From: Candidatus Bathyarchaeota archaeon
GTDB taxonomy: Archaea > Thermoproteota > Bathyarchaeia > Hecatellales > Hecatellaceae
DNA length: 64,000 nt
Assembly (NCBI GenBank): GCA_052246995.1
Contig: JBQPWD010000002.1
Span: 96,001-160,000, forward strand
Direction of reading: 5' to 3'
Shown: piece after piece, positions 1-64,000 of the stretch
How the letters are laid out: each line of letters starts with the position of its first letter
Position numbering within the stretch: the first letter of the stretch is position 1
The notes under the pieces: model-generated
The model's database searches: none
Told to the model about the DNA's origin: nothing
The model's input: the letters and a program-made list of their open reading frames with translations, nothing else
Position numbers and translations under genes: made by a program

Positions 1-1056
1 AATGGGAACAACTTCTCTTTGAAAACCAAGCTTTTGAGCTCTATGGTAAAGATACTTTAAATCAAATTCATCACCGTTAAATGTTACAATAATGGGGTAT
101 TCAACAAGAAATCTAAAAATTCTGCAAAGAAGCTGAGTTTCATCGTCGTAAAATTCAACTTTAGCATCATTTAACCTGTCAAATTCTTCATCTTTAACTT
201 CACTCCTTCTAAGAAGTAAAACGTGTTTAACCCCGTCTGAATCTACAATAGAAGCACAAATAACTCTATGTAAAGCCTCTTTAGGGTCTGGAACCCTATC
301 TAAGCCTGGAGATTCAACCTCAATATCTAAAGCTGCAAATTTTAAATCTGGTAATGGTGTTTCAAGAAGCTTAGACCAGCTTCTTAAATACTGGAAAAAC
401 TCTTTAGGTTCATCTGTAAAAAGTTTTTCAACCTCAAAACTAGTGTTTGTAAGCCTGTTTTTAACAGGTATTCCATCTTCAATGTTGTATGGTAACCCTA
501 AATCTAAACCCAAATCATAAATGTAACATTCATAGTACTTTATGTCAGCTTCCCAAACTTTTACGTCATGTCTAATCTTTGGTAGAACATCTCTAACTGA
601 ACCTGAAGGTTTCCCTCCTATGGTTAAAGGATCTTGAGCTACAATCTTTGTAACCTTTAATGGTTTATCCATCAGTAAACTAAACTTTTCAACAACCTCA
701 AAATGGTCTAAACCTTTAACCTCCTTAAGTTCAGGAATGTTTTCAAGCTCCTCAGGTGTAATATTCGTTAGGCAATATGGTTTATGTCCAGTGGTATCAC
801 ACCAAAAATAAATTTTCTTATCTTCCGGATTGTAAAACTTTAAAACTACACAACGTTTATCTCCATCATAGCTGGCTGAAAAAAGATACACATTTTTAAG
901 GTTTTTAGAATTTACACATCTTTCAACAGTTAAACCTTTAAAATAGCTTACCCACTCATCAACAACATTTTTTTGAACATCTTCACTCTTAGAAGAAGGC
1001 TTCTCCTTAACCTCTCCAGCCCTTTCTCCAAAAAAATCCTCTAAGCGGCTTTTCAT
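1..1056 (-). CDS. polB1: Family B DNA polymerase, crenarchaeal PolB1-type (5' part; runs off window edge)
   Basis: Not in ORF track. ATG at 1056 translates MKSRLEDFFG...LFSASYDGDKR...WCDTTGHKPYCLT...KIVAQDPLTIGG...VWEADIKYY, N-terminal motifs typical of PolB1. Confidence 0.85.
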   Translation of the reverse strand, partial: MKSRLEDFFGERAGEVKEKPSSKSEDVQKNVVDEWVSYFKGLTVERCVNSKNLKNVYLFSASYDGDKRCVVLKFYNPEDKKIYFWCDTTGHKPYCLTNITPEELENIPELKEVKGLDHFEVVEKFSLLMDKPLKVTKIVAQDPLTIGGKPSGSVRDVLPKIRHDVKVWEADIKYYECYIYDLGLDLGLPYNIEDGIPVKNRLTNTSFEVEKLFTDEPKEFFQYLRSWSKLLETPLPDLKFAALDIEVESPGLDRVPDPKEALHRVICASIVDSDGVKHVLLLRRSEVKDEEFDRLNDAKVEFYDDETQLLCRIFRFLVEYPIIVTFNGDEFDLKYLYHRAQKLGFQREVVPI

Positions 1057-1094
1057 TTCTTGTCCTTAAAATGAACTAGGATACTTCAACCCTA

Positions 1095-1985
1095 TTAGCC
1101 TTTTCTGGATAAACATAAAATTTCAAAAACAGCTTTTGCAGCTTGAATGGCAGTAACTCCAAAATCAAAGTCAGGTGCAACTTCAACAACATCAAAACCT
1201 AAAAATTTAACCCCACTAAAACCGCCTAATATATTGAAAAGTGTGGAAAAGTTTAAACCATCAGGCTCAGGGTTGGAAACTGCAGGTGCATATGCGGGGT
1301 CCAGAACATCCATGTCAAGGCTAATGTAAACCTTATCATTTTCTTCAGCAAACTCTCTCAAAATTTTTGATGTGTTGTCTATGCCTAAACTTTTAATCTG
1401 TAAAGCTGTCAAGTATTTAATCTTATTTTTCTCAGCAAACTCAACCTCCTCCTTACATGCCGCTCTAACTCCAACCAAAAATACCCGTTTACCGCCAATT
1501 TTTTCGGTAATTCTACGCATAAATGTTGTATGGGAAAGTCTTCTGTTAAGATATTTGTCTCTTAAATCAAGGTGTGCATCAAAACAGATAAGGTTAAAAT
1601 TTTCCCTTTTTAAAGCGTTAACAACACCATAGGTTAGTGTATGCTCCCCGCCTAAAGTTACAGGCACCTTTCCAGTTCTACTTATAATTGAAATAGCTTT
1701 CTCAAGAAGTGTTAAAGCCTCCTCGATACTTTTACATGGTTTAATGTTTCCAATATCATAAATTTTTAAGTCTTCAACGTTAAAGTTAAACCTAAAACTG
1801 TATGTTTCAATGTTTAATGATGCATCCCTAACTTTATCAGGAGCCTTAGAACATCCAAACCTATATGTACATGTAAAGTCAAAAGGAAAACCTAAAATAA
1901 CATAACTTGCATCGTCAAAGCTGGATAAAAACCCAAGAAACTCGTTTTTAGGCTTAGTAAAAAAATCTTTAATTTTATTTTCCAA
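1095..1985 (-). CDS. speB: Agmatinase (ureohydrolase family)
   Basis: GGEHT, DAHLD, SHTT, DMDVLDPAYAP and DVVEV motifs. Confidence 0.9.
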   Translation of the reverse strand: MENKIKDFFTKPKNEFLGFLSSFDDASYVILGFPFDFTCTYRFGCSKAPDKVRDASLNIETYSFRFNFNVEDLKIYDIGNIKPCKSIEEALTLLEKAISIISRTGKVPVTLGGEHTLTYGVVNALKRENFNLICFDAHLDLRDKYLNRRLSHTTFMRRITEKIGGKRVFLVGVRAACKEEVEFAEKNKIKYLTALQIKSLGIDNTSKILREFAEENDKVYISLDMDVLDPAYAPAVSNPEPDGLNFSTLFNILGGFSGVKFLGFDVVEVAPDFDFGVTAIQAAKAVFEILCLSRKG

Positions 1986-2949
1986 AAATCCTCTCCATTA
2001 CAGCTGCAACAATAATTGGTAGGCAGATTGTTGCATCACCTATAACTTGAACCTTTAAAGCTTTACCCTCAACCTTACCCCATGAAACAGCCTCTTCAAG
2101 AGTTGCTCCTGAAAGTCCTCCTGGTTCCGGCCTGTCAGTTGTAATTTGGACTACATATTTATATGGTTTGTTAACTTTAAATGCCGCCTGAAAAATAAAG
2201 TTTTTAGGTACTCCTCCACCAATAAGCAAAGCACCATTTTCTGAATCATTCTTTTCTATAATTTCAAGAAACTCTAAAACGTCTTTAAACGCATCAACTA
2301 TAATTCCCCTCTCTCCATAATGCTTTACATACTCATATTCGGCTAACCCGTAACATGAGTCGTGAAGTGTTGGAACAAAAATGGGCACATTACACTTGTA
2401 TGCGTTATAGATTATTGAATTTTCATCTACAATTCTTTTACCTACTTCCCTCATCAACTCGCATGTGGAGTACGCCTTGTTTTTTGCGTACTTGGCAATA
2501 TCCCTAAAAATTTCAATCAAAGGTTTGTCAAATTTTTCTTTAAAGTCAGCTTCAGGAATAAAAACATCGTAAACCCTGTCAACTCCATGTTTGTAAAGCA
2601 TTTCATCGTCAACATGGGTTGTACCTTTATAATGACGCCCTCCAAAAACTTCAAGTAGATCATGAACCATGTTTGCACCTGTACTAACAATAACATCCAC
2701 CATTTTACGCTTAACCATTTCAGTAATAACGTTTCTCATACCTCCTGGAACCATTGCTCCAGCAAGGCCTAAAACTATCAAACATTTTTCTTTAAGCATA
2801 GATTCGTAGATATCTACTGCCTGAGCTAAACGTCCAGCACCAAAACATCCCGAACCAGCCATTTCACGAATAAGCTCATCAACATACATTTTTGGTTTAA
2901 GTTTTACATGATGAACAACATCCTTAAAAAACTCTTTGTCAAATTTCAA
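1975..2949 (-). CDS. dys: Deoxyhypusine synthase
   Basis: STGANMVHD, GGGVPKN, GGLSGATLEEAVSWGK (catalytic Lys), GDATI; overlaps speB start. Confidence 0.9.
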   Translation of the reverse strand: MKFDKEFFKDVVHHVKLKPKMYVDELIREMAGSGCFGAGRLAQAVDIYESMLKEKCLIVLGLAGAMVPGGMRNVITEMVKRKMVDVIVSTGANMVHDLLEVFGGRHYKGTTHVDDEMLYKHGVDRVYDVFIPEADFKEKFDKPLIEIFRDIAKYAKNKAYSTCELMREVGKRIVDENSIIYNAYKCNVPIFVPTLHDSCYGLAEYEYVKHYGERGIIVDAFKDVLEFLEIIEKNDSENGALLIGGGVPKNFIFQAAFKVNKPYKYVVQITTDRPEPGGLSGATLEEAVSWGKVEGKALKVQVIGDATICLPIIVAAVMERIFGK

Positions 2950-3138
2950 TACATCTTCCCCCTTTAGCAGATAGCAACGTCTCCTTTTAAGTAAATAGTT
3001 ACTTTAATAAATGTTTAAGCCTTTTAGTTTTTGATAAAGTAAGATGATCTTCCTTTTTAGCATCAACCTCAGCCTACATAGACATTATACTGCAAATCTA
3101 AACCTTATTAAAGTCCTGAAAAGTTAACAGAACTGGTT

Positions 3139-3960
3139 TTATCCTATTCCGTAGTTTTTAAGTATGCTTTTAATCTTTACAGCGTCTTCTTCAAGAACAG
3201 GGCTTTCACAGATAATGGTGCCTTCAACATTAAAATCTTTTAAAGTTTCTGCCAGAAACCTGAAGTTTATATCTCCCTTTTCAAAAATTAGATGCCTTTT
3301 TTCTCCCGAAGTGGAATACTCAACTTGGGTAAAATGTTGATGAAGATTTTTAAGAGAGTTGCTACCAAGTTTTTTTTCAATTTTTTCTAAAATTTTTACA
3401 AAATCATCCTTACTTTTCAAGCAGCCGTTACATCTAGCATGAACATGAGCCCAATCTAAAACTATTCTTTGACCTGTTTCATACACGATGTCTAAAACAT
3501 CATCAAGAGGTCCAACCTGTGAATGCCGTCCCATTGTTTCAATTCCTATTGGTATGGGACACTGGTTTACTATGCTGTTTATCCCATCTACAATCATCTT
3601 TTTAGCCTCCTCTTTTGAATGCTTACCGTAGTAGGCTGGATGAACAACTGCAAGCTCAGCCTTATAATAGCTTCCAACTTTACATGTTTCAACAATTCTT
3701 TGTTGAGAGTTTTTTACAGTTTGTTTATCTCCACAAAGGTTGATAAAGTATGGAGCATGACATGAAAGCTTAACATTGTACTTTTTAGAATACTCGTAAA
3801 GCTTCATAGCCACATTTACACCCATTTTAACTCCCCGAACATATTGAACCTCAAGAGCATCCAAACCAACCTCCATACAATATTTTAAAGCCTCATCGTA
3901 GCCTCGACCCTTCACAGCTAAAGGTATACCTGCAGGTCCAACATTAATCATACTGTCCAC
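3139..3960 (-). CDS. nfo: Endonuclease IV / AP endonuclease family 2 TIM barrel
   Basis: HAPYFINL, VVHP, ETMG, DWAHVHAR, ICESP motifs. Confidence 0.85.
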   Translation of the reverse strand: MDSMINVGPAGIPLAVKGRGYDEALKYCMEVGLDALEVQYVRGVKMGVNVAMKLYEYSKKYNVKLSCHAPYFINLCGDKQTVKNSQQRIVETCKVGSYYKAELAVVHPAYYGKHSKEEAKKMIVDGINSIVNQCPIPIGIETMGRHSQVGPLDDVLDIVYETGQRIVLDWAHVHARCNGCLKSKDDFVKILEKIEKKLGSNSLKNLHQHFTQVEYSTSGEKRHLIFEKGDINFRFLAETLKDFNVEGTIICESPVLEEDAVKIKSILKNYGIG

Positions 3961-4068
3961 CTTAACTATACCGTTTCAACAAGCCTACATTGATAGCTTA
4001 AACAGCTTAAAATATTAAGATTTAGTCAAAATCAATATCCTTTATCTTGCTACTAACTTAAGGAGAAC

Positions 4069-4091
4069 TTGTAAATTTGTAAATTTGTAAA
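4069..4091. repeat. Short tandem repeat (TTGTAAAT)x3, last copy imperfect
   Basis: Read directly from sequence. Confidence 0.7.
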
Positions 4092-4133
4092 CGTTTTTTG
4101 GCAGTTAGCCTACATTTAGCGGGCTTTTTATTT

Positions 4134-5261
4134 TCAACTTTTTTTAAATTTTTCTTCTACAATTTTTATACCGTCATCTCTAAGCATACTTATAATTTTG
4201 TTAAAATTTTTTTCATCCATTCCAAGTTTTTCCGGTGGAACTATACCTTTCATCTTTACCTCGTTTTTTGCCAACAATTGAACAACGGTAGAGGCTGTGT
4301 ATGCCGTTGTTCTCCCCATTGCTGTTACACCTTTCTCCTCATCATAGTAGTCTAGAAGATGGTAGGAGTAGATGTTTTCTACTTTATCTTTAACCCCGCT
4401 TACCTTAACCTTCATAACTACTAGGTCCTTGATTGACGGAAAACTCAAATTTTTCTCCAGTAGCTTGATGGTTAATTTACGTGGGGAAATGCCGTTTACA
4501 GGTTTATCATCAAAAAACCCTAATGCCTTCAACATTTTTATTTTTTCTGCATGTCCAGGGTGTCTTAAAGTTTTTTCCCACATGTTTTCCACTTTAACTG
4601 TGTGGTGAAGTGTTCTTACACCATCTGTGTAAAAAGCCTCCAACCTCCCTAAACCTGGAAACTCTAACTCCTCCAAAGCCTCAACTTCAACAGTTTTACC
4701 GTTTTTAACAATTTTTACCTTTCTAGTGTATTCCTCTATTAAGTCTTCAACACACCAAGTTACCTTATAGTTTAGAGGAGGTATGGGTGTTTGAGGTATT
4801 CCTCCAACAAGTATGACCACGTCTTTAACTTTGTCAAGCATGGTAACAGCCCTACCAACAAGTACGTTGCTTAAGCCAGGAGCAAGTCCACAGTCAGGTA
4901 TTATGGTTACGTTTGCCTTTAAAGCATCCTTGTTTAAGGTTAAAGGGTCCTCTGACATGTAGGAAAGGTCTACCATGTTGACACCAGCCTCTATCGCCGC
5001 TTTAACCGTTTTATAGCCCAGTCTTCCAGGAGACAATCCTATTAAGATGTCAAATTCGCCTGCTGTTTTAACAAGTTTTTTATAGTTGTTAAAGTCTAGT
5101 TGAAGAGGTGTAACATTACTTTTGTTTATGGAGGAAGCAACCTTTTCAACGGAATCCTTGTTTTCATCGGAGATAACAATTTCTGCTGAAGGAATTTTTT
5201 CAGATAGATATCTTACCAAAACTGAGCCTATGTATCCACAACCCATTGTAAGGATTTTCAT
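4134..5261 (-). CDS. Saccharopine dehydrogenase family, L-lysine 6-dehydrogenase-like
   Basis: N-terminal GCGYIG Rossmann motif, DCGLAPGLSN, TWCVEDLIEEYTR, LEAFYTDG, TAMGRTT. Confidence 0.8.
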   Translation of the reverse strand: MKILTMGCGYIGSVLVRYLSEKIPSAEIVISDENKDSVEKVASSINKSNVTPLQLDFNNYKKLVKTAGEFDILIGLSPGRLGYKTVKAAIEAGVNMVDLSYMSEDPLTLNKDALKANVTIIPDCGLAPGLSNVLVGRAVTMLDKVKDVVILVGGIPQTPIPPLNYKVTWCVEDLIEEYTRKVKIVKNGKTVEVEALEELEFPGLGRLEAFYTDGVRTLHHTVKVENMWEKTLRHPGHAEKIKMLKALGFFDDKPVNGISPRKLTIKLLEKNLSFPSIKDLVVMKVKVSGVKDKVENIYSYHLLDYYDEEKGVTAMGRTTAYTASTVVQLLAKNEVKMKGIVPPEKLGMDEKNFNKIISMLRDDGIKIVEEKFKKS

Positions 5262-5312
5262 ATTTTTCCCGTTTATTCTTGTTTTAAACTTTGATCATGT
5301 ATACGTAAATTG

Positions 5313-5576
5313 TTAGATGTCTCCATGTTCCTTTATTTTTGAATCTTCGTAGGGGCTTACCCATCTCCTGTAAAACTCTTGTTGAATACATGTTAACAAA
5401 CCCATAATTCTTTCATAGTTAAAATAGCTTGGCTTGTAAAGAGTTTTTAACGTTTTAGTAAACAAGTAGTTTAACTGTCCATCCCTGTCTTTATCTTCAA
5501 CCTTTTCAAAATAGTTTAAGATTTGGTTTAATATTTCATCCAGTTTTAACCTTTTTTCTGGTTTTATGTATGGCAT
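5313..5576 (-). CDS. Small conserved hypothetical protein (MPYIK...GQLNY...EFYRR...PYED..I..GDI family)
   Basis: Pattern recalled from a DUF family (possibly DUF6899) often seen in viral genomes; SD-like GGGG upstream. Confidence 0.7.
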   Translation of the reverse strand: MPYIKPEKRLKLDEILNQILNYFEKVEDKDRDGQLNYLFTKTLKTLYKPSYFNYERIMGLLTCIQQEFYRRWVSPYEDSKIKEHGDI

Positions 5577-5659
5577 GGTTACCCCCTAAATTGTTGATTA
5601 ACCCGTATAAGTTTTATAGGTTGATTGGAAAAATTATATTACGTGTAGCAGTTTCAAAC

Positions 5660-5803
5660 ATGACAGTTTACGAAGGTATTGAAGCTATGAATGAATGGCT
5701 TAATCAACTATCTTCACTGTCAGATAAACCGCTAATTCTCCTCCTAATCTACAGCCTGATACTGGTATTGATGTCGGTTGTAATAATTAAGATAGGAAAA
5801 TAA
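5660..5803 (+). CDS. Possible 47-aa single-pass membrane protein
   Basis: Internal ATG of ORF 5570..5803, about 26 nt after a TTATAT box; hydrophobic C-terminal helix followed by KIGK. Confidence 0.3.
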   Translation: MTVYEGIEAMNEWLNQLSSLSDKPLILLLIYSLILVLMSVVIIKIGK

Positions 5804-5956
5804 AAGCGTTTGTATAGTAGTGCTGTGTTAACATTATGCGTATGGTTTGCATGTTTAAGAAGATGTATTGTGTAAAGAGTCTAAGAACCAGGCCTTTTTA
5901 TCTATAGCAAGAAATTTTTAATTGTTTGAACGTGAATCCTGTAAAATAATGGCAGG

Positions 5957-6958
5957 TTAGGTTATACGTCTACTTTCTTCCTCTATTTTCTTTAATGCTT
6001 TAAGCCTTTTAACAATGTTTGGGTGGCTTGAAAAAAGCTCCATAATCCTGTCGGTAAACGTTATTTTCCTGGAAAGTATCTCGTTTACAAGTTGCTGGTC
6101 TGTTAAACGTCTAAACATTGGAAGGTTTAAAATGCTCACTTCATCCATTTCAGCCCTATCAGGGTCTGAAATAAACAAGGATTTAAACGCTCCTACAGCA
6201 CCAAGAGTCTCTTTAGCTTGGAAACTTTTCACCTTGGATGTGTTATGAACTATTTTTGCAAGAGCTTCTGAAAGTTTTCTTGCACCATCATCAACTGTTG
6301 TTGCACTTCTTCTATCAGCGTAGTACTCCCTGTATCTGCTTAAGCCTAAAACAAAGAGGGATAGTATCCAGTATACAACTAGGCATATAATGCCCAAAAT
6401 TGCCAGGTAACCAGCATTGTTACGGCTTCTATAACCTCCAAACCACCCTGAAAGCATTAAAGAATAACCTATAAAGTAGAATATTGCAGGTAAAACAGAT
6501 ACAAACATCATTATCTGAACATCTCTATGCTTTAAATGTCCAAGTTCATGTCCAATAACAGCTTCAACCTCCTCATCCTCTAAAACCTTTAAAAGTTCAC
6601 TAGTTACAGCAACACGCGACCCTGTTAACGGCGATCCGTAAGCAAAGGCGTTGGGTATGGGGATTTGGGCAATCATTACCTTAGGCATTTTTAAACCAAT
6701 TTTTTCACTAAGCCTTTTAACAGTGTTGTAAAGTTTAGGGTTATCCTTTGGTGAAAACTCCCTAGTACGGTAAATACTATCTATTATTTTAGGTGCAAAA
6801 AGCCATTGAAGAATGTTAAAAACAACAACAAGCATTGCAAGAAGAAGGATGTTTAAAGCTCCAACCAACGTTAGCACTATAGTGAAGAAAAGCGTTGAAA
6901 GCATTATAATAACGGTAAGGGTTCCATACATGGATAAACGTAGCTTCCATAGACCCAT
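5957..6958 (-). CDS. htpX: Zinc metalloprotease HtpX (M48)
   Basis: PNAFA, HELGH, SRYREYYAD, FSSHP motifs and TM helices; likely start ATG 6958. Confidence 0.9.
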   Translation of the reverse strand: MGLWKLRLSMYGTLTVIIMLSTLFFTIVLTLVGALNILLLAMLVVVFNILQWLFAPKIIDSIYRTREFSPKDNPKLYNTVKRLSEKIGLKMPKVMIAQIPIPNAFAYGSPLTGSRVAVTSELLKVLEDEEVEAVIGHELGHLKHRDVQIMMFVSVLPAIFYFIGYSLMLSGWFGGYRSRNNAGYLAILGIICLVVYWILSLFVLGLSRYREYYADRRSATTVDDGARKLSEALAKIVHNTSKVKSFQAKETLGAVGAFKSLFISDPDRAEMDEVSILNLPMFRRLTDQQLVNEILSRKITFTDRIMELFSSHPNIVKRLKALKKIEEESRRIT

Positions 6959-7130
6959 TTTTCCCAACCCCCACACATTTTCTATAAAAGGAAAATTTAT
7001 GCTGCTTATAACTTTTACTCCGCTAAAGTTTAAAGTTCAAGTAGTGAAACAGTCGGTTCACACAGTTTCACAGTTTCCCTTAATATCAAGTTTAACGTGT
7101 AGTAATCTCAAGTTTCGGAGGTGGTAAGGG

Positions 7131-8312
7131 ATGGATGGATCTAAAATTTTGTCAATTTTAACAGCAGCCCTACTGCTTATTTCAGTTTCCACCATACAGG
7201 TTAACACAGTTTTTACCACTGTGTATGCTGAAAATACTTCAGAAACCCCCACACTAAAATTTTTAGCTAATGAGCTCATAGATATCGCAAACAAGTCAAA
7301 GGTTAAGGTTGAAGAAATTTTCGATGAACTTAAAACTCAGTATATGGGAGTTCCCCGTGAAGCTGAGGAACTTTACGTTGAGGGTGTTAAACTCCTAAAT
7401 GACGCCATTTCCTGCAGGGATAACGGAGACTATGCAAACGCATGCAGTTACGCCCTTAAAGCTATGCAAAAATTTAAGCTTGCTTTACAGACAGCCTACA
7501 AATTTGCTCTTAGAGTTGAAACCAAAGAGGAAGAGGAGAAAGCTTTTAACCTTGTTTGCTTAAGAACTGCAATATCAAGAGCCTACGATTTTGCTGATAG
7601 AATTGAGGCGTTGGCAAATTCAACTGAAGAAAAGTTTGGCGTTAATTTAACTACGGTAAAAAATGAAGTTGAAGATGCAAGAGTTCATTTAAATAATGCG
7701 GAAAGCCTTCTTGATGAGGGAAAGATTAACGAGGCCGCAAAAGAACTAGCCACGGCAAGAGGTATTCTAGGAAGATGTGTTGGTGAAATACACAGCACCG
7801 CAAAAAAACTTACGATTCCTAGAGCTGAACGTTATCTTAACCAGGTAAGGGAGCGGTTGCAAGCCCATGTTGAACAAATGTCTAGGTTTTTAAATAGATA
7901 CAGGGTTTCTGAAATGCTTCAAAACGCCTCCTACAGCATTACTACAGCTCAAGAGTACATCAAAAAGGGTGATGTTGAAAACGCTTTAAAGGAAATTGAG
8001 AAGGCAAAGGGGTATGTTGAAAAAAGTGTGGATGAAGTTAAAAGCTTAGAACCAGACACAGCTAAAATGATTAAAATGGCTGAAAAGTTTGAGGTTAGGT
8101 TAAGGTTGCTTGAAGGTATGCTTAAACACGCGAAAATTAAAGGACCTGAGCTGGCAGCAATTAAAGAAAAACTTGGTGAAGCAAAAAGCCTGGCTGCAAG
8201 GCTTTCAAATCAAATTAGGAATCAAAAAATTGGTGAAGCTGAGGAGACAGTAAAGTTTCTTGAAGAACTTTTAAAAAACATTGAGGAAAACATTTCTTCA
8301 CGTTCATCTTAA
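7131..8312 (+). CDS. Secreted/surface alpha-helical hypothetical protein
   Basis: SD GGAGGTGG; signal peptide ending VYA-E; repetitive A/K/E-rich helical segments. Confidence 0.75.
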   Translation: MDGSKILSILTAALLLISVSTIQVNTVFTTVYAENTSETPTLKFLANELIDIANKSKVKVEEIFDELKTQYMGVPREAEELYVEGVKLLNDAISCRDNGDYANACSYALKAMQKFKLALQTAYKFALRVETKEEEEKAFNLVCLRTAISRAYDFADRIEALANSTEEKFGVNLTTVKNEVEDARVHLNNAESLLDEGKINEAAKELATARGILGRCVGEIHSTAKKLTIPRAERYLNQVRERLQAHVEQMSRFLNRYRVSEMLQNASYSITTAQEYIKKGDVENALKEIEKAKGYVEKSVDEVKSLEPDTAKMIKMAEKFEVRLRLLEGMLKHAKIKGPELAAIKEKLGEAKSLAARLSNQIRNQKIGEAEETVKFLEELLKNIEENISSRSS

Positions 8313-8319
8313 ACTTTTT

Positions 8320-9759
8320 TTAATCTTTTATTCCAGCTAAGTTTTCCGCCAACTTTCTTTTTTCCTCAAAGTTTACTGTTCTATAAATCTCTATTTTTTG
8401 GGCTTCAATAGAACCTGCTCCATGCCAAGTTGCAACACCATGTGTACCTGCAACCCAGTTTTGTATAAACTTTGTAATTCGCATTCTTTTTTCAGCTGGA
8501 ACCCTAGCTTTTAGATATTTTTTAATGTATTCTGATGTTTCAGGGTTTTTAAGCTCTTTTTCTGAGGGCATTGTTGCAGCTAAACCCCCACAAACATCTC
8601 CAAGTAAAGCCATAAGCCTCCAAAAACCCTCAGCACAATTAAGTTTTGCAACATTGCTAAAAATTCTATCAGGTAAGTATATTCCCGAACCTTCAGGCTC
8701 CTCTACACCTTTAAACGCTGCTGCAACAGCACATGCATGAAGGGTTTCATTTATTTTAACCATTTCAATAAGCTTCTCTCTTACATGAGGAGCATCAGAA
8801 ACTCCAAGATAGTCTGCTACCGCATGGGCTGCCCCTATCATTAAATCTCCAAAACCAACCTTACATGCTCCACCACAGGTCATTCTATGTGTTTTTGCAA
8901 AACGTGAAATTAAAGTTCCTGTAAACTCAACTTCTCCACACATAAAAACCCTATCCCATGGAACAAAAACATCATCAAAAATGATCATACATGTCTCCCT
9001 TACACCGTAAACAGGATTACCAAGGTAATATTGATCATCACTCATCAATCTTTCAGCATCTTGGGGGGTGTATTGACATATGTAAGTTATACCTTTAGAC
9101 TCACTTGGAATGGCGAAAGCTACAGCATATTCCTCCTCACCTTTACGGAAAGCAGTTCCAGGTATGACCAAATGTTCATGGGCAGCTATTGCCCCGCTTT
9201 GATGTACCTTTGCCCCTCTAACAATTATGCCCTCATTCCTTTTTTCAACAATCCTGATATACATGTCAGGGTCTTGTTCTTTAGGTCTTTTTCCCCTATC
9301 TCCTTTAACATCGGTAGCTGAGCCGCTTACCGCTAAATCATTTTTTTGAACCCATTTAACATAGTTAATAAGCCTTTCATGATATTTTGTTCCCAGTTTT
9401 TTATCCATTTCATAGGTTGTACTTGCCAACCCGTTTAACATGTCACAGGCTGGACATCTATAGTTACATGTTCCAAGAAGACGGCTTGTTAAAATAGCCA
9501 TTTCAACCCTTTTTTCAAGGTCATCTCTACTTTGAAAAAGATGAACATTTCTATTTACTATTTCATGTATGAGTGGAGAATAAGCAGTCATAACGTCTTG
9601 ATAGATTGGATTTTGAGCTAAATCGTAAATTTTAGCTGTAGCATCAACAACTGTTTTTGTAACAGGGTTCTTAACTACTGAATCTACCCTTTCACCATTT
9701 AAATATACTCGAAGTTTTAGCTTTTCAATGCTTTCTAAATATTCTTTTACAGTTTTCAT
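8320..9759 (-). CDS. abfD: 4-hydroxybutyryl-CoA dehydratase / HpaB-fold flavo-Fe-S protein
   Basis: CNYRC (Cx3C), TDVKGDR, RGAKVHQSG, HRMTCGGAC (His+Cys ligands), HGAGS. Confidence 0.8.
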   Translation of the reverse strand: MKTVKEYLESIEKLKLRVYLNGERVDSVVKNPVTKTVVDATAKIYDLAQNPIYQDVMTAYSPLIHEIVNRNVHLFQSRDDLEKRVEMAILTSRLLGTCNYRCPACDMLNGLASTTYEMDKKLGTKYHERLINYVKWVQKNDLAVSGSATDVKGDRGKRPKEQDPDMYIRIVEKRNEGIIVRGAKVHQSGAIAAHEHLVIPGTAFRKGEEEYAVAFAIPSESKGITYICQYTPQDAERLMSDDQYYLGNPVYGVRETCMIIFDDVFVPWDRVFMCGEVEFTGTLISRFAKTHRMTCGGACKVGFGDLMIGAAHAVADYLGVSDAPHVREKLIEMVKINETLHACAVAAAFKGVEEPEGSGIYLPDRIFSNVAKLNCAEGFWRLMALLGDVCGGLAATMPSEKELKNPETSEYIKKYLKARVPAEKRMRITKFIQNWVAGTHGVATWHGAGSIEAQKIEIYRTVNFEEKRKLAENLAGIKD

Positions 9760-9832
9760 ATTTTATTAACCTCAGTTTAGATTATGTAGTGTAGTAACTT
9801 ATATAAATAATGGTGCTGGTTACCTTATCTAA

Positions 9833-10591
9833 TTGATGAAAGCTGTAATCTTGGCTGGAGGTTACGCTCAACGTTTAAAACCCTTAACAAACAACAAAGC
9901 TAAACCTTTATTAAAAGTTGCTGGCAAACCTGTCATTGACTATATTTTAGAAAAAGTTTTAGAGATAAGGGAAAAAGCAGAAATTGATGAAATAATTATT
10001 TCAACAAACCTTAAATTTGAAGCCCAGTTTAAAGCATGGCTTAAAGAGAAAAATATTCCAATAAATGCTAGGATTGAAGTTGAGAGGTCTACAAGGGAGG
10101 AGGAAAAACCTGGAGCTGTTGCAGCCATAGCTTCAGCCACCGCGGAAAATACCAATGTAAACTACTTAATTATTGCTGGAGATAACATTTTTACAGATAG
10201 CTTACAAGGCATAATTAGTTTTTTTAAGGATAAAGATGCTACTACCCTTGGTGTTTACGATGTTAAAAGGAAGGCGCTTGCTAAAGAAGCCTCTGTTGTT
10301 GTTTTAGATTCTGATGGTAAAGTTGTAAAGTTTATCGAAAAACCTAAAAATCCAGATATCACGCTTGTTGGTACATGTATATATGTTCTTCATAAATGTT
10401 CTATACCTCTTCTTCATAGTTACGTTAAACTTGAAAACGTTGGAAAAGACCAGCCTGGAAGGTTTATTGAATGGCTTTACACCCATCAACCAGTTTATGG
10501 GTACGTTTTAAGTGGATACTGGAATGACATAGGAACACCTCAAACCTACAGAGAGGTTAACAACCTTTTTAAGAGGTTTGTAAGAAGATAG
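9833..10591 (+). CDS. Sugar-phosphate nucleotidyltransferase
   Basis: LAGGYAQRLKPLT..KAKPL, AGDN, FIEKP, WNDIG. Confidence 0.85.
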   Translation: MMKAVILAGGYAQRLKPLTNNKAKPLLKVAGKPVIDYILEKVLEIREKAEIDEIIISTNLKFEAQFKAWLKEKNIPINARIEVERSTREEEKPGAVAAIASATAENTNVNYLIIAGDNIFTDSLQGIISFFKDKDATTLGVYDVKRKALAKEASVVVLDSDGKVVKFIEKPKNPDITLVGTCIYVLHKCSIPLLHSYVKLENVGKDQPGRFIEWLYTHQPVYGYVLSGYWNDIGTPQTYREVNNLFKRFVRR

Positions 10592-10659
10592 CTGAAACTT
10601 TATCTATCTTTACTCCCAATAATTTATTTTAACTCTAAAAACATTGTGGAGGAATTTTT

Positions 10660-11277
10660 TTGTTTAGAAATTATGAGTTAAAAATTCTTGGTATTGTTGG
10701 AAGTCCAAGAGCTGAAGGTAATACAAAAATACTGGTTGAGGAGGCTTTAAAAGCTGCCGTGGAAAGTTATAGTGCAAAAACGGAGCTTATTCTTCTTGCA
10801 GGTAAAAAAATAGAACCCTGTACGGCATGCGGTAACTGTTATGCTACTGGTGAATGTAACATTAATGATGATGCGAACCTTATTGTTAAAAAGTTTTTAG
10901 AGTATGATGGAATTATTCTTGGAAGTCCAGTATATATGGGCACGATTACAGCTCAACTTAAAGCCTTAATGGATAGAACAACAGTTTTTAAAACTCTTAA
11001 AGGCTCAAAGCTCAAAAATAAGGTTGGTGGTGGAATTGCTGTTGGTTTTGGTAGAAGTGGTGGTCAGGAAACAACACTAAGAACTATACATGATTTCTTC
11101 TTAACGCATGATATGATAGTTGTTGGTGATGGAACAAAGTATGGTGGAACTGCTGTAGCTTTTGCTGCAGGAGAAGTTAGAAAAGATGAGCTTGGATTAA
11201 AATTGTCAAGAAAACTTGGTAGAAGGGTTGCCGAAGTCGCTAGCTACATTAAGAAAGCCTCTCTAGTTGAAGGTTAA
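10660..11277 (+). CDS. Iron-sulfur flavoprotein (Isf / multimeric flavodoxin family)
   Basis: GSPR..GNT, CxxCxxCx5C, GSPVY, GGQETT. Confidence 0.85.
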   Translation: MFRNYELKILGIVGSPRAEGNTKILVEEALKAAVESYSAKTELILLAGKKIEPCTACGNCYATGECNINDDANLIVKKFLEYDGIILGSPVYMGTITAQLKALMDRTTVFKTLKGSKLKNKVGGGIAVGFGRSGGQETTLRTIHDFFLTHDMIVVGDGTKYGGTAVAFAAGEVRKDELGLKLSRKLGRRVAEVASYIKKASLVEG

Positions 11278-11319
11278 TTAGTATCCTCCTTCTTAAAGAA
11301 TACTCAGAGGTGGTTAAGA

Positions 11320-11574
11320 ATGTATAGAATAGTGGTTACCGCGAAAAAACAGCTTAAAGGTTACTGTCATATTCATAAGGAGGGTGACACCTTTATTGTT
11401 GAAGAGGGTCAAATTGTACGTTTAGTCAAGGGTAGTGGAATATGCATTTATGCTTTAGCTGCTATGCTTCCTTTCTTTCCAGCTTTATCCAAGGAACTTC
11501 CAGCAGACGATTGGATGTCTGCTAAAGTTCAAGAGTATATTTGCTTAGACCCTGAAAACACCATGCTTTTTTGA
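11320..11574 (+). CDS. TIGR04076-like small protein, C-terminus apparently clipped by a frameshift in a T6 run
   Basis: GYCH..KEGD.F, ICIYAL, CLDP motifs; removing one T at 11567-11572 gives MLFELKREKV* ending 11596. Confidence 0.7.
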   Translation: MYRIVVTAKKQLKGYCHIHKEGDTFIVEEGQIVRLVKGSGICIYALAAMLPFFPALSKELPADDWMSAKVQEYICLDPENTMLF

Positions 11575-11620
11575 ACTTAAAAGAGAGAAAGTTTAAGCTA
11601 AAAACTTGTAAAAATCTTCC

Positions 11621-12067
11621 CTACTCTACAGGTATCCTAAACCCTACAACCTTTTTAGGTAAAATTATCTCAAGAACCCCTAACCTAAATCTTGCTTTAG
11701 CTCTTTTGGGGTCAACTAGGGTTGGAAGTTTTATTGTTTTCTTAAATACTTCAAATTCCACCCTTTGTAATGGTCCATAAAAATCTATTCTTATACATTC
11801 TCTCATAGGAGCCTCAACTCTCACCATACTTTCTGTTGCATTAATCTTTATATCCTCCTTTCTTACACACGGTAAATCTATTGTTATTATAATATTTTCC
11901 TCAGTTTCTGAAATATGGGTTAATGGTTGAAGTTCTTTGTTAGAAATATTTTGCATAGGAGCTTCAACTGGAAGCATAGGTCCCATAAACTCTTCAAAAA
12001 ATCGGTTAATTTCTTCACGAATTTCCTCAAAAACATCAAAAACTGTTCGCTTCTTACGTGTTGACAA
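11621..12067 (-). CDS. hsp20: Small heat shock protein Hsp20
   Basis: DLPCVRKEDI, AKARFRLGVLEIILPK and C-terminal IPV (IXI/V) motif. Confidence 0.9.
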   Translation of the reverse strand: MSTRKKRTVFDVFEEIREEINRFFEEFMGPMLPVEAPMQNISNKELQPLTHISETEENIIITIDLPCVRKEDIKINATESMVRVEAPMRECIRIDFYGPLQRVEFEVFKKTIKLPTLVDPKRAKARFRLGVLEIILPKKVVGFRIPVE

Positions 12068-12079
12068 CCAAATTCCCCC

Positions 12080-12844
12080 CTACACATATATTCCTCTAAG
12101 CTCTTGTTCTTGAACTTTTCTTAAAGCTTTCATTTGTTCGCTTGTTTTACGCATAAGCTCCCTAGCTTTAATTCTAATTTCTTCCTCCTTTTCCAGTAAG
12201 CTTTTAACATTAATGTTAACTCCAAATAAAGAATTCAAAACCTCAACTGTTGATGCTGCAGCCCCAGGATCTGGAAATTGCATATGTGATTCTGTAAGTA
12301 AAGTTATATTTGGCTGTTGTTCATTTATACAGTCTTTTACAAGTAAAGCATAAATACCAACAAGAATTCCCTCTTCAAACGGTTGAACCTTTAATTTTTC
12401 AAGCTCATTTTTAGCTTCAACAGTACTTCCAAAGCCGTAAACACTTGGTTTTTCTATCTCAAGCCTGTTGGGTGTTGCAATTCCTGTAACTCCCACAACA
12501 AATTTTGCATTATGTCGTTTAGCCCACAAGGTTATTGCTTTTGAAAGCTGGTAGATTGCTTGAACTGGAAATACTGTTTCGGATAAAACTACTACTAAGT
12601 TATCCTTAGCAAAAATCCTAACCTGCGGTTTAGGTTCATTTTTATGGACAATTATCATCGGTGGAAAAAGGTCAGACTCGAAATATCCCACTTCTTTCAT
12701 ATTTAAAGCTTGGACAATATGGGAAGTTGCTATCGGCCCAACCAATCCAACATCAGGAAGCCCAACAGTGATAACTGGTTTTTCGCTTTCAATTTTTGCT
12801 GTTTCAACTACTGTTATCTCGTTAAATTTTATTTTCTCCAACAA
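12080..12844 (-). CDS. PAC2-family proteasome assembly chaperone (PbaA/B-like)
   Basis: GLPDVGLVG, FPDPGAA, C-terminal HbYX motif (IYV). Confidence 0.85.
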   Translation of the reverse strand: MLEKIKFNEITVVETAKIESEKPVITVGLPDVGLVGPIATSHIVQALNMKEVGYFESDLFPPMIIVHKNEPKPQVRIFAKDNLVVVLSETVFPVQAIYQLSKAITLWAKRHNAKFVVGVTGIATPNRLEIEKPSVYGFGSTVEAKNELEKLKVQPFEEGILVGIYALLVKDCINEQQPNITLLTESHMQFPDPGAAASTVEVLNSLFGVNINVKSLLEKEEEIRIKARELMRKTSEQMKALRKVQEQELRGIYV

Positions 12845-12923
12845 GCAAACACCACATAACTCAACATTTTGTGTAATCTAAGCCAAATCCAAATAAAGTT
12901 TTACTCTTCACCTAAAGAATAAA

Positions 12924-12967
12924 GAGAAAAGCTTATAAGCATATCTTAAATTCTAACTTTCAGTTAT
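12924..12967 (+). promoter_or_regulatory. Putative grpE-dnaK promoter with HSR1-like operator
   Basis: GAGAAAA (BRE) + CTTATAAG (TATA, 12932-39), then CTAAC-N5-GTTAT at 12953-67. Confidence 0.45.
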
Positions 12968-13090
12968 TCTAACCTTAAAAGTTTAAACACGTAACTTGTT
13001 TGCGTTTAAAAACCCAGTCCACCTATGCCTCATCATGCCAGTATTGTTATCATATTTTCGCGGATAATAGTTTAAGGTTTGGTGTTAAAC

Positions 13091-13618
13091 ATGTCCTCAA
13101 CTAATACTCAGCATGAGAAAAAAGAAGAAAAGGAAGCTGAAATTGACACATTAAAAAAACTTCTGGATGAGGAACGTAAAAAATCTGAAGATTACCTTAC
13201 AAGGTTAAAATACCTTCAAGCTGATTTTGAAAACTACTTAAAAAGAGTTAAACGTGAAATTGAGGAGGCTGTTGATATTTCAAAAGGAAGACTTATTCAA
13301 AAACTTTTAGGGATTATTGACAACCTTGAGCTTGCATTAAAAGTAGGCTTAGAAAGTAAAAGTTTAGATGCCTTAATTAAGGGAGTTGAACTAACATTAA
13401 ACGAGTTTAAAAACATTTTAAAAGAAGAGGGTTTAACAAGCATTAAAGCTTTAGGTGAAAAGTTTAACCCAAACCTTCATGAAGCAGTTGGACATGTTGA
13501 AGTTTTAGACCCACCTGAAGGTATAGTAGTTGAAGAGTTAAGGAAAGGATACATGTTTAAGGATAGGGTTATACGACCAAGCATGGTTAAAGTTTCAAAA
13601 CTTAAAGCTAACTTATAA
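13091..13618 (+). CDS. grpE: Nucleotide exchange factor GrpE
   Basis: [23 protein letters not shown]...[10 protein letters not shown]; SD GGTG before ATG 13091. Confidence 0.95.
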
Positions 13619-13635
13619 TCAGGAGGTGGAGATGG

Positions 13636-15498
13636 ATGGGTAAAATTATAGGAATAGACCTAGGAACAAGTAACTCTGCAGCAGCCGTCCTAATTGGAGG
13701 AAAACCTGTAATCATACCAAGCAGTGAAGGAGTTACCCTTTACGGAAAAGCTTTCCCATCATACGTTGCTTTTACCAAAGATGGTCAACTTTTAGTCGGA
13801 GAACCTGCAAGAAGGCAGGCTGTAACAAACCCTGAAGGCACTGTAACAGGATTTAAACGAAAAATGGGTACAGACTACAAATACAAGATTTATGGTAAAG
13901 AGTGGACTCCTCAACAACTTTCAGCATTTCTTCTTCAAAAAATTAAGAAGGATGCTGAGGCTTTCCTTGGAGATAAAGTTGATAAAGCCGTTATAACAGT
14001 TCCAGCATACTTCAATGATAATCAAAGACAAGCAACAAAAGATGCTGCAGCCATAGCTGGAATTGAGGTTGCAAGAATAATCAATGAACCTACAGCAGCA
14101 TCCCTTGCCTATGGTTTAGATAAAGCTGACAAAGAACTAAGAATAATGGTTTTCGACCTTGGAGGTGGAACCTTGGATGTAACTTTGCTTGAATTTGGTG
14201 GGGGTGTTTTTGAGGTTAAAGCTACAAGTGGAGATACCCAACTTGGCGGGAGAGACATGGATGAAGTTCTTGTAAACTACATTGTTAACGAGTTTAAAAA
14301 GAATACAGGTATAGACTTAAGAAAGGATAGCATGGCCATGATGAGGGTTCGTGAGGCTGCTGAAAAGGCAAAAATTGAGCTTTCAACATCAATTACAACT
14401 GAGATAAATCTTCCATTTATTGCTATGGAGGGTGGAACACCGAAACATCTTCAAATGAGTCTTACAAGGGCAACATTAGAAGAGCTTGTTAAACCAATTG
14501 TTGAACGATGTAGAGGACCTATGATGCAGGCTTTGGCTGATGCAAAAATGAGACCTGCTGATATTGATAAGATAATTCTTGTTGGAGGACCTACAAGAAT
14601 GCCTATAGTTCAAAGATTTGTTGAGGAAGTTATGGGTAAACCTCCGGAAAGAGGTATAGACCCTATGGAGTGTGTTGCTGTAGGTGCAGCAATTCAGGCA
14701 GGGATAATTACTGGTGAGGTTAAGGATATACTGCTTCTTGACGTTACACCCTTATCCCTTGGAGTTGAGACTCTTGGAGGCATATTTACAAAAATAGTTG
14801 AAAGAAACACAACAATTCCATGCAAGAGAAGCCAGATATTTACCACGGCCGAAGACTTTCAAACATCTGTTGCAATTAAAGTTTACCAGGGTGAAAGGCC
14901 AATGGCTGCGGATAACGTTCTTCTTGGACAGTTTGTTTTATCAGGTATCCCACCAGCTCCAAGAGGAGTTCCTCAAATAGAGGTTACCTTTGACATAGAT
15001 GTAAACGGGATACTTAACGTTACAGCTAAAGACCTGGCTACAGGAAAAGAGGAAAAGCTGACCATAACAGCTCCTCATAGGCTTTCAAAAGAAGAAATTG
15101 AAAAAATGGTCAAGGAGGCTGAACGTTACGCGGAGCAGGATAGAAAAAGAAGGGAGGAGGCTGAGCTCCGTAACCAAGCTGACTCACTAATTTATACCGC
15201 GGAAAAAATGAAAAGGGAGCTTAAAGAAAAGTTAACAAAAGATCAGGTTGATAAAATAGACCAAGCTGTAAAAGAGCTTAAAGATGCATTAACCGGTAAG
15301 GATGTAGAAAAAATTAAAACGAAAAACGAAGAACTTTCAAAAGTTCTTCAGGAAGTTGGAGCAACAATGTATAGACAAACTGGATATAAACAAACTGGTG
15401 CTCAACAAGCTAACAGTAACAATCAAACAAGCAAAGCTGGTGAAAGGGTTGTTAATGCCGATTATGAGGTTGTTGACGAGGAAAAAGGTAGAAAGTAA
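13636..15498 (+). CDS. dnaK: Chaperone DnaK (Hsp70)
   Basis: [45 protein letters not shown]. Confidence 0.97.
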
Positions 15499-15588
15499 AC
15501 TTTTTACTTTACATTTCCAAAGTGGAGAATAAATCTTAGCCACAAAATTTAAGAACGTTTTTCTTTACAGTTTAAAATGTGAAAGTTT

Positions 15589-16758
15589 ATGTTAGCCTTA
15601 GAAGGAATAAGAATTCTAGATTTAACATGGCTTCTACCATATACAACACTTTTAGCAGATTTTGGCGCTGAGGTTATCAAGGTTGAGGAACCTACACGTG
15701 GAGATTATGCCAGATGGAACCCGCCGATGATTGGAGGAATCAGCCAATATTTTCTTTCTCTTCACCGCAACAAGAAAAGTATAACTTTAAACTTAAAAAC
15801 AGAAAAAGGTAGAGAAATTTTTTACAAGTTAATAGAAAAATCTGATGTGGTAATTGAAAGTTTTAGACCTGGGGTCACAAAGCGTTTAGGAGTTGACTAT
15901 GAAACGGTTAAGAAGTTTAATCCAAGAATAATTTACTGTTCAGTTTCAGGGTATGGACAGGATAGTCCATACAGAGACTTACCTGGTCACGATATAAACT
16001 ATGTTTCCATTGCAGGAATAGTTGGCTTAACAAGACGTCCAGGAGAACCTCCAACAATACCTGGTGTACAGATAGCTGACCTTGGTGGTGGAGTTTTAAT
16101 GGCCACCGCCTCAATACTTATAGCTTTAATTGCACGTGAAAAAACTGGTAAGGGCCAATATATCGACATAGCTATGACTGATGGGGCAATTTCCTGGTTA
16201 ACAATTCCATCCTCCTTCTACTTTGTTGAAGGTGAAAAGTTTGATGTCGGGAAGGTTCCTGTTGTAGGCTATCCTCCATGTTATAACATTTATGAAACCA
16301 AGGATGGAAAGTACATTAGCATAGGATGTTTAGAGGAACGTTTCTGGAGAAACTTATGTACAAGTTTAGGAAGAGAAGACTTTATTATCCACCAGTTTGC
16401 CGACGGTGAAAAAGGTAGAGAAGTTAAAGCTACTTTACAGGAAATTTTTAAAACTAAAACTAGGGATGAGTGGTTTAAAGAACTCTCTAAAGCTGATGTA
16501 TGTGTAGGCCCAGTCTACAGTTTAGATGAAACATTTAAAGATCCTCATACCCTAAAAAGGGAGATGGTTGTCGAGTTTAACCATCCTAAAATTGGAAAAA
16601 CTAAGTTATTAGGCATTCCGCCAAAATTTTCAGAAACACCTGGCAAAATTAGAAGTCCAGCACCAGAACTTGGTGAACATACAAGAGAAATATTAAAAAA
16701 TCTTTTAGGATTTAATGATGAGGATGTTGGTAAGCTTAAGGAGTCGGGAGTTATCTAA
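15589..16758 (+). CDS. CaiB/BaiF family III CoA-transferase (AMACR-like)
   Basis: ADFGAEVIKVE, RNKKSITLNLK, FRPGV, GHDINY, ADLGGG, APELGEHT. Confidence 0.9.
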   Translation: MLALEGIRILDLTWLLPYTTLLADFGAEVIKVEEPTRGDYARWNPPMIGGISQYFLSLHRNKKSITLNLKTEKGREIFYKLIEKSDVVIESFRPGVTKRLGVDYETVKKFNPRIIYCSVSGYGQDSPYRDLPGHDINYVSIAGIVGLTRRPGEPPTIPGVQIADLGGGVLMATASILIALIAREKTGKGQYIDIAMTDGAISWLTIPSSFYFVEGEKFDVGKVPVVGYPPCYNIYETKDGKYISIGCLEERFWRNLCTSLGREDFIIHQFADGEKGREVKATLQEIFKTKTRDEWFKELSKADVCVGPVYSLDETFKDPHTLKREMVVEFNHPKIGKTKLLGIPPKFSETPGKIRSPAPELGEHTREILKNLLGFNDEDVGKLKESGVI

Positions 16759-16776
16759 ACTTCCATTTTAGCTTTT

Positions 16777-17802
16777 TTAACTGATTGAAGTCTCAAAAAT
16801 TTCATTTAAGGATTGTCTTGTTAAAAACATCCCAAACTTTTTTAACGTTTCTACAATTTCATCTTGGCTAAGCTTGTAGTCGTATAGGAATTTTTCAAAA
16901 GATAAGTTTACTAGGCTGTATGGAAATCCTAACGCTTCAGCTGTAAGTTTAATAGCTTCATCTTTCCGCCTTGAAAGTTTATCAGTATTTTCACAGTATT
17001 TTTTAAGAAACTTTTCAAATAAATCGTGATTAGCTTTAACAAATTTTGTATTAGCAGCTAATGTACAACATGGAAACTTGCCAAAGATATCTTCAAAGTT
17101 ATAAACCTTAAATTTACCCCTAAAGAGGCTTAAATACGGTTCCCAGATACTTAAAGCTGAAATCTCACCATTAATAAAGCTTTCAACCATACGGTCAGGG
17201 TTATTAAAGTATCTGATTTCAACTTGAGAAGGTTCTACATCCATTGTTCTTAAGAAAAGTTTCAAACTCATTTCCATAGTTGAAAGTTCTGAACATCCAT
17301 AAATTAACTCTAAAAGTTTTTCATTTTTAACCACAAGCCCACTACCGTTAAACCCACATCCTGCAAAAATTTTTATTGAGCGTAAAAGTAAAGCATGCAG
17401 CACCTGTGTAATTAAAGGTGAGCAGGCAACATCTAAGTATCCTACAGATAAAGCATTTGTTGCCTCTAAAGCGTCATCAAAAATTTTTAATTTAACATTT
17501 ATGTTAGTCTTCTCCAAATCTTTAACAGTAAGTAAAACATGAGGATATTCTGTAGCTTTAAGTATCCCAACTCTAATAAGCTTTTTAACAGGAAAAGGTG
17601 CATAATCTAAAAGCCAGACGCGGTAAATTTTACCTCCAATATTTTTTCTAACGACTTCCCTATCTTTAAGCATTTCAGTTAAAGTCTCAGATATAGTTGA
17701 ACGAGAACATCTTAATATTTTTGATATTTCTCCTTGAAGTATACCCTCAGAACCCCTACTTTTAAGCAAACCTGAGATTTTATCCTTCATATCTATACCC
17801 AT
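16777..17802 (-). CDS. wHTH transcription regulator fused to an NMT1/SsuA-type solute-binding domain
   Basis: N-terminal GILQGEISKILRCSRSTISETL HTH; C-terminal IWEPY and FPCC motifs; no signal peptide; ATG 17802 fits a leaderless start (ORF track uses TTG 17808). Confidence 0.75.
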   Translation of the reverse strand: MGIDMKDKISGLLKSRGSEGILQGEISKILRCSRSTISETLTEMLKDREVVRKNIGGKIYRVWLLDYAPFPVKKLIRVGILKATEYPHVLLTVKDLEKTNINVKLKIFDDALEATNALSVGYLDVACSPLITQVLHALLLRSIKIFAGCGFNGSGLVVKNEKLLELIYGCSELSTMEMSLKLFLRTMDVEPSQVEIRYFNNPDRMVESFINGEISALSIWEPYLSLFRGKFKVYNFEDIFGKFPCCTLAANTKFVKANHDLFEKFLKKYCENTDKLSRRKDEAIKLTAEALGFPYSLVNLSFEKFLYDYKLSQDEIVETLKKFGMFLTRQSLNEIFETSIS

Positions 17803-17820
17803 TCTCAAAAGTTAGTAACC

Positions 17821-17879
17821 AAAATATATAAATAAGGGTTATCCGAACAAATGTTTCAATATATCGAACATTTGTTCGA
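17821..17879. promoter_or_regulatory. Bidirectional TATA box plus two CGAACA-N2-TGTTCG operator-like sites
   Basis: TATATAAA at 17825-32; TCGAACA-TT-TGTTCGA at 17864-79; degenerate CGAACA-AA-TGTTTC at 17844-57. Confidence 0.65.
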
Positions 17880-17912
17880 AGGAGAAAAATAAAATAATAG
17901 TGGAGGTTAATA

Positions 17913-18104
17913 ATGTTAACTAAAAACTATACGGTTACAGCATTGTTTTTTCTTTTAATACTCTTAAATTACTTGATTCCTTATTTAGTGCTTAAAGACT
18001 ATCCAACCGTTTTGGGAGCATTTCTTTTCTGGTGTTTAATTACCGTTTTTGTTGCTTTACTATGTTTTACCTTGATACTAAGGTTTTGGAGGGTTGAAGG
18101 TTGA
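17913..18104 (+). CDS. Small 2-TM partner protein of the SSS symporter
   Basis: Two hydrophobic helices, SD GGAGG, 4-nt overlap with the symporter start. Confidence 0.8.
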   Translation: MLTKNYTVTALFFLLILLNYLIPYLVLKDYPTVLGAFLFWCLITVFVALLCFTLILRFWRVEG

Positions 18105-19585
18105 TAAGTTCAAGCTTAATTTTTGCATCAATAATTGTGTACTTTGGTTTTCTACTTGCCGTTGCCTACTACGGAAGATTAAAGACTGGTAAAGGTTTAG
18201 AGGAGTTTTATCTTGCTGGAAGAAAAATTACAGGATTTATTGCCGCGTTAACTTATGCAGCTACAACCTACAGTGTTTTTATGATGGTTGGGTTAGTTGG
18301 CTTAACCTATGCTTATGGTGTTGGTGCTTTGGGTTTTGAACTTACATATCTTTTTGCTACAGTTCTTCTTCTCACGGTTTTTGCCCCAAAATTTTGGGTT
18401 GCAGGTAAAATATGGGGGTATATGACCCCAACCCAGCTTTTAGCTGAAAGATATGAAAGTAAACTTGTTGGTATTGTAGCAGCAATTTTATGCTTAATTT
18501 TTCTTATTCCGTATATGGCTATTCAAGGTATGGGTTCAGCTTATCTTATTGAAGCCTTATCTGGTGGAACTGTAAGTTACGAGGTTAGTTTAACATTTAC
18601 CATCTTAGTTATAGCTGTTTGTGCTCTTTTAGGTGGATTTAGAGGTGTAGCTTGGACTGATACCGTTCAAGGTTTACTTATGCTTTCAACCTCTGTTTAC
18701 CTTTTTCTTTACCTTCTTTATACGTACTTAGGAGGCTGGGGGAATTTTGTAAGCATGCTTGAAAATCAGTATCCAGATATGCTTACAGTTCCAGGACCGA
18801 AAAACTTTTTCACCATCCAAAACTTTGTTACGTTAACCACTCCATGGTTCTTTTTTGCCTTAACAAATCCACAAGTTTCTCAACGTCTTTTTGTTTCAAA
18901 GTCCACTTCATCCTTGCGTAGCATGATTGTTGGCTTTTTTATATTTGGCTTTATATACACCGTGATTAGCATTTTATTTGGCTTTATGGGAGTTGTTCTT
19001 AAAGTTTCAGCTTCTCCTCCAGATAAAGCTATGCCCCTAATGTTAGAACTTTTTGTTCCACCAATTTTAGCGTTAATAGCTATGTTAGGCATCGTTTCAG
19101 CAGGAGTTTCCACAGCAAACTCTATAATGCTTTCATTGGCCTCCATGGTTGGCAGAGATATTTATGGTGTATTGGCTAAAAAACCTTCAGAAAAAGTTGA
19201 AATGCTGGTTGGTTATGCAACAATTCTTGTTGAAGCTTTAATAATCTGGATTTTTGCTATTCAAAGAGTTGGGTTGATATCCTTACTAGCTGTGATGGCT
19301 TCAGCAGGTTTACTTGTACAACTACCCGTAATAGTTGGAGCATTCTACTGGAAAGGTGGAAGCGGAATTGGAGCATGTGTAAGCATGATTAGCGGGGGTA
19401 TCCTGACAGGAGTACTCTATACTTTAGGAATATCTCCTCTAACTTTAGGTCCACCAGTATGGGGTTTAATCGTTACAACCCTACTGTTTATCTTGGTTAG
19501 CTTGATAACAAAGAAGCCTGCCAACGCTGAAAACTTTATTTCTCTAGTTAAAAAAGAGCTTAAGGTAAAAGGATTTATAAGATAA
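18101..19585 (+). CDS. Sodium:solute symporter (SSS; PanF/PutP-like)
   Basis: FYLAGR, ERYES, GGFRGVAWTDTVQG, PQVSQR, SAGVSTANS; multiple TM segments. Confidence 0.92.
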   Translation: MISSSLIFASIIVYFGFLLAVAYYGRLKTGKGLEEFYLAGRKITGFIAALTYAATTYSVFMMVGLVGLTYAYGVGALGFELTYLFATVLLLTVFAPKFWVAGKIWGYMTPTQLLAERYESKLVGIVAAILCLIFLIPYMAIQGMGSAYLIEALSGGTVSYEVSLTFTILVIAVCALLGGFRGVAWTDTVQGLLMLSTSVYLFLYLLYTYLGGWGNFVSMLENQYPDMLTVPGPKNFFTIQNFVTLTTPWFFFALTNPQVSQRLFVSKSTSSLRSMIVGFFIFGFIYTVISILFGFMGVVLKVSASPPDKAMPLMLELFVPPILALIAMLGIVSAGVSTANSIMLSLASMVGRDIYGVLAKKPSEKVEMLVGYATILVEALIIWIFAIQRVGLISLLAVMASAGLLVQLPVIVGAFYWKGGSGIGACVSMISGGILTGVLYTLGISPLTLGPPVWGLIVTTLLFILVSLITKKPANAENFISLVKKELKVKGFIR

Positions 19586-20007
19586 AAATTAAGTGATTAA
19601 ACGTTAAACAGCTATAACTTTTCCCAACCATAATATTTTTGGTTCAATAGTTATTCTGCTTTTATGTTTGAACTTTTCAATAAGCTTAGAGTACTCTTCG
19701 ACCTAACTTAACATAACGTTATCGCATGATTTAAGATTGAAGTATTACCAGAGGGAACTCTTATCTTTACAAGTTGAGCCATCGGAAAATGGTTTAGATA
19801 ATTAAGGTTTCTAAGGATATATCAATGAAAGGGGTTTGGACTAGCTTGAGTATTCTCATATCTTAAGGCTAGCTTCATCTGAATCTACGCTTTATTTACG
19901 CTGAAACAGTAAATCTAATTTTTCCCCTCTTTTGGAGGAAGACATAAACTTTTTTATCTTCATACCAACCTATTTTTTATTGAAAATTGTAAGTAGAGGG
20001 AAAAAAT

Positions 20008-20784
20008 TTGGAATATAAAACTATTATCGTGGAACGAAAGGACAATATTGGTTTAATCACCCTTAACCGACCAGAGAAGCTTAACACCTTCACAATGCAA
20101 CTAGCTCAAGAGCTTAACACAGCCTTGCTGGAGTTAGATCGGGATCCCCAGATACGTGTCATAATCATCAAGGGTGCAGGTCGTGCATTTAGTGCAGGAA
20201 TTGATGTTAACGAGTTGAAAGGTAAGAATCCTATAGAAATTCGCAACTGGGTTAAGGCTATGGATGCTCACAATATAACCATTGCCAACATGAGTAAGCC
20301 GGTGATTGCCGCTGTGCATGGTGTTGCCGTAGCTAATGGTTTTGGGTTGGCCGCTGCCTGCGACTTAACCGTTGCAAGTGATGATGCCCGTTTTGGGACA
20401 ACGGCCATAAATGTTGGTTTATACTGTTTTGGCCCTTCGGCGCCATTGTGGCGTATACTGGGCAAGAAGAAGAGCTTGGAGCTCCTACTTACTGGAGACA
20501 TTATCGATGCTAAGGAAGCGGAAAGGATTGGCTTGGTAAATAAAGTGGTACCCAGGGAGAAGCTAGAGGAAGCCGCTATGGAACTTGCCCAGAAACTGGC
20601 CAGTAAAAGTCCTATTGCTCTGCAAATGGGTAAGACTTCCTTCTATAAGATGTGGGATATGAAGTATGAGGAAGCCTTGACTTACTTAGGAGAAGTATTC
20701 ACTATTCTATGTACTACTGAAGATGCTAAAGAAGGAATTACCGCGTTTCTGGAAAAACGGCAACCAGTATGGAAAGGACGTTAG
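20008..20784 (+). CDS. Enoyl-CoA hydratase/isomerase family protein
   Basis: ITLNRPEKLN, FSAGID, KPVIAAVHG, EDAKEGITAFLEKR; visibly more GC-rich than the flanks. Confidence 0.92.
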   Translation: MEYKTIIVERKDNIGLITLNRPEKLNTFTMQLAQELNTALLELDRDPQIRVIIIKGAGRAFSAGIDVNELKGKNPIEIRNWVKAMDAHNITIANMSKPVIAAVHGVAVANGFGLAAACDLTVASDDARFGTTAINVGLYCFGPSAPLWRILGKKKSLELLLTGDIIDAKEAERIGLVNKVVPREKLEEAAMELAQKLASKSPIALQMGKTSFYKMWDMKYEEALTYLGEVFTILCTTEDAKEGITAFLEKRQPVWKGR

Positions 20785-21039
20785 TCAGGATGATTGGAAG
20801 GCCAAAACAAGTGAGTTCTTCTTCATTTTCTGGCTAACATTCTTATCATAACCGTAAACATCAACCTTCTTTTGTCAAAATAAACGAAATTTTTAGGATG
20901 ATTTAAAAAATTCTGCCAAATAGATCTTTGGTTGACTGGTCTAACAAGAGATGACCATTATTGCTACATTAGAAAAACTAACAGCTTAATAACGGAGAAA
21001 TATCCAGAACGTCAAAACTTTCCAGTTAGATGTAAACAC

Positions 21040-21275
21040 AAAAGCATGAAAACGTATGCTAAAAGCCTTAAAAATCTTTTTCAGAGATTTTAGTCGGAAA
21101 TTCCTTAAATTGTTGTCAGCTTCAAGTTTCCTTCTTAGGCACATTTTCCTAAAGAAAATACCAACTAGTGATAAGTTAAAAAATCAGACATCGATATGGA
21201 CGCGAATATTTCACATTACCCATTCTTTAAGAACAAAGACGATTGTTTTCGTTTTTCAATGGAAAAGCTGAAAAT
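21040..21275 (+). pseudogene. Degenerate tyrosine-integrase N-terminal remnant
   Basis: LKALKIFFRDF, then SFKFP in another frame (21118-32), then KKIPTSDKLK; order resembles archaeal integrases as recalled; lies at the tRNA-Ser 3' end. Confidence 0.45.
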
Positions 21276-21403
21276 GTTTTGAATAGAGTATATTAACGTT
21301 AAAGCCATAAGGTAGGCTATTTGTGTAAAGGGAAGAAAGCTTATGTCTTTTGAAGTTGCAATGAGGAAAAACTTGGATAAAAATAACCGTAAAAGATAGT
21401 TGA

Positions 21404-21489
21404 CGCCGGGGACGGGATTTGAACCCGTGCGGCGCAAACGCGCCACAGGCTTAGCAGGCCTGCGCCCTACCAGGCTAGGCGACCCCGGC
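21404..21489 (-). tRNA. tRNA-Ser(GCT), CCA not encoded
   Basis: Acceptor GCCGGGG/CCCCGGC, anticodon arm CAGGC-CTGCTAA-GCCTG, long variable arm, TTCAAAT loop. Confidence 0.97.
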
Positions 21490-21690
21490 AATTATCCCCT
21501 AGCTAACAAATTATTGTCACGTCTATTAGGTGGTTTGTTATCATACAAACATACATAGGTATAGATATTTTTATGTTTTTGTTTGGAGTAAAGTCAGCGC
21601 TTATACGAGCTTTTTTTTTATAACCGCAACTCCTCAAATAGCTCTATCCAGTTTGTTGATAAGAAGCCTTATATTTCTTCGTATACTGAT

Positions 21691-21950
21691 TTAAAAGCCA
21701 ACTCGGCACTCGTGGAGGTAGTTTCGTCCCATCTGTCTATCAACGGTTGAGTCATCCTTAAATGTCCAGTAAAACCAGCCGTTTCTGATCAGCTTACCCT
21801 TATACTTGGTTAAATCTTTCAGCATAGCCTTGAACTGCAGGTTGTTGAGGTCTTTGCTTTTCTCAAACTCTCCTTTAGAGCATTGAATCTTCATCCATTT
21901 AATCTTGTCCGGATTCCGTGAAAACTTGAACTTCCTTCAACCGTTCCTAC
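21691..21950 (-). pseudogene. Remnant of a hypothetical gene typical of archaeal integrated elements
   Basis: Frame extends upstream of the ORF-track start as NPDKIKWMKIQCSKGEFEKSKDLNNLQFKAMLKDL...GWFYWTF; no convincing start; family recognised from memory only. Confidence 0.4.
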
Positions 21951-22070
21951 AAGTTTGACAATTTCAGCGAAGAACTCTTATTCCAACTTTTATACTGTCA
22001 GTGTATTTATGTTTTCTCTGGAGCTAATTCCCTGTAGACCAATGATTATTTTCTCTTTTTTTGGACGCGG

Positions 22071-22331
22071 TTATCCCCAGCGGTATTTTCTTCCCGTTCC
22101 GCCTTTGGGATATAAGAACTTTACGGCTCCTATGGTACATACAAACCAGCATGAGGCACACTCGCAACAGTTCTCGTATTTTACTGCTTTGGCTTTGCCG
22201 TTTACCATAGTTATCACTCCTCCAGGGCATACCTTGACGCAGTCTCCGCATCCTGTGCAGACTTCCGGGTCGATGTTGATGAATTCGCCGCCTGGCGTCC
22301 AGCTTGTTCCTTCCAACATTTTATACTTCAT
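22071..22331 (-). CDS. fixX: FixX-like ferredoxin
   Basis: CxxCxxCxxxCP, CCECASCWFVC and C-terminal YPKGG.G..YRWG. Confidence 0.8.
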   Translation of the reverse strand: MKYKMLEGTSWTPGGEFINIDPEVCTGCGDCVKVCPGGVITMVNGKAKAVKYENCCECASCWFVCTIGAVKFLYPKGGTGRKYRWG

Positions 22332-23635
22332 TTTGCCACCCCCGCAAGTAACATAAGTTCGTTAAATAGCATTGGAAGTTTTCTATAGAGGAATGGTCCT
22401 ATATATCTTATTAGGGGTAGGAATCCGCTTAGTAGCAGCATTAGGTCTGAGGGTTTGGGCTGGTCAAATGCGCTTCTGACTACGTAATTGGAAATCGTGG
22501 AGCTTACTTGGACAATTTTTTCCCCACCCATCTTTGCAATGACGTCTCTTCTCCAAGGTCTTTGCATTAGTCTCCAAATTAGTCTCTTTTTATACTTCTC
22601 CTCGTAGATTGATAGTCCTTCTTCTGAGACGTTGCCTTTGGATATGGATTCAGCCGCGGCTTCTCCTGCAAGCATTCCTGAGGTCATTGCGCCGTAAAAT
22701 CCTGCACAGGTGAAGGAGTCTAAGAATCCTCCTGCATCCCCTGCCACGAGAATCCCGTTGCCATAAGTTTTTTCCAGCATTTTCTGACCTCTGTCGTGTG
22801 CTGACCATAGGGGTACAGTGTTCCACATCCAAGCTCTGAATTTTGCTACGTCCTCGAATCTGTCTTTCCAGAGTTGTGAGCGTAGAAACCTCTCCATGAA
22901 GATGGCGGGATTCTTCCTGCTTGAAACCAGTGCTCCCACTCCCAAGTGAAAGCTTTCTCTATAGGGAAATATCCAAACATATGAACCTATATCTGCGGGG
23001 GTTAGTGTTCCCCAGTAAACTTCAAAAGTGTCCGCCAATCCCAGTCTTTTAATTTCCCTCTCTGGTATTGTGAAGTCTAGAACCACACAATTTTCCACAT
23101 TTTCTGGCGGTAGCTTTCTTCTCACTCCAGCTCTGATTCCTATTAGCGATTTTGCTCCATCAGCTGCTATCACTACTTGGGAATTGATTTTTTCCCCCTT
23201 CTCCGTTACAACTCCCTTAACGTAGCCGTTTTCCTTTATAACATCCACAACGGTTGTGTTATTTTCGAATTCGGCTCCAGCGTTCACAGCGAGCTGGGTT
23301 AGCCATTTACAGAAATCGTAGCAGTAGATGGTATATCCCACCCGACTATCATCAGTGCTCCTAAATGTGAGTTCCAATGGCGTCTCTCCCTTTTCGTTAG
23401 CTACAATCCACCTAACGCCCTTAAGTTCTCTCTCCAATGGAGCCTCCTTTAAAAACTCTAACCCGGGCTCAATGAATGCGTCGTGGGTCAGAATACCTCC
23501 AGAAACAATTTTTTCTCCGGGTTCAGTTGACCTTTCAAGAAGTAAAACTTTAAGCCCCTTTTCCGCAGCGGTCTTTGCTGCAACTGCACCAGCAAACGCT
23601 GAACCAACAACAATAACATCGTACTTCCTATTCAT
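22328..23635 (-). CDS. FixC / geranylgeranyl-reductase family FAD oxidoreductase
   Basis: ERS..PGEK.VSGG, APLER, AADGA, YVWIFP, AGDAGG; likely start ATG 23635. Confidence 0.85.
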   Translation of the reverse strand: MNRKYDVIVVGSAFAGAVAAKTAAEKGLKVLLLERSTEPGEKIVSGGILTHDAFIEPGLEFLKEAPLERELKGVRWIVANEKGETPLELTFRSTDDSRVGYTIYCYDFCKWLTQLAVNAGAEFENNTTVVDVIKENGYVKGVVTEKGEKINSQVVIAADGAKSLIGIRAGVRRKLPPENVENCVVLDFTIPEREIKRLGLADTFEVYWGTLTPADIGSYVWIFPYRESFHLGVGALVSSRKNPAIFMERFLRSQLWKDRFEDVAKFRAWMWNTVPLWSAHDRGQKMLEKTYGNGILVAGDAGGFLDSFTCAGFYGAMTSGMLAGEAAAESISKGNVSEEGLSIYEEKYKKRLIWRLMQRPWRRDVIAKMGGEKIVQVSSTISNYVVRSAFDQPKPSDLMLLLSGFLPLIRYIGPFLYRKLPMLFNELMLLAGVAK

Positions 23636-23868
23636 AAAATCCACACATCCTCTTTCATGCAAGAGAGCATAGTGGTTATAGAACTTTTTCCCCTTTTAAA
23701 AATGTGATACCCAAACATTGTTGTAGTAACTCCTACCCTCCTGGAGTCAGTGGAATCCCGGCAAAGCCTAGAGGCTTCTAAAGGGTTCAAATCCAAAACT
23801 TCATCAATAGCCTTTGCAACCTCATTGGTATTCCCAGTTTCTGGATAATAAACAAATAATACTTTCAT
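23632..23868 (-). pseudogene. Truncated flavodoxin-like gene
   Basis: SD GAGGTG; MKVLFVYYPETGNTNEVAKAI is the flavodoxin FMN loop; the rest is not flavodoxin-like. Confidence 0.55.
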
Positions 23869-24046
23869 TTTTCACACCTCACTAAATGAATATTTAAACA
23901 TTATACGTTTAAGCTTAATGAAACATGCATGCCTAAAAAATAGAAAGGATGAAGTTTCCTTTACGCTTCGCCCTTTACTGGTGTTTTTTAAAGTTTTAGA
24001 GAACATTTTTGTAGACTTGTTGGTAGTTATTTAATGGTAGCGAGAT

Positions 24047-25045
24047 ATGAATTTTGCTGTTCAGGTTAACAGACTTGTAAAGGTTTACGATGGTAAGGTT
24101 AGGGCTTTAGATGGGGTGGATTTAACTGTTGAAGTTGGAGAAACCTTCGCGTTTCTGGGCCCAAATGGTGCTGGAAAGACTACACTTATACGTATTTTGA
24201 CAACACAAATCAAGCCTACTTTTGGGGAAGCATATGTTTTTGGGTTAAACGTTGTTCGTCAAGGTAGCAAGGTTCGGAAGCTGATAAGCTACGTTCCACA
24301 AGAAGTAAGCGTTTGGACAGACATCAGCGGCTATGAAAATCTTCTGATTTATTCTAAAATTTTCGGTTTACCATCTGATGTGAGAGAGAAAATAATTGAT
24401 GAAGTTTTAGAATATATGGGTTTAACCAGTGTAAAGAATAATCTGGTTCGGACATATTCTGGCGGGATGATTAGGAGACTTGAAATAGCCTGTGCCATGC
24501 TTGTTAAGCCAAAAATCATGTTTTTAGACGAGCCAACTATTGGTTTGGATCCTGCTGCCCGAAAAATTGTCTGGGAAAGGTTAAACGTTTTTAAGAAGGA
24601 GTACAATGTAACCATATTCTTCAACACACATTATCTAGATGAGGCTGACTTGTATGCAGACAAGATATCTATAATTAACCAAGGAAAGATAGTAGCAAAG
24701 GGAACAAGCGAAGAGTTAAAGCATTCGTTGGGCGGTGAAATTATCACATTTACCTTTGAAAAAGCTGAATTTAAACCCGAATTAGCTCAAGAATTTATAA
24801 AATTATGTTTTGTGAGGGATGTCTTCGTTGAAGATGGAAGTTTAAGTGTGTTTGTTGATGATGCTGAATCCGCGTTGTTCAGTTTAATGAACATCTTTAA
24901 GGGTAAAGGCATATCTGTAGGAAAGGTTTCTATTACCAAGCCAACTTTAGATGAAGTCTTCCTTAAATATGCTGGCACACGGCTTGAGGAAGGAGGTAAA
25001 TTTAGTGAGGTTAGGCATAGGCGATATAGAATTAGGAAGGGGTAA
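24047..25045 (+). CDS. ABC-2 (DrrA-like) exporter ATP-binding subunit
   Basis: GPNGAGKTT, YSGGM, FLDEPT.GLDP, NTHY, PTLDEVF. Confidence 0.93.
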   Translation: MNFAVQVNRLVKVYDGKVRALDGVDLTVEVGETFAFLGPNGAGKTTLIRILTTQIKPTFGEAYVFGLNVVRQGSKVRKLISYVPQEVSVWTDISGYENLLIYSKIFGLPSDVREKIIDEVLEYMGLTSVKNNLVRTYSGGMIRRLEIACAMLVKPKIMFLDEPTIGLDPAARKIVWERLNVFKKEYNVTIFFNTHYLDEADLYADKISIINQGKIVAKGTSEELKHSLGGEIITFTFEKAEFKPELAQEFIKLCFVRDVFVEDGSLSVFVDDAESALFSLMNIFKGKGISVGKVSITKPTLDEVFLKYAGTRLEEGGKFSEVRHRRYRIRKG

Positions 25046-25048
25046 AAC

Positions 25049-25813
25049 ATGATAGAAGACTTTAAAAACATGCTAGTTATGGTAGAGCTGGAATTGAGAA
25101 GACTACGCCATGACAGAACTGAAATTTACCTTAGGGCTATTCAACCAGTTCTATGGTTAGTCATATATGGATCCATTATGAGCAGCGTTAGGGCTATACC
25201 GACAGGTGGAGTACCATATACAGACTTCATAACTCCAGGAGTTATGATTCAGACAGCAACTTTCGTCAGCATATTCTATGGGTTGATGATGATTTGGGAG
25301 CGTGAGTCCGGTATCCTAAAGAAACTGCTTGTTACTCCAACTTCAAGATACTTCATGGTGATAGGAAGGTCCATGGCTTCAGGTGTAAGAGCCCTTTTTC
25401 AAGCAATATTAATTCTACCCATAGCCCTAATAATTGGTGTACGGCTTATACTTAATCCGATATACGTCATTCTAGCTTTTACAATAATTTTCTTCGTCTC
25501 AGGCGGATTCGCAGCACTATCAATACTTGTAGCCTCAATCATAAAAACTCGTGAAAGATTTATTGGCATAGGCCAAGCCATAGTTATGCCCCTATTTTTT
25601 GCAAGCAACGCCCTGTATCCAGTTCAAATGATGCCTCCAATCCTAAAAGAATTATCAACATTCAACCCGTTAAGCTATGTCATTGATGCAGTAAGAGGCT
25701 TGCTAATTACAGGAGATGTTTCAAATCTCCTACTGGATGTAACTGTGATAATAATTTTCAACATCATAATGTTTGTTACTGCATCAATAAGTTTCAGCAG
25801 AATAATAGAATAA
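25049..25813 (+). CDS. ABC-2 type permease
   Basis: Multiple TM helices, WERESG.LKKLL.TP, NPLSY.IDAVR. Confidence 0.92.
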   Translation: MIEDFKNMLVMVELELRRLRHDRTEIYLRAIQPVLWLVIYGSIMSSVRAIPTGGVPYTDFITPGVMIQTATFVSIFYGLMMIWERESGILKKLLVTPTSRYFMVIGRSMASGVRALFQAILILPIALIIGVRLILNPIYVILAFTIIFFVSGGFAALSILVASIIKTRERFIGIGQAIVMPLFFASNALYPVQMMPPILKELSTFNPLSYVIDAVRGLLITGDVSNLLLDVTVIIIFNIIMFVTASISFSRIIE

Positions 25814-25989
25814 AAAGCCGAGATGAACATTTTATGAAGCCTTATAAACCACCTATTGCTCAGCTACTAAATTTAGGCTTAAAAACTTCCTCTTTTCAAA
25901 TTACATAGTTAAATTAGATTTATGATGTGGTTTTCTGATGGTTCAGGTAAGGTAAACTGTAAATACTGCTTAAGCTTTAATAATTTTCG

Positions 25990-26211
25990 GTGGTGTCTTT
26001 GGCTGGAAAGAGAATTAAAAAGCCTCAAAAAAAGGTTTCGGCAACTCACATTATAAGCTGTAATGTTCATGAAGGTGAACCTTCACGAACAGCTTTACTC
26101 ATCATTTACGATAATGGGGATGTTAATGTTCGCTGTTCGTGTGAAAAATGTGAACTCTGTAAGTATGGTGAACTTATAAAAACCCAACCTAAAACTTCAA
26201 CTCAAACCTAA
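25990..26211 (+). CDS. Small Cys-rich (putative Zn-binding) hypothetical protein
   Basis: CNVH ... CSCEKCELC; plausible promoter spacing. Confidence 0.55.
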   Translation: MVSLAGKRIKKPQKKVSATHIISCNVHEGEPSRTALLIIYDNGDVNVRCSCEKCELCKYGELIKTQPKTSTQT

Positions 26212-26422
26212 ACTTTAAACCAGTTTTTCTCTTTACTAAGGTAAAAGCGGCTTTATTTCCAGTTTACATTTTTTCAATTTTTGTTGCGTGTTTCACTACT
26301 TTTCTTATTAACCCTTTTTTCTTTAATCATTCAACTGTTATACATCTAATCAAAGCTGATCCATTGGAGAGGTAGAAATCCTCTACGCTTAAAATTTCTG
26401 AAAATAATTTAACCAAAAAATA

Positions 26423-26501
26423 TGGTGGGGCCGGCCGGATTTGAACCGGCGATCTGGCGGGCCCAAGCCGCCAAGCGTAGACCAGGCTAGCCCACGGCCC
26501 C
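26423..26501 (-). tRNA. tRNA-Pro(TGG), CCA encoded
   Basis: Acceptor GGGGCCG/CGGCCCC, anticodon arm GGCGG-CTTGGGC-CCGCC, T arm GCCGG-TTCAAAT-CCGGC. Confidence 0.95.
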
Positions 26502-26551
26502 TCATAACACGAGGAACACAATATATAGTAGTAAAGCCTCTTCTAAATTTT

Positions 26552-26569
26552 TCTCTTACATGTAAGAGA
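26552..26569. promoter_or_regulatory. Perfect 18-bp palindrome, candidate operator
   Basis: TCTCTTACATGTAAGAGA between divergent tRNA-Pro and the Fe-S/GlcD operon. Confidence 0.4.
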
Positions 26570-26736
26570 CGGTTAAATTTAGTAAAGTTAATGAGAAAAA
26601 CCTCATAGCAATTATTAAGTAAAGAAACTACCTTACCGGAGTTAGAAGTTTACTCCTTATTTTTAATGAGTTACGGATAGAAGAAATCTAATATATAAAA
26701 ATTATTTTTATAAAAATATGATGTGGAGGAAAGTGC

Positions 26737-27762
26737 TTGAAAAACTTTAAATTAGCTTTTAATAGGGATTTATGTCTGGCTTGTTCTTCTTATGATTGTT
26801 TAGTTAAATGTCAATACCTGAACTTAGGGTCTACTGAGGCTAGAAGTGAAATTAGAAAAATTATCAGCGGTGAGTTATCCCAAGTTTTGTACAATTGCGT
26901 TACATGTTATGCGTGTGAAGAATATTGTAGATGGGGTAATCATCCATTTTACCTTATAGTTGAACGTCAGGAGGAAAAAGGAATTCTGCCAGCGCCAAAA
27001 CCAATAGTTAAACGTTGGGTTCAAAGTGGAGAGTTAATTGGGAGAGAACCTGAAATTAAACCTGTTAAAGAACCTGTAATTTCTTTATGCTTTTTTCCTC
27101 AACTGGCACCCTTGATTCAAGGTAAGCTTTTCGATGGGGCTTCAGTAATTTACGGACGGCATGTTTTTTGTAATGTTGTTTACTTACATTTTGGAAAGTC
27201 TTCAATAATAAAAGAGAGAGCTCCTATAATAATAGGAAATATTGCAAAATACGGTGTTAAGGAGCTTATATGTTTTCATGATGAATGTTATGGGTTATTT
27301 AAATCATTAGCACCAGCATACAACATCAAAGTACCATTTAAACCTATACATCTTTTTGAGTATCTTTACAACAAGTTAATGGAGCATGAAAAAATTATTA
27401 AGCCGTTAAACTTTAAAGTTGCATATCAGCGTAATTGTTCAACTAGGTTAACACCAGATAAGGAACACTTTGTTGATGATATTTTTGAATTAATTGGTGT
27501 TAAACGTGTTAAGAGGGAGTATGATAGAGAAAACGCGTTATGTTGTGCTGGAATAATAAAGGAACTTGGATATCCTGAGTTGAGCGAAGAATTACAAAGA
27601 AAAAATGTTGAAGATATGAAAAAGGCTGATGCGGAGTATGTTGTTTTTAACTGTCCAATGTGTTACTTTATTTTGGCTGAGAAAGTGGGTAAACTTGGCA
27701 TGAAGCCGATGTTGATGAGTGAACTTTGTAAACTTGCTATAGGTGAGAAACCTATCCTATAG
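26737..27762 (+). CDS. CCG-domain (Fe-S)-binding protein (HdrD/GlpC-like)
   Basis: CVTCYACEEYC, YQRNC, LCCAG, FNCPMC. Confidence 0.85.
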   Translation: MKNFKLAFNRDLCLACSSYDCLVKCQYLNLGSTEARSEIRKIISGELSQVLYNCVTCYACEEYCRWGNHPFYLIVERQEEKGILPAPKPIVKRWVQSGELIGREPEIKPVKEPVISLCFFPQLAPLIQGKLFDGASVIYGRHVFCNVVYLHFGKSSIIKERAPIIIGNIAKYGVKELICFHDECYGLFKSLAPAYNIKVPFKPIHLFEYLYNKLMEHEKIIKPLNFKVAYQRNCSTRLTPDKEHFVDDIFELIGVKRVKREYDRENALCCAGIIKELGYPELSEELQRKNVEDMKKADAEYVVFNCPMCYFILAEKVGKLGMKPMLMSELCKLAIGEKPIL

Positions 27763-27786
27763 GGTTTTAACTTGGAGGTAAAAAAT

Positions 27787-29169
27787 ATGAGTAGTGTGTA
27801 TGAAGCTTTAGTTAAGATAGTTGGCGAAAATTATGTTTCAGATAGAACTGAGGAAAAGTATTTTTACTCTAGAGACCAAGGATTAATGAAACCTTGTAAA
27901 CCAGATTACATTGTTTTACCTAAAAGTGTAGAGGAAGTTCAAGCAATTGTTAAACTTGCATGTAAAGAAAAAATTCCTATTGTGGTTAGAGGAGCAGGTC
28001 TTGCCTTAACAGGTCTGGTTAGACCCTTAAAGGGTGGAATAGTTTTAGACCTAAAAAGAATGGATAAGATTTTAGAGATTAATGAGAAAGCAAGATACGC
28101 TGTCATTGAGGCTGGAGTTACAACTGGAAAATTAAAAGCATACTTGGAACATTATTATCCACATTTAAGATTTTCAATTCCAGATGCCCCACCTTCTGCA
28201 ACTGTTGCTGGAAACATTGTTATACATGGACAGGGACGATTAGCCCAGCAGTATGGTTTTAATTCTGATATGGTTTGCGGTTTAGAGGTTGTTTTACCTT
28301 CTGGTGATGTTTGTAGAATTGGTTCATGTTCATTATCACCCTACTGGTTTTCTAAAGGACCACCATTACCAGACTTGTCAGGACTTTTCCTAGGGTGGTT
28401 TGGAACAACAGGAATAATAACGAAAATAGGAATAAGATTATACCCAAACAAAAAGATAAGAGATGTAGAAGTCTTTGTAACAGATGATGAAAATCTTGTC
28501 CCAGATATTATATCTCGAATTACCTATACTGAAGTTGCTGAAGATGTAAACGTTTGGACTCAACCATACCCATTAATCTACAGAGGAATACATCATATAA
28601 CTGTATGCTTAACAGGAGATAGTGAGGAAGAAGTTGAGTTTAAAAGAAAACTGGTTGTAGATTCTCTCAGAGAGTATATTAAGCGTAAAGAGGGAGGTTT
28701 TATATTTTTAACACCTGACATTAAATCAACACTACTAGAAATGCCTCTAAGCAGTTTAACACGGTTTGCTGATGTAAAAAGAGGTGGCGGTTTCCAGTAT
28801 ACCGGGCCAATTATTCCTATTGAAAAATATCCTGAAGCTTATAAAAGAATGGTTGATGTAGCTGAAAAATATAAGACCACTTGGGCTGTAGCTTCACGTG
28901 TTATTGGTAGAGGACACTGTATGATGTTTGGTTTTTCATTCCCGTTCAACCGTATAGATCCGTCCGATATTGAACGTGTAGAGAAAGCTTTGCATGAATG
29001 TGACCTTATAGCTTTAGAGCTTGGAGGCCTTCCTTGGAAGGCTGAGGTGCCGGCTCAACAAGAAATTTTAAAACGTATGGATCCAAACACACGCAAGTTA
29101 ATGGTACAAATAAAGAAGCTTCTTGACCCCTATGGTATTATGAACCCTGGAAATTGGGAGGTAGAGTAG
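27787..29169 (+). CDS. FAD-linked oxidoreductase, GlcD / D-lactate dehydrogenase family
   Basis: RGAG..LTG, ATVAGN, GTTGIITK, LDPYGIMNPG; SD GGAGGT before ATG 27787. Confidence 0.88.
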   Translation: MSSVYEALVKIVGENYVSDRTEEKYFYSRDQGLMKPCKPDYIVLPKSVEEVQAIVKLACKEKIPIVVRGAGLALTGLVRPLKGGIVLDLKRMDKILEINEKARYAVIEAGVTTGKLKAYLEHYYPHLRFSIPDAPPSATVAGNIVIHGQGRLAQQYGFNSDMVCGLEVVLPSGDVCRIGSCSLSPYWFSKGPPLPDLSGLFLGWFGTTGIITKIGIRLYPNKKIRDVEVFVTDDENLVPDIISRITYTEVAEDVNVWTQPYPLIYRGIHHITVCLTGDSEEEVEFKRKLVVDSLREYIKRKEGGFIFLTPDIKSTLLEMPLSSLTRFADVKRGGGFQYTGPIIPIEKYPEAYKRMVDVAEKYKTTWAVASRVIGRGHCMMFGFSFPFNRIDPSDIERVEKALHECDLIALELGGLPWKAEVPAQQEILKRMDPNTRKLMVQIKKLLDPYGIMNPGNWEVE

Positions 29170-29170
29170 C

Positions 29171-30343
29171 TTGGAAAAAACAAGTTTAATTTTTCCTCAA
29201 CTTTACAGATGTTTTGCATGTGGCTACTGTAAGTTTACAAGTGATTTTACAGACTATAATTGTCCTTCGTATAAACGCTTCAAATTTGAAACCTACTTTA
29301 CAGGTGGCAGGTTATGGCTTATGTATGCGTGGTTAAATGGCGAAATTAATTGGAGCAAAAACCTTGCAAATATAATTTACGCATGTACTACATGTAAAAA
29401 TTGTGTTGAACGTTGTCCATTAGGGTTTAATCAAGACATTGTTAACTGGATTACTTTTGTAAGAAGCGAAGTTGTTGAAAAAGGATTGGCTCCTCCTGCT
29501 GTAAGGGATTTTCTTGAAAACATACGAAAGCACGGGAATCCGTGGGGAAAGCCTAGAAGCGAAAGAGAAGCATGGGCTAAAAATGTTGGTGTAAGAAAGT
29601 TTGAGTCTACTGATGATTATCTTCTTTATGTTGGTTGTTTAGCTTCTTACGATGAGCGTACACAGGAAGTAGCTAAAAGTGTTTCGGAAATACTAACTAT
29701 TGCTGGTATTTCATTTGGCATCCTTGGAGATGAAGAAAATTGCGATGGAAACGAAGTTTTTATGCTTGGTGAAAAAGGATTGTATCAGTTGTTAGCTGAA
29801 CAAAATATAAGAAAGTTTAAAGAGTTAAACGTAAAACGGATAATAACAATTTCACCTCATGCATATAATATTATGAAAAACGAATATCCAAAACTTGGAG
29901 GGATGTTTGAAGTACTACATTATACACAAATCTTGCACAACTTAATTAAAAATGGAAAAATAAAACTTTCAAAAAACGAAGTTAAAGTTACCTATCATGA
30001 CCCATGCTTTCTTGGTAGGTATAATTGGATTTACGAGGTTCCAAGAGAAGTTTTAAAAAGCATTCCAGAACTCAAACTTCTGGAGATGAAAAGAAACATG
30101 GGAAATTCGTTTTGCTGTGGAGGTGGAAGCGGAAACTTTGTAACAGACTTTTTAGGAGGTTCTGAAGATAGCCCTAACAGGATTAGAGTTAGAGAGGCTT
30201 ATGAAACTGGAGCTAAAGTTTTAGCGGTAGCATGTCCAAGCTGCCTGACAATGTTTGAAAGTGCATTAAAAGATGAGGAAATGGAGGAAAAATTAATAGT
30301 TAAAGATGTTTCTGAAATTGTAAGGAATTCGTGTAGAAAGTAG
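29171..30343 (+). CDS. CCG-domain (Fe-S)-binding protein (HdrD/GlcF-like)
   Basis: CxxCxxC, CTTCKNCVERCP, GNPWG, YHDPCFLGR, CCGGG, ACPSC. Confidence 0.88.
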   Translation: MEKTSLIFPQLYRCFACGYCKFTSDFTDYNCPSYKRFKFETYFTGGRLWLMYAWLNGEINWSKNLANIIYACTTCKNCVERCPLGFNQDIVNWITFVRSEVVEKGLAPPAVRDFLENIRKHGNPWGKPRSEREAWAKNVGVRKFESTDDYLLYVGCLASYDERTQEVAKSVSEILTIAGISFGILGDEENCDGNEVFMLGEKGLYQLLAEQNIRKFKELNVKRIITISPHAYNIMKNEYPKLGGMFEVLHYTQILHNLIKNGKIKLSKNEVKVTYHDPCFLGRYNWIYEVPREVLKSIPELKLLEMKRNMGNSFCCGGGSGNFVTDFLGGSEDSPNRIRVREAYETGAKVLAVACPSCLTMFESALKDEEMEEKLIVKDVSEIVRNSCRK

Positions 30344-30363
30344 TTTTTATAAAAGTTTTAATT

Positions 30364-31044
30364 TTAATTTACTTTAAATGTCACAATATTTTGAAGGTAG
30401 CCTTGAATACCTTCAAGAAAAGATTTCAATTTTAGTATGGGTGTTAACGGAACCATGTTAAAAGTTTTGTAAGGTACCTCTGCCAAGGTTACTATTAATG
30501 GTATTACCATACTATCCTTGGCAACTCTTTTTTCAATTTTTCTTAGGGTAAGCGAAACTAGTTTTGCTCTTTCACTCTGCTTTTTTGTTATTTCATCAAT
30601 TCTTGATCTGCTAAGTCCGTGTTTCCAGTGTTTACAATCAACACAAAAACACAGATTCTCGTTAAAGGCTAAAATATCAACCTCAAAAATCTTTCCTTCA
30701 ACCCTTAACCTTTTACGAATCATGGTTTTATAGCCCTTAAACTCGAAAATAGTTTGAACAATTCTTTCAAAATCTTCCCATGATAAGTATCTGCTTACAG
30801 TTTCTATAGTATACCCGCTTTCTACAGCCTTAACACCAATCATAATTTTTTGTAATTGTTCTGCTGTAAAATTTTCTTGAACTTTGTTTACTAATCCTTC
30901 ATTAAGCAGGATGTTTAGGTACGTTAAAACATCGTTCTTGGATGTTAAAAGTATGTTTGCAAGTTCATCTGCCGAGAAAAAGGGTTTTTCCTGCAATATT
31001 TTTAAAATTGACAACAAAAAAGTTCCTTTTAATTGCTTTTCCAT
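30364..31044 (-). CDS. wHTH + restriction-endonuclease-like (Mrr/NERD) protein
   Basis: LSWEDFE, EVDILA, VDCKHW (PD-(D/E)xK); likely start ATG 31044. Confidence 0.75.
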   Translation of the reverse strand: MEKQLKGTFLLSILKILQEKPFFSADELANILLTSKNDVLTYLNILLNEGLVNKVQENFTAEQLQKIMIGVKAVESGYTIETVSRYLSWEDFERIVQTIFEFKGYKTMIRKRLRVEGKIFEVDILAFNENLCFCVDCKHWKHGLSRSRIDEITKKQSERAKLVSLTLRKIEKRVAKDSMVIPLIVTLAEVPYKTFNMVPLTPILKLKSFLEGIQGYLQNIVTFKVN

Positions 31045-31148
31045 TGCACTTTCAGCAAAAATAACTAAGTAAAAGAAAAGTTTTATCTTTATTGTCAAAT
31101 TTTAACTAAATACTACAGACAAATATTTGATGAGGCATAGGTGAAAAC

Positions 31149-32402
31149 TTGGTAGGCAAAACTATAGTAGAAAAAATTTTGGAAAAGGCTTCTGGAAGAA
31201 GAGTTGAGATTGGTGAGCTTGTAATTGCAAAAATAGATTTTGCTATGGCTCATGATGGTACAGGTCCTTTAGCTATAAAATCGTTTAGAGAGATGGGTGG
31301 TGAAAAAGTTTGGAACTCTAAAAAAATAGCTCTTGCCATAGACCATGTTGCTCCAAGCGCATCTGAGGATGTATCAAACCTTCAAAAACTTCTAAGAAAT
31401 TTTGCTTTTGAGCAAAATATAGAAAACTTTTATGATGTAGGTTGGGGAGTAGGTCACCAATTAATGGTTGAAAATCATGTTCTTCCAGGTATGCTTATTG
31501 TTGGTGCAGATTCTCACACTTGCACCTATGGTGCGTTAGGTGCTTTTGCAACAGGAGTAGGCTCAACAGAAATGGCCGCTGTTTTTAAGACAGGTAAACT
31601 TTGGTTTAAGGTTCCAGAAACTGTTAGATACAATATTTCTGGAAATGTTCCTGCAAATGTTACAGCAAAAGATATAATGTTGTATATTGTTAGTGAAGTG
31701 AAGGCTGATGGTGCAACCTATAAGGTTGTTGATTTTTCTGGAAATGTTGTTAAAAAGTTAAGTGTTGATGGAAGACTAACCTTATGTAATATGGCTGTTG
31801 AAATTGGGGCAAAAACAGGTATTGTTGAACCAGATGATAAGACAGTAAGTTACATTGAGAATGTTAGAGGTAAGGTAGATTTTCAAGTTATAAGAAACGA
31901 TGAAAACGCTTATTTTGAGGAAATATACGAGTTTGATGTTTCTAACCTAGAACCACAGATAGCCTGTCCTCCAACTGTTGACAATGTTAAATCTGTAAGG
32001 GAGGTTGAAGGTTTAGAGGTTGATCAAGTTTTTCTTGGATCTTGTACTAACGGTAGACTTGAAGATTTAGAAATCGCGGCAAAAATATTAAAAGGTAAAA
32101 AAATAAGCAAAAAAACAAGGATGATAGTTGTTCCAGCCTCAAGAAGAGTGTATCTTGAAGCATTAAAAAAAGGTTTACTGGAGATTTTTGTTGAAGCTGG
32201 GTGCACTGTTTGTAACCCTGGTTGTGGTCCGTGCGTCGGAACCCATCAAGGTGTTCCAGCTGAGGGGGAGGTTGTACTTTCAACATCCAACCGAAACTTT
32301 GTTGGAAGAATGGGTTGTGATAAAGCAGACATATACCTTTGCTCTCCAATGACTGCTGCAGCATCAGCTATAAAAGGCAAAATTGTGGAATATAAAGTAT
32401 AA
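31149..32402 (+). CDS. leuC: 3-isopropylmalate dehydratase/homoaconitase large subunit
   Basis: DHV, GADSHTCT, GSCTNGR, CGPC, STSNRNF; leuC versus hacA not resolvable by eye. Confidence 0.9.
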   Translation: MVGKTIVEKILEKASGRRVEIGELVIAKIDFAMAHDGTGPLAIKSFREMGGEKVWNSKKIALAIDHVAPSASEDVSNLQKLLRNFAFEQNIENFYDVGWGVGHQLMVENHVLPGMLIVGADSHTCTYGALGAFATGVGSTEMAAVFKTGKLWFKVPETVRYNISGNVPANVTAKDIMLYIVSEVKADGATYKVVDFSGNVVKKLSVDGRLTLCNMAVEIGAKTGIVEPDDKTVSYIENVRGKVDFQVIRNDENAYFEEIYEFDVSNLEPQIACPPTVDNVKSVREVEGLEVDQVFLGSCTNGRLEDLEIAAKILKGKKISKKTRMIVVPASRRVYLEALKKGLLEIFVEAGCTVCNPGCGPCVGTHQGVPAEGEVVLSTSNRNFVGRMGCDKADIYLCSPMTAAASAIKGKIVEYKV

Positions 32403-32411
32403 TAATCCAGT

Positions 32412-32930
32412 ATGCGTGAAGCTTGTATGAAGTTTAAAGGTAAAGCTTGGAAATTTGGTGATGATGTAAATACTGATGTAATAATTCCTGGAAAATATAA
32501 ATTTAAAACCTTAGATATGAAGGAGCTTGCCAAACATGCAATGGAGGGAATTGATCCTAGTTTTTCAAAAAAGGTTAATGTAGGAGACATTATTGTTGCA
32601 GGTAAAAATTTTGGCTGCGGTTCAAGCCGTGAACAGGCACCAAGAGTATTAAAGGAGTTAGGAATCTCAACAATAATAGCAGAGTCTTTTGCAAGAATAT
32701 TCTTCAGAAATGCTATAAACATAGGGCTGCCTCTAATAGAATGTAAAGATGCTAGTAGAGAGATTGTTGAAGGAGATGTTGTTGAGGTGAACTTGGAAGA
32801 AGGGTTAATAGTCAACCATAAAACTGGCAAAAGTTACAAATTTAAACCTATCCCAAAACCTTTACTTGCTATTCTAAATAGTGGTGGGCTCATCAACTAC
32901 TTTAAAAATTTCGGAGATTACCAATTTTAA
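32412..32930 (+). CDS. leuD: 3-isopropylmalate dehydratase/homoaconitase small subunit
   Basis: NTDVIIPG, NFGCGSSREQA, FARIFFRNAIN.G. Confidence 0.9.
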   Translation: MREACMKFKGKAWKFGDDVNTDVIIPGKYKFKTLDMKELAKHAMEGIDPSFSKKVNVGDIIVAGKNFGCGSSREQAPRVLKELGISTIIAESFARIFFRNAINIGLPLIECKDASREIVEGDVVEVNLEEGLIVNHKTGKSYKFKPIPKPLLAILNSGGLINYFKNFGDYQF

Positions 32931-33002
32931 CCGGATGTAATAAAATTAATCTATATGTTAATGTATTTTTATTATCCTAAATAAGGGATGGTGTTTTAGT
33001 TA

Positions 33003-34172
33003 TTGGTGGAAAAAGTTGTACTTGCATACTCTGGAGGCCTTGACACGTCAGTTATGGTTAAATGGTTAAATGAACATTACAACTTTGAAGTTATAACTTT
33101 AACGGTTGATGTTGGTCAAAAAGAGGATTTAAAAGTTATTGAGCAAAAAGCAATAAACTCAGGGGCAGTAAAGCATTACACCATAGATGCAAAAAAAGAG
33201 TTTGTGGAGCGATTTATCTTTCCAGCAATTAAGGCTAATGCCCTTTATGAGGGGAAATATCCTTTAAGTAGTGCTCTTTCAAGACCATTAATAGCTGAAA
33301 AACTTGTTGAAGTTGCAAGAAAAGAAGGAGCTTCTGCTGTCGCTCACGGTTGTACTGGTCGAGGAAATGACCAAGTTAGGTTTGAAGTTACAATTGAATC
33401 ATTAGCTCCTGATTTAAAAATTATTGCTCCTGTACGTGAATGGAGGTTATCAAGGGAAGAGGAAGTTGAGTATGCAAAAAAACATGGAATACCTTTAACA
33501 CTAAAAACTCATCCATACAGCATCGACCAGAATCTTTGGGGTAGGTCTATAGAGTGCGGCCCTCTTGACAATCCTAGCGAAGAACCTCCACCAGAAGTTT
33601 TTGAGTTAACAACTTCACCAGAAGAGGCCCCTAATATTTCAGAATACATTACGTTAACATTTGAAAACGGTATCCCAGTGGCTATTAATGGTAACCGTCT
33701 TGACCCAATTACCCTAATAGATCAGTTAAACATTCTTGCTGGAAAACATGGAGTAGGTAGAATAGACCATGTTGAAGATAGAGTTGTCGGAATAAAATCT
33801 AGAGAAGTTTACGAGTGCCCTGCAGCCTTATGCTTAATTGAGGCTCATAAAGATTTGGAAAAACTTGTCTTAACTAGGCATGAACTAGCCTTCAAACAGT
33901 ATGTTGATGCTGAATGGACTTGGCTTGTTTACTCAGGTTTATGGATGGATCCGTTAAGAGAAGATTTAGAAGTATTTATAGATAAGACGCAGCAACGTGT
34001 ATCGGGAGATGTTAAGCTTAAACTTTTTAAGGGCAGTATGACAATTGTTGGAAGATCGTCTCCATACGCACTTTGTAAGAAAACAGAATATGAACAATCC
34101 ATCGCGTACGGGTTTATTAGACTCTGGGGATTGCAAACAAGGTTCTCAAGACTTACCTTTAGTAAGGATTAA
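33003..34172 (+). CDS. argG: Argininosuccinate synthase
   Basis: LAYSGGLDTS, HGCTGRGNDQVRF, SIDQNLWGRS, KSREVYE. Confidence 0.95.
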   Translation: MVEKVVLAYSGGLDTSVMVKWLNEHYNFEVITLTVDVGQKEDLKVIEQKAINSGAVKHYTIDAKKEFVERFIFPAIKANALYEGKYPLSSALSRPLIAEKLVEVARKEGASAVAHGCTGRGNDQVRFEVTIESLAPDLKIIAPVREWRLSREEEVEYAKKHGIPLTLKTHPYSIDQNLWGRSIECGPLDNPSEEPPPEVFELTTSPEEAPNISEYITLTFENGIPVAINGNRLDPITLIDQLNILAGKHGVGRIDHVEDRVVGIKSREVYECPAALCLIEAHKDLEKLVLTRHELAFKQYVDAEWTWLVYSGLWMDPLREDLEVFIDKTQQRVSGDVKLKLFKGSMTIVGRSSPYALCKKTEYEQSIAYGFIRLWGLQTRFSRLTFSKD

Positions 34173-34198
34173 ATTAAGGAAAGATTTTTGAATATTTT

Positions 34199-34576
34199 AT
34201 GAGACGTCTGAGTTCGAGAGAACTTAAGCGGATTATAGGTAAATTCGGGGTAAATGCTAAGGAAGTTGAGGATGTTAAAGAAGTTATCCTAAAAACGTCA
34301 ACAAAAGAGGTAATCATTCAAAACCCTGTTGTTACATTGTTTGAGTTTCAAGGTCAAAAAATCTTTCAGATTTTCGGTGAGAAAATAGAAGAAAAAATAA
34401 TTTCAAAAGAACTTGAGTTGTTAAAGGAAGATGAAAAAATTTCAGATGAAGATGTTTTGCTTGTAGCTCAACAGGCAAATGTAGATTTTGAGGAAGCTAA
34501 AGCGGCCTTAAAAGAGTGTAAAGGAGACCTTGCTCAAGCAATTTTAATGTTAGCATCCAAGAAGAAAACGGGTTAA
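34199..34576 (+). CDS. nac: Nascent polypeptide-associated complex protein
   Basis: NAC domain plus C-terminal UBA-like DVLLVAQQA...GDLAQAI. Confidence 0.92.
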   Translation: MRRLSSRELKRIIGKFGVNAKEVEDVKEVILKTSTKEVIIQNPVVTLFEFQGQKIFQIFGEKIEEKIISKELELLKEDEKISDEDVLLVAQQANVDFEEAKAALKECKGDLAQAILMLASKKKTG

Positions 34577-35229
34577 ACTACAACCGCTTTTTGTACTTCA
34601 TGAATCTTTTTAATTCGCTTTAATCTAAAGAAATCTTCTCTTGTTCTCTCCTCAAGTTGCATTTGAATATACCTTACTGTGTTTTCCAATCTAGGAATTA
34701 TAACCTTCTCAAGCGCATTAACCCTTCTTTTTGTCATAATAATTACTTCTGCAAGCCTTTTTACAGCTGTTTCAACCTCAGCTAATTCCACCATAAGTTT
34801 AATAGCCTCCTCCATACCTCTTATAGCATCATCAACGGCAGCAGATGTTTCGTGAACATCATACCACCAACCTTTTTCAGGTTTGTCTTTAACATAAACT
34901 TCAAAGATCGGAATAGATACTCCTATAATATTCCTAATTTTTTCATCTACTTCAAAACGTTCAGGCATAGAATAAGCTAACTCATAAATTTTATCCGAGC
35001 CTACAGACAATCTAGCCTTAATAAATTTTTTGTACGTCTCAATTAAAACCACTTCTAACCTTTTACGAGTTTTTTCAAACTTTCCAACAGCATCAAAAAA
35101 ATGCATAAGAAGAGCATCTCTTTTTTCGACAAGTAAGTCATGACCTCTACGCGCAATTTGGACTCTTCTTTTAAGTTTAAGCATCTCAGCCCTTGTTGCA
35201 TGAACCCCTGCAACAATTTCCCTTGACAA
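34573..35229 (-). CDS. atpD: V/A-type ATP synthase subunit D (stand-alone)
   Basis: TRAEMLKLKRR, GHDLL..KRDAL, TKRRVNALEKVIIP, REDFFRLK. Confidence 0.92.
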   Translation of the reverse strand: MSREIVAGVHATRAEMLKLKRRVQIARRGHDLLVEKRDALLMHFFDAVGKFEKTRKRLEVVLIETYKKFIKARLSVGSDKIYELAYSMPERFEVDEKIRNIIGVSIPIFEVYVKDKPEKGWWYDVHETSAAVDDAIRGMEEAIKLMVELAEVETAVKRLAEVIIMTKRRVNALEKVIIPRLENTVRYIQMQLEERTREDFFRLKRIKKIHEVQKAVVV

Positions 35230-35346
35230 TTCTTCCCGCCTACTATTTTTAAAACTCCGAATTAAATTTTTTTATACTTTACCCTATTTAAAAATATTTG
35301 GCTTTATCTAATATTCCAAAAATTGGAGAGATGTACAGTTTAAAGC

Positions 35347-35766
35347 TTAATCCGGAATATCCTGTTTGCTAATAAAACGCCACTCTTTCATTAAAACCTC
35401 GTAAAGAGAATCCTCTTCCTCTATAATTTCATATTTTCCTAGGACTTCTGCAAGTTTTTGAGCTATTATATGATAACATGAAAAAATATCGCTACTTAAA
35501 ACCCTAAAGTAAAAGTCATCACAACTACAGTAACCAATAAGCGGAATAACTTCATAATCTCTCTCTTTGCCAACAACAATCCACACAACTCTTCCGCTAG
35601 GTCTAAAAACATATTTTTTAACAGCTTTTTCATCTAAAGCTTTTAAAGCATTTTTAAAACGTTTACCGAAAACCCTGTAAAGTTTCAGTTTTTCGTTTTC
35701 ACTTAATTCTCCAGTCTTTCTTACATTTTCACAAACTTCTTCTATAAGTTTCTCTTCCTCATGCAT
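35347..35766 (-). CDS. SWIM zinc-finger protein
   Basis: YCSCDDF...CYH motif; likely start ATG 35766. Confidence 0.85.
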   Translation of the reverse strand: MHEEEKLIEEVCENVRKTGELSENEKLKLYRVFGKRFKNALKALDEKAVKKYVFRPSGRVVWIVVGKERDYEVIPLIGYCSCDDFYFRVLSSDIFSCYHIIAQKLAEVLGKYEIIEEEDSLYEVLMKEWRFISKQDIPD

Positions 35767-35824
35767 CTTCTTATCTAAATAATTGTTATAGGTTAGTTTA
35801 GAAATATTTTTAACGGGTATTATT

Positions 35825-36670
35825 TTGCTAATAAAACCGTATACTCCATGGCCTATCTTATTAATAGAAGAAGGTGAAGAAAAAAATATCATCTTAAGCG
35901 ATATTCATCTAGGGTATGAACTTGAACTTGTAAAATCAGGAATAAATATTCCACCTCAAACTGAAAGATTTAAGGAAACGTTGCTTAAAGTGATTGAAGA
36001 AATTAAACCTTATAGGCTGATAATCCTTGGAGACTTGAAACATGTAATACCAACAATTTCATCTAAGGAATTAGTAGATGTTTCGAGTTTTCTTAGAGAA
36101 TTTGAAAAAAGTGTTGAGACAATCTTACTAATTCCTGGAAACCATGATGGAAAAATATCCTACCTCTCCTCACCAAAAATTGCTATAAGCTCCGCCAGAG
36201 GAACAACTATTGGAAAAAAAGAAAAAATAGGGCTTTTTCATGGCCATACATGGCCAACCCCAAAGCTTTTTGAGGCAAAACTATGGATTATGGGACATAA
36301 CCACCCAACAATCCAGTTTAAGGGCGCCTTTGGTTTTAAAATTTCTAAAACAGTATGGATTAAAGCCCCAATAGATGTTGAGAGGCTAGTAAGCTCTTTT
36401 TTAAGGCATAGAGGAATTACTATTGAAAAAAATCAACTTCCTAGCCAACTTTTAGCTGAAAGATACAATGTTCACGCTAAATGCTCTGAGTTGATAATTG
36501 TTCCAGCATTCAACGACCTTCTTGGAGGAGTGCCGTTTAACATTAAATCAAAGGATGAACTTTTAGGACCTGTTATTAGGTCTAATGGTGTACTTTTGGA
36601 TAAGGCTGAAATTTTTCTTTTAGATGGAACCTATCTAGGGACTATTAGAGAACTGGAAAAAGTTTCATAA
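35825..36670 (+). CDS. Calcineurin-like metallophosphoesterase
   Basis: DIHLG, GDLKH, GNHDG, HGH, GHNHP, PAFN. Confidence 0.88.
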   Translation: MLIKPYTPWPILLIEEGEEKNIILSDIHLGYELELVKSGINIPPQTERFKETLLKVIEEIKPYRLIILGDLKHVIPTISSKELVDVSSFLREFEKSVETILLIPGNHDGKISYLSSPKIAISSARGTTIGKKEKIGLFHGHTWPTPKLFEAKLWIMGHNHPTIQFKGAFGFKISKTVWIKAPIDVERLVSSFLRHRGITIEKNQLPSQLLAERYNVHAKCSELIIVPAFNDLLGGVPFNIKSKDELLGPVIRSNGVLLDKAEIFLLDGTYLGTIRELEKVS

Positions 36671-36753
36671 CGTGGGAAACCGTAACTTTTACTTTAAAAA
36701 TTAAAATAACAAAAGATATAAATCCCCACCCGATAATTTAAGAATGGTTTAAG

Positions 36754-38145
36754 ATGGTGGAAGAATCACCAGATGTAATCATAGTCGGAGCTGGTCCTGC
36801 AGGATTATTTGCAGCGCTAGAAATTACGGAAAAGAGCTCATTAAAAGTTCTCATCATTGACAAAGGAGATAAACCATTAAATCGTGTATGTCCTGAGCAA
36901 AATTATCGTGGATGTACAAAATGCTCTCCTTGTAACGTTCTTTGCGGTATAGGAGGTGCTGGAACTCTCTCAAGTGGGCGGTTAAATCTTAGACCTGATA
37001 TTGGTGGAAACTTGTTTGAATTAACTGGTAGTACAGAAAAAGCTTGGGACCTTATCAAAAAGGTAGATGAAATTTTCCTAAAATACGGTTGTCCAAATAC
37101 ACTATATGAACCTAGTAGTGTAGAAGCTGAAGAATTAGAAAGAAAAGCTGCCGCGGTTGGAGCAAAATTTATTCCAACACCTCAAAGAGAAATAGGAACA
37201 GATAACGCCCCAAAACTTCTTCAAAATTTTATGGAAGATTTAGAAACAAAAAATGTTAAGTTTTTGTTAAAAACAAACGTTTCCCACATAGATAAAGGCT
37301 TTATTACTCTGGAAGACGGTAAAAAAATAAAATCCAAGCATATTATTGTTGCTCCAGGAAGAAGCGGGCAAAACTGGCTTGCTGAAGAAGCAAAAAGGCT
37401 TGGAATCCCAACAAAACATGAGCCAATTGACATTGGTGTTAGAGTGGAAGTCCCAGCAATAGTTATGGAGCCGGTTACCTGTATAAATAAGGATCCAAAG
37501 TTTCATATTTATACAAAAAAATACGACGACCTTGTACGTACTTTTTGTGTAAACCATAGAGGATTTGTATGCTTAGAAGTTTATGATAAAAATCTTGTAG
37601 GTGTAAATGGACATTGTATGAATAGTTTAAAATCTCAAAATACAAATTTCGCCTTTCTCGTGAGAATAAGCTTAACAGAACCACTAGAGGATACTTCTGT
37701 ATACGGTCGCACAATTGCAGCTCAAACAACCCTACTTGGTGGAGGAAAACCGATAGTTCAAAGACTTGGTGATTTAGAAAAAGGTAGAAGGTCAACATGG
37801 AAAAGAATTGAGAATGGAAACATCAAACCGACGTTAAAAACAGTAACACCAGGAGACATTGCTATGGCCATGCCTCACCGCATCATAACTGACATCATTG
37901 AAGGCTTATATAAGCTGGATAACGTTATACCTGGAGTGGCATCTACCTCAACTTTACTATATGCACCAGAGGTTAAATTTTCAGCAAACCGAATTTACAC
38001 TAACAGCAACCTGGAAACCACAATAGAAAACTTATTTGTAGCAGGAGACGGTGCAGGTCTCTCAAGAGGGATTGTAATAGCTGCAGCTACAGGAATTATA
38101 GCTGCACAAGGTATTCTGAAAAAGGAGAAGATTATTCCCGCCTAA
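36754..38145 (+). CDS. FAD-dependent oxidoreductase (COG2509-like) with N-terminal Cys cluster
   Basis: GAGPAG, CP...CxxCxPC, GIGGAG, GVRVE, AGDGAGLSRG. Confidence 0.85.
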   Translation: MVEESPDVIIVGAGPAGLFAALEITEKSSLKVLIIDKGDKPLNRVCPEQNYRGCTKCSPCNVLCGIGGAGTLSSGRLNLRPDIGGNLFELTGSTEKAWDLIKKVDEIFLKYGCPNTLYEPSSVEAEELERKAAAVGAKFIPTPQREIGTDNAPKLLQNFMEDLETKNVKFLLKTNVSHIDKGFITLEDGKKIKSKHIIVAPGRSGQNWLAEEAKRLGIPTKHEPIDIGVRVEVPAIVMEPVTCINKDPKFHIYTKKYDDLVRTFCVNHRGFVCLEVYDKNLVGVNGHCMNSLKSQNTNFAFLVRISLTEPLEDTSVYGRTIAAQTTLLGGGKPIVQRLGDLEKGRRSTWKRIENGNIKPTLKTVTPGDIAMAMPHRIITDIIEGLYKLDNVIPGVASTSTLLYAPEVKFSANRIYTNSNLETTIENLFVAGDGAGLSRGIVIAAATGIIAAQGILKKEKIIPA

Positions 38146-38180
38146 AAACAAGCTGACAAAAAGAAAGTTTCAATCCGAAA

Positions 38181-38747
38181 ATGTTTATGGAATTAGATGT
38201 CAACTTTGTTGTTACAGCCTTCCTTATAATTGTTCCAGCTTATATGGCAAACAGCTTTGCGCTTTTACTTGGCGGTGGAAAGCCTCTAGATATGGGAAAA
38301 AACTTTATTGATGGTAAAAGAATCTTTGGTGAAGGAAAAACTCTTAATGGTGCTATATTTGGAACAATTTTTGGATTTTTAGGTTATCTTATTGAGCTTA
38401 TGTTGCTAAGCAGAATCACGTTTCCCACATCATTTTACATACAATCAAAAATTTACTACTTCATTTTATTCGGTTTTCTTATTGCTGCTGGTGCGGTTGT
38501 TGGAGATTTGGTTGGGGCCTTCATAAAGAGAAGGGTTGGGTTGCCAAGAGGCGCACCAGCCCCTATTCTCGACCAGCTAGATTTTATATCTTTTTCACTT
38601 TTGCTAGCCTACCTATTCAACATCTTCTTTGATCTGGTTACAATAGACATTTACTTAGTTTTTACCATCCTTATTTCAACATTCATAGCTCATAGAGTTG
38701 GATGCTACATTGCGTATAAAACTGGTAAGAAAAAAGAGCCTTGGTGA
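38181..38747 (+). CDS. carS: CDP-archaeol synthase
   Basis: PAYMAN, DGKRIFGEGKT, GDLVGAFIKRR, LDQLDF, KKEPW. Confidence 0.92.
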   Translation: MFMELDVNFVVTAFLIIVPAYMANSFALLLGGGKPLDMGKNFIDGKRIFGEGKTLNGAIFGTIFGFLGYLIELMLLSRITFPTSFYIQSKIYYFILFGFLIAAGAVVGDLVGAFIKRRVGLPRGAPAPILDQLDFISFSLLLAYLFNIFFDLVTIDIYLVFTILISTFIAHRVGCYIAYKTGKKKEPW

Positions 38748-39064
38748 GGTTTGCTTGATTTATTTTTTTAAATTTAAAACTCGACTTTTATAAAGTTTTT
38801 AAATATAAATGTTCAAAAAGAAAAATTTACAAGAAAACACAATTTTAAGTATCTTTTACAAAAATATAAAAAAAGCTTTATCAAAATGCCGTATAACAAA
38901 CATATTTTTTAAATGTAATTGTTAAAAAAATGTTTTTCGAAAAAAGAATTAAAAAATTAAGAGCAAAATTTAAATTGAACCTGTATAAAAATCCTTTTTC
39001 AAGAAAAAATTTTAATAAATTGGTGTAAAATAAAAAACTAGTATTTGGAGGTTCAAAGTTAAGG

Positions 39065-39655
39065 TTGGGGAACAATACAAGTCGTAAGACATTTCTTCCA
39101 AGAAAATTCTTTACTGTAAGCGCCTCAGCAACAAGTAACATCTCTCCATTAAACGCGTTTGATGCAGCTTTGATGAAAGCAGGCATTGCTCAATGCAATC
39201 TTGTTTGTGTTTCATCTATTCTTCCACAAGATGCCGAATACATTGAGAAATATGAAATTACGCCGGGAACTATAACATTCTGTGTTTTGGCGAGAATGGA
39301 TGGAAACCCAGGTGAAACAATAGGTGCGGGTATTGGCTGGGGATGGGGTGTTGATGCAAATGGAAGGAAATATGGAATCGTGGCGGAGGCACATGGATAT
39401 AAGGATAAGGAAGCCATTGAAAAAGAACTTAAGTGGAAACTACAGGAAATGGCAAAAATTAGGGGAATGGAGTTATCATCAGTAAACATAAAAAGCGAGC
39501 ATTTTCAAGTCCCTAAAGGAAAATACGGAAGTGTTATTGTATCCTTGGTATATGTTCCATGGGATACTGAAGAGAATGAAAAAACTAGCCAAGAAGAGAT
39601 GGTAAAACAAGAAATCATAACTCAACAAGTAAAAGAAGAAATGACACTACAATAA
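39065..39655 (+). CDS. pdaD: Pyruvoyl-dependent arginine decarboxylase
   Basis: NAFDAAL..AGI..CNLV.VSSILP (Ser-Ser cleavage site), EMAKIRG. Confidence 0.9.
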   Translation: MGNNTSRKTFLPRKFFTVSASATSNISPLNAFDAALMKAGIAQCNLVCVSSILPQDAEYIEKYEITPGTITFCVLARMDGNPGETIGAGIGWGWGVDANGRKYGIVAEAHGYKDKEAIEKELKWKLQEMAKIRGMELSSVNIKSEHFQVPKGKYGSVIVSLVYVPWDTEENEKTSQEEMVKQEIITQQVKEEMTLQ

Positions 39656-39668
39656 CTCGTAAATACAC

Positions 39669-39713
39669 CATCCAATTTTTTGGAGGATTACCAAGTCTCC
39701 AATTTTTTGGATG
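39669..39713. repeat. Two TCCAATTTTTTGGA copies forming a composite inverted repeat
   Basis: Copies at 39671-84 and 39698-711; third copy at 42870-83. Confidence 0.8.
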
Positions 39714-39846
39714 TTGGAAAAACATCTTCTAAAAGTGGGGAAAAAGAGGTACCCCTTAGTGTAAAAAATCTTGGAAACTTAGGGTTTTTTCTCCATGTTT
39801 TGTTATTTTGGTTAATTATGTATTACTATAACAACTTTTTCAACAA

Positions 39847-39893
39847 TTTTCTTTATATAACTTAGATTATATAAAGAAAAATCTTTATATAAC
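39847..39893. other. dif/lox-like recombination site (14-6-14) plus third half-site
   Basis: TTTTCTTTATATAA-CTTAGA-TTATATAAAGAAAA (39847-80); TCTTTATATAAC repeated at 39882-93; immediately upstream of a tyrosine recombinase. Confidence 0.65.
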
Positions 39894-39911
39894 CTTGAGA
39901 AATAGAGTCTT

Positions 39912-40973
39912 ATGCAGGAAGACTTCTCTAACTTTGAATCTGTCGCCAGATGGATAAGTAACTTTCCAGATAGACCAAACACGAAGAAGAATTATCTTAT
40001 TAGATTTAAAAAGTTTATTGATTGGATAGGAAAAAATCCTGATGACCTTATTGCTGAAGCAAAGAAAAATCCCCTAAAAATTCATAATAAAATAAAAGAA
40101 TACTATAATTTTTTAATAAAGAAAGGTTTTAGCTCTAAGACAGCTATCCTCTCCTATAATTGTTTAAGGTCCTTTTTCAAATGGAACGATATATTTTTAG
40201 GACCAACCCCCCGAGGATTTAAAGGTAGGGTTGAATATGAATCTTCCCATATTTTAACACCTGAAGAGATTGCAAAAATGGTTGATGTATGTAATAACAT
40301 GCGAGATAGATGTGTGATAACTTTTTTAGCTCAATCAGGACAACGTAGTGGGGTTTTAACGGCTCTTAGATATGGGCATGTTAAATCTGGGTTAGAAAGA
40401 GGAGAGACACCATTAATAATTGAAGTTCCAGCTGTTTTAAGAAATATTAATGGTGTAAATGTAAACAAGCTTGGAGAAAGCTATAGGTTTGCTGTTGGAA
40501 ATGATAGTATTACATGTCTTAAAATGATGCTCAAGGAGAGAATTGAGAGCGGAGAAGTTATTGATAAGGATAGTTGGCTTTTTAGAAGTTATTCAAAAGT
40601 TAAAGTTGAAAAAAGTGGGAAAAAAAGGCCTATTAGAGCATCAAAGAGTGAAAGAGGTTTTCCTTTAACAACAGTAGCTATACGTGAAATAATTAATAAG
40701 TCTGCTTTAAAAGCAGGAATTCAGGGAAAAGCTTCAGACAAAAGGTATGAGGTTCATCCGCATATTTTCAGGAGATATTGGAATATGAGAATGCAGGAAG
40801 CAGGATTAAGTGAAGATCTAAGGGATTTTATGCTTGGACATAAGTTACCTTATGGTGGAGCGTACAGCAAATGGTATCCTGATGCTATTAAAAGAGTATG
40901 GATTTCAAAAAATGTTGAAAAATATATTGCAATTCCATCAAAAACAATCTACGCGTATTCTGGACTACTTTAA
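39912..40973 (+). CDS. Tyrosine recombinase/integrase, intact catalytic set
   Basis: SGQR (R), NKLG (K), HIFRR (HxxR), MLGH (H), GAY (Y); SAM-like N-terminal domain. Confidence 0.9.
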   Translation: MQEDFSNFESVARWISNFPDRPNTKKNYLIRFKKFIDWIGKNPDDLIAEAKKNPLKIHNKIKEYYNFLIKKGFSSKTAILSYNCLRSFFKWNDIFLGPTPRGFKGRVEYESSHILTPEEIAKMVDVCNNMRDRCVITFLAQSGQRSGVLTALRYGHVKSGLERGETPLIIEVPAVLRNINGVNVNKLGESYRFAVGNDSITCLKMMLKERIESGEVIDKDSWLFRSYSKVKVEKSGKKRPIRASKSERGFPLTTVAIREIINKSALKAGIQGKASDKRYEVHPHIFRRYWNMRMQEAGLSEDLRDFMLGHKLPYGGAYSKWYPDAIKRVWISKNVEKYIAIPSKTIYAYSGLL

Positions 40974-41037
40974 CTTCAAAAAACTTTTATAGACGAACTT
41001 CCAATTTTATAAATTCTGCTAGCTGAGGGAGAAGATT

Positions 41038-42565
41038 ATGGGGTGTTATTTTATTTAGTAATAAAGAAGAGAATAAACCACGTGTAATTAAAATTTTTGA
41101 CACAACTCTAAGAGATGGAGAACAAACACCGGGAGTCTCTCTTTCACCTGAAAAAAAGCTTAGAATCGCCAAACTTCTTGATGAAGTTGGTGTTGATGTT
41201 ATTGAAGGAGGTTTTGCTAGCGTCTCTAGAGGGGACTTTGAGGCTTTAAAGATTATGAGCCAAAGCGGGCTTAACGCTGAGATTTTTAGTATGGCTAGAG
41301 CGGACATTAAAGATATAGATAAAGTTATTGAAAGTGGAGTTTGCGGGATCAACATTGTTGTTCCAGTATCAAAAATCCAGATTCAATACAAACTTAGAAA
41401 AACGTCAGATGAAGTTTTAAACTTAACATACGAGTGTGTTAATTACGCAAAAAAGCATGGGTTGATTGTTGAATTATCAGCTGAAGATGGCTCAAGAACA
41501 GAGGTTGAATTTCTTAAAAGCTTCTTTTTAACAGGTATTGCAAGTGGAGCTGACAGAATCTGCTTATGTGATACTGTTGGTGTTTTAACTCCTGAAAAAT
41601 GTTATAAGCTTGTAAATACCTTATGCAAAAGCACCAACAAGCCTTTTAGTATACATTGTCACAATGATTTTGGTTTAGCTACAGCAAACACTATCATAGC
41701 TGTTAAGGCAGGAGCATCTCAAGTACATGTAACCGTTAACGGTTTGGGTGAGAGAGCTGGAAATGCAGCATTAGAAGAGGTTGTAATGGCTCTTACAAAC
41801 CTTTACGGATTTAAAGTTAACATAAAAACAAACAAGTTATACGAGCTTTCCACGACGGTTTCACGCTTGACAGGTGTTCCAGTTCAACCAAATAAACCTA
41901 TAACAGGTGAAAATGCTTTTACTCATGAATCTGGCATTCACGTTAAAGCCATTTTAACCAACCCCGCCACCTATGAACCAATTCAGCCTGAAGTTGTAGG
42001 TGTTAAGAGAAAGCTTGCAATAGGTAAGCATGCAGGAATGTTTAGTGTAAAAACGATTCTCGAAGAAGAATTACACATTCATCCCTCGGAAGAACAACTT
42101 CATGAGATTTTTATGAGGGTTAAAAGCATTGGTGATAAAGGTAAAACAGTAACCTATAGCGACCTTCAAGCTATAGCTGAAGCAGTAATGGGTCTTCCAC
42201 AAATACGACTAATCAAGCTTAAAAATCTTACAGTAACAACAGGAAACAACATTACACCTATGGCCTCTGTCGTGCTTGAAGTTAACGGTAAAGAACTCGT
42301 TGAAGCTGGTGTGGGAGTTGGGCCTGTTGATGCAGCAATAAGTGCTATAAAGAAGGCTATATCAACAGTAGCCGACATAATCCTTGAGAATTATCATGTG
42401 AAGGCAATTACAGGTGGAACCGACGCTGTAGTTGAAGTTGTAGTAAGAGTAAGAAGAGGAGAAAAATCGGTTACAGCATTAGGTGTTCATGAAGATATTG
42501 TTATGGCTAGTGTTGAAGCAGTATTAAGTGCAATAAATGTATTGTTATCTTTAGAAATGAGCTAA
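41038..42565 (+). CDS. cimA: (R)-citramalate / 2-isopropylmalate synthase, CimA-like; start anomalous
   Basis: Frame extends upstream of ORF-track start to IFDTTLRDGEQTPG; HCHNDFG, GERAGN, HESGIH, C-terminal regulatory domain; IVVPVS resembles CimA more than LeuA. Confidence 0.8.
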
Positions 42566-43180
42566 TATTAGCAATAAACTTTTCAAATTCTGATAATGAA
42601 AAAATATTATTTTTGACATAATCCTGTACAAACTTATTTTTCAAGAGAAAACAGCTATTCTCTTTTTCATAATTTTTAAACAAAAAACGCATATTTTATA
42701 TCTTAAAATATAATCAAGTAAGCAAGTTTTTCTAAAAAATTAGTTGATGGTAGATAAATTTTATTGATAAGACCCCTAAACTTCTACTTTTCTCTCAAAT
42801 CTCCAAAATCTGAAAAGACCATTACAGTTAAACATAACCTAAAAAAGCACGATTACACCCTCATAACTCTCCAATTTTTTGGAAGCAAGAAATGATAGCC
42901 TAGGTTTATAGCTTTATCTTGAAACTTTTAGATTAGTATCCAACGAAATACTTGTCAATGCAAAAATGTTGTTTTAAAAATAGACAGTATACCTCATCCA
43001 GCTGGCATCATTTTTACAATTCTTTCGCCAAAACCGAACAATATGCTAATATACGAAGTTTGTAAACCTTGACTGGGATGACTTCTGCGTATGTCTTGTG
43101 GAGGAGACTAAAATCTAATAAAGGTAGAATTGGAATATGTCTACGAAGTAGATGATGTATAAAGTTCCAGAGTTTATTTT

Positions 43181-43274
43181 TGGTAGCCCGGGGGAGATTC
43201 GAACTCCCGTCGGCAGGTTTCTCCTATCTTGGATAACCAGAGCCTGCCATGCTTGGCCGCTACACCACCGGGCT
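43181..43274 (-). tRNA. tRNA-Gln(CTG) with 18-nt intron (43219-43236) at 37/38; CCA encoded
   Basis: A1-U72 acceptor AGCCCGG/CCGGGCT; CTCT pairs with intron GGAG between two 3-nt bulges (BHB). Confidence 0.95.
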
Positions 43275-43385
43275 TCCCATTCTATTTAATGGTGTATAAT
43301 TTTTAAATTTTAGGTTTCCTGTTTTAAGGAAACAAGATTAAGAATATATATGAAGTTTTATGATTTAATGTTTTGGTGATATTCC

Positions 43386-44537
43386 TTGGATTTTGAGTTG
43401 TCGAATGTTCAAAAAGACATCCAGACAGCTGCAAGAGAATTTGCAAAAAAAGAGTTTAGCGGAGAACTGGCAAGAAAGTTTGAACAGATAGAAGAATATC
43501 CGTTTGAATTATGGAAAAAGGCATGCAAACTAGGATTTATAGGAGTACATTTTCCTGAGGAATATGGTGGACAAGGACTTGGTGTTTTTGAGAATGTACT
43601 AGTTGTTGAAGAATTTTGTAAAGCTGATTCTACGCTTGGAACAGCATTAATTCTGGCAGATTTTGCATCGGAGATAATTTTAAGATTTGGAAGTAAGGAA
43701 CAAAAGGAAGAATGTCTTCCCAAAATATGTAAAGGAGAAGCCATCTCTGCGGGCGCTTTTACTGAGCCTCAGCATGGTAGCGATATTACCTCTTTACTCA
43801 CAAAAGCCTCAAAAGATGGAGACCACTGGGTTATTAGCGGTACAAAAACCCTTATAACAAATGCTCCTATTGCAAGTTTTTTTATTGTTTTATGCCAAAC
43901 CAATCCTGAAGCTAAACCACCATACAGAGGTCAAAGCCTCTTTATTGTTGATAAAAGTGCTGAAGGTGTAGATGTTACAAAAATTGGTGGAAAAATGGGT
44001 ATTCGGCCTTCGCTAACAGGGGAAGTATCATTTAACAATGTTAGAGTTCCAAGGGAGAAACTTATAGGTCAAGAAGGTAGAGGGTTTTACCAAACATTAG
44101 AGTTTTTTGATGAAAGCAGAATAGAAATTGCTGCTCAAGCTCTTGGTATTGCTGAGGGTGCTTTAGAACGTGCAATTAACTATGCTAAGCAAAGAGAACA
44201 ATTTGGTCAAAAAATTGCGGAATTTCAGGTTATCCAGCATAAAATTGCAGATATGGCAATAAAGGTTGAAACAGCAAGACTTTTAGTGTATAAAGCAGCG
44301 TGGAATTTTGACCAAAGAAGGATAGACCCGTGCTTAACTTCGATGGCTAAAGCTTATGCTGGAAGAGTTGCTGTTGAAGTTGCTGATGAGGCGGTACAGA
44401 TATTTGGAGGTTATGGGTATATAGGAGAATATGATGTTGAAAGAATTTATAGAGATGCAAAAATAACTGAGATTTACGAAGGAACAAGAGAAATTCAAAA
44501 AAACACTATTGCAAGAGCAATAATAGGAAAACTATAG
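43386..44537 (+). CDS. Acyl-CoA dehydrogenase
   Basis: TEPQHGSD, GTKTLITNA, REQFG, FGGYGY, IYEGT. Confidence 0.95.
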   Translation: MDFELSNVQKDIQTAAREFAKKEFSGELARKFEQIEEYPFELWKKACKLGFIGVHFPEEYGGQGLGVFENVLVVEEFCKADSTLGTALILADFASEIILRFGSKEQKEECLPKICKGEAISAGAFTEPQHGSDITSLLTKASKDGDHWVISGTKTLITNAPIASFFIVLCQTNPEAKPPYRGQSLFIVDKSAEGVDVTKIGGKMGIRPSLTGEVSFNNVRVPREKLIGQEGRGFYQTLEFFDESRIEIAAQALGIAEGALERAINYAKQREQFGQKIAEFQVIQHKIADMAIKVETARLLVYKAAWNFDQRRIDPCLTSMAKAYAGRVAVEVADEAVQIFGGYGYIGEYDVERIYRDAKITEIYEGTREIQKNTIARAIIGKL

Positions 44538-44541
44538 CTTC

Positions 44542-45519
44542 TTAGGGTCTTATGTTGTCAAGAAGAGACATAAAAATTGAATTTACCGTTAAGTCTGCCG
44601 TTGTTCCTGGGTTTAGTCGGTTATCCGGAGTTCTTAACTCCTTATCAAGTCTTCTTATTTCGTTTATCCCATTTTTTGTAAGAATCCCTCCAACAGACAA
44701 CACTTTTTTTGCTTTTTCTGTAACTTTTTTCGCGGTTTTTAAACCATTTTTTCTTGCTATCAAACTATCTACCCGAGTAGCCAAAATTGTGAGAAAACAC
44801 TGTACAATAGCCTTATTTAAATCTCCGGTTTTATTATAAACTTCTTTTATCGTTGGATAGCCAATTTGAGATGATATTTGCATACCTGTAACCCACTCAC
44901 TACATATACTATCCCACTTTGAACAAAATCTCATAACATCGTACAGAGTTATACTTCTATTTTGAAGGATTTTTAACGAATCAGGATTGCCTACATCAGG
45001 TATTCTACAATTTACTACTCTTCCTAGCCCTCCAGCTTTGGCTTCTCTTACTGCCTTGTAAAAGTTTATTGCATCTCTTACCGTAGTTGATTTAACAACT
45101 TTTTTAACATTGTTAGATAAAAAATTAATGTCAAGTTTATGCTGGTAACCGTATCCTGTTATTGCGACACTTACAATTGTTGGTGCAAGTAATGTAACAA
45201 CACCAAGATTGGTGTTCCCGCCGCTATGTAAACTTCTTGTTGATGTAATAGCCTCCATAATATGTTTCCCAATACATACATGTTGTAAACTTATTTTTCC
45301 ATTCTTTACAAGTAAACCTTTAAAGGCAAGTTTTCTCATAGCTGGACCTACAGCAATACTTCCTGCAATAAAATGTTCAAGTCTTGTATCTTTAAAGTCA
45401 GAAAATCTGTGGACGGCCCCTGGTTTAGGGTAGCTACAAGCCTCAAGAGCTATTGCAAGTTGAGCTAGGTTTACGATTTCTTCAACAATCTTATGAGATT
45501 TCAACGATGTCAACAACAA
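44542..45519 (-). CDS. citG: Archaeal CitG-family protein (triphosphoribosyl-dephospho-CoA synthase-like)
   Basis: PKPG.VH, NTNLG, DSLIARK.G, NPGTTAD. Confidence 0.85.
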   Translation of the reverse strand: MLLTSLKSHKIVEEIVNLAQLAIALEACSYPKPGAVHRFSDFKDTRLEHFIAGSIAVGPAMRKLAFKGLLVKNGKISLQHVCIGKHIMEAITSTRSLHSGGNTNLGVVTLLAPTIVSVAITGYGYQHKLDINFLSNNVKKVVKSTTVRDAINFYKAVREAKAGGLGRVVNCRIPDVGNPDSLKILQNRSITLYDVMRFCSKWDSICSEWVTGMQISSQIGYPTIKEVYNKTGDLNKAIVQCFLTILATRVDSLIARKNGLKTAKKVTEKAKKVLSVGGILTKNGINEIRRLDKELRTPDNRLNPGTTADLTVNSIFMSLLDNIRP

Positions 45520-45600
45520 ATAAATATATATGAGTAAGCTTTATTATTCTTTAGATTTAAAAGCTCTATATGACGGAAAAGGAGAGTTTAAGGAAAAAAT

Positions 45601-45909
45601 ATGGCTGAAATTTGTGAAGTTTGTGGACTACCATTAGACCTTTGCGTATGCAGCGAGATAAGTAAAGATCAACAAAAAATCAAAGTTAGACTTGAAAAAA
45701 GAAAGTGGAATAAACCTGTAACAATTGTTGAGGGAATTGATGTTAAGGATGTAGACATCAGTAAACTTGCCGCTGAACTTAAAGCTTTTTGTGCATGTGG
45801 CGGAACAGCAAAAAATAATCAAATAATTCTTCAAGGAGATCACCGAGAAAAAGCCAAGGAAAAGTTGATAGCGCTAGGGTTTTCCAGAGAAAAAATAGAA
45901 GTACAATAA
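45601..45909 (+). CDS. sui1: Translation initiation factor SUI1 (aIF-1)
   Basis: CEVCGLP..LCVC, ACGGT, LQGDH. Confidence 0.93.
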   Translation: MAEICEVCGLPLDLCVCSEISKDQQKIKVRLEKRKWNKPVTIVEGIDVKDVDISKLAAELKAFCACGGTAKNNQIILQGDHREKAKEKLIALGFSREKIEVQ

Positions 45910-46045
45910 GTTAAAGATAAAATCTAAACAAAATAGTTAAAATGGTATTTAAAACAAACAATCTTACTAGCAAAGTAAAAAGTAAGAGGTGTCGCGCGTC
46001 CTATGGACGCCCCATCTAACTATAAACATAAGCTTGAGGTTAAGA

Positions 46046-46242
46046 TGCTTCAAAAATCACTAAAAGTACCTGTCGAAAAACTTGAAGAACTTAAGGGTGT
46101 TTTCTCAAAGCGGGTGTTGTTGCGGCTAAAAAAGGAGGCTGTTGAATGCCCATTAAAGGGTTCTTCGGTATCCTTTCTTGAATGTTTCGTATGCGACCGA
46201 TTTATTCGAAGGGTTAAAGGTTATGTGTACTGTTCTGGCTAG
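46046..46242 (+). CDS. Small Cys-rich conserved hypothetical protein
   Basis: SD GAGGT before ATG 46046; C-x12-CxxC-x12-C pattern. Confidence 0.65.
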
Positions 46243-46304
46243 GTAAACATAAAAAACTATAAAACCTGTTTAAACTTGCTCATTAACTGGAGGTCTCAAA
46301 CTTT

Positions 46305-47567
46305 TTGAACTTTTTTCAAAAATGCTTGGAATGTGGTAGGTCTTATGAAAACCATAAGATTATTTATAGCTGTCCAAGCTGTAACAACCCAATTGAAATT
46401 ACACTTAACATTGAAGAATTAAAAGAAAAAGTATCAAAGACTCTGTTTGCAAATAAAAGTATTTATACAATGTGGCGTTACATAGAACTTCTTCCAATTT
46501 CCCCAAAAAACGTGTACTCACTTGGAGAGGGATTCACGCCAACAGTAAAAAGTAGAAATTTAGCTGAACATCTTAAAATTAGTAAACTTAACTTTAAACT
46601 TGATTTTTTAAACCCAACAGGGTCATTTAAGGATAGAGGAGCATCAATTCTTATTTCCAAAGCTAAGGAGTTTAAAACTAAGGCTGTTGTTATTGATTCT
46701 TCTGGAAATGCTGCAGCTTCTCTTGCAGCATATGCTGCAAGAGCAAATTTACAATGTTATGTTTTTATACCAGCGTACGTAAGCATAGGTAAAGTTGTCC
46801 AAGCAATGATGAGCAACGCTTTTGTTGTTAAGGTTGATGGTACAAGAAGTGAAGCTTACGAAGCAGCGTTAATGGCTCATAAAGAATATGGCTGGTATTA
46901 TTGTGGTTTTCAACTAAATCCCTATCTCTACGAGGGAAACAAAACTATAGGTTACGAAATTTACGAACAATTTAATTGGGAACCTCCAGACTGGGTTGTA
47001 TTTCCAGTTGGTACTGGTAGCGCTTTTCTTGGATGCTGGAAAGGGTTGAAAGAATTTTATAACCTAGGTTTAGCAGATAAACTTCCTTCGCTTGTCTGTA
47101 TTCAATCTGAAGGATGCGCACCAATAGCTAAAGCTTACCTTAAAGGTTTGGATACCATAATGCCTGTAAACCCTCATAAAACCATTGCTGAAGGGTTAAT
47201 GATACCGTCCCCTATTAGAGGACGGTATGTTTTGGCATCTATCAAAGAAAGTAATGGTTTGGCAGAAGTTGTTTCTGATAATGAAATTGCTGAAGCTATG
47301 AAACTTCTAGCTAAGTATGAAGGAATCTTTATCGAACCTTCAGCTGCGGCTGCCTTCGCTGGAGTTAGAAAACTCGTTAACTCTGGAGAAATAGGTAGAG
47401 ATGAAAGTATTCTTTGTATACTAACTGGTAGCGGATTAAAAACCCAAGAAATATGTAAAGGCTTTTTTAAAGAGCCGGTCATAATTAAGGCTTCAATTAC
47501 AAGTTTAAGGGAAATATTTAATAAAAAAGGAGAAGTTTCTAGTCAAATTTTTTTGGAGGATGCTTAA
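46305..47567 (+). CDS. Threonine synthase-like PLP enzyme (second paralog)
   Basis: N-terminal Zn ribbon, LGEG.TP, NPTGSFKDRG, SSGNAA, EPSAA. Confidence 0.85.
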   Translation: MNFFQKCLECGRSYENHKIIYSCPSCNNPIEITLNIEELKEKVSKTLFANKSIYTMWRYIELLPISPKNVYSLGEGFTPTVKSRNLAEHLKISKLNFKLDFLNPTGSFKDRGASILISKAKEFKTKAVVIDSSGNAAASLAAYAARANLQCYVFIPAYVSIGKVVQAMMSNAFVVKVDGTRSEAYEAALMAHKEYGWYYCGFQLNPYLYEGNKTIGYEIYEQFNWEPPDWVVFPVGTGSAFLGCWKGLKEFYNLGLADKLPSLVCIQSEGCAPIAKAYLKGLDTIMPVNPHKTIAEGLMIPSPIRGRYVLASIKESNGLAEVVSDNEIAEAMKLLAKYEGIFIEPSAAAAFAGVRKLVNSGEIGRDESILCILTGSGLKTQEICKGFFKEPVIIKASITSLREIFNKKGEVSSQIFLEDA

Positions 47568-48636
47568 GGGTTGGCAATAAATGGTCGATAAGAACGTTTG
47601 CAACCACCGCTTCGACAATAGGAACAGCTCTAGGTATAAAGCATACGTCGTATCTCCCCTTAATCCTTAATTCTGTATTTTCCATTTTTAAAAGATCAAC
47701 AGTTTTCTGAAATTTTGGTATGGAAGAAGGAGGTTTAAATGCAACCCTAACAATTATAGGCATACCTGTTGATAGGCCTCCAAGAATTCCTCCTGCATTG
47801 TTTGTTAATGTGACAATTTTACCATTAATAACTCTGTATTCATCATTATTTTCAGATCCTCTAAGTCTTGCAGCATTAAAACCAGCTCCAAATTCCACAC
47901 CCTTAACTGCAGGAATACAGAAAAGAAATTTTGCAAGATCAGCATCGAGAGAGTTGAAAATAGGTTCCCCAACACCAGGTGGAACATTAACTGCAAAGCA
48001 CTCAATAATACCCCCAACACTATCGTTTTCTTCCCTAGCCTTTAAAATAACATTCTTCATTTCTTCTTCTACCTCAGGGTCACAGCATCTTAACAAGCTT
48101 TTTTCTGTTTTTTCCTTAACTTCTTCGAATGTAATCCTTTTCTTAACTCTAACTCCGCCAACTTCGATTACATGAGCGTAAACCTCAACACCAAGTTTTT
48201 TAAGAAGTTTTTTTGCTATTGCTCCTGCGGCAACAAATCCTACGGTAATTCGTGACGAAAAAATTCCTCCACCACGGTAGTCATGAAAACCATGATATTT
48301 TATAAATGCAGGATAATCTGCGTGTCCTGGTCTAGGTTTCCACCTAAATTCTTCATATACATTTGAAACAACATCTTTGTTGTATACAATCATACATAGT
48401 GGTGCACCAGTAGTGTAACCATTAAAAACACCTGAAAGAATTTCAACCTTATCCTCCTCAATCCTCTTCGTTGAGAATAAATCTTTACTTGGTCTTCTTT
48501 TGTCAAGCTCCTTTTGAATGTCATCTTCACTTAAAGGTAGTCCTGGAGGACATCCATCAACAATAACGCCTACACATTTACCGTGACTTTCGCCAAAAAT
48601 TGTTAAAATAAAATTTCTTCCTATACTGTTTGTCAT
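47539..48636 (-). CDS. aroC: Chorismate synthase
   Basis: GESHG, RPGHAD, RGGG, GGILGG, RAVPIVEA. Confidence 0.96.
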   Translation of the reverse strand: MTNSIGRNFILTIFGESHGKCVGVIVDGCPPGLPLSEDDIQKELDKRRPSKDLFSTKRIEEDKVEILSGVFNGYTTGAPLCMIVYNKDVVSNVYEEFRWKPRPGHADYPAFIKYHGFHDYRGGGIFSSRITVGFVAAGAIAKKLLKKLGVEVYAHVIEVGGVRVKKRITFEEVKEKTEKSLLRCCDPEVEEEMKNVILKAREENDSVGGIIECFAVNVPPGVGEPIFNSLDADLAKFLFCIPAVKGVEFGAGFNAARLRGSENNDEYRVINGKIVTLTNNAGGILGGLSTGMPIIVRVAFKPPSSIPKFQKTVDLLKMENTELRIKGRYDVCFIPRAVPIVEAVVANVLIDHLLPTLKHPPKKFD

Positions 48637-48690
48637 GACAAAAATGTAGAATACTTAACAAATATTAAGGTTTACCTCCTGTAGAAACCA

Positions 48691-49974
48691 TCAACCTTTA
48701 ATTTCTATCCTGCCTCCAATCTTAGCTAGGTCTTCGAAAAAACTAGGATAGGATTTTTTGACACAATCACTATTAAGAATAACTGTTTCTCCTTCAGCTC
48801 TTAAAGCTGCAACTGCACATGCCATAGCAATTCTATGATCATTATGTGGGTTGATGATTGCTCCCTTAAGCTTACATTCTCCTTTAACAATCAAGTTATC
48901 TTCTAAAACTTTAATCTGTGCATTCATCTTTGAAAGTTCAAAAGTTATTACGTTTAAACGGTCTGATTCTTTGATTCTTAGCCTCTTAACGTTTCTTATT
49001 ATTGTTTCTCCTTTAGCGTAGCATGCTAAAACGGCATAAACTGGAACAAGGTCAGGGGTATCTTTTGCATCAACCTCCACACTAGTTAACTCACCACCTA
49101 AAACTTCAACATAATTTTCTCCACAATGAATTTTTACCCCCATCTTTTTTAAAGTGTTGATTATTTCTACATCTGGTTGAGTTTTAAGTGAAGGATAGAG
49201 ATTTTTGAATTTTACATTAGAGTTTGTAATTGCTGCAGCGGCAATAAGGAATGAAGCAGAAGAAAAGTCTCCAAAAATTTTATGGGTATAAGGTTTATAA
49301 TTCTGGTTTGATGGGATGTAGTATGATTCATGGTTACCTAAAACTTTAACGTCAATTCCATGTCTTTTAACAACTTCCAACGTTAACTCTACATACGGCT
49401 TGGACTCAAGAGGAGTTTTTACTTCTATAAAACTGTCATTTTTAGCTAAGGGGCATATAAAAATTAAAGCAGAAACAAACTGTGAACTTACATCACCAAC
49501 AATTGAAGATTTTCCTCCAACAACTCTTCCTCCGTACACTGTTACTGGTGGAAAACCATCAGTTGATTCACAATTTACCCCTAACATCCTCAAGGCATCA
49601 ATAAGAGGATAGATTGGTCTTTTTAGAAGACTACCCTCACCAGTTAAGATTGTTTTACCCTCCGCTAGACTAGCAAATGCTGTCATAAATCTGATGGTTG
49701 TGGCTGAAAGTTTACAGTTTACTGGCTTACTTGGTGCAGTTAGCTTACAATCTCCATCAACAATTAGCATTTTTTCATTTGCCACAATTTTTACACCAAA
49801 ATTTTTGCAACTATTAATAGTTGCAAGTGTATCATCAGAATAAAGCGGTTCTAAAATTTTAGATTCCCCCTTACTAAGAGCCGACGCAACAACAGCCCTA
49901 TGAGTATAGCTTTTTGAGGGGGGAATTTCAACACATCCATCTAGATTTTCAGTTTTTTTAACAACAACTATCAT
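48691..49974 (-). CDS. aroA: EPSP synthase
   Basis: PPSKSYTHR, SSQFVSAL, LRIKESDR, DHRIAM, KSYP. Confidence 0.96.
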   Translation of the reverse strand: MIVVVKKTENLDGCVEIPPSKSYTHRAVVASALSKGESKILEPLYSDDTLATINSCKNFGVKIVANEKMLIVDGDCKLTAPSKPVNCKLSATTIRFMTAFASLAEGKTILTGEGSLLKRPIYPLIDALRMLGVNCESTDGFPPVTVYGGRVVGGKSSIVGDVSSQFVSALIFICPLAKNDSFIEVKTPLESKPYVELTLEVVKRHGIDVKVLGNHESYYIPSNQNYKPYTHKIFGDFSSASFLIAAAAITNSNVKFKNLYPSLKTQPDVEIINTLKKMGVKIHCGENYVEVLGGELTSVEVDAKDTPDLVPVYAVLACYAKGETIIRNVKRLRIKESDRLNVITFELSKMNAQIKVLEDNLIVKGECKLKGAIINPHNDHRIAMACAVAALRAEGETVILNSDCVKKSYPSFFEDLAKIGGRIEIKG

Positions 49975-49977
49975 ATT

Positions 49978-50847
49978 TTACACCAGAATACTCGATTTTT
50001 TATTGTTAACATTTGCTACCAGAATTTCTTCACCATACTTTTTCCAAACATCCAGAACATCGTCAAGCTTATGATTTTCCACAACAGCTACAACAGCAGG
50101 ACCCTTACCACTTAAACCTGAAGCTATAGCCCCCGCGTTTAAAGCATCAAAAACAATGTCTGTCTTGTATCCAAGAATTGATGAATAAAGCAAACCGTTT
50201 AAGGTTAAAGCCTCCCAGTATTTTCTGTTTAAAGCCCTTTCAAATGCAATTTTAACGTACGGTGCTATTAATTTAACCTTTTTAGCGTTAACACTTACCG
50301 TGTAGGTTTTTTTCTTCGGTACATAAATTAAAACTTTATACTTAGTTGCAACTTTTTCCCTTCTGATCATTTTATGCTTAACGTTATCTGTTACAACAAC
50401 TCCGCCAAAGTAGGAGGCACATACATCATCAAAAGCACCTGTAATGGTTGTTTTTGCTCTAAAAGCAGCTTTAACACTAAGATTAATGATTGTTTCATCA
50501 TCTAAACTTTTACCTAAGGCTGTAAGTGTTGCGAGAATAATAGCGTTTGCAGCAACACTACTGCTTTTTAAGCCCCTAGCAATAGGTATGTTTGACATCG
50601 TTTCAACTTTTGCACCAAACTTTTCTTTAACACCAAAATAATCAAAAACAACTTTAACAGCTTCCTCAATAAGTTTGGTATCCTCGTTGTTACTGGAAAG
50701 TATTCTTCCTCTAACAACGCCAGCTTCATTGGTTAATTCAACTTTTGCCTCTGTTTTTAAGTCTAAACCAAAAGCAGCACCCTTACCTATCGCTATAGCA
50801 TTAACTATTGTCGCTGCACCATAAGCGATAGCTTTACCGTAACTCAT
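49978..50847 (-). CDS. aroK: Archaeal (GHMP) shikimate kinase
   Basis: TIVNAIA.GKG, P.ARGLKSSS, TGAFDD, SGKGP. Confidence 0.93.
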   Translation of the reverse strand: MSYGKAIAYGAATIVNAIAIGKGAAFGLDLKTEAKVELTNEAGVVRGRILSSNNEDTKLIEEAVKVVFDYFGVKEKFGAKVETMSNIPIARGLKSSSVAANAIILATLTALGKSLDDETIINLSVKAAFRAKTTITGAFDDVCASYFGGVVVTDNVKHKMIRREKVATKYKVLIYVPKKKTYTVSVNAKKVKLIAPYVKIAFERALNRKYWEALTLNGLLYSSILGYKTDIVFDALNAGAIASGLSGKGPAVVAVVENHKLDDVLDVWKKYGEEILVANVNNKKSSILV

Positions 50848-50869
50848 ACACTTTCTCCAAACTAGAAAT

Positions 50870-51748
50870 TTAATCTTTCTTCAAGTTTTTAAGAACAACT
50901 TTAAACATTTCTTCGGTAGGCGGTTTTCTTTCAAACCATATCTCAAAAGCCTTAGCAGCTTGGTACACTAACATATTGATACCTTCCACTACCTTTACAC
51001 CCTTTTTCTTGGCCTCGGTAAGTAGTCTTGTCTTTAAAGGTTCATATATTATGTCAAAAACAACTATACCTGGCTTAATAAAATCTTTATTAACAGGTGT
51101 TTCCCAAATTTTAGGATACATCCCAACAGATGTTGCATTTATCAGGACATCAGCGTCTTCAAGCTCATTTTTAAGATTTAAATCATCTAACTTTAAACCT
51201 TTAGCTTTTATGTTAAAGTTCATCGTTAAGGATTTTTCTATTTCTACCGCTTTTTCTACAGTCCTATTAAGTATTACTATTTCTCCACCTCTACCAAGTT
51301 TCTCCAATTGTTGAGCAAGTGTAAAGGCTATTGATTTTCCAGCACCTCCAGCCCCTATAACCACCACCTTCTTTCCCTTAAGCTCCACATTACTATGTTT
51401 AAGAGCCTCTAAAGCACCAATACCGTCAGTATTATATCCTACAAGTTTCTCGTCAACGTTTTTCACGGTATTTACAGCACCGATTTTCTCAGCTAAACTA
51501 TCCAACTCATCAAGTAGGGGTATTATTAAAGTTTTATAGGGCATTGTGACGTTAAATCCTGAAACATTTAAACTTCTTAAACCATTAACAGCCCTTTCAA
51601 GGTTTTCTCTTGAAACATTAAAGGCAAGGTAAACAGCATTTATACCAAGTTTCTCAAATATGGCATTATGAATTACTGGACTTAACGAGTGTTGAACAGG
51701 GTTACCTATTAGACAATATAATTTTGTTTTACCGTTGATTAGCCTCAA
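50870..51748 (-). CDS. aroE: Shikimate dehydrogenase
   Basis: HSLSP, NVTMPYK, GAVNT, NTDG, GAGGA. Confidence 0.95.
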   Translation of the reverse strand: MRLINGKTKLYCLIGNPVQHSLSPVIHNAIFEKLGINAVYLAFNVSRENLERAVNGLRSLNVSGFNVTMPYKTLIIPLLDELDSLAEKIGAVNTVKNVDEKLVGYNTDGIGALEALKHSNVELKGKKVVVIGAGGAGKSIAFTLAQQLEKLGRGGEIVILNRTVEKAVEIEKSLTMNFNIKAKGLKLDDLNLKNELEDADVLINATSVGMYPKIWETPVNKDFIKPGIVVFDIIYEPLKTRLLTEAKKKGVKVVEGINMLVYQAAKAFEIWFERKPPTEEMFKVVLKNLKKD

Positions 51749-51751
51749 AAA

Positions 51752-52444
51752 TTAAGCACCAATAATACTAAAAATTTTTTTTAATTCATTAATAGTCAAC
51801 TGTCCCTTAGCTGATTCCTTTCCTTTAAGTAGTGAAGCGTAAGTATACTCTCCACCAAAAATTGGGGATAAAATTCTTGATGGAACACCTAATTTTCCCA
51901 TACAAAAAGAAACAATTCTCCACTTTTTTGATGCTTTAGATAAGAAACTTAAACATTCTAGGTTATCCTCTAACCTTTTTGCTGTAAAAATGATTTTTAA
52001 AATATCAGCTTTTATATTCACCATTCGTCTAAACAATTTAAACATTTCGCTAATTGTTGGAGTTAACTTGAAGTTGTGATGTGAAACTATTGTTTTACAT
52101 CCAAGGTTTTTTATCTCTGCTATATACTGTTCTACTTTTTCTACCGAAAATTCCATGTCCACATAATCAAAGTTACATTGAGCTGCTTTTAAAAGAACAT
52201 TTAACCTATCATTTTCAGGTTGAGTTGAATATCCACCTTCCCCTATAGGCCTATTTGTTGCTATTAATGGTAAACTTGTTGTTTCTCTAACTTTTTTTAA
52301 ATCAAAATTTGTTAAATTCTTAACGTAGTCTATTCTCAGCTCTGCAAGGTCAGCTTCATCTTTTTCAGCTTTAACTAGCATTTTTTCTACTTCTTTAATA
52401 CTTCTTCCGATAATAACAACACAGATTTTGGCTTTATCTTTCAA
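51752..52444 (-). CDS. aroD: Type I 3-dehydroquinate dehydratase
   Basis: ELRID, EGG, SHHNF..TP, FCMG..G..SR, GQ; likely TTG start 52444 after GAGGA. Confidence 0.92.
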   Translation of the reverse strand: MKDKAKICVVIIGRSIKEVEKMLVKAEKDEADLAELRIDYVKNLTNFDLKKVRETTSLPLIATNRPIGEGGYSTQPENDRLNVLLKAAQCNFDYVDMEFSVEKVEQYIAEIKNLGCKTIVSHHNFKLTPTISEMFKLFRRMVNIKADILKIIFTAKRLEDNLECLSFLSKASKKWRIVSFCMGKLGVPSRILSPIFGGEYTYASLLKGKESAKGQLTINELKKIFSIIGA

Positions 52445-53510
52445 TAACTGATTCCTCTTTGACAAGGGTACCAAAATGTCTTCCACCAGGATTCCAGTAA
52501 ACTAAAACTTCATCATCGGGTTTAAGGTCTCTTATAGACTTTGAACCGTCTCTTGTAACTAAAAATATTGTTTCAGCGTTTTGTACAATTGTTTTAACAA
52601 TGTTACCTTCAACCTCAGCTTCTACAAGCATTAACGGTCTTTTCTCAATTTTTACACGTGCAATAGTTGTAACTCTAAAATTTCCATTTCTATCAACAAT
52701 TAAAACTTCATCACCAGCTTTTAACTCAGAGAGATATCGAGTTTTGTTTCCTGGTGTAAGTAAGTAAAGGGATACAGGTCCAGCGTTAACCCTAAACGGT
52801 CTAGGTTCAACATAAGGATTTTCAAAAACTTCAGCTTGAATAAGAAAAAGTCCTGCAGATTGGCAACCAACAAGCATTCCCTCTCCTCTGTTCATAAGCT
52901 CACAAGTATCTATACAAACACGGTCTCCTAAACCAAGTTCTCTACATCCAATAATTTTAGCCTGTTTAAGCTCTAATCTTCTTAATTTTTCCTCCTCAAT
53001 AATTTTTGCAACACCCACCAGAATTTTAGGCTCGTTTGTCTTTAAAATCAAGCCATCAACACCGATTTCTAAAGTTTTCATCATTAACTTTGCTTCTTCG
53101 ACGCTGGAAACTTCAACTAAAAGCTTACTCCTTCTATGGACCTTTGCTATAAGGTTCTCCAATGGAATAACTTTCCAGTTTAAACATCGGATGATGATGT
53201 AATCAACATTCTTCTCAGCAGCCTCAACCACCTTCTTTTCGTCACTTCCGCTTGTTATATTTACTAATAGGCAAACCTTTTTTCCGCTATTCTTTAAACT
53301 CGTCATCAATTCTTCATCAATTTTATCCAAAAAAACTATTTCATTGTTTATATCTTTAGATGTAACAGTAAGTCCCAAGGATTTTATGCAAGAAGCCAGG
53401 TTCTTATTTGACGTAATAACTCTACAAGCTACCTTTTTTGATGCCTCTAAAAGCGTATTTTTAAATTCTTCCTGTATAGAGTCTTCAATGCTAACCCACA
53501 GTTCCTTCAA
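52434..53510 (-). CDS. aroB': 3-dehydroquinate synthase II (AroB')
   Basis: WKVIPLENLIA, GDRVCIDT, RPFRVNAG, YLSEL, QNAET, GRHFG. Confidence 0.95.
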   Translation of the reverse strand: MKELWVSIEDSIQEEFKNTLLEASKKVACRVITSNKNLASCIKSLGLTVTSKDINNEIVFLDKIDEELMTSLKNSGKKVCLLVNITSGSDEKKVVEAAEKNVDYIIIRCLNWKVIPLENLIAKVHRRSKLLVEVSSVEEAKLMMKTLEIGVDGLILKTNEPKILVGVAKIIEEEKLRRLELKQAKIIGCRELGLGDRVCIDTCELMNRGEGMLVGCQSAGLFLIQAEVFENPYVEPRPFRVNAGPVSLYLLTPGNKTRYLSELKAGDEVLIVDRNGNFRVTTIARVKIEKRPLMLVEAEVEGNIVKTIVQNAETIFLVTRDGSKSIRDLKPDDEVLVYWNPGGRHFGTLVKEESVIER

Positions 53511-53511
53511 T

Positions 53512-54300
53512 TTAGCCCTCCTTAAGAATTTTTAATGCTCTTTCAACGTCAGAATTTTCATGTACAATAGCATTTAACGCCTTAACCATTTTTGCTGGGT
53601 CTTCATGTTGAAAAACATTTCTACCAATAGATACTCCTACTGCTCCAGCTTCAATAGAATCATAAACCATACTTAAAAATTCAACTTCATTCTTGGTTTT
53701 TGGTCCTCCAGCAATAACTATTGGAACAGGACAGCTTTCAACAACCTCTCTAAAGCTTTTAATACTTCCAGTATAGTTTGTTTTCACAATATCCGCGCCT
53801 AGTTCAGCTCCAACTCTTGCAGCATGCTTAACAAGCTCAACATCATGCTCATTTTGAATCTTTGGTCCTCGAGGGTACATCATTGCAAGTAAGGGTATAC
53901 CAAATTCTGCAGCTTTATCAGCAATTTTACCAAGATATTCTAACATTCTTGGTTCTTGAGTTGCTCCAACGTTAACATGTACAGACACTCCATCAGCACC
54001 AAGTCTTAAAGCCTGTTTTATACTGCAAACCTTAACCTTCCAGTGTAAATCAGGGCCTAAACTTGTACTTCCTGAAAGATGAACTATAATACCCATCTTT
54101 CCAAAGTTTACCCTACTAGCAATACCTTTATGAACAACAACAGCATCAGCTTCCCCAAGAATAAGCCTATCAGCTATCCATTGCATGTTTACAATTCCTT
54201 TAACAGGTCCAATAGATACTCCGTGATCCATTGGAACAATAACTGTTTTTCCATTACTTCTAAAAATTCTACTTAACCTTCTTTTTTTACCGATCTCCAA
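53512..54300 (-). CDS. aroA': 2-amino-3,7-dideoxy-D-threo-hept-6-ulosonate synthase (AroA')
   Basis: PMDHG, MMYPRG, ELGADIVKT, AGGPK, GRNVFQ; adjacent to aroB'. Confidence 0.92.
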   Translation of the reverse strand: MEIGKKRRLSRIFRSNGKTVIVPMDHGVSIGPVKGIVNMQWIADRLILGEADAVVVHKGIASRVNFGKMGIIVHLSGSTSLGPDLHWKVKVCSIKQALRLGADGVSVHVNVGATQEPRMLEYLGKIADKAAEFGIPLLAMMYPRGPKIQNEHDVELVKHAARVGAELGADIVKTNYTGSIKSFREVVESCPVPIVIAGGPKTKNEVEFLSMVYDSIEAGAVGVSIGRNVFQHEDPAKMVKALNAIVHENSDVERALKILKEG

Positions 54301-54314
54301 AGGTTTACACCTTT

Positions 54315-55364
54315 TTAAACATATCCTTCTGATTTAAGGAGTTCAGCATTAAGTATGGAGCATCCTGCTGCGCCCCTAATAAGGTTATGTCCTAAAACAA
54401 CATACTTTACACAATCAAAAACTTTGTCATATCTTACCCTTCCAACAACAACAGCCATACCACCACCAGCCATTCTATCAATTCTTGGTTGAGGACGGTT
54501 ATCTTCAGGTCTAACAATTATTGGAGGATGAGGAGCTGTTGGAAGTTTAAGTTTTTGTGGTGCTCCTTCAAAGTTTTTCATCGCTTCAATTATTTCATCG
54601 GGTTTTACCTTCTTTTCTGTTTCAACAAATACAGCTTCAACATGTCCATCAATTGTTGGAACTCTATGACAGCTTGCAGAAACCTTAAAATTTGCATGTT
54701 GATGAGGTAAACCCATTATTTTTAAGGTTTCTCTTTCCACCTTTTCTTCTTCATCTTTAATGAAGGGTATAATGTTGTCAATAATGTCTAATGATGCAAC
54801 CCCAGGATAGCCAGCACCGGAAACAGCTTGCATTGTTGAAACTACGACACGTTTTAAACCAAAGTTGTCATATATTGGCTTTAATGATAAAGTTAGTATT
54901 GCTGTTGTACAATTTGGATTTGTAACTATAGCACCATCCCAGTTTCTTTTTTTACGTTGTTTATCAATCATGCTGACATGGTCAGCATTTACCTCAGGAT
55001 TTAATAGTGGAACATCATCATCCATTCTGTGAGAACTCGCGTTACTTAAAACTATAAACCCGTTTTTTGCAAATTCCTCCTCAATTTGGTAAGCAGCATC
55101 AGAAGGAAGGGCTGAAAAAATAACGTCCACATCCTCATTCTTAAACAGGTTAGGGTCCAAGGGTTTAACCTCTAATTCCCTAGTTTTGCTGGAAAAATCT
55201 TCACTACTTCCCTTAACAGTTTCACCGTATGTCCTGCCTGCAGATTTTTCGGAAGCTGCTACGCTTTTTAACTCAAACCATGGATTTTTTTCTAAAAGCT
55301 TAACAAATTTTTGCCCAACTAGTCCAGTTGCACCTAAAACACCAGCTTTAATTCTTCCAGTCAA
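54315..55364 (-). CDS. asd: Aspartate-semialdehyde dehydrogenase
   Basis: GATGLVG, NPNC, QAVSGAG, HNLIRGAAG. Confidence 0.96.
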   Translation of the reverse strand: MTGRIKAGVLGATGLVGQKFVKLLEKNPWFELKSVAASEKSAGRTYGETVKGSSEDFSSKTRELEVKPLDPNLFKNEDVDVIFSALPSDAAYQIEEEFAKNGFIVLSNASSHRMDDDVPLLNPEVNADHVSMIDKQRKKRNWDGAIVTNPNCTTAILTLSLKPIYDNFGLKRVVVSTMQAVSGAGYPGVASLDIIDNIIPFIKDEEEKVERETLKIMGLPHQHANFKVSASCHRVPTIDGHVEAVFVETEKKVKPDEIIEAMKNFEGAPQKLKLPTAPHPPIIVRPEDNRPQPRIDRMAGGGMAVVVGRVRYDKVFDCVKYVVLGHNLIRGAAGCSILNAELLKSEGYV

Positions 55365-55367
55365 AAC

Positions 55368-56603
55368 TCAACCACCCTTCAACAACCCGGATTTAGATAA
55401 ACTTTCCTTTATAAGCAAGAAAGCTTTTTCTTTATCATTCCAATGTATAAATAGTCTTACAGATGAGCTTACCGTTATAAGTCCGTAAAGGTTTATACTA
55501 TTTAAGCTGAGTGGTGCAACAACAGTATCAATAATTCCCGGAGTTTCTTCAAGGTCATGTCCTGAAATAGTTATCTGGGATAATGGTTCAAAACTATGAA
55601 TAGCTTTAGCAATTTTTTCATTCCTTATTAAACTATGGAGCTTGTTAATAAATTCTGGCATACATTCTTCAATGTAAAGAATAAGGGATGGATAGGAAAA
55701 TGTCAAACCTAAGAGCTTCTCTAAGGGTAATTCCTCAGATAGAATTTTGGGTAACGTAGTTGCCGGAGAAATTTCTTTACCTACTATAGTTATCATAGAA
55801 ACAGGTTTGTTGTTTAATACAACCTTTAAACCTAAGTTTATTTCGCCTTTAATAATTGTTCCACCTGAGAAATCTTCGTTTAAACCTACTACTCTAACCG
55901 TAATCTCGTTTTTTGCATATTTTAACGCTTTTGGATGAAGAACCTTTGCTCCAGCGGAACTCAAAGTGTACATTTCCTCAGCATCTAAAACATTTATTTT
56001 TTCAGGGTTAGAAACTTTTTTTGGATCTGCCGAGAGAATTCCACCAACATCTTTAACAAAAATAACTTCATCAGAATTTAAACATCTTCCAAGAACCATA
56101 GCGGTGATGTCGCTTCCACCTCTACCTAAGGTTGTAACTTTACCTTCAGGAGATAAACCTATAAAGCCAGGTATAACTACAACATATCCTTTATCAATTA
56201 AAGGTTTGATTTTTTCCAAGATAGCATTCTCAGTCTTATCAAGTAGGACTTCCGCATTTCCATAATTTGAGTCGGTATAAATTGGCCAGAGGTTATCTAG
56301 AGGATCCAAACCTACAACTTTTAAACCTAAAGCCTTTAATGCAACACTCATTAAACGCGTTGCGGTCCGTTCACCCATTGATAAAACCTCATCAAGCTCA
56401 GATTTTCCAAGGTTGTTTAATGAGATTTCATGAGCTGTTTTAAGAAGTTGGTCGGTTACACCAGCTAAAGCTGAAACCACAACAACAATTTTGGTGCCTT
56501 TTTTAACTTCTTTAGCAATTTTTTCAGCAGCCAGCGTAAAATCTTTTGAAGATGCTAGTGTAGAACCACCAAATTTTACAACAATTGTTTTAGCATTTTT
56601 CAT
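55368..56603 (-). CDS. Aspartate kinase heading the shikimate operon
   Basis: KFGGS, VVSA, SMGE, TLGRGGSD, ADP, GAKVLH, C-terminal ACT-like region. Confidence 0.92.
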   Translation of the reverse strand: MKNAKTIVVKFGGSTLASSKDFTLAAEKIAKEVKKGTKIVVVVSALAGVTDQLLKTAHEISLNNLGKSELDEVLSMGERTATRLMSVALKALGLKVVGLDPLDNLWPIYTDSNYGNAEVLLDKTENAILEKIKPLIDKGYVVVIPGFIGLSPEGKVTTLGRGGSDITAMVLGRCLNSDEVIFVKDVGGILSADPKKVSNPEKINVLDAEEMYTLSSAGAKVLHPKALKYAKNEITVRVVGLNEDFSGGTIIKGEINLGLKVVLNNKPVSMITIVGKEISPATTLPKILSEELPLEKLLGLTFSYPSLILYIEECMPEFINKLHSLIRNEKIAKAIHSFEPLSQITISGHDLEETPGIIDTVVAPLSLNSINLYGLITVSSSVRLFIHWNDKEKAFLLIKESLSKSGLLKGG

Positions 56604-56776
56604 CCACTAATAACCTCCTGAGGATTTAAAAAAAGCTTAAGCAACAATATTAGAATAGAAATTAAAGAATGGTTTTTTCTAATAGCGAAAAACTTTGTTA
56701 AAGCATGAATAGTTAAAGTAAACTCGATACCTCCTATCCACCACGCAGACCTTCCTAAGATACTTTTAAGTATCAA
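56600..56776 (-). CDS. Candidate 58-aa Trp-Trp leader peptide
   Basis: TTG 56776, MILKSILGRSAWWIGGIEF...QEVISG*, TGA overlaps the aspartokinase ATG (ATGA). Confidence 0.45.
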   Translation of the reverse strand: MILKSILGRSAWWIGGIEFTLTIHALTKFFAIRKNHSLISILILLLKLFLNPQEVISG

Positions 56777-56923
56777 GTTCTTAAGCTTAAATATTTAAGT
56801 TTTATGGTTGAAGGTAAAATTCATTTTCAGCTGAAAATTGAGAAGAGTTTTTATGTTATGAGTGGTTATAAAGTTAAGACATGAAGACTTCGTGGTTATA
56901 GTTAGTTAAGAGGTATAACGTTT

Positions 56924-57271
56924 ATGAGTGGAGATGAAATAAGCATAAACCTTAAGGTGGTATCCATACACCCATTTTTCGATGCATACGGGAATGAGTA
57001 TGTTTGTGTTGAGTTTGGTATTGAAGCTCAAAAACCTCCAGCAGTAATGTCTATGCCTCCCAATATTCCACAAGAATTATCAATAGTCATGCCTATTATA
57101 GCCCAGCTACCTAGAATGCTTTCACAAGGTAAAGTTTACACAAATAGGCTTGTACTTTTTCTTACAGTTCATGAATGGGAAAAAATGGAATATAAGTATC
57201 ATTATGGAGAAGAGGTTGAAATTAGGGTTAACAAGAAAACAGGAGAAATAAAACTAATACCGTTAGGTTAA
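56924..57271 (+). CDS. Arcadin-1-like protein
   Basis: KVVS....D..G..YV..E...E...P...MP...Q..R...RLVLFLT..E...G..VEI pattern recalls Pyrobaculum arcadin-1; similar length; SD GAGGT. Confidence 0.65.
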   Translation: MSGDEISINLKVVSIHPFFDAYGNEYVCVEFGIEAQKPPAVMSMPPNIPQELSIVMPIIAQLPRMLSQGKVYTNRLVLFLTVHEWEKMEYKYHYGEEVEIRVNKKTGEIKLIPLG

Positions 57272-57294
57272 GATCAAAAACTGAACTAAGAAAG

Positions 57295-58239
57295 TTACCT
57301 TCTAGCTTTAACAAACCTAGAAATTTCTGTTCTTATTTGACTGTCACTAATGCCGATAAACACAGTTGCTGTTTTTAGGTCTCCATTTTCAATAAGCGTG
57401 TTAACATGTTGTTTAACAATTTTTTTTGGCCTATAACCTATGCCTAAACCAGACTTCTTAAGTAAAAGGATATCATTAGCCCCATCTCCAATAGCTATAC
57501 ATTTACTTAAATCCGCTTTCTCCTTTTTTGCAATATCCATGAGTGCTTTAAGCTTGTCTTCGGGGCTTAAAATACTACCTTTAAACCTTCCAGTCAAGAC
57601 ACCGTCTTTGATTTCCAGTTTGTTTGCATAAACATACTTTACTCCAAGTTTCTCAGCAATATGATTAGCAAAAATATCAAATCCACCAGTAATTATTGCT
57701 ATTACAAACCCCGCTTTCTTAAGTTCTCCAATAAGGTCCTGAGCACCAGGAGATAGTTCTAGTTTATTCTTCAATTTTTCAAGTTTCCTTAAAGGAAGAC
57801 CTTTAAGGAGAGAAACTCTTTTAGATAAAGCTTCCTTAAAATCCATTTTCCCCTCCATAGCCTTTTTTGTAACATCCTTAACCTTATCCTCAACACCTGC
57901 AAGTTTAGCCATTTCATCAATAATTTCCATGTTTACTAAGGTACCATCCATGTCAAAGGCGATAATCCTCTTCCTCTTCAGATATGTTTTTTCATCCTCG
58001 ACTGATATTCCAGAGCCTAACCTTATTCCTTCATTTTTTAATTCCGATACAAGCTTAGTTAGACTTGTAGTTATGTTTGAAGTATCAACAACCATAACCA
58101 TAACAAACATTTCTCCAAGAATTGACGCCCTACTCTTTAGAATATTTGCATTATACCTGTAAAGAACCTTAGATATTCCCGCAACAATTCCAGGCCTATC
58201 TTTGCCGACCGTTGTAACTATTATTGTACGCCTTCTCAT
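57295..58239 (-). CDS. serB: ACT-domain + phosphoserine phosphatase (HAD)
   Basis: GKDRPGIVA ACT; FDMDGTL, EIIDE, TGGF, GDGAND. Confidence 0.9.
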   Translation of the reverse strand: MRRRTIIVTTVGKDRPGIVAGISKVLYRYNANILKSRASILGEMFVMVMVVDTSNITTSLTKLVSELKNEGIRLGSGISVEDEKTYLKRKRIIAFDMDGTLVNMEIIDEMAKLAGVEDKVKDVTKKAMEGKMDFKEALSKRVSLLKGLPLRKLEKLKNKLELSPGAQDLIGELKKAGFVIAIITGGFDIFANHIAEKLGVKYVYANKLEIKDGVLTGRFKGSILSPEDKLKALMDIAKKEKADLSKCIAIGDGANDILLLKKSGLGIGYRPKKIVKQHVNTLIENGDLKTATVFIGISDSQIRTEISRFVKARR

Positions 58240-58248
58240 AAGCCAAAC

Positions 58249-58530
58249 CTAAGCTGAAACAAGCAGTTTTACAGGATAAACGTGGATTTTTAAGCCTATT
58301 TTTTTTCCTTCCACACTAAGTTTACTAGTTAGTTCATTTAGTTTTTTGTTTAAGTTTGGGTTTAAGAGCTTAACAATCATTGACATCACGAATATGCCTT
58401 GAAGCACTACTTGGTCAAGTTCCTCAATATTTCCCATTAACTCTGAAACTATTGAGGTTACTCTTGCAACAAGCCCAGGCTTGTCTTTACCAATAGCAAC
58501 TATAACAACTTTGCTTTCCATTTCCACCAT
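58249..58530 (-). CDS. Stand-alone ACT-domain protein (UPF0237-like)
   Basis: GKDKPGLVA...NI..LDQ.V..G.F.M. Confidence 0.85.
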   Translation of the reverse strand: MVEMESKVVIVAIGKDKPGLVARVTSIVSELMGNIEELDQVVLQGIFVMSMIVKLLNPNLNKKLNELTSKLSVEGKKIGLKIHVYPVKLLVSA

Positions 58531-58536
58531 TTCTTA

Positions 58537-59628
58537 TTACCCACAACAAATATTCTTTAAATTTTCAATTAAAAAACTGTTTTCTTTTCGGGTTCTAACC
58601 GTAATTCTTAAACAATTTTTAAGCATAGGCATATCACTTACATTCCTCACGATTACTCCTCTTCTAAGAAGACTTTCATAAATATTGTAAACATTAAACT
58701 CGTTAAATCTAACAAGAATAAAGTTTGTGCAAGATGGGTAAACCTGAATACCTTTTACATTTTTAAGTTCTTTTATTAACCACTCTCTCTCACTTAAAAT
58801 GTACTCAATATTCCTTTTAACCACATCAAGGTGTTTTAATACTATGTTTGCAAGTATAAGTGACGGAACACTTAAACTGTTGGGAGGACGCATAATGTTT
58901 AAGATTTGAATAGTCTTAGCATTGGCAACAATGTACCCAACTCTTGCACCAGCTAGGAAAAGTGCTTTAGAAAATGTTCTAAGTATTATTAAATTTTCGT
59001 ACTTGTCAGTGAAATCCACTAAACTTTCACCAGCAAACTCAGCGTAAGATTCATCGACAACAATAGGTATCTCAGGAAAACTCTCCACTAAACTAATAAT
59101 ATCATTTTTAGGTGTTAAATTCCCAGTTGGGTTGTTGGGGTTACATAGAAATATTATTCTGGTGTCTTCATTCACCGTATTCATGAGTTTTTCAACGTCA
59201 TCTGAAAAATCAGTTTTTCTCAAAACCTCAACAATTTTTCCACCCATTGTCTCAACAACAATTCTGTACATAGCGTACGTTGGGCTTGAAATAATAGCAC
59301 TTGTCCCATATTCAACAAAAACTTTGCTTACAATATCTAAAGCTTCATCACAACCAGCGGTTATACAAATTTCGTCAACATCCTTCTTAAGATAATTTGA
59401 TAACTCCTCTCTTAACTCTATGTATGAAGGATCAGGATACTCGTTAATTTTGATATTCTGAATTGTTGATTTAAACTCTTCTACAACTTCTTTTGGAATA
59501 AAAGGCATAGTATTTGTATCAAATCGGATAATCTTGTCAGTAGTTAGACTAAACTTTTTTATAACTTCAACAGGAGATATCTCCCAACTGTATGGTTTAA
59601 ATCCTTTAATAATGCTTCTAATCCTCAT
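58537..59628 (-). CDS. hisC: Histidinol-phosphate aminotransferase family
   Basis: YPDP, CNPNNPTG, DESY.EF, RTFSK..LAGARVGY. Confidence 0.88.
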   Translation of the reverse strand: MRIRSIIKGFKPYSWEISPVEVIKKFSLTTDKIIRFDTNTMPFIPKEVVEEFKSTIQNIKINEYPDPSYIELREELSNYLKKDVDEICITAGCDEALDIVSKVFVEYGTSAIISSPTYAMYRIVVETMGGKIVEVLRKTDFSDDVEKLMNTVNEDTRIIFLCNPNNPTGNLTPKNDIISLVESFPEIPIVVDESYAEFAGESLVDFTDKYENLIILRTFSKALFLAGARVGYIVANAKTIQILNIMRPPNSLSVPSLILANIVLKHLDVVKRNIEYILSEREWLIKELKNVKGIQVYPSCTNFILVRFNEFNVYNIYESLLRRGVIVRNVSDMPMLKNCLRITVRTRKENSFLIENLKNICCG

Positions 59629-59745
59629 AACACATTTTACCCTGAAATATCCTGAAAAAAGGTATTAGGTAAACCTTAAAAAGGTTTTATTAATACGCGT
59701 AAGCAGGCTTACCAAAAAGGTACCTGACTTTTTACTTAATAAAAA

Positions 59746-61029
59746 TTAGTAAAAGGTTACGTATTTGTAAGCTAGGTCTCTCCTAAAGGAATAATGAATC
59801 ATACAGAAATTTTTCATGAAATTTTTAACTTTTTTCGCAACTGAAGCAGGATTTCTTTTTTCAATTACAACCTGCTTTATAAACTTTGAAACCTCCAACA
59901 TATCTTCCTCTTTTAATCCTAACCTTGTTAATTCAGCCGTTCCAAGCCTTATTCCGCTAGGATTACCCACCTTATCAAGATTGTCCCATGGTAAAAGATT
60001 TTTATTGCAAATTATATTTGATTTTTCTAGTAGTGTAGAAATAACCCCTCCACCGCCAAATTTTGACACATCAACCAAGATTTGATGCGTTTCGGTAAAA
60101 CCTTTATCGGCAGCAACAACATCAAAACCATCATTATATAATGATTCACCTAGCGCTTTGGCATTTTTTATAACCTGTTTAGCGTAACTTACACCAAACT
60201 TTTCAACCTCCAAGATGGATACAGCCAATGCAGGGATACGATGAAGATGATGATTACTTACAAGACCTGGAAAAACCGCTTTATCAATTTTTTCAGCCAG
60301 AACACTTTTACAGAATATTACTCCACCTTGAGGTCCTGGAAAAGTTTTATGAGTACTGCTTGTAACAACATCAGCTCCTTCTTCCAACGGGTTTTGAAAC
60401 TGTTTACCCGCTATTAATCCTAAAACATGGGAGGCATCATAAACCAGAACCCCTCCAATGTCGGTTAAGACATTTTTTATTTCCTTTACTGGTTGAGGAA
60501 AAAGTATTACACTACCACCAAGAAAACATAAAGAGGGTTTTACTTTCATGATCTTTGTTACAGAAGCGTCAACATCAATATTCATTTCTTCTTTATCAAA
60601 AACTAAAGTTTCAACTTTAAGACTTCTTAAGCCAGCTCCACCAAAATCCATACAGCTAATATGTCCTCCGTCAACCAAAGATAAAGTTACTATGGTGTCT
60701 CCAAGCTTTGTTAAAGCATAGATTACTGATAAATTGGCCTGAGAACCAGACAAAGGTTTTAAATTTACATGTTCAGCACCAAAAACCTTTTTTAACTTTT
60801 TTTTAGTGAAATCTTCAACTAAATCTATATATCTTGTTCCATTATAAAACCTATTAAACGGTTCACCTTCAGCGTATCTATGAGAAAAATCAGATGCTAA
60901 AAATTCTCTAACAGCTAAGCTGGTAATGTTTTCACTTGCAATAAGATTTATGCACTCGCTTCTCCACTTATGATGCATTTTTACAAGTTTTCTTATATAG
61001 CCGAGTCCCTCTTTACGCTCCTTTATCAT
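59746..61029 (-). CDS. glyA: Serine hydroxymethyltransferase
   Basis: LIASEN, YAEG, GGHISC, STHKTFPGPQGG, SGIRLGT. Confidence 0.96.
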   Translation of the reverse strand: MIKERKEGLGYIRKLVKMHHKWRSECINLIASENITSLAVREFLASDFSHRYAEGEPFNRFYNGTRYIDLVEDFTKKKLKKVFGAEHVNLKPLSGSQANLSVIYALTKLGDTIVTLSLVDGGHISCMDFGGAGLRSLKVETLVFDKEEMNIDVDASVTKIMKVKPSLCFLGGSVILFPQPVKEIKNVLTDIGGVLVYDASHVLGLIAGKQFQNPLEEGADVVTSSTHKTFPGPQGGVIFCKSVLAEKIDKAVFPGLVSNHHLHRIPALAVSILEVEKFGVSYAKQVIKNAKALGESLYNDGFDVVAADKGFTETHQILVDVSKFGGGGVISTLLEKSNIICNKNLLPWDNLDKVGNPSGIRLGTAELTRLGLKEEDMLEVSKFIKQVVIEKRNPASVAKKVKNFMKNFCMIHYSFRRDLAYKYVTFY

Positions 61030-61179
61030 TTAACTTTCACCCTTAAAGACAACTTAAACTAAACTTTAGGTTTTAATAGTTAAACTTTTTGTTTCCATGT
61101 TGTGATAAAAGTTATCAATAAAGAAGTAAATCAAAAGGTTGATTAAACATTTAACAACTTAAGTACATGAGGTTTTAAA

Positions 61180-62415
61180 ATGTTTTACCTTGAATGCATA
61201 GGTTGTCATGAAAAATACAGCCATTTAGATAGGGTCTACGTTTGTAAAAAATGTGGAGACCTCTTAACCGTGATGTACAATTATGATGAGCTAAGTCAAA
61301 AAATTGAAACTTTAAAGTGGAAAAAATATGCGTTATCTGTATGGAGGTATAAAGAGCTTCTACCAATTACTGATAAATCTAAGATTGTTAGCCTAGGAGA
61401 AGGGGGAACTAGACTTTATAGGTGTAGTAAACTTGAAAAAGAAGTTGGGGTTAAAAGGCTATATTTAAAAAACGAGGGAGAAAATCCTACTGGCTCATTT
61501 AAAGATAGAGGAATGACTGTTGGCATAACAAAGGCATTAGAGTACGGGGTTAAAGTTGTTATTTGCGCTTCAACAGGAAACACTTCAGCATCTCTTTCAG
61601 CTTATGCTGCAAAAGCCGGAATCAACTGTATAGTCATAATACCTGCTGGAAAAGTGGCTTATGGTAAGCTTGCTCAAGCCATCATTTACGGTGCGAAAAT
61701 TATTCAGGTTTCTGGAAATTTTGATGATGCATTAAAAATGGTTTTTAAACTTTCACTTGAGAGAGGTGAAATTTACCTTCTCAATTCAGTTAATCCTTAC
61801 CGGCTTGAGGGGCAAAAAACTTTAGCGTTTGAGGTTGTAGACCAGCTTAAGGGTTTAACTCCTGATAATGTTGTTGTTCCCGTGGGAAATGCTGGAAATA
61901 TAAGCGCAATATGGAAAGGATTTTTTGAGCTTAAGAAGCTAAATTTAGCTGAAAAGTTGCCAAGGATGTTTGGTGTTCAGGCTGAAGGTGCTGCTCCTAT
62001 CGCAAAGGCTGTAAAAAGTGGTGAGAAAACTATTAAACCCGTTCCTAACCCTGAAACTGTTGCTACAGCTATAAGAATAGGCTCACCTGTGAACTGGAAA
62101 AAGGCTATGGATGCTATTAAACAATCTAACGGTGGAGCTGAGATTGTCACAGACACGGAAATCTTGGAAGCCCAGAGAAAATTAGCCAAACTTGAGGGTT
62201 TATTTGTCGAACCTGCAAGTGCATCCTCAATCGCGGGTTTGAAAAGGCTTGTTGAAAGTGGAGAAATAAGTAAAGATGAAACAGTTGTTTGTGTTGCAAC
62301 AGGTCATGGCTTAAAGGATCCTGATACCCCTGTAAAGTTTCTTGGAGAAGAAATTGTTAAAATTGATATTAACTTTGAAGAACTCAAAAAAATTTTAGGG
62401 ATATTAAAAGGTTAA
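61180..62415 (+). CDS. thrC: Threonine synthase
   Basis: NPTGSFKDRG, ASTGNT, PVGNAGN; operon with hom and aspartokinase. Confidence 0.95.
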   Translation: MFYLECIGCHEKYSHLDRVYVCKKCGDLLTVMYNYDELSQKIETLKWKKYALSVWRYKELLPITDKSKIVSLGEGGTRLYRCSKLEKEVGVKRLYLKNEGENPTGSFKDRGMTVGITKALEYGVKVVICASTGNTSASLSAYAAKAGINCIVIIPAGKVAYGKLAQAIIYGAKIIQVSGNFDDALKMVFKLSLERGEIYLLNSVNPYRLEGQKTLAFEVVDQLKGLTPDNVVVPVGNAGNISAIWKGFFELKKLNLAEKLPRMFGVQAEGAAPIAKAVKSGEKTIKPVPNPETVATAIRIGSPVNWKKAMDAIKQSNGGAEIVTDTEILEAQRKLAKLEGLFVEPASASSIAGLKRLVESGEISKDETVVCVATGHGLKDPDTPVKFLGEEIVKIDINFEELKKILGILKG

Positions 62416-62427
62416 GAGGTTAAAGAG

Positions 62428-63447
62428 TTGAGAATAATCCTAATCGGGTTTGGAGTTGTAGGCCAAAATTTTTCAAAAATGATTGATAAAAGAATAAAAG
62501 AGTTAACTGAAAAATTCAAGTTTTATCCTAGAATTGTTGCCATTGTTGATAAAGGAGGTGCTGTAATAAATAAAAGAGGAATTAGCATAGAAGACGTATT
62601 AAAGGTGAAACATCAAAAAGGTTCAGTTGCCTATGTTGATGAATTTGGTATAAAAGATTTGGAGGGCAGTAAGGTAATAGAGGAAGTTGATGCTGATGTT
62701 GTTGTTGAAACAACTCCAACAAACATTACTAACGGGGAACCAGGACTAACCCATATTAGAACTGCTTTAAAGACGGGGAAACATGTTGTAACAACCAATA
62801 AAGGTCCATTAGCTTTAGCTTTCCCAGCATTGATGGAGCTTGCCAACCATAACAATCTTTTCCTTAGATTTAGTGGGTGTGTTGGCGGTGGCACACCAAT
62901 TCTAAATTTTGCTAAAAAATGTTTACTTGGGGATTACATAATTTCATTCAAAGGTATCTTAAACGGAACAACAAATTATATTCTTACAAGGATGGCTACC
63001 GATAAAATCTCCTTTGAAGAAGCTCTTTCAGAAGCTCGAAGGGCAGGTTATGCTGAGGCTGATCCATCTCTAGATGTTGATGGATGGGATTCTGCGTGCA
63101 AGCTTGTGATTCTATCTAATTGGATTTTTGGTACTAAAGCTGTGTTGCAAGATGTTAAAGTAAATGGTATTAGAGGTATCACGTTAGCTGATGTTGAAGA
63201 TGCGTTAAGACAAAATTGTGAAGTTAAACTTATAGCTTCGGCTGAAAATGGTAAACTTGAGGTTAAACCTCAACCAATTCAAAAAACACATCCATTATGC
63301 GTTGGCGGTATACTTAATGCAGTAACATTTGTATCTACCTATGCTGGCGAAGAAACTATTATCGGTAAGGGTGCAGGAGGAATTGAAACTGCAAGTGCAA
63401 TTTTAAGAGATTTACTTATTATAAAGGAGGGTATGCTAAAAGTTTAA
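62428..63447 (+). CDS. hom: Homoserine dehydrogenase
   Basis: GFGVVG, NKGP, GILNGTTN, GYAEADP, GAGG.ETA. Confidence 0.95.
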   Translation: MRIILIGFGVVGQNFSKMIDKRIKELTEKFKFYPRIVAIVDKGGAVINKRGISIEDVLKVKHQKGSVAYVDEFGIKDLEGSKVIEEVDADVVVETTPTNITNGEPGLTHIRTALKTGKHVVTTNKGPLALAFPALMELANHNNLFLRFSGCVGGGTPILNFAKKCLLGDYIISFKGILNGTTNYILTRMATDKISFEEALSEARRAGYAEADPSLDVDGWDSACKLVILSNWIFGTKAVLQDVKVNGIRGITLADVEDALRQNCEVKLIASAENGKLEVKPQPIQKTHPLCVGGILNAVTFVSTYAGEETIIGKGAGGIETASAILRDLLIIKEGMLKV

Positions 63448-63484
63448 ATGCCTAAATTTACACCTTTAATTTTTTTAGATAAAA

Positions 63485-64000
63485 ATGAAGCTTATTATGA
63501 AGTTTGGAGGAACATCTGTCGCTGATGGGAAAAGAATTTCGCATGTTGCTAATCTTATAGAGGAGTATGCAAAAGAGAATAAAATTGTTGTTGTGGTTTC
63601 AGCTTTAGCTGGTGTAACCGACCAACTTTTTGAAGTTTGTAAAAATGTAATTAAGTGTGAAAAAGGATTTATTGAAGAGTTTATTAAAGAGTTTAGTGAA
63701 AAACATGTTAAAGCAGCATGTAAAGCAGTCTCCAACCCTTATGTTTTAGAAAATGTAAAAGCAACTATTAATGAAACCACGAATGAGCTTAAAAATGTTT
63801 TATATGGAATTTCTTATCTTCGGGAAATTACCCCAAGGATACTAGACTACGTAGTTTCTTTTGGAGAAAGATTGTCAGCTCCAATAGTTTGTGGTGCGTT
63901 AAAAAGTAATGGTATTAAATCAGAATGGTTTACTGGAGGAGATGCTGGAATTGTTACTGATTCAAATTTTGGGAATGCAAATCCGCTTATGGAGTTAACG
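63485..64000 (+). CDS. lysC: Aspartate kinase (5' part; runs off window edge)
   Basis: Not in ORF track; ATG 63485 gives MKLIMKFGGTSV...VVSALAGVTDQL...SFGERLS. Confidence 0.92.
   Translation, partial: MKLIMKFGGTSVADGKRISHVANLIEEYAKENKIVVVVSALAGVTDQLFEVCKNVIKCEKGFIEEFIKEFSEKHVKAACKAVSNPYVLENVKATINETTNELKNVLYGISYLREITPRILDYVVSFGERLSAPIVCGALKSNGIKSEWFTGGDAGIVTDSNFGNANPLMELT

What the first reader, a model, noticed from the sequence alone, without database searches (positions are those of the whole stretch)
39847..40973. Solo tyrosine recombinase preceded by a perfect 14-6-14 dif/lox-like site and a third half-site on its own promoter
Seen: TTTTCTTTATATAA-CTTAGA-TTATATAAAGAAAA (39847-80) is a perfect 14-bp inverted repeat around an asymmetric 6-bp spacer. 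A third arm copy, TCTTTATATAAC (39882-93), contains the TTTATATA box about 28 nt before the recombinase ATG. The recombinase keeps R, K, HxxR, H and Y. The neighbours are housekeeping genes (pdaD, cimA) with no viral or plasmid genes. Known: ATAA-N6-TTAT is the core of bacterial and Thermococcales dif sites, loxP is a 34-bp arm-spacer-arm site, and FRT carries an extra third arm. Inference: a self-contained, possibly autoregulated recombinase/target pair. It could be a non-canonical chromosome dimer resolver or a minimal domesticated element, and may be a new Cre/Flp-like tool.
Basis: partly seen in the sequence, partly recalled or inferred. Interest (0 to 1): 0.78.

Follow-up and report, generated by a model that had tools for sequence, protein, structure and literature searches.

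The report
Bathyarchaeal Xer recombinase beside its dif site
This is most likely the archaeon's chromosome-dimer-resolving recombinase sitting right next to its own DNA target site, a compact arrangement already known from some bacteria and archaea, here in a divergent protein lineage.

Summary
Window 39847-39880 is a perfect 14-6-14 inverted repeat. A third 12-nt copy lies at 39882-39893, and the 353-aa tyrosine recombinase starts at 39912.

The gene is the only tyrosine recombinase found in this 1.53-Mb Hecatellales (Bathyarchaeia) genome. It scores far below the archaeal XerA cut-off, yet XerA is its closest solved relative by sequence and by fold. Orthologs (60-88% identity) keep the same chromosomal neighbourhood (pdaD ... 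xer ... cimA).

In 12 of 13 readable distinct loci they also keep an arm-6 bp-arm site at the same place. Its inner ATAA/TTAT and outer TC/GA positions are conserved, and the middle arm positions change on both arms together. The inner six bases of each arm equal the tested Pyrococcus abyssi dif.

The best reading is a single-recombinase xer/dif module like XerS/difSL, XerH/difH and the reported archaeal xerA/dif modules (about 0.65).

The "third half-site" is conserved but does not follow the arms. It reads best as the gene's BRE/TATA promoter, so autoregulation is plausible but not shown. Skew analyses neither support nor exclude a terminus position.

Two side observations stand out: repeated flips of the 6-bp spacer between close relatives, and a conserved out-of-frame start on the neighbouring cimA-type gene.

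The parts
39847..39880 (.). dif-like recombination site: 14-bp left arm, 6-bp asymmetric spacer CTTAGA, 14-bp right arm (28-bp core 39850-39877)
   Evidence: Read directly. Unique in the genome. Homologous sites at the same position in 12 of 13 distinct ortholog loci, with covarying arms. Inner ATATAA-N6-TTATAT is identical to the P. abyssi dif oligonucleotide printed in PMC2958812.
39882..39893 (+). third copy TCTTTATATAAC; most likely the BRE/TATA promoter element of the recombinase gene (TTTATATA 39884-39891, 21-28 nt before the ATG)
   Evidence: Conserved as ATC(T/C)TTATA(T/C)AAC in own, L028, L029, L037, L038, L064, L040 and L032, but it does not covary with the arms and is absent in L035 and L034. 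The promoter role is inferred from archaeal promoter geometry, which I recall rather than tested.
39912..40973 (+). xer-like tyrosine recombinase, 353 aa (R145, K186, H284, R287, H310, Y318)
   Evidence: Pfam PF00589 44.7 bits against cut-off 27.1. NF040815 XerA 66.4 bits against cut-off 220. Model pLDDT 90.6. Top PDB fold hits are XerA 5hxy and 4a8e. The family profile hits only XerA twice and XerD among PDB sequences. Only PF00589 hit in G000.
39671..39711 (.). pair of TCCAA-W4-TTGGA dyads 27 nt apart (39671-39684 and 39698-39711), a conserved upstream flank of the module; function unknown
   Evidence: D6. Invariant in 11 of 11 aligned ortholog upstream regions. Only 3 exact copies in G000; the third is at window 42870. 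Also found at unrelated intergenic places in G001 and G003, so it is not xer-specific.
39712..39846 (.). AT-rich spacer between the dyads and the site, with a partly conserved block (...GTT..ATGTATKAC...)
   Evidence: Alignment A3. No Rfam match. The 61-aa ORF 39680-39865 has no Pfam match.

Best explanation
The ORF encodes the organism's Xer-type chromosome-dimer resolvase. It belongs to a divergent, Bathyarchaeia-specific branch related to archaeal XerA. The palindrome directly upstream is its dif site.

Proposed mechanism (inferred): two recombinase monomers bind the two dyad-symmetric arms. Two such sites on a chromosome dimer synapse in the register fixed by the asymmetric 6-bp spacer. 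Y318 cleaves at the spacer borders, and two pairs of strand exchanges through a Holliday junction turn the dimer into monomers.

Gene and site form one module, as in XerS/difSL and XerH/difH. The gene's BRE/TATA starts 2 nt after the right arm, so bound recombinase probably also dampens its own transcription (inferred).

Shown here: a tyrosine recombinase fold with all catalytic residues, the only such gene in the genome, vertical inheritance, and conservation and dyad covariation of the site. Not shown: binding, cleavage, recombination, dimer resolution, autoregulation.
For: (1) PF00589 finds one gene in the 100%-complete 1.53-Mb assembly, and it is this one. No genome of the 41 searched, G000 included, reaches the XerA cut-off.

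(2) The closest solved relatives are XerA of T. acidophilum and P. abyssi, by fold (ranks 1-6) and by profile (3 hits, XerA twice and XerD).

(3) Orthologs at E<=1e-40 occur in 9 of 14 genomes of the order, and in 7 of 8 high-quality ones. The neighbourhood pdaD-(DNA ligase)-xer-cimA is shared.

(4) In 13 distinct readable loci, an arm-6-arm site lies 31-47 nt before the start codon in 10. In 3 it lies 463-469 nt before, where a LAGLIDADG ORF is inserted between site and gene. ATAA-N6-TTAT is exact in 9 of 13. T4/A31 and C5/G30 are invariant.

(5) Dyad symmetry is kept through double changes. 77.9% of cells pair, against 68.2 +/- 2.2 in shuffles (0 of 500 reach it) and 36.5-47.9% in slid registers. 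7 of 14 pairs have changes on both sides.

(6) 15 of 22 arm positions, including the inner six of each arm, equal the P. abyssi dif that XerA recombines in vitro (oligonucleotide in PMC2958812).

(7) The site is unique in the genome. The only other perfect IR with arms of 13 or more that is centred on a 6-bp spacer (C4:79190) is found in 0 of 5 relatives.

(8) The review PMC5357621 states that single-recombinase Xer systems have the site next to the gene, and that some archaea have a xerA/dif module.
Against: No polarity signal marks the site. Cumulative GC skew on the 260-kb contig has no clear turning point there. The best k-mer strand-skew switch at the site is ordinary among control split points (15, 14 and 19 of 37 control splits reached or exceeded it for k=4, 5, 6). 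The assembly has 17 contigs, so the position relative to origins is unknown; orc1/cdc6 genes are on other contigs.

The protein fails the XerA equivalog cut-off by a wide margin.

In three loci the arms are only 5-7 of 14 symmetric. In G003 the inner core is not ATAA/TTAT.

G002 (98% complete) lacks the ortholog.

In the wider 30-45% identical family I found no consistent upstream inverted repeat above shuffled controls.

There are no biochemical data and no RNA data.
Confidence: 0.65

Rival explanations
1. The palindrome is only a transcriptional operator. It would be bound by the recombinase itself or by another dimeric regulator to control the promoter that abuts it, and recombination would happen at some other site or not at all.
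For: The right arm ends 2 nt before the BRE/TATA-like element, and the arms are dyad-symmetric as for any homodimeric DNA binder. There is no skew inversion at the site. In own and G001 the arms themselves are TATA-like.
Against: The 6-bp spacer with inner ATAA/TTAT and arms of 11-14 bp is the dif architecture, and it matches the P. abyssi dif inner arms. In three loci a LAGLIDADG ORF separates the site from the gene by about 465 nt, yet the site is kept. An operator that has to overlap the promoter would not be expected to survive that. No other dif candidate was found.
Confidence: 0.13
2. The gene is a domesticated or resident integrase of a mobile element. The palindrome would be its attachment or integration site, or a docking site for elements that exploit Xer.
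For: The PHROG integrase families match (phrog_1, 64.6 bits). Relatives at 30-45% identity carry extra C-terminal or HTH domains and some sources name them 'integrase'. A homing-endonuclease gene sits in the module in three loci.
Against: Flanks are conserved housekeeping genes in own and relatives. There is no second copy of the site in the genome that could bound an element. tblastn finds no match in 50,697 phage records and only two weak partial matches in plasmids. The gene is single-copy, with identities tracking genus and family membership (88% in the same genus, 61-72% in other genera).
Confidence: 0.07
3. The repeat has no function of its own. It would be two opposed TATA-like boxes in AT-rich intergenic DNA, next to an ordinary gene.
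For: The genome is 36% G+C, and TATA-like 11-mers with one mismatch are as common as chance predicts.
Against: The arms in most relatives are not TATA-like (TTAGTATAA, TTTCGATAA, CGTTGATAA), yet the dyad, the spacing and the position are kept with compensatory changes. The upstream gene is co-directional, so there is no divergent gene to serve.
Confidence: 0.03

Closest known systems
Archaeal XerA/dif (Pyrococcus abyssi, Thermoplasma acidophilum, Sulfolobus)
   Same: A single chromosomal tyrosine recombinase. The site is an inverted repeat around a 6-bp spacer (11-bp arms in the published sites, 11-14 bp here) with inner ATATAA/TTATAT. XerA is the nearest solved fold and sequence. Some archaea are reported to have xerA and dif as one module (PMC5357621, section 14).
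   Different: Only 17-20% identity to XerA structures, and 66 bits against the 220-bit NCBIfam cut-off. About 60-70 residues longer than the solved XerA chains. In Thermococcales dif is not next to xerA (PMC2958812 passage), whereas here it abuts the promoter. No polarity skew was detected.
XerS/difSL (streptococci, lactococci) and XerH/difH (Helicobacter, Campylobacter)
   Same: One recombinase of about 355 aa, with the target site immediately beside its gene as a genetic module (PMC5357621 passages).
   Different: These are bacterial and FtsK-dependent. difSL has an 11-bp central region and unequal arms. XerH is only a distant fold match (rank 41, E 1.2e-4). The likeness is in how the system works, not in family membership.
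Cre/loxP
   Same: A two-domain simple tyrosine recombinase acting on a 34-bp site: symmetric arms around an asymmetric spacer that sets direction. Cre chains are fold hits (ranks 11-40).
   Different: loxP is 13-8-13 (recalled, not from a call) and is phage-borne. Identity is 12-15%. Here the spacer is 6 bp and the context is chromosomal.
Flp/FRT with its third arm
   Same: A third copy of the arm in direct orientation next to the core site.
   Different: Here the third copy does not covary with the arms and coincides with the TATA box. No Flp chain appears among the fold hits listed.

Membership tests
Tyrosine recombinase superfamily (Pfam PF00589) | Profile score above the curated cut-off | tested here: met
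   44.7 bits against 27.1.
Tyrosine recombinase superfamily (Pfam PF00589) | Catalytic R-K-H-R-[H/W]-Y | tested here: met
   R145, K186, H284, R287, H310, Y318. They are invariant or nearly so in 35 relatives, and R145, H284, R287 and H310 align to XerA. The choice of Y318 over Y314 rests on spacing only.
Tyrosine recombinase superfamily (Pfam PF00589) | Two-domain Cre/Xer-like fold | tested here: met
   Model pLDDT 90.6. 62 PDB chains at E<=0.001; those listed are tyrosine recombinases or integrases.
Archaeal XerA (NCBIfam NF040815 equivalog) | Score above the equivalog cut-off (220 bits) | tested here: not met
   66.4 bits, and mainly the N-terminal half matches. 0 of 41 genomes searched (40 Bathyarchaeia relatives plus G000) reach the cut-off.
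Archaeal XerA (NCBIfam NF040815 equivalog) | A unique chromosomal dif: imperfect inverted repeat of about 11 bp around a 6-bp spacer, resembling the dif consensus | tested here: met
Archaeal XerA (NCBIfam NF040815 equivalog) | dif lies in the replication termination region, with skewed words pointing to it | tested here: inconclusive
   No inversion of GC skew or k-mer skew at the site on a 260-kb contig. The assembly is fragmented and two orc1/cdc6 genes suggest more than one origin.
Archaeal XerA (NCBIfam NF040815 equivalog) | The protein recombines dif-carrying DNA | not testable with these tools
   Needs biochemistry.
Single-recombinase xer/dif modules (XerS/difSL, XerH/difH type) | The site is immediately adjacent to the recombinase gene and is conserved with it | tested here: met
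   31-47 nt upstream in 10 of 13 distinct loci, and within 470 nt in the other 3.
Single-recombinase xer/dif modules (XerS/difSL, XerH/difH type) | Sequence relationship to XerS or XerH | tested here: not met
   XerH is a weak fold hit only (rank 41). The family profile hits no XerH chain; XerS has no listed structure hit.
Mobile-element integrase with att site | Element genes and a duplicated site flanking the integrase | tested here: not met
   Housekeeping flanks with shared synteny. A single site in the genome. No phage relatives and only weak plasmid relatives.
Flp/FRT-like three-arm site | The third arm is a binding site that evolves with the other two | tested here: not met
   The third element stays TATA-like while the arms change, and it is absent in genus g5.

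The most novel reading that the evidence does not exclude
The pair is a fully autonomous recombination cassette from a hot-spring archaeon that needs no host factor: one small enzyme, one 34-bp site with interchangeable arms, and self-limiting expression because the site overlaps its own promoter. The repeated flips of the spacer between close relatives would be made by the enzyme itself acting on its symmetric site. That would give an orthogonal, thermostable Cre/lox-like tool. It would also show that archaeal dimer resolution needs no directional control.
Probability: 0.15. Interest if true: 0.6.

Novelty: new variant of a known kind. Interest (0 to 1): 0.38.

Why it matters
Bathyarchaeia are abundant and uncultured, and in the 41 genomes searched none has a recognisable XerA. 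This locus offers a concrete candidate, at least for the order Hecatellales, for how circular-chromosome dimers are resolved. It comes with a defined 34-bp substrate that can be tested in vitro without culturing the organism.

It extends the 'gene next to its dif' module, best known from XerS and XerH, to a divergent archaeal lineage. Symmetric arms with an asymmetric 6-bp spacer make a simple candidate for a thermostable site-specific recombination tool.

For a specialist the arrangement is expected rather than surprising.

Tried and rejected
GC skew, AT skew and k-mer strand-skew change-point tests on contig C2 gave no signal at the site. I treat this as inconclusive, not as evidence against.

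In the 30-45% identical wider family (45 distinct upstream regions), the best 12-nt-arm inverted repeats did not exceed shuffled controls, apart from a few locus pairs (L062/L063, L082/L087, L092/L099). I could not extend the module beyond Hecatellales.

Rfam found nothing in 39500-41300. The sigma-70 and terminator scan is not suited to archaea and gave nothing useful.

Sequencing runs: 6 runs of 2 studies were listed (hot-spring metagenomes), and no RNA holder is on record. Contigs of 4 runs from one study carry the same spacer orientation with no variant. Contigs drop rare variants, so this says nothing about flipping within populations.

I looked for a moved dif in genomes with the LAGLIDADG insertion. 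The site turned out still to be there, upstream of the inserted ORF.

G002 and G004 lack the ortholog. Their more distant recombinases (L015, L012) showed no comparable site or synteny.

ARAGORN found only 32 tRNAs in G000, too incomplete to say anything about decoding at the cimA leader.

Literature: 'Bathyarchae' plus 'tyrosine recombinase' gave 8 papers, 6 listed, none on Xer/dif by title or abstract. 'Hecatell' gave 2 papers on metabolism. A search on programmed frameshift, leader peptide and archaea listed nothing on cimA. These are search listings only; supplements were not seen, and Figures S3 and S4 and Table S1 of PMC2958812 could bear on dif consensus and positions.

Complex prediction was not used, because binding of a homodimer would not discriminate between the readings.
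Full report
WHAT IS THERE.

Window 39847-39880 reads TTTTCTTTATATAA-CTTAGA-TTATATAAAGAAAA, a perfect 14-6-14 inverted repeat. TCTTTATATAAC follows at 39882-39893, and the ATG of a 353-aa ORF (39912-40973, + strand) comes 19 nt later.

The exact 11-mer TCTTTATATAA occurs three times in the window, all in this spot. With one mismatch the 11-mer is as frequent as chance predicts (6 found, 5.19 expected). What is unusual is therefore the palindrome, not the word.

The 28-bp core is unique in the whole 1.53-Mb assembly at up to 3 mismatches. Only two other loci in the genome carry longer perfect short-spacer palindromes.

THE PROTEIN.

- Pfam places it in the phage-integrase (tyrosine recombinase) family at 44.7 bits against a cut-off of 27.1, with a weak N-terminal SAM-like domain.
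- The NCBIfam archaeal XerA model matches at 66.4 bits against a cut-off of 220, so it is not a canonical XerA.
- An alignment of 35 relatives keeps R145, K186, H310 and W290 invariant, and R287, Y314 and Y318 nearly so. HMMER's alignment to P. abyssi XerA pairs R145, H284, R287 and H310 with the XerA catalytic residues.
- The AlphaFold model is confident (pLDDT 90.6). Its best PDB matches are the two archaeal XerA structures (ranks 1-6), followed by integron integrase, Tn1549 integrase and Cre. XerH appears only at rank 41.
- A profile of the family finds just three solved relatives by sequence: XerA twice and E. coli XerD.
- tblastn finds nothing in 50,697 phage records and two weak partial haloarchaeal hits in plasmids.

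THE GENOME AND ITS RELATIVES.

Record titles of related contigs name Bathyarchaeia and Hecatellales. The runs that hold the stretch are hot-spring metagenomes.

PF00589 finds exactly one gene in this 100%-complete assembly, and it is this one. None of the 41 genomes searched, G000 included, reaches the XerA cut-off, and 17 of 41 have no hit at E<=1e-10.

Orthologs at 60-88% identity are present in 9 of the 14 genomes held for the order, and in 7 of 8 high-quality ones. G002 at 98% completeness lacks it.

The neighbourhood is shared: pdaD, then in most genera an ATP-dependent DNA ligase, then xer, then the cimA-type gene. The own genus lacks the ligase at this place and has it on other contigs. 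This is the pattern of a vertically inherited chromosomal gene, not of a mobile element.

THE SITE IN RELATIVES.

I collected 13 distinct readable upstream regions. Three further loci were set aside: L006/L030 is withheld as N, L044 is cut after 51 nt, and L108 does not reach the start.

- In 10 of the 13, an arm-6 bp-arm site ends 31-47 nt before the start codon.
- In the other 3 (L031, L033, L042), a 131-aa LAGLIDADG-type ORF (PF00961, 23.3 bits) is inserted between site and gene, and the site lies 463-469 nt upstream.
- ATAA-N6-TTAT is exact in 9 of 13. L033 and L042 have ATAA-N6-TTAA, L031 has ACAA-N6-TTAA, and G003 (L032) deviates in the inner four bases while keeping eight perfectly symmetric outer bases.
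- Positions T4/A31 and C5/G30 are invariant.
- The middle of the arms differs between lineages but changes on both arms together. Examples: TTTATATAA/TTATATAAA, TTAGTATAA/TTATACTAA, TTTCGATAA/TTATCG(A/T)T(G/A)G.

Counted as a dyad:

| Measure | Value |
|---|---|
| Cells symmetric, observed | 77.9% |
| Cells symmetric, shuffled | 68.2 +/- 2.2% (0 of 500 shuffles reach the observed value) |
| Cells symmetric, partner slid by 1-3 columns | 36.5-47.9% |
| Pairs with changes on both sides | 7 of 14 |

Two cautions apply. The tool counts G-T as a pair, which has no meaning for a DNA dyad. The sequences are also related, so the shuffle figure is not a probability.

The arms of most relatives are not TATA-like. 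This removes the 'back-to-back TATA boxes' alternative.

COMPARISON WITH A TESTED dif.

The oligonucleotide used by Cortez et al. for P. abyssi dif is printed in the Methods of PMC2958812 (passage seen): ATTGGATATAA-TCGGCC-TTATATCTAAA. Against our 28-bp core, 15 of 22 arm positions are identical, including all six inner bases of each arm.

The same paper says that Thermococcales dif sites are not next to xerA. The review PMC5357621 (passages and section 14 read) states three things. xerS lies immediately adjacent to difSL 'as a single module'. Nearness of site and gene may be a hallmark of single recombinases (XerS, XerH). [quoted passage not shown] The arrangement found here is therefore a known kind.

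THE THIRD COPY.

The element after the right arm is conserved as ATC(T/C)TTATA(T/C)AAC in own, L028, L029, L037, L038, L064, L040 and L032. It stays TATA-like where the arms have become TTAGTATAA or TTTCGATAA. It is not recognisable in L035 and L034.

It begins 2 nt after the right arm, and its TTTATATA lies 21-28 nt before the ATG. That fits an archaeal BRE/TATA serving a leaderless or nearly leaderless mRNA; this geometry is recalled knowledge, not tested here.

It may in addition be touched by recombinase bound to the right arm, which would give negative autoregulation. That is an inference from overlap only.

WHAT DOES NOT FIT OR COULD NOT BE SHOWN.

- Cumulative GC skew on contig C2 follows gene orientation and has no clear extremum at 135.8 kb.
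- A change-point test over all 4-, 5- and 6-mers gave maximal |z| of 4.9, 4.8 and 3.7 at the site. 15, 14 and 19 of 37 control split points reached or exceeded these values.
- The two orc1/cdc6 genes are on contigs C5 and C1. In the 3-contig relative G003 they are on C2, while xer is on C1. The position of the site relative to origins is therefore unknown.
- The wider family (30-45% identity, 370-450 aa, some with C-terminal extensions) shows no consistent upstream palindrome.

VERDICT.

The best reading is a single-recombinase xer/dif module of a divergent XerA-related lineage (confidence 0.65). The rivals are an operator-only palindrome (0.13), a domesticated integrase with its att site (0.07) and a functionless repeat (0.03).

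It works like XerA/dif and is organised like XerS/difSL. It is a member of the tyrosine recombinase superfamily, but not of the XerA equivalog as defined by NCBIfam, and not of the XerS or XerH families.

SIDE OBSERVATIONS.

(a) The asymmetric spacer is the exact reverse complement between close relatives while the arms stay. It is CTTAGA in own and TCTAAG in the same-genus G001, with 27 of 28 arm bases identical. It is TTTAAG in L029 and CTTAAA in L037, with 28 of 28 arm bases identical and 217 of 232 aligned upstream columns identical. That makes two independent flips. Template switching within the palindrome is the simplest cause (inference), and action by the recombinase itself cannot be excluded. 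Either way, the orientation of the site relative to its flanks seems free, as expected for identical arms and no directional partner.

(b) Two TCCAA-W4-TTGGA dyads 27 nt apart are the most conserved feature of the intergenic region, invariant in 11 of 11 aligned regions. They are rare in the genome: 3 exact copies, the third at window 42870. They also occur in a cas6-cas2 intergenic region of G003 and near an ATP synthase gene of G001. They are probably sites of an unidentified dimeric DNA-binding protein.

(c) The cimA-type gene downstream has no in-frame ATG, GTG or TTG before its catalytic FDTTLRDGEQ motif.
- An ATG at 41038 sits one base out of frame: ATG-G, then the ORF.
- In that frame it opens only a 6-codon ORF, MGCYFI-stop.
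- Of 30 loci from 41 genomes, 21 (19 at 52-100% identity to the first 120 residues, plus L146 and L147) show (A/G)TGG followed by the ORF in the +1 frame.
- 12 of these 21 have no canonical in-frame start at all. In 5, a stop codon overlaps the out-of-frame start.
- Synonymous variation (GGT/GGG/GGA/GGC, ATT/ATC/ATA) argues that the +1 frame is the translated one, while TTT-AT(T/C) is invariant.
- The nine other loci (paralog-type, 46-53% identity) have ordinary starts.
- This looks like a conserved +1 recoding or otherwise unusual initiation on the first enzyme of the citramalate route to isoleucine. I have no mechanism that explains all the constraints.

Noticed in passing
window 41024-41100 (uORF 41038-41058; cimA-type ORF in the frame of 41039/41081 up to 42565); relatives L122-L140, L146, L147: The citramalate/isopropylmalate-synthase-type gene has no in-frame canonical start before its catalytic motif. 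A conserved (A/G)TG lies one base out of frame (RTG-G-ORF) and opens only a mini-ORF, M-G-x-x-F-I followed by a stop after 0-2 more codons. This is seen in 21 of 30 loci examined, across many Bathyarchaeia families. 12 of the 21 have no alternative in-frame start. Synonymous changes favour the +1 frame as the translated one. It may be a programmed +1 shift or unusual initiation, perhaps sensing Ile or branched-chain supply.
   Followed up: partly
window 39861-39866; L028:2949-2954; L029:1629-1634; L037:180-185: The 6-bp spacer of the dif-like site is exactly reverse-complemented between close relatives while the arms are unchanged: own against G001, and L029 against L037. These are two independent flips of the central region.
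   Followed up: partly
window 39671-39684, 39698-39711 and 42870-42883; same pair in 11 of 11 ortholog upstream regions: TCCAA-W4-TTGGA dyads occur as a pair 27 nt apart upstream of the site. Only 3 exact copies exist in the genome. The orientation of the central A/T tract varies between orthologs. The motif is also present between cas6 and cas2 in G003 and near ATP synthase subunit D in G001. The binding protein is unknown.
   Followed up: partly
L031:2593-2988, and the equivalent ORFs in L033 and L042: A free-standing 131-aa LAGLIDADG-type homing endonuclease ORF is inserted exactly between the dif-like site and the xer start codon in three loci. The site arms there are less symmetric (5-7 of 14).
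   Followed up: partly
window 39065-39911 against L031:1-3000: Most relatives carry an ATP-dependent DNA ligase gene between pdaD and the xer module. The own genus (G000, G001) does not, and G000 has its two ligase genes on contigs C1 and C6.
   Followed up: partly
G000 C7:84376-84417 and C15:2624-2665 (outside the window): These are the two longest perfect palindromes of the genome (19-4-19), both between ORFs. C15 is a 6-kb contig. They were not examined further.
   Followed up: no
L006 and L030, about 100 nt upstream of the xer ortholog of G006: The stretch where the dif-like site is expected reads as a run of N (withheld). This ortholog could not be scored.
   Followed up: no
L032:2917-2950 (G003): The G003 site keeps 11 perfectly symmetric outer bases (TTTTTCCGTAT/ATACGGAAAAA) but has a 14-nt centre without the ATAA/TTAT core. 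The site appears to have changed in this lineage.
   Followed up: no

Follow-up and report, generated by a model that had tools for sequence, protein, structure and literature searches.

How an archaeon could match the expression of its genes for aromatic amino acids to the supply of the end products is the question raised by a locus of Candidatus Bathyarchaeota archaeon (GenBank assembly GCA_052246995.1, contig JBQPWD010000002.1, positions 96,001 to 160,000), which we have analysed within a stretch of 64,000 nucleotides, hereafter the window, whose numbering is used throughout. The sensing of amino acids by leader peptides is a textbook mechanism of bacteria. No report of it in archaea was found in the literature searched, and the words attenuation and leader peptide are absent from a 2021 review of archaeal transcription-translation coupling. 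On the minus strand of the window (47539..56603), Pfam matches bear out the run of aspartokinase (AK) and shikimate-pathway genes that an earlier reading of the letters (the sequence-only reading) had named, in the order AK-asd-aroA'(DeoC)-aroB'(DHQS II)-aroD-aroE-aroK(GHMP)-aroA-aroC, and the order AK-(asd)-aroA'-aroB' is kept in relatives. A second AK paralogue (31% identity) is encoded elsewhere on the same contig, and Pfam also places ACT-domain genes near the leader of the operon, at 57295-58530. The promoter block of the operon, TAA..CTTAAATA, is common to all 10 aligned upstream regions of the family and contains the TATA box that had been pointed out earlier; the divergent arcadin-like gene has its own, separate TATA further upstream. 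Between this promoter and AK lies a leader of ~170 nt, whose overlapping frames, as we argue below, probably let ribosomes sense amino-acid supply.

The sequence-only reading had seen in this leader a 58-codon ORF, started by TTG 56776, that would sense Trp through tandem TGG TGG codons and a switch between two hairpins. What it described is present in the window: the ORF (56600..56776, minus strand, 58 aa, with an identical translation) and its FF codons, the overlap of its TGA with the AK ATG, the T7 run ahead of that ATG, the TGG TGG at 56743-56738 and both pairings, i.e. that of GATACT (56774-56769) with AGTATC (56764-56759), and that of 56780-56768 with 56732-56720. The mechanism, on the other hand, does not survive the comparison with relatives. 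The in-frame TGG TGG occurs in only 1 of 12 family sequences, and 7 of the 11 others, including both same-genus sequences, carry TGA in place of the second TGG; the GATACT/AGTATC hairpin was not found in a same-genus relative, so that conservation fails even within the genus. The TTG, which is the sole start codon of this frame in the window, follows the TATA box at a distance of 16 nt and precedes the likely transcript start as placed by the usual archaeal TATA-to-start spacing, and the 5' arms of both pairings lie at or upstream of that predicted start as well. A single metatranscriptome contig (run X3) joins the leader to AK and reads through the T7 run; it aligns to 56437..56759 and no further upstream, with 5 further letters beyond left unaligned, and the same run has no depth over 56792-57300, RNA contigs being of a kind that cannot prove a transcript start. 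Run X4 has 0 raw RNA reads on the stretch and hence provides no test of transcription, and runs X1 and X2 were rejected as RNA evidence because they are probably DNA, possibly from the source sample.

Nor is there a structural signal for a hairpin switch. The leader folds no better than its shuffles (MFE -28.4 vs a shuffle mean of -33.15, z = +1.24, with 180 of 200 shuffles folding at least as well), and the segment of the window between the stop of the leader ORF described below (f3) and AK gives z = 0.79. A terminator scan of the window leader, whose consensus patterns are bacterial, returned 0 terminator-like sites, the T7 run being without a hairpin, and neither pairing of the sequence-only reading, for want of conservation in the genus and with its 5' arm ahead of the likely transcript start, can be taken for an antiterminator that the leader ORF overlaps. 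The single promoter-like match of the scan was set aside as not meaningful for an archaeon, its patterns likewise being bacterial consensus. Rfam 15 gave no match in the leader, and its two chance-level matches (E 0.66 and 0.76) both lie outside. The Trp-hairpin model is already contradicted by these comparisons of sequences, and we attach hardly any probability to it. Its theme of aromatic sensing holds, and the leader is a conserved and apparently translated control region of a dedicated aromatic operon; the Trp codons are not the likely sensor, and the 5' extension of the ORF from TTG to TGG TGG is probably not translated. The open frame in the window would by itself have been weak evidence, being found in 5.8% of dinucleotide shuffles.

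What the relatives conserve is a leader of two overlapping frames (type II), found in 32 Bathyarchaeia loci from five families, the 32 leaders being related and not independent. The first frame holds f3, in the window an ORF with 7 aromatic codons of 21 (Table 1). A canonical f3 start is present upstream of the first conserved unit in 32/32 type II leaders, in family f22 its position is fixed while its codon varies among ATG, GTG and TTG, and a G-rich run like a Shine-Dalgarno (SD) sequence precedes it by 4-10 nt across the family. By this comparison f3 qualifies as a genuine ORF that has a start of its own; the SD of the window f3 is imperfect, which counts against the explanation that we favour below.

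Table 1. Features of the AK leader and its operon in the window (window coordinates)
Feature	Position	Strand	Basis
Operon under the putative control: AK, asd, aroA', aroB', aroD, aroE, aroK, aroA, aroC	47539..56603	minus	Pfam
Promoter: A-rich BRE-like stretch (56805-56800) and TATA box CTTAAATA (56799-56792)	56792..56805	minus	family alignment
Likely transcript-start zone (predicted)	56759..56772	minus	20-33 nt downstream of the TATA box
Window-specific 5' extension of the 58-codon ORF (TTG 56776 to TGG TGG 56743-56738)	56738..56776	minus	TGA in relatives; TTG upstream of the likely transcript start
Imperfect Shine-Dalgarno sequence of f3, AGGAAGG	56750..56756	minus	complementarity to the genome's own 16S 3' end
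f3: 21-codon leader ORF, GTG GTG start, TAG stop (VVDRRYRVYFNYSCFNKVFRY), 4 Tyr and 3 Phe codons	56679..56744	minus	comparison
Conserved unit: AGGAGG (complementary to the 16S 3' tail), 6 nt, GTT, TAC (Tyr in f3)	56718..56735	minus	family alignment
f2: conserved-open part of the 58-codon ORF, +1 relative to f3, from the unit to the TGA overlapping the AK start	56600..56737	minus	comparison
T7 run of f2, 25 nt upstream of the AK ATG; candidate oligo-T signal for termination or pausing	56628..56634	minus	sequence
AK ribosome site: GGAGGT (56618-56613), ATG (56603-56601), overlapping f2 stop TGA (56602-56600)	56600..56618	minus	sequence

Within f3, each of the 32 loci carries 1-3 units composed of a hexamer complementary to the 16S tail, a spacer, NUU and a Tyr or Phe codon, and, counted from the anti-SD register, the aromatic codon most often follows at 15-16 nt. 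In the archaeon's own 16S, the 3' end reads ..GGATCACCTCCT, and both forms between which the hexamer alternates among lineages, AGGRGG and GGTGRT, pair with that tail; since the swap alters the amino acids in both frames and keeps the 16S pairing, the hexamer appears to track the ribosome and not the protein sequence. We tallied 66 slip-type sites, all of which have NUU followed by UAC (32), UAU (7) or UUC (27), the NUU and the classes of the following codon being fixed by the search definition; the base that begins the P-site codon is G at 34, C at 14, U at 10 and A at 8 of them, and the window has GUU_U at 56723-56720. NUU does not precede the Trp codons that family f26 has in its third unit, nor the Phe codon in the unit of L080 (AAC UUC). 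Counted over identical bases, there are 47 Tyr codons in f3, 5 in f2 and 11 in frame f1, and f3 is 21% aromatic across the set vs 4.4% in AK genes and 18% in f2; among aromatic codons only Tyr is therefore frame-specific, and total aromatic content is not. The element of this family is single-copy in its own genome (nhmmer, E 4.4e-12, next match 0.093), the same nhmmer search having missed diverged copies in other families, which were found by eye. A scan of the own genome for the same device gave 56 units, 4 of them past the filters, and the 3 outside this leader were rejected as leaders because they lie inside coding regions.

The second frame, f2, is the part of the earlier proposal that relatives hold open up to the AK start. 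In a first set of sequences, f2 has no stop between the unit and a point -18..+26 nt from the AK start in 14/14, the other two frames containing 1-6 stops each; the shuffle P values for this openness are 0.05-0.41 per sequence, and their product over 12 lineages, which are not independent, is ~2e-10. Among the 32 type II leaders, f2 is open over 25-45 unalignable codons in 31, comes to an end no more than 30 nt before or after the AK start in 22 and forms an in-frame fusion with AK in 9; in the outlier L078 it runs 95 nt into AK. By this comparison, selection keeps f2 open from the unit to the AK start. Moreover, f2 must be translated in L018 and L086, as AK there has no other in-frame start codon. 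Where such translation could begin differs among the leaders: a canonical f2 start precedes the first unit in 19/32, including all 12 leaders of families f16 and f26, in which the GTG sits inside GGTGRT, and 8 of the 32 have no ATG, GTG or TTG in f2 up to the last unit, with 5 more having none before the first. The T run inside f2 is T5-T7 in AT-rich relatives, and T4 or absent in GC-richer ones.

How, then, would ribosomes pass from one frame to the other? Our tentative reading, to which we give slightly less than an even chance, is that the ~170-nt leader is an unstructured, translated two-frame region that would sense charged aromatic tRNAs, its frames being linked by a +1 slip. The likelier sensor is f3, with its conserved Tyr and Phe codons, and not the tandem Trp codons, and the link is most likely a +1 slip at NUU-UAY/UUC when the charged tRNA is scarce; an NUU_U slip site is suited to this role because the codons of Phe, Tyr and Trp all begin with U. 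With aromatic amino acids in good supply, ribosomes would complete f3 and come off the mRNA 75 nt short of AK. Under scarcity of charged tRNA-Tyr or tRNA-Phe, a ribosome would wait with GUU in the P site and an empty Tyr codon in the A site, be held there by the anti-SD pairing, slip by +1 (GUU to UUU) and read f2 across the leader and its T7 run; terminating on the AK start, it would raise AK translation by reinitiation and/or keep the RNA polymerase from terminating. Extended beyond the window, the claim is that at least five Bathyarchaeia families may control the first enzyme of the aromatic pathway by a starvation-triggered, anti-SD-tethered +1 frameshift at NUU_UAY/UUC, into a start-less frame that is either AK itself (families f16 and f26) or the path to the AK start (families f1 and f22, and the window); we consider this general form possible, at a chance well under even.

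The proposed slip resembles the +1 frameshift of RF2 (prfB) in having a started ORF1 followed by a +1-frame continuation that is often start-less, an NUU_U shift site, a slowly decoded A-site codon and an upstream hexamer that pairs with the 16S tail; in the consulted part of PMC5009743, the RF2 shift site is described as CUU_U, rarely UUU_U, plus a 5' SD stimulator at a spacing of 3 nt. However, the slow codon of the Bathyarchaeia leaders is a sense Tyr or Phe codon, unlike the UGA of RF2, f2 of the window ends at the start of the next gene and does not encode the main protein, which it does in families f16 and f26, and the slip in these leaders is inferred from sequence. Other differences count against slipping. 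The distance from the hexamer to the P site is 6 nt (3 nt for GGTGRT) vs 3 nt in RF2, a relaxed, initiation-like spacing that by E. coli rules should not push the ribosome by +1, and the commonest P-site codon is GUU (GUU_U at 34/66 sites), whereas CUU_U, the best in E. coli, accounts for 14/66. In addition, the slip is never strictly needed for AK, since the fused lineages have the GTG in f2 inside GGTGRT, and the unfused ones, including the window, have an SD and start of AK's own, the former being unpaired in the predicted fold of the window. We have also counted against the slip that in E. coli pheL, according to the consulted part of PMC3082878, leader-peptide frameshifting can be incidental. 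On the same side of the balance are the units that lack NUU, the total aromatic content, which f3 and f2 have nearly in common, and the outlier L078. Among other candidates, near-cognate f2 initiation behind the hexamer was rejected for want of a conserved codon there, two further ideas, a -1 shift out of the third frame and slippage of transcription at T4-T5 runs, were dropped as not general, and a reverse-strand ORF over the element has no start and only 27 codons.

The junction of f2 with AK is like termination-reinitiation coupling in that the f2 stop overlaps the AK start; the ATGA of the window, to which the sequence-only reading had drawn attention, has a 4-nt counterpart (GTGA) in L011 and L032, and L036 has a 1-nt overlap. 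It is unlike such coupling in that no gene lies on the upstream side, the partner there being a leader frame without a start. Huber et al. in 2019 reportedly found that translational coupling occurs in archaea. Overlaps of this kind are also what would be expected if control came from stalling without any frameshift, f3 being an ordinary leader peptide on which ribosomes stall at Tyr/Phe, and f2 being translated independently, from GTG or a non-canonical codon at the SD-like hexamers, only to couple ribosomes to the AK start. The canonical f2 starts before the first unit in 19 leaders and the initiation-like spacing between hexamer and codon fit this explanation, and for bacteria there is a proposal that ribosomes reinitiate after leader peptides (PMC4833913, the part consulted). 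It is harder to reconcile with the 8/32 leaders that lack any canonical f2 start, and near-cognate codons are not kept at a fixed distance from the hexamer. Furthermore, stalling at the unit would hide the f2 starts beneath the ribosome, so that starvation would lower AK, the wrong sign for a biosynthetic operon. On balance we regard stalling without a slip as unlikely, if far from negligible.

The conserved repeats could instead serve as the operator of an archaeal TrpY- or TRAP-like regulator that binds DNA or RNA, with both ORFs as by-products. They are direct repeats that closely follow the promoter, the element, present in one copy, is specific to the AK operon, and the ACT-domain genes are nearby. 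An operator, however, leaves unexplained why f2 stays open over codons that cannot be aligned, why the f3 start is positionally conserved, and why AGGRGG and GGTGRT replace each other when the only trait common to them is complementarity to the 16S tail; the repeat spacing moreover differs by family, being 18 nt in some and 15 nt in others. We therefore consider an operator improbable. A functional f2 peptide, which in the window would be a small protein and in the fused lineages would extend AK at its N-terminus, and whose conserved F-[ST]-x3-4-F-[TSI] start would matter in itself, seems decidedly improbable to us. It has on its side the 9 leaders with f2 in frame with AK, several unit substitutions that are synonymous in f2, and the codon score, which is best in f2 among the three frames in 17/26 leaders, or 15/26 with stops excluded. 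Yet f2 peptides cannot be aligned past the unit even within a genus, and f2 has no Pfam family match. Changes that are synonymous in f3 alter f2, TAT at 7 of 39 Tyr sites turning Thr into Ile or Met, and the f2 Phe codon is TTT at all 66 tallied sites because the search required TTT, f3 needing a U-first codon there.

With the +1 slip between f3 and f2 kept as the tentative explanation, the two-frame leader can be set beside the leaders of other Bathyarchaeia families. Among 82 sampled AK loci, 30 have the two-frame form, and 41, in other families, have Tyr/Phe-run leader peptides, defined as short ORFs whose last 12 codons include 6 or more aromatic ones and which end 35-130 nt before AK, a test that was passed by 10 of 800 control genes. 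In the sister families, runs such as NPYYYYYYYCFF or FFSFDYYFYYFN are followed by a strong hairpin, often with a U run, and the mean folding z of these hairpin leaders is -2.55 (n=39) vs -0.22 (n=26) for type II leaders. A looser test of the two-frame architecture without the hexamer was too permissive (50/800 controls pass) and was not used, and one control, on contig C1, showed a Trp-rich short ORF that proved to be a membrane-protein gene read in an alternative frame and no leader. Judged by their codons, aromatic sensing is a class-wide theme of these AK leaders, and leader-based control appears to be widespread in one archaeal class.

In E. coli, the trpL, pheL and hisL attenuators likewise place a short ORF with its own start and with end-product codons between the promoter and a biosynthetic operon, and the sister families, with an aromatic run and then a strong hairpin, match them closely. 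The window differs from these attenuators in its archaeal host, in having no terminator/antiterminator structure, in the small number of its aromatic codons, which stand in spaced units behind SD-like hexamers, and in a second frame that runs to the operon start; lacking hairpins, the two-frame form in the window cannot work like trpL. The leaderless polycysteine uORFs of mycobacteria are similar in that codons of one amino acid are enriched and the operon behind is attenuated, and different in that they are bacterial, leaderless and single-frame (bioRxiv 10.1101/834739, the part consulted).

No utilised 'hungry codon' frameshift is known according to the consulted part of a 2016 recoding review (PMC5009743). 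If the frameshift reading is true, the type II leader would be the first, and it would represent a translational amino-acid sensor native to archaea. The hexamer with NUU and a Tyr/Phe codon provides a concrete, mutable site at which to ask about regulated archaeal frameshifting. The leader ORFs are unannotated, and in two families AK probably starts 45-60 codons upstream of its conserved N-terminus.

The sequence-only reading had proposed a 58-codon minus-strand ORF as a leader of the aromatic (shikimate) operon, and this ORF is present with the TTG start and translation described, its TGA overlapping as ATGA the start of a 411-aa aspartokinase (AK). The operon was also as proposed, Pfam giving AK, asd, aroA' (DeoC-type aldolase), aroB' (DHQ synthase II), aroD, aroE, shikimate kinase (GHMP-type), EPSP synthase and chorismate synthase. 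No Pfam family matched the 58-aa product, and an Rfam search returned no match inside the leader. Because the genome encodes a second AK paralogue ~7 kb away on the same contig, the operon's AK seems to be reserved for aromatic biosynthesis, in which aspartate semialdehyde is used by aroA' and aroB', as White is said to have reported in 2004.

Features of the aspartokinase leader and its surroundings (window positions unless stated)
Feature	Position	Strand	Remarks
TATA box	56799-56792	-	from sequence
58-codon ORF (frame f2)	56600..56776	-	TTG 56776, 16 nt downstream of TATA box
Short leader ORF (frame f3)	GTG 56744 to TAG 56679	-	one base upstream of f2; reads VVDRRYRVYFNYSCFNKVFRY
TGG TGG	56743-56738	-	in f2
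T7 run	56634-56628	-	from sequence
AK start codon	56603-56601	-	ATG
High-depth stretch inside AK gene	56445-56492		48 bases
Divergent neighbour	56924-57271	+	Arcadin_1
Upstream neighbours	57295-59628	-	three genes
Second AK paralogue	63761-64000, past the window's end; contig 159491-160867	+	31% identity to operon AK

The tandem Trp codons suggested as the sensor do exist in the window, but they are not kept in its family relatives. A TGA stands exactly at the position of the second TGG in f2 in 7 of the 11 other family sequences (L004, L028, L005-L008 and L033, the last near-identical to L004), both same-genus sequences among them, and f2 of L009-L011, L013 and L032 has no tandem Trp; from this comparison the doublet is a change specific to the window. 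Both of the mutually exclusive pairings proposed can likewise be found in the sequence, but the predicted fold of the leader RNA is no more stable than those of its shuffles (z = +1.24), and the AK Shine-Dalgarno (SD) sequence is unpaired in it; the leader shows no RNA switch.

What the family conserves is a pair of overlapping frames. Of the 14 species genomes of the order, 10 carry this AK locus, and further loci were taken from metagenome contigs (L028, L029, L032) and genome contigs (L033, L034). Two blocks are shared by the 10 aligned upstream regions: the TATA box and a G-rich element ~30 nt downstream of it, the latter single-copy in the window's own genome (nhmmer E 4.4e-12; next match 0.093). 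This element consists of 1 to 3 units, each made of AGGRGG, 6 nt, an NUU codon and, read in f3, a codon for Tyr (UAC/UAU) or Phe (UUC). In every family member f3 begins with an SD-like run followed by GTG or ATG, extends for 16-28 codons and ends 48-107 nt before AK. In all 14 sequences frame f2, +1 relative to f3, has no stop between the element and a point within -18..+26 nt of the AK start, while each of the other frames has 1-6 stops over that span. The probability of f2 staying open under dinucleotide shuffles is 0.05-0.41 per sequence, and ~2e-10 as a simple product over 12 lineages, which are related. Both frames are constrained, f3 holding the start and f2 being kept open to the AK start.

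We then placed this leader in a class-wide survey, in which an AK protein search gave a match at 1e-50 in 223 of 401 sampled genomes. Sixty of the matching loci, picked for spread over families and not at random, were examined, and nearly all adjoin asd, aroA' or aroB'. Classification covered the 82 loci for which 200 nt or more of upstream sequence was available. Type I leaders, defined by a stop 35-130 nt before AK and at least 6 aromatic codons in the last 12, precede 41 of them (e.g. NPYYYYYYYCFF, FFSFDYYFYYFN, FFDFFYYYFYFE); the same test is passed by 10 of 800 long control ORFs from the window's own AT-rich genome. Similarly, at least 7 aromatic residues in a 10-residue window occur in 33/87 AK loci versus 2/800 controls. 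Type I leaders run directly into a strong hairpin, in many cases accompanied by a U run, the mean fold z being -2.55 (39 loci) versus -0.22 for 26 leaders of the window's two-frame form (type II). Textbook-looking aromatic leaders occur in other Bathyarchaeia families (L012, L014, L016, L017, L043-L066, L068, L088, L092-L095), in the order C-terminal Tyr/Phe codon run, strong hairpin from the stop codon, often a U run, SD and AK. Type II accounts for 29 loci by inspection, or 30 with L078, leaving 12 (or 11) of neither type; 5 of these have 4-5 aromatic codons, and in 4 (L022-L024, L026) AK directly follows another gene, with asd but no aroA' behind.

The type II device also occurs in families f22, f16 and f26 and at one f34 locus. 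Families f16 and f26 use the hexamer GGTGRT, followed by a spacer of 3 nt. Since the 16S rRNA of the window's own genome ends ..GGATCACCTCCT, AGGAGG and GGTGAT are both complementary to it. Exchanging one for the other turns Arg-Arg into Gly-Asp in f3, and in f2 Gly-Gly becomes Val-Met; with the residues altered in both frames, the common property is therefore pairing with the ribosome, and the units are indeed complementary to its 16S tail. Measured from the anti-SD register, the aromatic codon most often lies 15-16 nt away. All 32 type II leaders counted have an f3 start; f2 ends within +/-30 nt of the AK start in 22 and is fused in frame to AK in 9, L078 being the sole outlier. No canonical f2 start is found up to the last unit in 8 of the 32, nor before the first unit in 5 more. 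The codon score is most gene-like for f2 in 17/26 leaders, and in 15/26 when stop codons are excluded from the score (binomial P 0.009, the leaders not being independent). Aromatic codons make up 120 of 580 in f3 ORFs (20.7%) versus 4.4% in AK genes, and 18% in f2 over the same bases; Tyr alone is frame-specific (47 in f3, 5 in f2, 11 in f1, the third frame). In L076 (f26) the short leader ORF contains three units in a row, the first closing with a Phe codon, the second with a Tyr codon and the third, which has no NUU codon, with Trp-Trp (..KVFGGHVYGDHWW..); in f26 the three aromatic amino acids are apparently read one after another.

In L018 and L084-L087 (f16) and L076, L077, L079 and L080 (f26), the AK frame continues upstream for 45-60 codons past the conserved N-terminus, reaching the leader element through a low-complexity linker rich in Ser/Thr/Lys/Pro. 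In L018 and L086 the 45-50 codons that precede the conserved N-terminus contain no other ATG, GTG or TTG in the AK frame, so f2 must be translated there, and for the same reason the annotated AK starts in f16 and f26 are probably wrong.

We consider it likely that these are two-frame leaders sensing aromatic amino acids. A +1 slip at NUU_U might carry ribosomes from f3 into f2 when the A-site Tyr/Phe codon is 'hungry'; AK output would then rise on starvation, which is the right sign, and f2 frames lacking a start would be accounted for. The site resembles that of RF2, for which a review describes slipping at CUU_U or UUU_U stimulated by an SD sequence on the 5' side (PMC5009743). Against the slip, the hexamer spacing here is 6 nt, not 3 as in RF2, the commonest P-site codon is GUU, not CUU, fused lineages have a GTG in f2, unfused ones give AK its own ribosome site, and frameshifting at E. 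coli pheL proved incidental, according to PMC3082878. The slip itself is a tentative proposal, and somewhat doubtful. In the window, translation of f2 could aid AK by reinitiation at ATGA; alternatively, it could keep the T7 run, or a termination factor, from ending transcription. Archaea are known to terminate at oligo-T and through FttA.

In the literature searched, with subscription journals outside its scope, neither archaeal leader-peptide attenuation nor regulated frameshifting of a biosynthetic operon was found. The same review knows of no utilised hungry-codon frameshift (PMC5009743), a term search of PMC8116511 gave 0 occurrences of attenuation or leader peptide, and PMC1262725 and PMC2965389 name archaea just in passing or in reference lists.

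A 328-nt contig from the metatranscriptome run X3 aligns to 56437..56759, with 5 letters beyond unaligned, and the run has no depth over 56792-57300 (the arcadin-like gene plus the remaining intergenic sequence). This fits a transcript start near 56760-56772, taken from contig ends rather than mapped 5' ends, and the contig shows leader and AK joined, DNA carry-over being possible in both cases. Among the raw reads of a further RNA run, X4, none fell on the window. In two probable DNA runs, depth over the 48-base stretch of the AK gene is 2-5 times that of the sequence on either side, and contigs end there; those assemblies seem to contain either a repeat or a strain branch point here. The divergent neighbour matches Pfam Arcadin_1 (E 3.9e-10). 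Among the 9 other species loci of the family, 7 (L004-L008, L010, L013) preserve the head-to-head orientation of this gene and the AK operon, as do L028 and L033. The three upstream neighbours encode an ACT+HAD phosphatase-like protein, a stand-alone ACT-domain protein of 93 aa and a class I/II aminotransferase; the small ACT protein, as a neighbour of an amino-acid operon, might sense a ligand and act as a regulator.
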